From NCBI GenBank assembly GCA_024181965.1, contig BQXS01012471.1, positions 1 through 32,491 on the forward strand: 32,491 bases of DNA. Direction: 5' to 3'. The stretch comes from Aduncisulcus paluster (Eukaryota). Of this stretch, positions 1 through 32,491 are shown piece by piece. A program made the translations under genes and the position numbers. Each line of letters begins with the position of its first letter. The first letter of the stretch is position 1. Under the pieces are notes generated by a model. The model saw nothing but the letters and a program-made list of their open reading frames with translations. It was not told where the DNA came from and ran no database searches.

Positions 1-238
1 ATCGTCTTCCTGACTCCCGACATTTGTCAACCATATTTGAATTATAAAGTTCTTCCTTCATGACTCCAAGATGTTGTTATAATCCGTGAATATCATCCAC
101 TCCCTGACGAATATCCATTGTCTTGTCCCAGGTTGTTTTTCTGGTGTTGTTTTGGTTGTTAGACCTGTTGTTTGACCTCATCCTGAATCACAATTACCGA
201 GAGTCTCTCTCTCTCTTTCTCTCTCTTTCTGTTGATTG

Positions 239-492
239 TTTTGACATTCGAAAGGAACTCGATTCTGATTCCTAAGATGGGCTGATAATGTATCGTATTG
301 TTTTGTTTTTACTGCTTCCTTTTATCTCTCAATGTTGAACGTTGAACGTTGAATCATTCAGAATCTCATGTACATTCTCAACAGTCAAAGCAACTCTATC
401 ACATGTCTCCTTCAACAACTCTAACATCTCCAATCAACATCTGCATCTGTCATTATGATGTGATTCATATCAGACATTTGCCAAACAACTGG
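239..492. repeat. 3' flank of family copy 1, duplicated (inverted) downstream of copy 3 at ~30655-30908
   Basis: Reverse complement is near-identical to 30655-30908 (ccagttgtttggcaaatgtctg ... tcctttcgaatgtcaaaa); similarity ends abruptly after tgtcaaaa. Confidence 0.9.
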
Positions 493-1578
493 TTATTTCC
501 ATGGAAGTAGAGATAGTCGTTCAGCTGCAATAATTTCTTCTGGCATAGTAAATACAAGGGAGTTGATCCAGAAATCTCGACTATTCTTTTTACACCACTG
601 CCCTTTCCCTTCAATCTCACATAACACAACATTATCCAAATCAATAGGAAGGAAGTGCCATTCATATTCATGCTTAGGTCTTGTGAATTCATACTTCTTG
701 AATGTCTTCTTATCATCACAATCAGTGAAAGTGAAGAGAAGAAATGGGGAACTGTAATCATCCACACAGATATAAGCACCTTTCATTGGACTAGGTGACG
801 GGAAAGGAATGGAAAGATAGGATAAACAAACACCACATTCTCCTTTTAACATTTCTTGTGCATCTAAACTCCTATCATACTCCTGATCATACTTCTCAGA
901 TTCCTTACTAAACGCATCATTCTTGCACTTAACAATTGAAAATGAAGGATCTACAAGCTTTGGATCATCTCGTGGAATGGGAATAGAAAATTCATCTCCT
1001 TCCTTAACAAACTCTGATTTCACAACTGGAGCTCCAGACCATAGTTTCTCTCTGGCTTCACGAGACAAGGTTTCTTCAGAAGATTCTTCCCGAATGAAAA
1101 CAGGAGATTGGATACAAAAATAGTCTTGCTCTCTTCCTTTCCCTGTAATCTCACACAAAACAACATCAGGGAGATCAACAGGAAGGAAATACCAATGTTC
1201 ACCTTCAAAATCAGGAAATTCATATTTCCTGGCTGTTTTCTCACCTTTTGAAGATGTGAGAGTGAAGATAAGATATTCTGGTAGATTCCAATAACCATAC
1301 AGACAGATATAAGCCCCTTTCATTTGAGAAGATGAAGAGAAAGGAATGGAGATATGGGTAAAAAATCCATCATTATACTCTCCTCTCATCATATCTTGGG
1401 CTTCAACACTTCGATCGTACTCTACTTCATCTATGTCACACGTTCCATCTATAGCTGTGATAGTTGGGATCTCTGAACTCTTAATATTCGGGGCATCTCT
1501 AGGAATTGGATAGCATTCGTAATTTCCTTCATGAATAAACTCAGGTTTTACAATTTGTATATCGGTTGAAGAACTCAT
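493..1578 (-). CDS. Unknown two-domain (internal repeat) family protein, copy 1, 361 aa
   Basis: ATG at 1578 (MSSSTDIQ) to TAA at 493-495. Two similar halves (HISIPF..MKGAYIC..KKYEF..WxFLPxDL..VVLCEIxGKG). Paralogous to 10229-11320 and 29270-30367. The track's extension to 1875 is AT-rich and not open in copy 2. Confidence 0.85.
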   Translation of the reverse strand: MSSSTDIQIVKPEFIHEGNYECYPIPRDAPNIKSSEIPTITAIDGTCDIDEVEYDRSVEAQDMMRGEYNDGFFTHISIPFSSSSQMKGAYICLYGYWNLPEYLIFTLTSSKGEKTARKYEFPDFEGEHWYFLPVDLPDVVLCEITGKGREQDYFCIQSPVFIREESSEETLSREAREKLWSGAPVVKSEFVKEGDEFSIPIPRDDPKLVDPSFSIVKCKNDAFSKESEKYDQEYDRSLDAQEMLKGECGVCLSYLSIPFPSPSPMKGAYICVDDYSSPFLLFTFTDCDDKKTFKKYEFTRPKHEYEWHFLPIDLDNVVLCEIEGKGQWCKKNSRDFWINSLVFTMPEEIIAAERLSLLPWK

Positions 1579-1966
1579 TGACAACGGAAAAGAGTCGGGA
1601 TCTAAGAAAAAAATAAAAATATAAAAAATATTACAATACAGTGAATATAATTGCATGACATCGCATAAAATATGTCTTAATGCGCATTTAATGAAATATA
1701 TGACATACAGTAAGTCTTGAATTGCTTGCAACGAAGGAAAAGCAGAAGACGAAAACTCAAAGTCGCGAATGACAACCTCAGGAAGCAATATCATACAATA
1801 TATAAATAAATTTATATGACCATTTTTCTTTCTATCATATATTGCATGCCATCCTTGTGAGTCCACTCCTGACACGAAATCGTTTCATAACTTCGACATT
1901 TGTTTACATAGTGGATTATAAGGTGACAAAATATGTTGATAAGTTGCAGTTGAAATCCATGAATAT
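1579..1966. repeat. 5' flank of copy 1, duplicated upstream of copy 2 (11321-11707)
   Basis: About 390 bp near-identical to 11321-11707 in the same orientation. Confidence 0.9.
1602..1708 (-). other. Putative 5'-UTR spliceosomal intron of copy 1 (107 nt)
   Basis: Minus strand GTATGT at 1708 and T-rich tract ending ttcttAG at 1602, 23 nt before the ATG; equivalent signals in copies 2 and 3. Confidence 0.5.
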
Positions 1967-2273
1967 TGTGAATATATCATCGACTTCTTGGCAGAGAAGC
2001 TATTCTTCTGGTTTTCTTTGCTTCTCGAATCGTTCTCACTCTTCNNNNNNNNNNNNNNNNNNNNATCATATATTGCATGCCATCCTTGTGAGTCCACTCC
2101 TGACACGAAATCGTTTCATAACTTCGACATTTGTTTACATAGTGGATTATAAGGTGACAAAATATGCTGATAAGTTGCAGTTGAAATCCATGAATATTGT
2201 GAATATCATCGACTTCTTGGCAGAGAAGCTATTCTTCTGGTTTTCTTTGCTTCTCGAATCGTTCTCACTCTTC
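1834..2273. repeat. Duplicated sequence either side of a 20-N gap (2045-2064); probable haplotype/scaffolding overlap
   Basis: 1834-2044 recurs from 2065 with a substitution (atgttgat/atgctgat) and a 2-nt indel (gaatatatcat/gaatatcat). Confidence 0.85.
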
Positions 2274-2552
2274 TCTGCTCTCTGCTCGATTGATAAAAAC
2301 TAATTCAGTTTATTAGTTTATTATTTGTTTATTATTTGTTTTTCTTTCGCTTTTAATTCCTTCCCAAGATGTCTTCGAAAGGAATTAACAACACAACTTC
2401 TTGCGCTCTGTGATGTTTCTCTAACTCAAAAAATATGCTGAACGACTACATGGAGTCCATGGCAATTTCACATATCAACGACGTCATTTAAATCCTGAGC
2501 TTCAAGATATTTATTTCTGAAAAAAAAAAAATTAAAGGTTATTAAATAAGCT

Positions 2553-4916
2553 TCATAATATTGAATACGAAGGATTTAGCTCTTCAGAGATTTCATATTG
2601 TACCCGTGGCTCACTAATACTTGATCTTATCTTATGTGAATGCAATTTCTTATCCCAACCTTCCGTGAAAATATAGAGAACTGTGAATAAAATCACAACG
2701 ATGACGAGTGGTGCCATAATCATTAATATACAAGCAATAATAAGACCCAAACTTGATATAATAGATAACATCACGACACCTAATATAAAATTCATATCAG
2801 AATAATATTTAAATGGATCGTTTGTCTCCAAAGAATTGGTAGCCCCATACAAAACATGATATATTTTCCCTACATGTTCGTTCCAAATCAACTGAATTAA
2901 TCGAACCATTCCATGACGGTGGTTCCAAATATAATCATGCATCTTGACAGTGGGGCGAGCAAGATATGCTACTTTATCATAAGAAAATGTAATTGAAATC
3001 ATGAGACAAACATAATATTCGACTCCAGCAACAAGAGAGGAGAATAACCATCCAAAAAACTTATTTCCGAATGTGAAATTGTTGGTTATGCTGATACTAT
3101 TTGAATACAACCTCATTAAATTGGATCCATTTCTCACTTCTTCAATAGAATGATACTGACCAAATGCTTCGATCCAATGTAAATAATACAAATCATTAGA
3201 ATTATCTTGGCTTTTGTGACAAGGATTTGTATTATTATTATTGTCAAAACCATAAATCCAACATAAATCGAATTTCTCAAAGCTATTATTATTTATATCA
3301 TTAAATAATGAGAAAGATGAAGTGATATCATCAGCTAAGTCAGTATTTGAGGCAGTATTTGAGGCAAATGGCACAGATAAGCTTGATAGAATGGAACATT
3401 TTGAAACCGGTGTGAACAATGGTGCAGTAGTGGGCCTATGAATTTCCATAAAAGATGAATGTCCTGTTGTATTCAACTGATTTTGGAAAGAAAAAGGGGA
3501 AAACAATGGAAATTGAAACATTATTCCACATAAAAATAGTAAAATGACACTGAAAATGGTCACCACAAACAGAGTAGTTTCATGTTCCTGTAATAAATCG
3601 ATGGTTGAACCACTTCTTCCTTCATTTCTATCATATAATCGGATAAGAATCGTATAGTAATATAAAATGAGAAACACAACAGCTAAATATGGACACGTGG
3701 AGTATATGTTTGAAAACACACCGAACCCATTGAGAGAAGCATAATACGAGATACCAGTGATCAATATGTTGACAATAGCAAGGAATATAATTCCAAGAAT
3801 GAGAATCTTCCCGCTAGAACCCTCATTAAATTTATCATGAACAATCGGGAAAACATATTCGCCTTCTTTGGACCGCCTAAAGTCCGAATAACCATTATTT
3901 CGTTTCAGATTCAATCGATAATAATATGATATTTTCTCACATCGTAGGATAAAATGATAGAATTTGGGAATAATTATGTTTGACTTATCGAGACGAGTTA
4001 CAATTGATAAAAAGAGAATCTTGAGTCGAGACATCGATTGAGAAACATAATACCTAAAAATAGGTGGGAATATCCAATGGAGAAACGTGCCTAATTTGTC
4101 AAGTATGGATTTCAGAGATCCACGACCCAACATAGATTCCAGATTTTTGAAGTGTTTGGTTACATTTTGATAATCATACTTTCCTGCAAAAAGCAATATA
4201 CAGCCAAAAATAGAAAGAAATATGAGAAAGAGAGGGACTATAACAATGAAAAATAGCCACCAGAAAAAAATCGATTTGTGCGGATTAAGAAAAGAGTAAA
4301 CAAGATATGGGGCAAGAAAATAGGCTACAAGATGAACTATGGCCTGAAACAGGAATATTTTGGGGTAAAAATGAGAAAAATATTTCCCTCGAATCTCATT
4401 ATCGGCTATCACGGAAGAATCCATCTCCATATCAACAATTTGAGATTTATGGATAAATTTCGCGGGTATTCTATGTTTATATTGAGAGAATTGAGAAATA
4501 TCAAATTCTCCTTGGACACCAGATGTATCAGAAGACTGAAAGGGATGTATATAATGTTTTGTTTTGAGATGATGAGTTAAACCTGAACAACGGACCTCTT
4601 CTTTGCAAATAGAACATGTACATTTCAAAGATTCTGTTTGCAAACTTACTCTTGGAAGTATTTCTGGCTGTAGAGATGATCTGCATTTAGGACAACCGTC
4701 GCTTATCCGCTGAAATAATATTCCGTTGCAATAGCAACAAAACCTCACTCCACAAGAGGAGCAAATGTAAGAAGGATGTGTCAAAACAGAAAGGCAGGAG
4801 AAACACCGATCCTCTGAAAGTTTCGCCCTTTTGTCCTTATCTTCGCATATTATATCAGTTAGTCGTGTTGAATAGTACAAATGTTTAGAAGAAAGCCGAG
4901 AAAAAAATTCATTCAT
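2553..4916 (-). CDS. RING-finger + Zn-finger multipass membrane protein (putative E3 ubiquitin ligase), 787 aa
   Basis: N-terminal CFSC..CSSC..FCCYC..CPKC RING-like array, then CTCSIC..HHLKTKH TRAF/SIAH-like finger, followed by about 7-8 hydrophobic segments. Confidence 0.7.
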   Translation of the reverse strand: MNEFFSRLSSKHLYYSTRLTDIICEDKDKRAKLSEDRCFSCLSVLTHPSYICSSCGVRFCCYCNGILFQRISDGCPKCRSSLQPEILPRVSLQTESLKCTCSICKEEVRCSGLTHHLKTKHYIHPFQSSDTSGVQGEFDISQFSQYKHRIPAKFIHKSQIVDMEMDSSVIADNEIRGKYFSHFYPKIFLFQAIVHLVAYFLAPYLVYSFLNPHKSIFFWWLFFIVIVPLFLIFLSIFGCILLFAGKYDYQNVTKHFKNLESMLGRGSLKSILDKLGTFLHWIFPPIFRYYVSQSMSRLKILFLSIVTRLDKSNIIIPKFYHFILRCEKISYYYRLNLKRNNGYSDFRRSKEGEYVFPIVHDKFNEGSSGKILILGIIFLAIVNILITGISYYASLNGFGVFSNIYSTCPYLAVVFLILYYYTILIRLYDRNEGRSGSTIDLLQEHETTLFVVTIFSVILLFLCGIMFQFPLFSPFSFQNQLNTTGHSSFMEIHRPTTAPLFTPVSKCSILSSLSVPFASNTASNTDLADDITSSFSLFNDINNNSFEKFDLCWIYGFDNNNNTNPCHKSQDNSNDLYYLHWIEAFGQYHSIEEVRNGSNLMRLYSNSISITNNFTFGNKFFGWLFSSLVAGVEYYVCLMISITFSYDKVAYLARPTVKMHDYIWNHRHGMVRLIQLIWNEHVGKIYHVLYGATNSLETNDPFKYYSDMNFILGVVMLSIISSLGLIIACILMIMAPLVIVVILFTVLYIFTEGWDKKLHSHKIRSSISEPRVQYEISEELNPSYSIL

Positions 4917-5250
4917 CCTTGTTAATTTTTAGATAACGCTCTACTGCAGATATTATGATATAGTCGGGTATTAAGTAAATTATGGTGTTAAAAAGACATT
5001 AAATCGAGATATAAAATTTTAAATCTCAAAAGGAAACTGTTGTCTGCGAGTTTACCTCAGTATATGTTGACAAACATCCAAATCGATCTCTATCTTATTA
5101 ATATTTTGATCTGCTACAAGCATTGCACAGAAGTACTAATAGTATGTGAAAGTATTTTCCCGACGTTGATTTATAATACTTTTATTTATTATTGCCGGTG
5201 AAATATTGCCTTTTACAACAAAAGAAAGAAATCATTTAAATTTTTTTAAT

Positions 5251-6888
5251 CTAGAATCCTTGTTCTTCTTTATCGGTGAAATCAATGCTGGTATCAATCT
5301 TGAGAATCATCCTTGTCACCTGAGTCGCCAGTTGGAATTGTTGGACCTTTGAAGAAAGGGTTTCGAACACTAGTTGTGATCTCATGTCGGTAGTTCCACG
5401 TTCCATACAATCGACACCGATGGCGGAATCCTTTGTGAGCTTCTGTTTAGCTTTAAGATCGGCAAGAGTCTTGATAGGGTCGAGACCACTGTTCCTTGCA
5501 AGACTGATAGGGATAACATCAAGGGCTTCAGCGAATGCACGCAGAGCACGTTGTTCGACTGTGCTGACATCCTCCATTGACTGTTCAATGGCCAAAGAGG
5601 CACACAATTCAGCAGCACCACCACCGAACACGATGGAAGGATCACGAATAAGATTCCTGACGACGCACATGGCATCATGGAGAGCTCTCTCGGCCTCGTC
5701 AAGCATAATCTCATTGGATCCACGGATGAAAACGGTGACTATCTTCTCGTTCTCACAGCCTTCAATGGTGACAATGCGATCAGTCTGAGTTCCGAGAGTT
5801 TCCTCTCTCACGAGCTTGGCATTTCCAAGGGTAGAAGGGGAGAGATCATCGAATCGACTGATGATGGAACCACCAGTGGCGATAGCAAGACCTTCAATCT
5901 CATCGGCAAGAGCCCAACGAACAGCAGGAATTCCAGCTTGGTAAAGAAGATGGTTGGCTTCATCATCGAATCCCCATTGGCAAACAACAAATGTGGCTCC
6001 ACTAGCCTTGATCTTATCAACCATTTCCGTGAAAAAGGCCTGCTCAGTAGTGTATAAAGATTCATATTTCTCAACACTATCAACAATAAGTTTATAACCA
6101 ATCTCGGGCTTGGGAGGCTCAAGAGGAACATTAAGAATGGCAATCTTGGCATCTTTAACCTCTTTGGCCATCTGAGAATGTGTGAAATCAGTGTCTAATA
6201 CAAGACCTTTAATGAGACGGGTGTCTTCAATCTTTCCACCAGCCTTCTTCCTAATCTTGATCAACTCAAAATCAACGTCACGACGTTCGAGATCTGCGAC
6301 ACTTAATACGGCATCAACGGCAATCTCGGCCATCTGACGAAGGTTTTTGTTAATAATTTTGGACCCAAGAGTAGTCATGGCAACTTCAATAAGTTTTTCT
6401 CTATTATCGATCATAAATTTCTCAGATGACTCCTCTAATGTCTTTGTAGCAATCTTAAGGGCAGTTTCAAATCCATCAGCAATACGAATAGGATGAATTC
6501 CGCTTTTTGAAAGCTTTAGGGCATGTTCAAGTAAAGCACCGGCCAAAACCACAACACCGGTAGTTCCATCTCCAATTTCAAAATCTTGGCACTTAGAAAG
6601 TGATGTTATCAACTTTCCTATCTGGGAAGGAGAATCCATTTTGGTCATGATGGTGGCTCCATCATTTGTAATTGTGAGACCACCAGAACTATCTATAATC
6701 AATTTATCTCTTCCTTTTGGTCCAAGACTAGTAGAAACAGTGCCTGCAACACTAGTTGCAATACCAATATGGCTGGATAGAGCTTCGGCTCCAGATAAAC
6801 GTTTACGCTTCTCTTCTTCGCGTAAGATGAGCACAGGAGCACCATTCTCATCATGCGCAAGCATTATCTGAGGTTGTTTAGACGACAT
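5251..6888 (-). CDS. CCT5: T-complex protein 1 subunit epsilon (CCT chaperonin), ~545 aa
   Basis: SLGPKG, TNDGATI and GDGTTGVVV motifs, plus CCT5-typical CQWGFDDEANHLL. Likely start is MSSKQPQ at 6888; the ORF is open to 6975. Confidence 0.93.
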   Translation of the reverse strand: MSSKQPQIMLAHDENGAPVLILREEEKRKRLSGAEALSSHIGIATSVAGTVSTSLGPKGRDKLIIDSSGGLTITNDGATIMTKMDSPSQIGKLITSLSKCQDFEIGDGTTGVVVLAGALLEHALKLSKSGIHPIRIADGFETALKIATKTLEESSEKFMIDNREKLIEVAMTTLGSKIINKNLRQMAEIAVDAVLSVADLERRDVDFELIKIRKKAGGKIEDTRLIKGLVLDTDFTHSQMAKEVKDAKIAILNVPLEPPKPEIGYKLIVDSVEKYESLYTTEQAFFTEMVDKIKASGATFVVCQWGFDDEANHLLYQAGIPAVRWALADEIEGLAIATGGSIISRFDDLSPSTLGNAKLVREETLGTQTDRIVTIEGCENEKIVTVFIRGSNEIMLDEAERALHDAMCVVRNLIRDPSIVFGGGAAELCASLAIEQSMEDVSTVEQRALRAFAEALDVIPISLARNSGLDPIKTLADLKAKQKLTKDSAIGVDCMERGTTDMRSQLVFETLSSKVQQFQLATQVTRMILKIDTSIDFTDKEEQGF

Positions 6889-7120
6889 TCTTGACAAAAT
6901 AGAAAGAAAATCATATTGCGGGTGTGATTTTTGATTCGATTGATGAATTGTACCAAATTCAATCTCATGCTCCATTTTTTTTAAATATTAATTTAATAAT
7001 ATTATTTTTAAGCATTTCAATTCTCTTTTTACTTCTCTATTACAATCAAAGCCTATCTTCTGAAATACAATATTTGAAAACATTCTTACAAGATAAATTA
7101 TATTAAATATCATTTTTTAT

Positions 7121-7134
7121 TTGACCTTGGTCAA
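7121..7134. promoter_or_regulatory. Palindrome ttgacc-tt-ggtcaa in the divergent CCT5/HMGR intergenic region
   Basis: 6+2+6 inverted repeat in a short AT-rich head-to-head spacer; regulatory role is inferred only. Confidence 0.25.
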
Positions 7135-7202
7135 TTTTATTATAATTTTTTTGTGTAATCCCTGGATAGAATCAATTGAAGCTTTTCGTAGCTACCAAGA
7201 CC

Positions 7203-8996
7203 ATGTCATCCCGTATTCCAAGATTTTTCTCTCTATCAGTGGATGAAAAACTTGAACATGTCCTTAAAACTGGAGAATTAACAAAAGAAGAGTCTGATGT
7301 TATAAAATCAGCTCTTCCACTTTCTATTGCTGAACAATTGACTGAAAATGTGATATCTACGTTGGATATTCCATTGAGTGTATGTGCCAATCTTGTTATA
7401 AATGGTAAGGACATGTTCATTCCAATGGCCAATGAAGAATCATCTGTTGTTTCTGCAGCCTCTAATGGAGCGAAATTACTCCGTGAAAGTGGGGGGGTAG
7501 AAGCAATTAGTTGCACTCCGACAATATTTTCACAAATTATTTTTGAGATTCCTTCAAGAATAGATGATGAGTCATTATTAACAACTATTCGTGTATCTCG
7601 TCACAAAAAGCAATCATTTTTTCAAAAAAACATATGGGACAAATTATTAACTCCGATATCTGAATATAGTTCATTAAAAACAATAATTCCTTCATCATTC
7701 CTTGCTTCTCGAGATTTTTCGCTTCCTGCCGATAATGTATGTCCAAAACTAACAGAGTATCTCAAATCTCAACTTCCTAAACTCAGATTTATTGCTAAGG
7801 ATCTTTTAGAGAGAATCGAAAAGAGGGGAGGGGGCCTATGGTCAATTCGAGCTCGTGTCATTACTGATCATATTGAAGAAATTGAGGAAGAGGGTGGTGA
7901 GAAAGAAGGAGAAGAAAGAACTTCAATGATATCTTTCTCTAGGTTTGTTAGCGTTGATCTTATCTTTGGTGTTTGTGAAGCTATGGGTGCTAATTTAAGT
8001 TCTTCTGTATCCGAGAGGATCATGCCAGAATTGAAGCAATATATTCAAAATTATCTTCAAAAATATCACGATCCTTTGCCCTCTTCTCCTTCTCTCCTAA
8101 ACCCTCACGACCACACTGCCGATCAAATAACCGGTTCAGCCGATCAAACAACCGGTTCAGCCGACCATACAGACGACTCTGTGACCCCCTGCGATGATGA
8201 AAAAGATGGAGGTGAATCTTTTGTATTCCATGTGACAAGTATTGTTTCAAATACCTCCCAACGTCTTTCCTTCGCTCGCAGTACAATATCAGCCCTCGAC
8301 CTTCATAAACAGAGGTCAAAACAATTCCCGAATGTCGAAGTTGCCGCTGAGTGTTTGAGAAATATATCAACGTTGGCTAAATATGCAAGATTAGATCCTT
8401 ATCGTCAGACAACACACAACAAAGGGATTATGAATGGTTCTCTGAGCGTTGTGCTTGCCACTGGAAATGATACAAGAGCATTCGCATGCTCAAATTCCTC
8501 CCTTACACGAGAATTTACTCCAACTCTCACCCAATATCGATATGATTCCATTAGTTCAACCCTGATCTGTGCATGTGTTCAGTGTACCCCTGTTGGAACC
8601 ATAGGCGGAATGACATCAATTCATGACAAGTGCAAAGTATGCATCAAGTTATCGACATCTCAGACCAAGCCACCAATGTTAACAGACCACTCAATCGAGC
8701 ACTCAAGCTCCTATTCCAAAATGCAGCCGGAATATGATATTTTTGCTGCTCAGAGGTTAGGAAATGCGATTACTTGTATTGGATTGTGTCAAAATGTCTC
8801 TGCACTTCTTGCCTTGACCACCAAAGGGATCTGTGCTGGTCATATGAGGTTACATTTATCAAATATTATGTTGAGAATGGGTATAAGTCGAACTTCCAAG
8901 GAATGGGAAACTGTTATGAAGTATTGGAAGACCCCAGGAGTTAAACAAATTGTCACTGAACAAAATATCAGGAAAGTTATTGGTGGCTCAAGCTAG
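7203..8996 (+). CDS. HMGR: Class II (bacterial/archaeal-type) HMG-CoA reductase, 597 aa
   Basis: MSSRIPRFFSLSVDEKL N-terminus, ENVI, PMANEESSVV, EAMGAN, THNKGIMNG, GNDTRA, GHMRLH; no N-terminal membrane domain. Confidence 0.9.
   Translation: MSSRIPRFFSLSVDEKLEHVLKTGELTKEESDVIKSALPLSIAEQLTENVISTLDIPLSVCANLVINGKDMFIPMANEESSVVSAASNGAKLLRESGGVEAISCTPTIFSQIIFEIPSRIDDESLLTTIRVSRHKKQSFFQKNIWDKLLTPISEYSSLKTIIPSSFLASRDFSLPADNVCPKLTEYLKSQLPKLRFIAKDLLERIEKRGGGLWSIRARVITDHIEEIEEEGGEKEGEERTSMISFSRFVSVDLIFGVCEAMGANLSSSVSERIMPELKQYIQNYLQKYHDPLPSSPSLLNPHDHTADQITGSADQTTGSADHTDDSVTPCDDEKDGGESFVFHVTSIVSNTSQRLSFARSTISALDLHKQRSKQFPNVEVAAECLRNISTLAKYARLDPYRQTTHNKGIMNGSLSVVLATGNDTRAFACSNSSLTREFTPTLTQYRYDSISSTLICACVQCTPVGTIGGMTSIHDKCKVCIKLSTSQTKPPMLTDHSIEHSSSYSKMQPEYDIFAAQRLGNAITCIGLCQNVSALLALTTKGICAGHMRLHLSNIMLRMGISRTSKEWETVMKYWKTPGVKQIVTEQNIRKVIGGSS
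8118..8167 (+). repeat. 21-bp tandem repeat (~2.4 copies) within HMGR insert
   Basis: gccgatcaaataaccggttca / gccgatcaaacaaccggttca / gccgacca encoding ADQITGS-ADQTTGS-ADH. Confidence 0.85.
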
Positions 8997-9228
8997 AATA
9001 CTGTTCTCTACTTTCTACCAATATATAGTCCTCTAATTCCTAGAGGGATATACACACACACACATCTACCAATATATTCGATAGATATTATCCTTGGAAT
9101 TTCTTGTTAATCAGTAAATGATATTGGAGGTATAGGAAATAATAATCATTGGTGCACCGTGTCACGAGATCTTTTGGATTACACGTGGAAAAGATCAAAA
9201 ATACCTAGATGTTTCTCACTTGCCACCC

Positions 9229-9591
9229 TCACCAGTCACCCTGAGGAACAAGATCATCCAACATCTTTTGCAATTGATCCGTAGCTTCGGTCAAATCCAT
9301 ACGAGATGGCCAAGAAAGCTTGCCATTCTCATTACCGAAACGAAACGAAATGAAAGTAGGCATTGACCTAACTCCCAAAAAATCTGCAACCAATTCTTCG
9401 GCAGATTCTTCATCAACATCCACATAACAAAAAATAATGTCCGAATTGACAGGATTTTGACCAAATGAATGATAAACAGGAGCAATTCTTTTACATGGAC
9501 CTGACCATTCGGCATACGCGTAGATAATGACATGATGATGCTCTGCAATTAAGGATTTGAATTCTTCAAGGGTTTTGATGTATTTGGACAT
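9229..9591 (-). CDS. Thioredoxin-like protein with SxxC active site, 120 aa
   Basis: YAEWSGPCKRIAP, FCYVDVDE, GVRSMPTF (cis-Pro loop); canonical WCGPC is WSGPC. Confidence 0.88.
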   Translation of the reverse strand: MSKYIKTLEEFKSLIAEHHHVIIYAYAEWSGPCKRIAPVYHSFGQNPVNSDIIFCYVDVDEESAEELVADFLGVRSMPTFISFRFGNENGKLSWPSRMDLTEATDQLQKMLDDLVPQGDW

Positions 9592-10228
9592 TTTTATAGT
9601 AAAATTAAGGATTTCTGTTTGATTGTCGGAAAGAAACTACAAGAATATGACCAAGATTTGGTGGAATAAACGGTACAAATATAATAAATGTAACGAATAA
9701 AATAAATATAAATATTCATCCAACACCAGTAAGCTTCAACAGACACAAACAAATCATGGAACAATAGAATAGGATAATAATACATACGACGAAAAGATTA
9801 TTGAAACTATATCGAATATAATGTGCAGAAAATGGTGTAGAATGCCAGGTCTGTGATCGAATAACACCTAACAGCAACCAAAAATGAACGAAATCATCAA
9901 AAATCGACTGTGACACTTCAAGGATTGTATATCGTTCATCTTCATGCATTAAAACCATTTATAGCTGGTTTTAAACCCATATATTATAAAGACGTGTATT
10001 TCAATGCAGATCAAAAATCGACAAATTCAAAAAACTTCGACCTGGCTTGTTAGAAATCAAGAAATTTATTCATGGGACGGAATACAATCTTAAAAAACTA
10101 CACAAAGACTTCTTCAAGAGTTCCTCCAAGCTTGAGAAGAAAGAAAAGCAGCCTGCTTAAACTTGCTGTTTCTGATGAATGGAACAAAAGTTCCATATCT
10201 TTTGACACACAATATCAGTATCCTTGGA

Positions 10229-11320
10229 TTATTTCCATGGAAGGAGAGAAATTTGTTCAATTATTTCACTTTCTTCTGGCATAGTAAATACAAGGGAGTA
10301 GATATAGAAATCTCGACAATTCTTTTTATCCCACCTTCCTTTCCCTTCAATCTCACACAACACAACATTATCCAAATCAATAGGAAGGAAGTGCCATTCG
10401 TAGTCATGTTTTGGTTCTGTGAATTCATACTTCTTGCATGTCTTCTTACCATCACAATCAGTGAAAGTGAAGAGAAGAAATGGGGAACTGTAATCATCAT
10501 TCACATAGATATAAGCACCTTTCATGGGACTAGGTGATAGGAAAGGAACGGAAAGATGGGATAAAAATACATAATCTTCCCCTTTTAACATTCTTTGTGC
10601 TTCTGAACTCTTGTCATAATATTTAGATTCCTTACTATACGCATCATTCTTACACTTAACCATCGAGAATGAAGGAGCTACAAGCTTTGGATCATCTCGT
10701 GGAATGGGAATGGAATCCCTACCTCGAGATTCTTCATCTCCTTTCTTAACAAACTCTGCTTTCACAACTGGAGCGTCAGACCATAGTTTCTCTCTGGCTT
10801 CACGAGCTTTGATTTCTTCAGAAGTTTCTTGTCTAATGAAAACAGGAGATTGGATACTAAAATACTCTTCCTCTCTTCCTTTCCCTGTAATCTCACACAA
10901 AACAACATCAGGAAGATCAACAAGAAGAAAATACCAACGATAACCATAAGATTCGGTAAATTCATATTTCTTGGATGTTTTCTCACCTTTTGAAGATGTG
11001 AGAGTGAAGATAAGATATTCTGGTAGATCCCAACCACCAAATAGACAGATATATACTCCTTTCATTGGGGAACATAGGGAGAAAGGAATGGAGATATGGG
11101 TAAATTTACCATTATTAAACTCTCCTTTCATCATCTTTTGCGCATTAACACTTTGATCGTAATATTGACCATCGTCTTTCTGCGTTCCATCTATTGCTGT
11201 GATAGTTGGGATTTCTGAACTCTTAATATTCGAGGCATCTCGAGGAATTGGACAGCAATATCTATTCCCTTCATGAATAAACTCTGGTTTTACAATTTGT
11301 ATATCGGTAGAAGAACTCAT
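10229..11320 (-). CDS. Unknown two-domain family protein, copy 2, 363 aa
   Basis: ATG at 11320 (MSSSTDIQ), ends SLLPWK*; colinear with copies 1 and 3. Confidence 0.85.
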   Translation of the reverse strand: MSSSTDIQIVKPEFIHEGNRYCCPIPRDASNIKSSEIPTITAIDGTQKDDGQYYDQSVNAQKMMKGEFNNGKFTHISIPFSLCSPMKGVYICLFGGWDLPEYLIFTLTSSKGEKTSKKYEFTESYGYRWYFLLVDLPDVVLCEITGKGREEEYFSIQSPVFIRQETSEEIKAREAREKLWSDAPVVKAEFVKKGDEESRGRDSIPIPRDDPKLVAPSFSMVKCKNDAYSKESKYYDKSSEAQRMLKGEDYVFLSHLSVPFLSPSPMKGAYIYVNDDYSSPFLLFTFTDCDGKKTCKKYEFTEPKHDYEWHFLPIDLDNVVLCEIEGKGRWDKKNCRDFYIYSLVFTMPEESEIIEQISLLPWK

Positions 11321-11707
11321 TGACAATGGAAAAAAGTCGGGATCTTAAAAAAATTTAAAACAAAAATTTCATTACAATACAGTCAATATAATTGCATGAC
11401 ATCGCATAAAATATGTCTTAATGCGCATTTAATGAAATGTGTGACATACAGTAAATCTTGAATTGCTTGCAACGAAGGAAAAGCAGAAGACGAAAACACA
11501 AAGTCGCGAATGACAACCTCAGGAAGCAATATCATACAATATATAAATAAATTTATATGGTCATTTTTCTTTCTATCATATATTGCATGCCATCCTTGTG
11601 AGTCCACTCCTGACACGAAATCGTTTCATAACTTCGACATTTGTTTACATAGTGGATTATAAAGTGACAAAATATGCTGATAAGTTGCAGTTGAAATCTA
11701 TGAATAT
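11321..11707. repeat. 5' flank of copy 2 (shared with copy 1), containing putative 5'-UTR intron 11344-11449
   Basis: Near-identical to 1579-1966; minus-strand GTATGT at 11449 and ttttttaAG at 11344. Confidence 0.85.
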
Positions 11708-12009
11708 CCTGACAATGCTTTATTTTTCTCCTAGCCGAGTTTGGAAGACAGTTGAACCCATTGGTGTAGGTGACGTAAGAAGAAGGCTTATAAACTCAGA
11801 AAAGGGTGTGAAAAGAAAACACAAAATCGTTTCATCAGTCCCGAGCATTCCCTATGTTTCTAATTAGTATACATGAAATCAATTGATGATTATGAACTAC
11901 TACTAATAGTTAAATATATGAGAAAATGTTCTAATTACGCAAGTCAGGCTCATTTATTTTTTGACCGCCACTGACCTAGGCCGATTACAATCAAAATTCG
12001 TTGAAATTC

Positions 12010-15000
12010 CTACATTACTTGGCAAGCAGATTCCACCCTACTATCCCAACCAGGTTTCCCGTAGACCTCACGATGGGAAGTAATAATATCCCCAATTGTC
12101 GGAATATTCCACCCTTCACCAATTGCCGGAAGAAGGGATTTAATAGACTGAACCTTCTCACGAGCAGTGTGAACACTCATTCTTCTTTTATGGTTCTTTA
12201 GAGTCAAAGCAGTAAAAATATTCTTGAAACAAGAATGCAAAGGTTTATATTTACCTCCATCGATCGTCAATAGGGACTTGAATAAAGGCGATTCTAATAA
12301 CATCCCTGTAATTTTTCTTGACAGCATGCTTGCGAGTCTTTCTATAAACAAATGACCGTTCTTGAAACCAATATCTGATATTTCTTCAATAAACGGTGGT
12401 TTCCCAAGGAACAAAGACAGAATAGACATCCCCAAGGAATGTGCATCACTGATCTGTGAATGCTCACCAAATCTAATCGCTTCATAAGCATTATACACAA
12501 GAGTACCACAAACATCTCTCTCGCTTCCCTCTTCCTCTTCAACGGTTTCTTCTTCTTCTTCTCTTTCAAGATCACGATCACGAATCCTCTCTCTCTGAAC
12601 TCGGGACGATTTTGATCGTTGTTGCTGCTTCAATGCGCGTCTTGTTGATGTCGTTTCTAAAAAGGTCTGTGAAATACTGGAAGTTGTCACAGAATGTTGG
12701 ATTTGTGCAAGGCCGAGATCTCCAAGAACAATCGAGCATGTCTGGCTTTTTGTGTCAACACGAACAAGGAAGTTCTCAGGTTTGATATCTCGATGTACAA
12801 GACTCTTCTTTGCCTCGAACACATCATCAAGACACTCGATCATTCCAACACAAAGAGCTGCCACTTTCACAGGGTTCAGTGACATGGGATCAAATTCTCC
12901 AACAGAACTTGTTGAATCATCGGAAACATATGAAGATTCATCATCTCTCTCATCATCATTTGAGTATTTTGAAGAAGTTGATGTAACCCCACTCTCATAC
13001 TTGCCATCAGCACACCAACTCTTTGCAAACGAACTCACACTGCCTCCAATACAAAACTCCATGATAAATCCATATACACCCTGGAAATCCCCATCGAGAA
13101 GGTCAAAAATATACATTGGACGAGGGATACGGTTGAAACATTTCGGATTCATGAACAATTTGGACTGGAATCTGAACTCCTTGCGACATTTCTTAATTAT
13201 ACTATTATCAGCTTTGCCTAACATCCTTTTCAGTATGCAAGGTTCAGCAACTCCAGGTATGCGAACAAGAAGAACCTCACCAAAAGCTCCTGTTCCAATA
13301 ATACATAAGGATTTCATACCGAATGAGGAAGTCAGAGTCATAGAGTCAGCAATGGGATGGTGTTTCTCACGTTTCAATGAAATTACAGCAGAATCAAGGG
13401 GAATTCCAGCGTGGACAACCTTGAAGGCAGTGGGATCACCAGAAGAAGAAAGAGACGCTTGATGACGTGTTGCATCATCTGTGGAAGACTCAGATGAATG
13501 GGAGTGTTTCTCTTTCTTCTCTTTCTTCTGTTTCTTTTGTGGTTTTGCTTCCGTTCTCTTGTGGAGTATTTGTCTGACTCTATCCGAACGTTTATGGTCA
13601 TCAAAGTAAGGAATTCCATCACCTTCTTTCTTTGTGGGACTGCTCATCGTCTTCTTTCGACCTTGAACAGGTGCCGATTTCATTTGAACTGCACGTTTAC
13701 CCATTCCTCTTTTGACTGCAGGCTTTTTTGTTTGATGATATGTCTTTCCAACCATTAGTTGTTGCTTCGTTGTCTTTCGCTGTTTGTTCTTTCTCATAGA
13801 TCGTTCCATATGAGAAGTCATAGGAATGATTTCTTCCTCTTCCTCTTCCTCTTCCTCTTCGCCTTTTTCATGATCAACATAAAACTCTTCTTCATCTTGT
13901 TCCATGTCTTCTTGTATGGATTGAATCACATTCTTTCTGTTCTTCTCTTTCTTCTCCAATCTCCTTTCCTCTTTCTTTCTCCATGTTTCGCGTTGGTCTC
14001 TTGTACCCTTCGAATAAGAACGAGAGTGAGCGATGCAAAAACTTACAAAGAATATAACAAAACAGAGTATTCCAATTATCAAAAAAGTCCAGAGAACAGA
14101 AGGAACATAGTAAAACCAAAGAGCAACGAACACACACACAATGGCCACAGAGAGAAACTGGAATACACGTAAAGGGTTATCTCCGTCAACATCTTCGAGA
14201 TTAGACATAGCATCTCCATAAGAATATCCAACCACGGCTTTGTCAATATCTTCCCCATTGCCATCAAGATAATGTCTCTGCTTATTCTGTGGTAGTTGTT
14301 GGGTGGCTGAACTGTCAGTAACAAAATCACCATATGGCTCCCAACCAGATACCATCCAAAAAAGACACACAATACCCAAGCAGATTGGAATCAAATATGG
14401 GAACAACCACGTATCTGATGAAGCCCAAATAATGGTAGGAATTACTATGAGAGGGAGCCATATGATACCACACACCAATGTAAGGGGACCCTCGAATATC
14501 CTCTCACCGAGAAGGTCAACAATGCTATCAATCGACACATATCCAGTATTAATGGCATCAATTTCATGATCTTCATCAGAGTCCTGCTCCTCTTCTCCGT
14601 CATGGTGAGTTTTGTTCCTTGTAATATGTGTTGTTACTCTCACATTTTGATTGGAGGTGTCCATATAGTGGCCAACACACGATATAATCGAGAAGAATAA
14701 TCCCATGAGAAATATACCAAAACAATTCCAGCTGAGATCTGGATGGGTATTAATAAAACGAACAAAAATACCCATTCCAACACCGGTAATCACAGTGAAA
14801 ACGAAGACAACGAATGAATTGAATAATAATTTGGAGCAATCTTTGGCTTTCACACGTGATTGGCACATTTGAACAACAATAATAAAGAAACCATCGGCCA
14901 ACAGGGATAAAAACACGAGGAAAAAGAAGAATTGGACTGGCTCTTTATAATTATGAATCATAAACAACCCAAATGAAGCCACAGATGCAAATACTGAGAT

Positions 15001-16714
15001 AATTATCATTGATATCTTCGGGTGAACACCTAACAAGCTCACAATAATGACCCAGGAAAGGACAACGAAGAAGAAAATCCCTCCAATTATAACTGAAAGT
15101 GTCCATATAGTGGCCAACACACGATATAATCGAGAAGAATAATCCCATGAGAAATATACCAAAACAATTCCAGCTGAGATCTGGATGGGTATTAATAAAA
15201 CGAACAAAAATACCCATTCCAACACCGGTAATCACAGTGAAAACGAAGACAACGAATGAATTGAATAATAATTTGGAGCAATCTTTGGCTTTCACACGTG
15301 ATTGGCACATTTGAACAACAATAATAAAGAAACCATCGGCCAACAGGGATAAAAACACGAGGAAAAAGAAGAATTGGACTGGCTCTTTATAATTATGAAT
15401 CATAAACAACCCAAATGAAGCCACAGATGCAAATACTGAGATAATTATCATTGATATCTTCGGGTGAACACCTAACAAGCTCACAATAATGACCCAGGAA
15501 AGGACAACGAAGAAGAAAATCCCTCCAATTATAACTGAAAGTAAGTCAGAGCGGTTGAGACCAACTATAAGAAGCAAAAAGCTTGGAATACCGATTGATA
15601 TAGCATTTGAAACAAGGAATTTCGTATAGTTCACATCAAAATCAGCTCCCCATGTGAGAATAAATGAAGATATAAGGAGACCAAGTGGAATGGTGAAATA
15701 AATGGGATGGAAGAAGAATCCAAATGACATGGAACTTCCACAGGCAAGAAAAGGAGCTATACAAAAGAAGAATTGGACTGGCTCTTTATAATTATGAATC
15801 ATAAACAACCCAAATGAAGCCACAGATGCAAATACTGAGATAATTATCATTGATATCTTCGGGTGAACACCTAACAAGCTCACAATAATGACCCAGGAAA
15901 GGACAACGAAGAAGAAAATCCCTCCAATTATAACTGAAAGTAAGTCAGAGCGGTTGAGACCAACTATAAGAAGCAAAAAGCTTGGAATACCGATTGATAT
16001 AGCATTTGAAACAAGGAATTTCGTATAGTTCACATCAAAATCAGCTCCCCATGTGAGAATAAATGAAGATATAAGGAGACCAAGTGGAATGGTGAAATAA
16101 ATGGGATGGAAGAAGAATCCAAATGACATGGAACTTCCACAGGCAAGAAAAGGAGCTATACCGAGAAATAAACAGAAATAAACACCATAATCATAAATTT
16201 TAACCACTTTATAAAACGCAATAACAGAATAAATCGTGTTTATGGCACCAATTACAAGTCCAATAATACTTGTAATCTTTAAGTCAGTATCAATGGATGT
16301 ACTCGAGGTAATGAGAAGAGAAAGCCAAATGATCAATGTACTGCCGATAAATGCTCCTATAGCTCCGGAATAAAAGAAAAAGACGTTCTTGGGGTCAGTT
16401 GAAGGATTTAACTGCGGGAAACATGGAGACAGCACAAATTTCCAAAATAAGAAAAAAATTGCGAACCAAGCAAGACAACTTGCATTAAGCCATATCATTG
16501 CAGTTGGAGTAACGTCAATAACGGATTCTAACTCAGTTTCAAGAGAGGAGAAAAAGATCTGTTGATGATCATTGATCAACTCAGTTTTTGCCGCTGACAC
16601 GGATGAAGATAAACATAAAACAAGGATAAAAACGCATAATAATGCTTTCCATGATTTAAACCGTTTAAGATTAGGAAATAAAGTTGAACTCGAAAAATGG
16701 GTTGATAAATGCAT
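12010..16714 (-). CDS. Multipass membrane protein with C-terminal Ser/Thr kinase; split into two ORFs by a 442-bp duplication (about 1287 aa once duplications are collapsed)
   Basis: Signal-peptide-like N-terminus from 16714, many hydrophobic helices, charged linker, kinase motifs IGTGAFGEV, ILKRM, KEF, HRDIKPEN, DLGLA, GTLVYNAYE. 4705-442=4263 and 4263-399=3864 nt are both multiples of 3. Confidence 0.8.
14657..15540. repeat. Exact tandem duplication, 2 x 442 bp (14657-15098, 15099-15540), frameshifting
   Basis: Both units start gtgtccatatagtggcc and end ccaattataactgaaa. Confidence 0.92.
15364..16161. repeat. Exact tandem duplication, 2 x 399 bp (15364-15762, 15763-16161), in frame
   Basis: Both units start aaaagaagaattggactgg and end aggagctatac; 133-aa repeat in the translation. 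Confidence 0.92.
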
Positions 16715-17264
16715 TAAATAAGATTATATTATTCAAATTCAATTAAACTGGGATTTTATAAAATAAATAACTTAAATTTTTGAGTATTAAATTATGGATG
16801 GTAGACAAACAGCGAAATCGAAGCTCCATTCGAAACACTTTAATAAATCCACGAATGAATACATAAAAATAGCCAAGTTATTTATTATATTAAATATTGA
16901 TCAGTTAAAATAAGTTGTAATCTCCCGTTCCGAACGGAATCGAATCCGACTCTGTCGAGGCTCGATTGTGGGAAAAATAATTGATAATAACATTATTTTC
17001 TTAAATAAAATGTTATAATAGTTATCTATTTCAATATATTTATAATAAGATTCTCTTTCAACTATTTGTTTCACTCTTTCTCGCATAAAAAAGTAAGAAT
17101 TATTGTTAGAAAGAGGGAATCCACGACATTCCCTTCGACATTATTACACAAATATTAGCTTCAGTTTTTCAGAATTTCTTCCAAGATATTAATATGTGAT
17201 CTCATCGATAAAACATATTAAAAAGAAGGGTTAATCATTCTATTTCTTAATTCTATTCCCCAAC

Positions 17265-17546
17265 ATGACATATCCTCGTACTATTCCATCTCCAGCTACT
17301 CTTTGCACAACTGACGATGAAGACACTGTTTTGGTCGAAGAGGATTTGGAAGCTCTTCAATCCCTTCTGACCTCATCAACGCATAAATCCCTTCATTTTT
17401 CATCCTTATCCCCGCATTTCTCCGAGATAGAGTCAATTGTACTCCCAAAGACTGATCGATCTTATGACTTAAGTTACTTGGACTTCCCAAACATTACCTC
17501 CCTAAGCTTCTATCTCTTCTTCTTCAACTCAAACTTTCATCCCTAA
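17265..17546 (+). CDS. Short hypothetical protein or truncated gene fragment, 93 aa
   Basis: ATG after an AT-rich spacer and protein-like composition; no recognisable motif. Confidence 0.35.
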   Translation: MTYPRTIPSPATLCTTDDEDTVLVEEDLEALQSLLTSSTHKSLHFSSLSPHFSEIESIVLPKTDRSYDLSYLDFPNITSLSFYLFFFNSNFHP

Positions 17547-18106
17547 GGTTTTTGCCTTGCGTAAACCTCATTCAACGGACATGCTTACGGAGGAAGAGTC
17601 TTCCAGGAATTAAGTCAAGTTTTAACTGACAATACAATAATTTACTTCAATATTATAAACATAATATACCAAATCACACCTAAACCATACAAAAACTATC
17701 ACGTCAAAAAACGGTATTATCACTTATAAACAAAAACAATTAATGATTCAATTATTGATTTAGATGATCTAAACATTGTTACAATTAATGGAATCAAGTA
17801 CTATCAGATTGATGCATAGTAGAGTATTGTAGAGTGCAGTGCAGTATAGATTATTCCTCAAAAAATGGGACATACAGATCATCATCATCTTCACCACAAT
17901 GATAATACTATTATCATTAGTAATGATCGCCTCCTCCATCTCCTCCTTCAAGTTCACCTAGTGAATCATCATCTCCTTCAACATCATCAACATCTCTTTT
18001 AAAAACCCACCCAAGTTCTTCAGTGTACGTCCAGATTTGAGGAACACGACCTGGAGTACTGCCATCAACAGGAATCTCAAAAAAAAGAAAGAATAGAACA
18101 GATGCG

Positions 18107-19660
18107 TTACAAAGTTATAAATAAACGTTTTGTTCCCATCAACCCAGGCTTTGGATACTGTAGAGCAACTTCCTTATAAGAAGTACTAGTGACCATAGAA
18201 ACATCTTCATCGATGTATGAATCAACAAAACATTTGAAAGTAGCCATGTGAAAGTTGTGAACGTGTTTCTTAAATTCTGAATAAACTTTCGGTTGGAAGA
18301 ATGCCGGAAAACACATCTTTTCCTTCTTTGTGATCATATTGGTTCCATCGATGAGTGCATTTATCTGAGACGGCTCCAATACAGAATCTGTAGTTTCCCC
18401 CAATCCATTATAAACCGAAATCCATTGCTTCTGTTGAGGTACAGTGAAACATTCAATAGGATCTTCATAAATAAACTCATATAAATGGTTCAATGCATAT
18501 TGAATCTCCCCAATCAATACTTCATTTTCATTCTCAACGTCAAACATCTCAGGATTAGAGAAATATACTATGTAAACAGGTCTAGAGACAGCACTTTCTT
18601 CAGTGGCATTATGAAGAAAAGATATATGGGGGAAGTCAGACTTCATAATAAATTCCCCATAACATGCATAATGATGTTGCCAGTAGCTTCGTATTCCAAG
18701 AATCCATCTTTTTCTGGTCGTCTCTGTCCAATCTTTGAAGAATGAGTGCCCAGCATGTTTTCCACAAGGAACACTAAGGATTTTACCTCCAAGATGCTCG
18801 AATAGATCACTTGTGATGCTATAGTCTGATCCATGGTGAGGAGCAGAGATGAAATGAGGGTTTTTAACAGAAAAAAACGAGAAATATGACATACCATCGT
18901 CAGTATGTTCAGAGGAGGGCTGACAGAATGGAGAATGGGAAGTACACATATCTCCAGTGAAAAGAGCTGTAAAAGGAGTCGTGGAAGGGGTTGAATGGCT
19001 GTATGAAAAGAAGACAGCAATGGAGTTATAGTTTTCCTCGTATGAATGACTATCAGGACGACTATAAGAAGGAATAAACAAAGTTATGTCAAATTTACAC
19101 GATTCAGAGGAACTTCTGCGGGCAATAATATTGTTATCAAATGACATAATAACAGAAAAATCATTTTCCTCCAAGGTCTCAACCCTTCCTGATATTGGAT
19201 CTCTGATATAAGTTGCATTCACAGTATGGATTGGATCATGTGGCCTGCTGGAATGGAAAATATGATCATTGTGATTGTGAGTTTCAAAATATTCAATGAA
19301 AGTAATTCCTTCTTTGCGAAGCTCTTGCACAAGAGGATATCCAGGAGTTCTCCCAGAGTCAATTATTGCAGCATAAGTTCCACATTTAATCAGATAATAA
19401 TTATAACTGCAACGAGTTCCAACATTAATGTGAGAAACTTCAATATCGAGGGACTCCCTCGGAGGGTTGTGCAACAACTGCCAGTGGCACTAGAAAGATA
19501 ATAGCAAAATAAATCAAGAAAACAAATTAAATAGAAATAAGGAACCACCTAAAAGTGCACATACTATTCTAGATTTCGTCAAAAAAACTCTCCAAAAGAA
19601 ACTCCGCCTGAAGAAGTCGAGAAAAAGCTCCCAAATATTTCTCAATTTAATAAATAACAT
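18107..19660 (-). CDS. Metallo-beta-lactamase-fold hydrolase, ComEC/Rec2-like; exons 19660-19565 and 19489-18107 (492 aa)
   Basis: HINVG, IIDSG, THNHNDH (HxHxDH), LFTGD, APHHGS. A 75-nt intron 19564-19490 (GTATGT...tttctAG) joins ATG 19660 in frame. The 3' end may extend to ~17920. Confidence 0.8.
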
Positions 19661-19935
19661 ATTATTATTCGTTGTAAATATATTGATACATTTCTGGTTA
19701 TCTATTGGAAATGTTAGAATAGATCATCTCTTCTTGGTGTTCTTTCCGTTAAGATATATTAAATTCAATAATATATTATCTCTATTTCAAAGATCTAAAT
19801 CAATAATTTTGTTATTACCTCCCAAATAGAAGAATCATGACAGATAGATAACATTGCCGGATAAAGGAGATTCGATGAAGTATCAATTTCTTAATTCTCG
19901 TTTTGTTCGTTCCCAACTCTTTTGAGAAATCTTAA

Positions 19936-22900
19936 ATGCTTTCTTTCCAACTTCCGGCGGTTTCTAAAACCTCCCGTTCTAAGCATTATGCCGATCCTAT
20001 GCGATCTAAATCATCAACATCTCAAAGGCGCCTGGATATCCTTAGAAAAACAGCGGGTATGTAAATATTACACTTTATTTCGATATTATCTTTCTAAATA
20101 TCACATCTAATCTAATTTTGTCATTCTTTTTCATAGAACGTTTAATTCAGGAACAAATTTCATCTAAAACCATCGAAAAATCACATGTATGTTATCATTT
20201 CCATTGTATCTTTTTGTATAGTGCCCTTTAATACTTGGAAGGGTCGTGTTTATTCTTTCGTGCTATTATTTATCTATGAATTTCTATCACACCTCTCAAA
20301 CACGATATTCTTCCTTTTTTTATTGCTTTAGGCAACAAAATTAGGAGAATCGGCAAGGAAAGTATCCAAACTATCGTCTGATCTTCGAAAATCGAGAATA
20401 TCACAGGAGAAACTTGTGACTCAACTTGAAAACGAACGTAAATCCTTTAAACAATTATCATTTTCCGTACAATCAAATGAACTTTTGACTTCTCACCTGT
20501 CCACTCTTGCCGGAAAGCTTGAGACAGACATCTCCCTTATTTCCACTCAATTTGATCGTAGTGAGCAGGTAAAAGAGAAAATGTCGACTAAAATCACAAC
20601 AATTGAAGGTCAATTATCAGATATGGAACAATTAGTCCAGTCTATGTCATCCTCCTTCAAAGAGAAAGAAGATACCTTTGAGAGCGAGAAGAATGACCTT
20701 ATTGCTTCCATAGATGACCTTAAACAAAAGAATGAAGGCCTATCTTCTGAAAATGGTGCTCTTCGTACTTCTTTGCAATCTATGCAGGAAGATCACGCAT
20801 CCTCGATGAAATCTTGGGAATTACGTGTCTCTGAGTTGGAAACACAACTAAAAGAATGGCAAACAAAACTATCTCAAGCTGAAGCAAGCCATCAGACTGC
20901 CCTACAAACCAAACATGATGAAATGACTCATGCTGTCGCTGACATATCTGCTCTGTTGGAGTCTGAGAGGATTTCCCACGCGCAGATAATAGAAGACCAC
21001 CAAAAGCAACTATCCATACAGACAAAGGAGATTTCCATGCTTCAAGGATCTGTTAAGTCACTCACCAATCTGAATGAGCTTAGTATTGCTGATAAAGAGA
21101 AAGAATCAAAGAGATTACGTGATGTGGAAAAAGAATTGAAAGATCTCATGGAACAATGCGAAAATGAAAGGGAAAGAGAGGCATCTGAGAGAGAAAAAGA
21201 AGCGGAACGTTATCGAAAGTCTGAAGAACAACGAAAAGCAGCTGAACTCGCTCTTAGAAAGGAACATGAACTAAAAAAAGAACTTGAGAATGTTCAAAAA
21301 GAGTTGTCTAAAGCTCTTGATGAATCCAATGCTCTTCTCAAAGACACGAATGAAAAGCTTTCATTGTCGGAAGTATCTTTGCGTGAGACCAAGGAAGAAT
21401 TGTCTGTTCAAAGCAAAGAAATGGATTTAAAATGCAGAGAACTAGAAACAAACCTGAGTGATCTTAAAAAATCTTCCAAACAAACCTCTTTGCTTGCTCA
21501 AGAAAGGAAAGAAAAGTTGGAAGCTGATAAAAAGGAACTTGTAGCAGAAATATCAAAGCTTACCGAATCAGTGAAAGCTCTTGAAAGTGAGAAACAAGAA
21601 CTATTTTTAGAACATGAGAAGTTCAAGGATCAAATTGCACAATCCGGCAAAAAACGAGATCGTGAAGAGAAGAAGCGAGAACGAGAAGAGAAGAAGAAAC
21701 TTGAGACTCTTATCAAAGACCTTCGAAGTGAATTAGCAATGGAAAAAGAAGCATACAAGACCCTTTGTGCTTCGAACGATGAAGAAGAGAAGAAGAGAGA
21801 GAAGGTAGAAGCCGAAAGAGAGAAAGAGAGAGAGAGAAGAAGAAGAACGTTATAGAAAAGAAGAACGTGAAAAGCAGAGATTGCAAGAGAAAGAGGCTCT
21901 TCTGGTTCAACGAATGGAGGAAGAGAAACAGGAATTGTTACAAGTCGAGGAAGAACGAAAGAAACAATTCGAATCCACTCTTATTTCGCTGAGAAAAGTG
22001 CAATCCGAGCTTAAGGACGTTAAGGAGATGAACATTGTTCTTTCCCAACAAATTGAACAAATGAATTGTGAACAAGAAGAAAGAGAGAAGAGAGAGAGAG
22101 AAGAAAGAGAGAGAGAGAGAAGAGAGAGGGAACTCGAGGCTAATATGGAGAGAGAAAGAAAAGAATACGAGCACAAAGAAAAAGAATGTGAGAAACTTGT
22201 TCAGGATCAGCTTTCAATGTTATCTTCCCCTCCTCTCTGCAAGGAAAGACTCTCGACCATCCAGACAACATCTCTGAAGAAGTTATATCAGTACTCACCG
22301 AATAATAAGAAGAAACAAGCAGATGAGAAACATCGTTCTAAATTTAGTACATCTCATCGAACAAGAACGGATTCTGAACCCATTGATAGTGATTTTTCTG
22401 AAGGAGAAGTGGAAGAGGATGATGTCATTGATGAAAAAGAAAGAGAAGAAGAAGAAGAAGAAGAAGAAATGTCAGAGACCTCCAGTGAAAAACGATTCAA
22501 ACTACAACCATCAGCAGCAGGCTCGATAAAGCTTAGATCACATCAAAGTATTGGGAAGGGTGCTAATAGTAATAAGAAAATCAGAAAAAAGAAATCAATT
22601 GCTGCTTCACATCGGTCAATTTCCACCACATCTGCAAAAAAGACCTCTTCCTCTTCCTCTTCCCAAGGAATTAAAAGAAGATCTTCATCGAGATCTTCAG
22701 GTGTTTCTTCTCATTCTAGGTCAAAACCAAGTTCTATAAATAGCACCAATAGTTTCTCATCTTTATTGGAGAGTGACGGTTATAGAATTTCTTCAGCTTC
22801 GAAGCCCCCTTCCAACTCTTCTTCCTCTTCTTTTTCCTCCGATGTCGTGTCGCTTTCTCCTACCCCGTGCAGACCAATTCGAGAGAAGCGTCTAAAAAGC

Positions 22901-23065
22901 AAAAAGAAGAAATCGGTTTCCACTCGTCATTTTGAGAAGAATCGGAATTCTCAAACAACTCAAGGACATGTCACAGCAGAGTCAAAGAGCAGGAGATCAA
23001 CTGTTATTCCTCTCCACGTATCTCCGAGCGATCCTTTATTTGATGGAGATGTATTTGAATTTTAA
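19936..23065 (+). CDS. Long coiled-coil protein with Ser/Lys-rich tail; exons 19936-20056, 20137-20186, 20332-23065 with one frameshift near 21820-21850 (~968 aa if repaired)
   Basis: Introns 20057-20136 and 20187-20331 (GTATGT...AG) keep frame into ORF 20416-21855. E/K/R-rich heptads continue in the frame of 21881-23065 after a (GA)n run. Confidence 0.75.
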
Positions 23066-23518
23066 TTATAATAAGAATCAAATTGTTGAATTAGATTTGT
23101 TTCCGTTATAAAATCACAACGAGAAGTGTTGGTGCATAATTAAATAGAATGAGGGGTGAATAAATTGTTAGATTAAAGAAAAAGATAAAATATTTGTAGA
23201 AAAGAGCCAAAAAGTTGTATCTTCTTCTCAGAACGCCAAGAATGACCAATTTTAATTTGGTTTTGAAATTGAAGGAAACTTCAAAATAATAATTTAAATT
23301 TTAAAAAATCATATAGAAATTCGATTAGATTTTGATATTAAAGTTCATTATATTATCTGTTGTGGGTGAGAAAATTAGAACTATTTTTAGCTAGGGCAAA
23401 GACAAAAAATATAATCAGTTTTCATTTCATTGGTCACTCTAAAAAGGTGTTACCTTGGTTATAAATCTGGTTAAATTCTCTAATTTGACTAAAAATCGAT
23501 AAAATAAGCAAAATAACG

Positions 23519-23965
23519 ATGACTACCGATTCATTAATCAAATCACCTGTTAAGAGTCCCTTTGAGCCTTGCAAGCTGACGACTGGACAACAAAGCATTC
23601 TAGATCGTGCTATATCTGCGAGCAAGAGGGCATACTGCCCCTACAGCCATTTTTCTGTTGGTGCCTGTGTTGAAGATGAAAATGGAAATTTCTATGAAGG
23701 ATGTAACGTCGAAAATGCTTCTTATGGTCTTACCAACTGTGCCGAACGTACTGCAATCTTCTCAGGAGTGGCCAGCGGAATGAGAAAAATTCGGACGATA
23801 GCAATTGTTGCGGATACTCCCAACCCTGTCAGTCCATGCGGTGCTTGTCGTCAAGTTATTTCTGAGTTCAGTGATAAGAATACTGTCATTATTTTGGCCA
23901 ACATGAAAGGCAGTGCTGTTGTTATTTCCCTCAAAGATATTCTCCCCTATGGATTTGATCTTTAA
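23519..23965 (+). CDS. cdd: Cytidine deaminase (homotetrameric type), 148 aa
   Basis: AYCPYSHFSVGA, GCNVENASY, CAERTA, SPCGACRQ (three Cys Zn ligands), ILPYGF. Confidence 0.95.
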   Translation: MTTDSLIKSPVKSPFEPCKLTTGQQSILDRAISASKRAYCPYSHFSVGACVEDENGNFYEGCNVENASYGLTNCAERTAIFSGVASGMRKIRTIAIVADTPNPVSPCGACRQVISEFSDKNTVIILANMKGSAVVISLKDILPYGFDL

Positions 23966-24183
23966 AAGGCTCTATTGTTTCAATTATATATTTATATATA
24001 TATTCCTTTTTTTCTGTTTTTTGTTTTGCTTCATTCATTTTTATGCTTTTTGACACGTGTTTAACAGTGGAGAAACCACTTTTGTTTAGAGATTTCATTG
24101 GCTTCAAATTTCTCCGATTCATTTCCATTATAAAATAAAAAGACTCATCATGGCATGAGTCATGAGAATAGAAGATTTACCTA

Positions 24184-24237
24184 CTCGGTAATACCGAGAA
24201 ACTCCGAGTTTCAATGAGTCATTGAGTTTAACTCAAT
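24184..24237. repeat. Chain of four overlapping perfect inverted repeats with 1-nt centres
   Basis: ctcggta-a-taccgag (24184-24198), gaaactc-c-gagtttc (24198-24212), tcaatga-g-tcattga (24211-24225), attgagtt-t-aactcaat (24221-24237). Confidence 0.85.
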
Positions 24238-24943
24238 TCAATCAAAAGAGAAAATTAGAAACATCATTTTTGGTACTATGAAGTGGTAGCTTAAGGAAAA
24301 GCATGGTCAGCCTGGTAATAGTGCCGCTGTAGCAGTAGTGGTGAAGAAACATTAACTCCATTTTGGAAATTGTTTGAATCTGCTAAAACAGTCATAGTTT
24401 GATGATTATGAATTATTTCTATTCATTATAATGCATTTTTGCTTCAAATAATTCGCCAAAATAAACCTCAGAGGTTTTTTTTCATCGGTTTTCATTGCTT
24501 TATTAAATTTCCCCGGCATCATTGAAATCAAAAACAATGTGTTGAAACTATATTGAACGTATATGCTGATAGCAGCAAAATCTGCAAAAATTCTGAAGTT
24601 TCCTTTGTATTTCAGAAGATTCAACAAAACTTGCAATTTATTCGCGTTCACTTTATTCGAACAAGATTTTTCAGTTTTCTTCTATTGCATTCGATATTTT
24701 TTCATCTGTCATTGCCATTCCATTGCATTATCCACTGTTGTACAACCTGATGAGGATCATGCTGTTACTGTTTATAAACTTGATTGTTTTCGAGAAGGGA
24801 TTTTTACGAAATAATATTTTTCAATTTTTTTTTTGTATCATGTCTTTCTTTTTTGAGGTGATTTGAGCTTCATCCATCTCCACCGCAATTGAAATATCTA
24901 CCTTTTGAAGCAACATCATTTTCTTACACAATCAAATTAATCA

Positions 24944-26101
24944 AGTATGTAATTTTTAACCACTTAATTCTAAATATTACTATATTTTTTCCGCAATTTT
25001 CCCTGGATACTCACTTTGCACCATTTTCCTATTTCAGTGAAATCCGACAAAATTCTCGAAGTTCTTGGAGTCCACACCGTTATCCCTCACATTGTTAACA
25101 ATTGGGACGATGTTAAAGACATTTTCAAGGATTGTCCCCTCGTTACTCTCAACCGGGGTAAAATACCTCCTTACATCATTGCTTGTGGGGATAGAAACCG
25201 CGTTGAGTATATTTCTGGACTCCTTGATGAAGGAACTGCTGTTCTCTTAAATGAACGCATGAAAGCTCATGGTAAACCAGCTGGTCGTGTTGCAGTTGCC
25301 CTCGGAACTTACAAAGGTGTCCCCGTTGCTGTGTTTGAGCACTTGATGGGAACTCCTTCTGTTGAAATCCTTGTAAAAGAAGTCACCAGCCCTGAATATT
25401 GTGCTGTTCACGAGCCATACAAGGTCCCAACCACCGTTTTCAGACCTCCTGAAGTTGTCCACCTCGTTCGTGTTGGATCCTGCGGAGGAGTGAACTCTCC
25501 TGATTCTCCTGAACTTTCAGTTGTCCAATGCGGTGATATTATTATCATGAACAAAGTTATTGGGGTTACCGGATGTGATATCCAATCCATTACTGGTTCT
25601 CTCGATCTCTTGTCAACTAAGACAGTTGAAAAGGCCCGTGCGACATTGCTTGACTTAGGTTTTGAAGAGGAAGGTGATGACAAGATCCTTGTGAAGAAGA
25701 GCGATCCGGGAGTTTCTAGTAAGCTCTCTGCTGGGGCCGTTGCTGCTCGTGCGAAGCTTGTTAAGGATTTCCCTGTGGATCCTGAGCATAAATTCACCAG
25801 TCATGTCCTCGGATACACATCCAAAGACTCACTCTATTGTGAATCGAACGAGGAAGAATTCATGGCACTTCGTAAAGACCATGGAGTGGCTTGTTCTGAG
25901 ATGGAAGCCAGTTGTCTGGTGCGTCTTTCCGCTCAACGTGAGGTCAGCAGTGCCCCTCTACGTGCAGGCGCTGTCTGTGGTGTAATTGGTGCCATCCCAG
26001 GAGAGAGTTTCTGTTCTGATCGATCTGTTATCAAATCTGCCGTCACGTGGGCCTGTTATACTGGTCTTGAGGGAGTTTGTGGGTTTGCTAAAATGCTCTA
26101 A
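24944..26101 (+). CDS. Uridine phosphorylase-like nucleoside phosphorylase (NP-I family); exons 24944 and 25038-26101 (354 aa)
   Basis: CGDRNRV, HLMGTPS, RVGSCGG, KDSLY, SEME motifs. Intron 24945-25037 (GTATGT...tttcAG) creates A|TG AAA TCC. Confidence 0.82.
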
Positions 26102-26588
26102 TTCTATATTTCTACTTGTATCTTTTAACTTATTGATATTAATATTAATATTAATATTAATTTAGTTATATACTCGCTTTGATTGTTTTTTAGTATTATC
26201 TTTTTCATATTCTCATTGTTTGAGATTTTGATGGTTATCTTTTTTAGAATGAGTACCCAAACCAGCTTTTCTATTATCCTTTTCACCCTTTTTTTGCTGT
26301 CAATTCAGTTATCTTCATTTCTTGTCATTAATTTTTATATTTTAATCATATTGATGCAAGATAATGAAGTCCAATTGTACTTTTTATCCTTGTTCAGCAA
26401 GTAAATTTACATTTGCCACACATCTCAAGTGTTTGCCTTCTCAAGGCGTTTTCTCGTGTGTTTCTAATCAAAGATAATTTTATCATTTCATTGGCGAGAA
26501 TAAAAGTTTTAGTTAAATTTAAGATATAATCATACCATTAAATGTAAATATTTTTATAAATAAAACAGATGAACTAAAATTTGAAATT

Positions 26589-28096
26589 ATGACGGCTTTG
26601 GCCAACAAAAAAATAATGACAAGTGAATGTATGTATATTATATTGCATGGAAGCCTTAAATACTGATAAATTATTCTCTAATATTTTCTGTTTCACCTAT
26701 ATCTATAAAACCTTCAGCTCAACTTGCAATTTCCAGATTGGATCTTCAAGAAGGGATGAAATATGTATACGATGCGTCTAAAAAGTTAATGATACCGTTT
26801 GAACAATCAATAGATGAGCTAAAACAGAATCTTGAAAAATTCAAATCTTCCATGATTGGATCTGAAGAAATACGTAAAATAGAAGAAAAAATTAAAGATA
26901 AAAGTAGGGATTACGATAAGATTTGGGCGAAACTTAGGAGTTTTGAAATTCATTTGGAAGAGTTAGAGGTTACTTATAACCATATCAATTTAACATCAAA
27001 TCTTCTGGCATTATCAATTGATTTAACCGTTAAAACGGCGGAGAAAAAGTTAAGAGAAGTTATAGCAAAATCATTTGATGCAATGGAACTGAAAGATAAA
27101 GAAATATCGGCTAAAGTAGAGGATATTCGACAAAATCTTGTTGATCAATTAAAAGAGCCCTTAAAAGCCATTGTTCTTGATGAATGCGATGGCGATATTT
27201 CTAAAATTATTTCAAATCATGTTTCAAAGATTGATTCGTCCATTAAATCTCAAGTATCTGCTTTTTCCGAACGTCTTTCGAAGGTGGAGAATTACATTGA
27301 TTCTTCGCATCCGCCTCTCCATGGAGAAACCTTTTCGATATCGTCTACTCATGGAAAAGGAGAAGAAGAGGAAGTAGAGGAAGAACAGGAAGAACAGGAA
27401 GAGGAACTAAAAGAGGAACTAAAAGAGGAAGAGAGAGAAGGAAAAAAGAAAGAATCAAATTCTTCCATATTAATTGTGAATACTGAAGCAGGTGACAAAC
27501 AACCTTGTTCTTCTGCTATCATCTCGATGAGTCATAAAGTAGCCTCGTTAGAGAAAGAGAATCGTGATTTACATTCAACTGTGTCATCTCTTCAAGAATC
27601 AATCAAAATATTATTTGAAAGAGATCAAAAAAGAGAAGAAGAAACATCCAAATGTATCCAAGATATTCGAACCGAATTGATGGAAGAATTAGCTCGAAAG
27701 GACAAAGAAAGAGAGGAAGAATTCCAGAAAAGAGACGAAACGATGCAATCCACTCACGAGAAAATGGTAGAAATGTTGCAACTTGTTACTCAAGCTCAGC
27801 ATGTTGATTTATCGTCCCCTATAAAGCAACTAGAGATGCGCGTACGTGATCTGGAATCGATTATTCAAAATGATAAGTTGGATGATGAAGAGGACGAAAG
27901 ACTGTCAAAATACATTTCTCCCAAAGAAGTCAAACAAGAACTTGACAAGACTAGAGATGCCATGAAAAAGATTATTATCAACATTCAATCGTTTATGCAA
28001 AAGATAATTAAAGAAATGGAGCGGATCAATGGCCAGGTGATCCATAAATTGGGCGAGAAAGAAACTCGAGATCTCCTTGGAACTGAGTTTGAATAG
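26589..28096 (+). CDS. Coiled-coil hypothetical protein; exons 26589-26628 and 26718-28096 (472 aa)
   Basis: 89-nt phase-1 intron (GTATGT...ctctaat...ccttcAG) links ATG 26589 in frame to ORF 26738-28096; E/K-rich heptads. Confidence 0.75.
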
Positions 28097-28247
28097 CTTT
28101 GCAACAGCAATAATTATTTACTGAAGATTTCGTATAATTAATAAAATATTTGACGAAATTTAGGAATTCTTTCGATGCAATGTCACAAATTATAACGTTA
28201 CAAGCTTTGGGAGGAATCGAAAGAATGTAATCGGCGAAAATCGATAT

Positions 28248-28840
28248 TTACCTGATCTTCCATATAATATAGACCATATTTTTCGATCCTCTTTGCAAAT
28301 TGCATGGATAATGGGCCAATTTGGACATATTATTTATCAAGAATCTTAATATAGATACATGTTCCAAATAACATTGAATTGCTTTGACATCCTTGTACAT
28401 AATACGATTGTTTGTTCCAAAAACAATCATTTGATTCGTTCAGATGGCGTCAAAGAGGGCTAACAATTGTGTATTTTATAATCTGTCTCTGATCTCTGAC
28501 TTTACACACAATACATTCAACATCGTGTTCAGTACTTTTCCCAATCTTGGTAGACAATCAATAAAAGTCTTGATAAGGTGATCAAGTTTAGAATCAGGCA
28601 GATGGATAACATTTCTTCCCCTGTCATGTCTAACAAATAGTCTTAAACACCGGAAACAAAGCACAATCCCCTCCTTGTGTTCTTCGATTTCACTTTTCGA
28701 TTGATATTTGAATGAGGAAAAGAATACATCGCCTTAAAATGCTTATCATAGAGTTCAGACGTCGATTTTGAATCGGACAAATCTCTGGCAGATATCGAGT
28801 TTGATGAAGCATCAGTGTGGGTTAGATTCGTTACAGACAT
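28248..28840 (-). pseudogene. Degenerate coding remnant of a helical protein
   Basis: Protein-like text continues across frames (SELYDKHFKAMYSF / KSEIEEHKEGIVLCFRCLRLFVRH..LIKTFIDCLPRL) with frameshifts and stops. Confidence 0.4.
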
Positions 28841-29269
28841 ACATATTGCATCGCTTTCCGAGAACTTGATATTTTTGATTGCAAGCAAAAGCAAGTGAAA
28901 ATGAACTGAAAGGCAAGTATACGGATAGAAATGACAATAAAATATTTCTTTATAATCGTATAGCATTGAAATCATTCATAAATGTTTGTTAACTTTTCTA
29001 TCTTGTCTATTAAAGGTTGTATGTTCAACAAATTTTGGACAACATCTTTTCCGGCGGTAAAAACAAATTGTATGTTTAATATATGTCACATCTTTTATTA
29101 AACGATCATTGAGAAATATTTTAATCAATGTCTTCAAATTATACCCACTATATTATGCTGTTTGGTCGTTTCTTGTTCATTTTTGTCTTTTTCTCGGACT
29201 GTTCTATTTGAAATTCGCAATTATTCTGCTTGTTTTAATTTTTTTAGATAATATTCTATCTCTATTCAA

Positions 29270-30367
29270 ATGAGTTTATCCACAGATGCTGTAATTCAAA
29301 CTGTGGAACCTGAGATTATTCATGAAGGAAATGAGTGGTGCTGTCCAATTCCTAGAGATTCCCCCAATATTAAGAGTTCAGAGTTTCCAAGTATCAAAGC
29401 AATCAATGAAACCAAGGAAGAAGATGACGAAGAGTATGATCAAAGTGTCGAAGCACAAGATATGATGAAAGGAGAGGTTAATAATGGTCACTTTACCCAT
29501 ATATCCATTCCTTTCTCCTCATCTTCTCAAATGAAAGGAGCTTTTATATGTCTGAATGGTTTGATAAGCACTCCATCACATCTTATCTTCACCCTTACAT
29601 CTTCAAAGGGTGATAAAACTTCCAAAAAATACGAATTTTATAAATTTGAGGATTGGTACTGGTATTTCCTTCCTGTTGATCTCCCTGATGTTGTTTTGTG
29701 TGAGATTACAGGGAAAGGAAGACAGCAAGAGTATTTTTGTATCCGCTCCCTTGTTTTCATTCGGGAAGAATCTTATGAAGAAATCAAAGCTCGTGAAGCC
29801 AGAGAGAAACTATGGTCTGAAACTCCAGTTGTGAAAGCAGAGTTTGTTAAGGAAGGAGATGAAGAATCTGATGGTAGGGATTCTATTCCCATTACAGGTG
29901 ATGATCCAAAGCTTGTAGATCCTTCATTCTCAATGGCTAAGTGCAAGAATGATGCGTATAGTAAGGAATCTAAGGAGTATGATAAGAGTTCAGAAGCACA
30001 AAGAATGTTAAAATGGGAAGATTATGTATTTTTATCCCATCTTTCCATTCCTTTTCCATTACCTAGTCCTATGAAAGGTGCTTATATCTGTGTGAATGAT
30101 GATTACAGTTCCCCATTTCTTCTCTTCACTTTCACTGATTGTGATGGCAAGAAGACATTCAAGAAGTATGAATTCACAAGACCTAAACATAAATATGAAT
30201 GGCACTTCCTTCCTATTGATTTGATGAATGTTGTATTGTGTGAGATTGAAGGGAAAGGGCAGTGGAATGAAAAGAAAGGTCGAGATTTCTGTATCGACTC
30301 CCTTGTATTTACTATGCCAGAAGAAATTATTGCAGCTGAACGACTATCTCTACTTCCATGGAAATAA
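29270..30367 (+). CDS. Unknown two-domain family protein, copy 3, 365 aa
   Basis: Colinear paralogue of copies 1 and 2, ends IIAAERLSLLPWK*; tttttttAG 22 nt before the ATG. Confidence 0.87.
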   Translation: MSLSTDAVIQTVEPEIIHEGNEWCCPIPRDSPNIKSSEFPSIKAINETKEEDDEEYDQSVEAQDMMKGEVNNGHFTHISIPFSSSSQMKGAFICLNGLISTPSHLIFTLTSSKGDKTSKKYEFYKFEDWYWYFLPVDLPDVVLCEITGKGRQQEYFCIRSLVFIREESYEEIKAREAREKLWSETPVVKAEFVKEGDEESDGRDSIPITGDDPKLVDPSFSMAKCKNDAYSKESKEYDKSSEAQRMLKWEDYVFLSHLSIPFPLPSPMKGAYICVNDDYSSPFLLFTFTDCDGKKTFKKYEFTRPKHKYEWHFLPIDLMNVVLCEIEGKGQWNEKKGRDFCIDSLVFTMPEEIIAAERLSLLPWK

Positions 30368-30805
30368 CCAGTTGTTTGGCAAATGTCTGATATGAATTAC
30401 ATCATAATGACAGATGCAGATGTTGATTGGAGATGTTAGAGTTGTTGAAGGAGACATGTGATAGAGTTGCTTTGACTGTTGAGAATGTACATGAGATTCT
30501 GAATGATTCAACGTTCAANNNNNNNNNNNNNNNNNNNNGGAAAGGGCAGTGGAATGAAAAGAAAGGTCGAGATTTCTGTATCGACTCCCTTGTATTTACT
30601 ATGCCAGAAGAAATTATTGCAGCTGAACGACTATCTCTACTTCCATGGAAATAACCAGTTGTTTGGCAAATGTCTGATATGAATTACATCATAATGACAG
30701 ATGCAGATGTTGATTGGAGATGTTAGAGTTGTTGAAGGAGACATGTGATAGAGTTGCTTTGACTGTTGAGAATGTACATGAGATTCTGAATGATTCAACG
30801 TTCAA
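30252..30805. repeat. Duplicated sequence either side of a 20-N gap (30519-30538); probable scaffolding overlap
   Basis: 30252-30518 is repeated from 30539. Confidence 0.85.
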
Positions 30806-31451
30806 CATTCAACATTGAGAGATAAAAGGAAGCAGTAAAAACAAAACAATACGATACATTATCAGCCCATCTTAGGAATCAGAATCGAGTTCCTTTCGAA
30901 TGTCAAAATGTTTTATTTCCATGTCCAATCATCTTGGTCAGCTATAGTAGGCATCTAACACCTGGGCCATATGCACCAATGAACGAGATAAATGTATCAA
31001 TCCAGCATTTTGACATATGATAGACTATGATTCAACGTTTTACTATTTAGGACAGCTCTATTGCTTATGGCAATGCTTTGAATCGTCAATCTTATTAGCT
31101 CCGCTGGAGTGGCCATGCCACTTCAGAAACTATCCACAACCACCGTCTCCTATTTCCTTTTACTCACCGTTCGTGTGCATCTCGTAGGCGTGGTTTGGTA
31201 TAGATAGTGGGCAGATTTAAGTGAGTTTTATTTGGTGACTTCCAACCTTTCTATAGTCTCTATAGATAAGCTGCTCATGCTCTTCCCATACTGTTCTCCG
31301 AGATTATGGGCCTTTTTCTTTACGTCCCCTTCACCCATGTCCAATTATCTTCCAAATTCCGCTAGGAAAAAAATAAAGCGTGATTTAGGTTCTTAGAGCA
31401 AGGGATCCCTTACAGACCAACAAAAATAAAAATAAAAATAAATTAAAATCA

Positions 31452-32491
31452 TTAAAAACTCCTATCCCTACAACTTTTCTCGATGAATCTGTTTTTCGAA
31501 TTCACGCGGATATGCAGAGGCTGTGGGAAACAGCTTTGCTGCGAGGGTATAGAATACAACCTACATTGACGAAAGAACTCTTTCTTCATTCGTTCCACAC
31601 GACGCATATTCCATTTATGATCGGAGTCGTTCTTCATGCATTTCAGAGCACACAAGATAGAAGGTGAAGATGACTCAGGATAATCAATACGAGCAAGGAT
31701 AACATCACCAAATCCACCACTTCCAATGATACAAAGTGGAGTTATGTCAGAATAAGATGTCAAAATCTTAGGATTGGGAGTAATAGTCAAGGCTGGTATA
31801 TATTTACCAGCCCAGATTAATCCCCAATGGCAACTCCAATATCCCTCTTCTTTCTGCTTCTTGCTTTTCGAGTTCTTCGAGTTTTTCTCTCTTCCTCTTC
31901 TCTTCTTCAAACATTATTCGGTATTGTTCAGTTTTCTTTTCCTCCAATTTTCTTTTTCTTTCCACTTTTATCCTTTCCAATTCTTCCTTCTTCTTCTTTT
32001 GCTCCAATTTTCTTTTTCTTTCAGCTTCTTGCTTTTCCAACTCTTCCTTCTTCTTCTTCTTTTCCTCCATTTTCCTTCTTATTGCTGTTTCCATCTTTTC
32101 GAGTTTTTCTCTCTTCTTCTTTTCTTCTTCAAACATTATTCGGTATTGTTCCGTTTTCTTTTCCTCCAATTTTCTTTCAGCTTCTAGCCTTTCCAATTCT
32201 TCTCTATTCTTCTTCTCATCAATACTTGTTTCAGATTTTCGATGACTCAAACTATTAATCCATCCTTCCGTAAGCACAACACTTGGAATCGAATCTTCAT
32301 CAACAATGCTTCCAGTATCACCTTTATGCTTGGCAAGCTGAGCCTTCACAATATCGTCAATGGATGGACATTTCCACCCTTCTCCAATCTTTGGAAGTAA
32401 ACGTTTGATGGATTGAACTTTCTCACAGGCTTCGTGAACACTCATACGTTCATCGATATCCAGCTTTGTCAATCCTTGGAACACTTCGTTC
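31452..32491 (-). pseudogene. 3' part of a tandem-kinase gene: end of kinase 1, coiled-coil repeats, frameshift, truncated N-lobe of kinase 2 (runs off the window)
   Basis: RMSVHEACEKVQSIKRLLPKIGEGW matches the tail of the 12010 kinase. The second frame has PLCIIGSGGFGDV, CALKCMK and KEF but stops before HRD. Confidence 0.7.
31850..32215 (-). repeat. Coding E/K/R-rich repeats, 222-bp period
   Basis: LEEKKTEQYRIMFEEEKxKREKLE occurs twice (aaacattattcggtattgtt at 31909 and 32131). Confidence 0.8.

Follow-up and report, generated by a model that had tools for sequence, protein, structure and literature searches.

What kind of protein is encoded towards the end of this contig from Aduncisulcus paluster – a free-living flagellate (Fornicata) – where an intact gene has two further intact copies, from which it differs in clustered patches? 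The window, by which we mean the whole 32,491-nucleotide stretch of DNA that was analysed, contains the following copies:

29270..30367 (stop included), forward strand: focal gene c3, two units, 365 aa, intact (open reading frame; AlphaFold2 model)
493..1578, reverse strand: paralogue c1, 361 aa, intact
10229..11320, reverse strand: paralogue c2, 363 aa, intact

A first-pass annotation, made from the letters alone, had claimed three intact paralogues at these positions with clustered differences, and both points are borne out: protein identity among c1, c2 and c3 is 76–78%, the substitutions gather in clusters instead of being spread along the protein, and the four variable patches match as it listed them (EGN[YECY/RYCC/EWCC]P, CL[YGYWNLPEY/FGGWDLPEY/NGLISTPSH]L, EF[PDFEGEH/TESYGYR/YKFEDWY]WY and GR[EQD/EEE/QQE]YF). 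The c2 frame reaches 11326, from an upstream TTG, and c3 admits no in-frame extension upstream of 29252. A search with an HMM of the repeated unit detected the unit in no other open reading frame of the window, the kinase gene at 12010–15225 included. Our answer, argued below, is that c3 and its family probably form a diversified repertoire of cytosolic binding modules.

The AlphaFold2 model of c3 (pLDDT 93.5, pTM 0.87) consists of two galactose-binding-like jelly rolls, one in each of two related units:

29297..29824, forward strand: unit 1, residues 10–185, with N-terminal arm, jelly roll and C-terminal helix (unit HMM, model)
29825..30364, forward strand: unit 2, residues 186–365, 47% identical to unit 1

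For unit 1, the unit HMM aligns to ORF residues 16–191 and structural matches span model residues 14–167 and 25–168. Unit 2 (model residues 186–351) superimposes on yeast APC10 (1gqp_A) with a Z score of 13.2 and an rmsd of 3.0 over 149 aligned residues; the c3 model also matches the DOC domain of HECTD3 (Z 11.6), IFT25 (Z 11.1) and the tandem CBM32 structure 7jnb (Z 13.5 over 280 residues, with an rmsd of 11.8 across the pair). An independent second model (pLDDT 93.6), built for a distant member with a single unit, gave a Foldseek list topped by APC10/DOC (1jhj, E 5.8e-5) and VIA-align Z scores of 13.2 for CBM32, 11.9 for HECTD3 DOC and 11.6 for APC10. Across both units and the distant member, more than 50 solved galactose-binding-like structures match with Z scores of 9–13.5 (113–149 aligned residues, rmsd 2.2–3.6), the Foldseek probability is 1.00, and the unit belongs at fold level to the galactose-binding domain-like superfamily. 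The earlier guess of a galactose-binding/DOC-like beta-sandwich was thus sound, with CBM32 scores extending from 11.3 to 13.5; as modelled, the unit is a jelly roll of ~178 residues whose nearest relatives are predicted to be APC10/DOC and CBM32.

Sequence comparison recovers none of these relatives. Pfam at E≤10 gave no DOC/APC10, F5_F8_type_C, CBM32 or PITH match in any of 76 members, returning scattered weak families alone (the commonest in 7 of the 76), and the family profile, run against PDB sequences at the same threshold, gave just two chance rows (E 1.4 and 2). Scores from the ESM Atlas (at most 0.84) serve as leads only; clusters of F5_F8_type_C/CBM32 type appear there at 0.80–0.81, under the Atlas's own trust level. 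UniRef calls three members (P0006, P0007 and P0085) 'NudC domain-containing', a label that Pfam does not reproduce in the 76 members scanned, a set to which these three do not belong.

DOC domains help to recognise peptides or proteins, and those of APC10/Doc1, HECTD3, HERC2 and CUL7 share the jelly roll of the unit and cover it most widely, N-terminal arm included (Z 11.3 for 1jhj, 10.9–11.1 for HERC2). Both kinds of protein are intracellular, the unit proteins by prediction: as had been noted at first, c3 has neither signal peptide nor membrane-like segment, and no such segment is consistent across the family; the proteins are therefore predicted to be cytosolic. Identity between unit and DOC is 8–13%, however, with no sequence-profile match; the partners of DOC are ubiquitin ligases, whereas those of the unit are kinases, thioredoxin or none; and unlike DOC domains the units occur in tandem, in hundreds of copies and with hypervariable loops.

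CBM32 and F5/8 type C modules bind through the loops found at one sandwich end. They share the fold and, in the tandem pair of Clostridium perfringens ZmpB, the tandem arrangement; 7jnb scores Z 13.2 against one unit, and 7d2a gives Z 11.3–11.4. If the units were lectins of the CBM32 or discoidin type, directed, for instance, at sugars on prey bacteria or on glycosylated components of the cell, then the loops would tune glycan specificity. CBM32 is indeed among the best structural matches (Z 13.2–13.5 for 7jnb, counting unit and pair), and sugar-binding sites typically hold aromatic residues. A cytosolic role is also reported for a Dictyostelium discoidin lectin (PMC9523886). Nevertheless, the unit proteins are predicted to be cytosolic rather than secreted, all 76 members lack an F5_F8_type_C or CBM32 profile match at E≤10, and no glycosidase (glycoside hydrolase) domain occurs among the partners of the 99 longer or distant relatives scanned. 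DOC domains, which are peptide binders, match equally well. We consider lectins of this type improbable. As to the tandem arrangement, the two units are oriented to one another differently from the CBM32 pair (rmsd 11.8).

The first-pass annotation had expected many further copies, and these exist. At E≤1e-3 there are 162 related proteins of 200–639 aa, which puts the pattern well outside chance; at least 162 of the 15,316 predicted proteins belong to the family, longer forms uncounted, and it makes up a noticeable part of a small proteome. A search of 1.84 billion representatives gave 165 clusters (50% identity), and 264 of the 266 proteins collected carry units (608 units altogether, 1–11 per protein). 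There are, as a diversified repertoire would have it, many paralogues on a conserved scaffold. Species range was judged from named rows alone: all 118 such rows among the 120 listed (of 162) are from Aduncisulcus paluster, and two distant members checked by name are too. A profile built from 17 distant matches returned its own first member alone, and the single locus offered by a metagenome scan (L001) was rejected, its ORF resembling the family in nothing but a nine-residue pattern put down to chance. The literature matches listed for Aduncisulcus paluster include no paper on the family. On the named sequences, the family is so far known from this organism alone, and it is without name, Pfam model or paper.

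Such numbers might also be reached by a repeat that is selfish or in decay, has no function in the cell, and owes its copies to a mobile element or to segmental duplication. On the stretch lie 10,585 contig pieces from a DNA run at ≥80% likeness, flanks are common to the copies, and there are partial copies, among them:

30539..30805, forward strand: exact 267-nt tandem copy of 30252–30518

This copy includes a fragment (30541–30651) that encodes the last 37 residues of c3. A decaying repeat accords poorly, however, with three intact genes, with omega of 0.15–0.19 at conserved sites (from which it follows that the genes are under constraint) and with a unit built into kinases by short linkers; furthermore, no transposase-like gene adjoins the window copies, and a near-identical contig is present in X2, a run that is RNA by guess. 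A repeat devoid of function is highly improbable. The X2 contig (278 nt over 29348–29625, 1 mismatch) is a weak indication that the focal copy is transcribed, given that guess about the run. X2 also holds 338 pieces at ≥99% likeness; its word depth of 0–42 outside 29175–30439, where DNA run X1 gives cover, is not counted as evidence.

Where, then, do the copies vary? Across 76 paralogues, 45 of the 365 sites have an entropy of at least 2.2 bits, and these fall in a small number of segments, all on the forward strand:

29330..29338, forward strand: unit 1 hypervariable arm patch, residues 21–23 (entropy 2.8–3.7 bits)
29477..29491, forward strand: unit 1 hypervariable segment ahead of the first core strand, residues 70–74
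29555..29569, forward strand: unit 1 hypervariable loop, residues 96–100
29648..29659, forward strand: unit 1 hypervariable loop, residues 127–130
29723..29746, forward strand: unit 1 hypervariable loop, residues 152–159
29861..29872, forward strand: unit 2 hypervariable arm patch, residues 198–201
30020..30031, forward strand: unit 2 hypervariable segment, residues 251–254, homologous to 70–74
30095..30106, forward strand: unit 2 hypervariable loop, residues 276–279, homologous to 96–100
30260..30298, forward strand: unit 2 hypervariable loop, residues 331–343, homologous to 152–159

All high-entropy sites lie in predicted loops or at exposed helix positions. Length varies in the variable loops alone: segment 95–103 of unit 1 spans 5–18 residues among the 76 paralogues and segment 196–206 of unit 2 has 6 or 11 residues in most of them, while the four loops in between keep a single length in all 76. 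Loops that vary and loops that do not follow one another in turn along the chain, a hint from the model that the variable loops may share one face, with the topology left ambiguous by DSSP, which shows c3 residues 77–96 and 129–150 as single long strands.

High-entropy positions are homologous between the units (Spearman 0.63, p 7e-20), and mean entropy is similar (0.95 bits in unit 1 vs 0.85 in unit 2; 76 paralogues in each case). The division into one variable and one constant domain, proposed from the window copies, is therefore mistaken: hypervariability is found in each unit, at loops that correspond by homology. That domain 2 is 'much more constant' was an overstatement with some basis in the window, where pN is 0.14–0.17 for residues 1–165 vs 0.08–0.12 for residues 237–365. 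Since dS is likewise higher in unit 1 (0.23–0.56 vs 0.13–0.20 in unit 2), the extra divergence of unit 1 is partly synonymous, and thus reflects ancestry as well as amino-acid selection. The loops had also been described as rich in Y, W, F, D and E. Relative to a neutral expectation, hypervariable sites are enriched in W (3.9×), Y (2.3×), D (3.5×) and E (3.6×) but not in F (0.8×); L, I, V, T and P are depleted, with aliphatic residues at 0.3×. Taken as a whole, the original observations are partly confirmed and the interpretation placed on them is partly supported. Directed mutagenesis of the DGR type was considered as a source of the variation and rejected, because variable sites frequently carry E, K and W and no base is favoured among the changes.

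Evidence on selection comes from the three DNA copies, with 46 hypervariable codons defined on 73 other paralogues and hence independently of c1, c2 and c3. At these codons 43–50 of the 50–55 differences per pair are non-synonymous, in agreement with the initial claim. In all three pairs dN at hypervariable codons (0.53–0.67) exceeds dS at the other codons (0.21–0.30), a comparison confounded by segment exchange between copies, given which the loops may hold older sequence. Local omega at hypervariable codons is 10.5 for c1–c2 (binomial P 0.008) and 0.77 and 1.5 for the other two pairs (P 0.72 and 0.40, not significant), the Nei–Gojobori method undercounting synonymous change where a codon has several differences. 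A dN/dS above 1 at variable sites is accordingly significant for c1–c2 alone of the three pairs, with recombination as a confounding factor. We read these patterns as pointing to hypervariable loops probably shaped by selection that keeps or favours amino-acid diversity.

The exchange itself is evident from the DNA. Flanks are 97–99% identical between copies while coding third positions differ by 16%; for c1 and c2, the upstream block has 10 differences in 329 bases and the third positions of the coding region have 56 in 357 (Fisher p 8e-9). Informative sites are divided 81/85/54 over the three possible groupings of c1, c2 and c3, and none of 2,000 permutations equalled the breakpoint near 30291. 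The 5' flank of c1 resembles that of c2, and at the other end both its 3' flank and its final 76 coding bases look like those of c3: c1 is therefore a chimera, and the copies are mosaics.

If the unit were a structural or scaffolding module – decorating, for example, the fornicate cytoskeleton – then its loops would vary from lack of constraint and its copies would reflect dosage or drift. Surface loops in any beta-sandwich tolerate change, and every variable site here is in a predicted loop or at an exposed helix position; whole-gene omega is 0.45–0.67 (less than 1), and in two of the three pairs the local omega of the variable codons does not significantly exceed 1. There is also a possible analogy in Giardia, a relative, where large families of repeat-domain kinases decorate the cytoskeleton. 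Relaxed constraint is difficult to reconcile, however, with a variable-site composition so far from neutral in tryptophan, tyrosine and aliphatic residues, with variable-site dN that is 2–3 times framework dS in every pair (and the omega of 10.5 in c1–c2), or with equivalent loops that vary in both units while the intervening loops are fixed in sequence and length. We regard scaffolding as unlikely.

The strongest functional lead, absent from the first-pass annotation, is the link to protein kinases, as judged from domain searches. The unit occurs in two-unit proteins, in arrays of up to 11 and, most prominently, in N-terminal arrays directly before protein kinase domains. Pkinase was found in 36 of the 99 longer or distant relatives scanned (7/39, 13/36 and 16/24), with the units N-terminal to the kinase in all 36; the remaining partners in this set are LRR, PARP, importin-like repeats and NYD-SP28 (one each), and no cullin, HECT or APC domain was present among the 99. 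Against the PDB the kinase domain is matched best by Aurora and CaMK (~1e-8), and the kinase of P0166 has no PDB match at 1e-10. Discoidin domain receptors, Eph receptors and plant malectin-like receptor kinases likewise combine a galactose-binding-like ligand domain with a kinase: the jelly-roll binding domain, sometimes in tandem, is N-terminal to the kinase, as in the unit arrays, and DDR1 is among the structural matches of the units. Those proteins, however, are receptors of the membrane that bind their ligand outside the cell, whereas the unit–kinase proteins are without a membrane segment. A receptor-kinase topology was ruled out because 35 of 36 lack a hydrophobic segment between units and kinase (membrane-like hydrophobicity is reached by one linker) and because the linker is shorter than 20 residues in 12 of 36.

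How might such a repertoire operate? Each unit would be a binding module on a conserved scaffold, its specificity set by four hypervariable loops of variable length, rich in W, Y, D and E. Arrays of units could direct kinases to a wide range of ligands or substrates, and free two-unit proteins such as c3 could serve the network of kinase arrays as soluble adaptors, competitors or regulators. The repertoire would arise by duplication and by segment exchange between paralogues, with selection keeping or favouring diversity in the loops. The family data suggest, in short, a large putative set of intracellular binding proteins. Comparable in outline are the F-box and MATH-BTB families of nematodes and plants and the TRIM B30.2 proteins of fish, large adaptor families with fast-evolving binding sites: there, as here, hundreds of intracellular paralogues share a conserved scaffold with replacements concentrated in binding loops (putative ones in the present case). 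Unlike those families, the unit has another fold and kinase rather than ubiquitin-ligase partners, and the selection evidence here is from three DNA copies.

A more specific version holds that the family is a germline-encoded intracellular receptor repertoire, in which hundreds of DOC-like units shuffled by gene conversion between paralogues, some wired directly to kinases and others in free two-unit proteins, sense non-self or environmental ligands. Its Y/W/D-rich loops would be antibody-like, and viruses, endosymbionts or prey molecules are candidate ligands. This extension is quite unlikely; were it true, a free-living protist would possess an innate-immunity-like system of new architecture. 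The broader reading – diversified cytosolic binding modules – has consequences of its own. The DOC/CBM32-type jelly roll is usually a single-copy part of a ubiquitin ligase or a secreted sugar binder, and this family indicates that it can become a cytosolic module made in great numbers, its loops hypervariable and kinases coupled to it. If the loops set specificity, then a deep-branching eukaryote would have an independent diversified binding repertoire, and with it a natural collection of small, stable binders built on a scaffold that is well predicted. The window copies also provide a concrete case of exchange between paralogues, with selection apparently keeping diversity, in protist gene families.

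A possible second partner of the unit is thioredoxin, which one neighbour of c2 resembles:

9229..9591, reverse strand: thioredoxin-like ORF, 120 aa, WSGPC motif

It sits on the c2 strand, 638 nt downstream of that gene. The PITH domains of TXNL1 and PITHD1 have the same fold as the units (Z 10.6 for 1xpw, 9.8–10.2 for TXNL1 in 9e8o, 9.2 for 1xoy), with structural scores below those of DOC and CBM32 and no profile match to the units. A thioredoxin link recurs in the unit family, in the opposite order to TXNL1: the units precede the thioredoxin. A predicted complex of c2 with the neighbouring protein scored 0.05 (against a mark of 0.34), a result that counts neither way. Thioredoxin is found in 2 of the 120 listed members: P0013, a family member fused in frame with a thioredoxin domain, and P0062, a predicted splice in which the public gene model joins c2 to the downstream thioredoxin-like ORF.

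The window (G+C about 36%) has widely spaced ORFs, among them housekeeping ORFs of eukaryotic type (TCP-1 chaperonin, HMG-CoA reductase, cytidine deaminase and a protein kinase), and holds three intact copies of the family together with a thioredoxin-like ORF:

493-1578, minus strand, ORF of intact copy c1
9229-9591, minus strand, thioredoxin-like ORF downstream of c2
10229-11320, minus strand, ORF of intact copy c2
29270-30367, plus strand, focal ORF c3, encoding a 365-aa protein

Identity among the three copies is 76-78%, and their alignment confirms exactly the four variable patches quoted in the first-pass annotation. None of the three has a Pfam match, no relevant Pfam family was found at E<=10 in 76 members scanned, and the family profile matched no solved structure by sequence. 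An AlphaFold2 model of the focal protein, built with a 76-sequence alignment (pLDDT 93.5, pTM 0.87), consists of two similar halves – in each, a beta-sandwich follows a short N-terminal arm and precedes a helix – and both are assigned by Foldseek and VIA-align to the galactose-binding-domain-like fold. Against the CBM32 tandem of ZmpB the score is Z 13.5 with an rmsd of 11.8 over the pair, so the relative orientation of the two units differs. For a single domain, yeast APC10/Doc1 aligns over 149 residues (Z 13.2, rmsd 3.0).

Other single-domain matches of the focal model (Z)
HECTD3 DOC, 11.6
CBM32 of AlyQ, 11.3
IFT25, 11.1
HERC2 DOC, 10.9
Muskelin, 10.8
PITHD1, 10.6
TXNL1 PITH, 9.8

Modelling of a distant member with one unit, from an alignment of its own, agrees (pLDDT 93.6): Foldseek places APC10 and HECTD3 at the top (E 5.8e-5), and VIA-align gives Z of 13.2 for CBM32, 11.9 for HECTD3 DOC and 11.6 for APC10. 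Because rows less than one Z unit apart were counted as tied, the unit is assigned to a superfamily and not to any one family: judged by both models it is galactose-binding-domain-like, nearest to DOC and CBM32, and the earlier guess of such a fold was correct.

Entropy was computed on 76 paralogues of 335-400 aa, with 2.2 bits or more taken as high; 45 sites reach this value.

High-entropy residues
Unit 1: 21-23, 54-55, 61, 64, 70-74, 96-100, 127-130, 152-159
Unit 2: 198-201, 236, 242, 251-254, 276-279, 308, 331-334, 339-343

Within the focal protein, units 1 and 2 share 47% identity, and the entropy profiles of the units correlate (Spearman 0.63, p 7e-20): hypervariability thus falls at homologous loops of both. 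With mean entropies of 0.95 (unit 1) and 0.85 bits (unit 2), the proposed pairing of a variable with a constant domain is not borne out. Variable loops and loops conserved in sequence alternate along the chain, and length variation is confined to variable segments: among the 76 paralogues segment 95-103 is 5 to 18 residues long and segment 196-206 either 6 or 11, while the four loops between variable ones have a single length in 76/76 sequences. In a sandwich in which each strand crosses once, alternate loops share one end, and the binding sites of CBM32 and discoidin domains are formed by loops at one end. All variable loops would lie at one end of the sandwich if each strand crosses once. 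DSSP reads 77-96 and 129-150 of the focal model as single long strands; proline-rich turns within them suggest two strands each. Measured against a neutral expectation derived from base composition, W (3.9x), D and E (3.5x) and Y (2.3x) are over-represented at variable sites, as are G, K and C, and L, I, V, T and P are under-represented (0.2-0.3x). The loops are rich in aromatic and acidic residues, as had been claimed, except for F, which is not enriched.

Diversifying selection had also been proposed. Over the whole gene, omega among c1, c2 and c3 is 0.45-0.67 (Nei-Gojobori). Hypervariable codons were defined from 73 non-window paralogues before the three copies were measured: for the three pairs dN at these 46 codons is 0.67, 0.53 and 0.62, vs a dS of 0.22, 0.21 and 0.31 at the remaining 319 codons, so that loops outpace the synonymous sites of the scaffold. 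By the stricter measure, omega within the 46 codons, it is significantly above 1 for c1-c2 only (omega 10.5; 50/51 changes non-synonymous; binomial P 0.008) and not for c1-c3 (0.77) or c2-c3 (1.5). A rival reading, in which the units serve as a scaffold and their loops are simply under relaxed constraint, we consider rather unlikely. At 236 conserved codons omega is 0.15-0.19, placing the scaffold under purifying selection; that the unit is a functionless repeat is extremely improbable.

Part of the pattern is due to exchange between copies. Sites informative for the three possible groupings of c1, c2 and c3 number 81, 85 and 54 and are intermixed along the gene; near 30291 there is a breakpoint (0/2000 permutations as strong), past which 22/22 informative sites group c1 with c3. 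The c1-c3 3' flank has 1 difference in 151. A 329-nt block upstream of c1 (1630-1958) and c2 (11371-11699) is 97% identical (10 differences, 3%), vs 56/357 differing third positions (16%) in the c1-c2 coding sequence (Fisher p 8e-9), and dS is uneven, at 0.23-0.56 for unit 1 and a lower 0.13-0.20 for unit 2. Mosaic sites, shared flanks and uneven dS together indicate that segment exchange between paralogues shapes the pattern: the three copies are, on their sequences, mosaics. The variable patches may preserve ancient diversity no less than recent change; loop diversity is kept in either case, and three copies cannot separate the two.

The upstream block, better conserved than the coding sequence, includes the reading frame 'MILLPEVVIRDF..QAIQDLL', the 5' exon of public models P0062 and P0007; c3 lacks the block (identity there about 45%). 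Upstream of c1, roughly 230 nt are duplicated in tandem at 99-100% identity (1834-1975 / 2065-2206; 1974-2044 / 2203-2273). The unit profile found no further copies in the window, save a 3' fragment of c3 at 30427-30651 (30541-30651 by tblastn). Here an exact 267-nt tandem duplication (30252-30518 / 30539-30805), covering the final 116 nt of the c3 coding sequence plus 3' flank, has left a gene fragment; its second copy matches the c1 3' flank (239-608) at 98%, and unequal crossing-over or an assembly effect could have produced it.

Protein kinase domains, which are divergent, occur in 36/99 longer or distant relatives scanned (7/39, 13/36 and 16/24). Units are N-terminal to the kinase in 36/36 (in one they are C-terminal as well), the linker is shorter than 20 residues in 12/36, and a hydrophobicity of 1.6 is attained by one linker only, of 878 residues. 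Given these linkers, and since the most hydrophobic windows of the family fall inside kinase or unit cores, these are cytosolic kinases with N-terminal unit arrays. Receptor-kinase topology is ruled out by linker lengths and the near-absence of hydrophobic linkers.

We regard it as fairly probable that the family is a repertoire of binding modules: units of the DOC/CBM32 kind whose loops would set specificity, arrays of which would aim kinases at many targets, with free two-unit proteins as adaptors or competitors, the repertoire growing and reshuffling as copies duplicate and exchange segments, with selection favouring diverse loops. That its members are instead cytosolic lectins is distinctly improbable; an immune-like sensing system is hypothetical and quite doubtful.

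Other partners are rare. LRR, PARP, importin-like repeats and NYD-SP28 are single cases each among the 99 relatives, and gene models wrongly joined may explain some of them. P0124, a relative of 3335 aa from elsewhere than the window, has eight units, a kinase domain and a match to the PARP catalytic domain (E 4e-11); it could be a genuine multi-enzyme protein or the product of such a merger. Thioredoxin is joined in frame in P0013, and ORF 9229-9591 is spliced to c2 in P0062. This link, rare in the family, recalls TXNL1, which is thioredoxin plus PITH. At its active site the ORF has WSGPC for WCGPC and thus lacks the first cysteine; the P0013 thioredoxin part retains WCGPC. An MG start occurs in 23/240 proteins beginning with M (19 fit MGxxx[STCAG], several with cysteine at positions 3-6), and 6/266 proteins end in a CaaX-like box (e.g. 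..CCCIV, ..SCTVV); lipid-anchor-like ends are seen in P0214, P0261, P0230, P0242, P0048, P0204 and P0197, and in P0257, P0243 and P0170. From these motifs, part of the family may be attached to membranes on their cytosolic side.

A search of 5.8 billion proteins gave 162 relatives at E<=1e-3 (200-639 aa); among the 120 listed, 118 carry a name, all 'Aduncisulcus paluster', the other two being the window's own proteins. A profile of 76 members matched 165 of 1.84 billion cluster representatives (109 of them at E<=1e-30), a single protein having as many as 11 stretches that match, and the two distant members with names available are both A. paluster. So far, therefore, the named members would confine the family to one free-living fornicate. 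A single-unit HMM found 608 units in 264 of 266 proteins (a few being duplicates of window genes), most commonly two (154 proteins) and at most 11. The text and Table 1 of the genome announcement (PMC9933649) describe a draft assembly of 29.4 Mb, for which 15,316 proteins are predicted, and do not mention the family.

We found no paper on the family in the literature and no Pfam model for it. The fold is already known, as is the concept of fast-evolving adaptor families; new is a DOC-like unit that is mass-produced, hypervariable in the loops of both copies and coupled to cytosolic kinases, and new too is its confinement, so far, to a single free-living fornicate. UniRef labels P0006, P0007 and P0085 'NudC domain-containing protein'; CS/NudC was absent from Pfam scans of the 76 members and the fold found differs from the CS domain, so the label looks like an automatic misnomer. 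A metagenome contig scan gave one match only, rejected as chance.

Two sequencing runs of one sample, X1 (taken as DNA) and X2 (RNA by guess), contain sequence of the stretch, with 10,585 and 2,013 contig pieces respectively at 80% likeness; 338 X2 pieces are at least 99% alike. One X2 contig of 278 nt over 29348-29625 (1 mismatch) spans two unit 1 variable loops, a hint, if X2 is RNA as guessed, at transcription of the focal copy or of one almost identical to it.

The kinase gene of the window (12010-16714, minus strand) has a C-terminal Pkinase match, no detectable family unit and, in its upstream part, tandem repeats of 442 and 399 nt (14639-16062; 98-100% identical); 96 nt of its 3' end resemble 32350-32445 (72%), which belongs to a second ORF by the window edge. 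At 31934-32209, a 60-nt pyrimidine-rich repeat occurs four times (68-100% alike) within overlapping ORFs near the window end.
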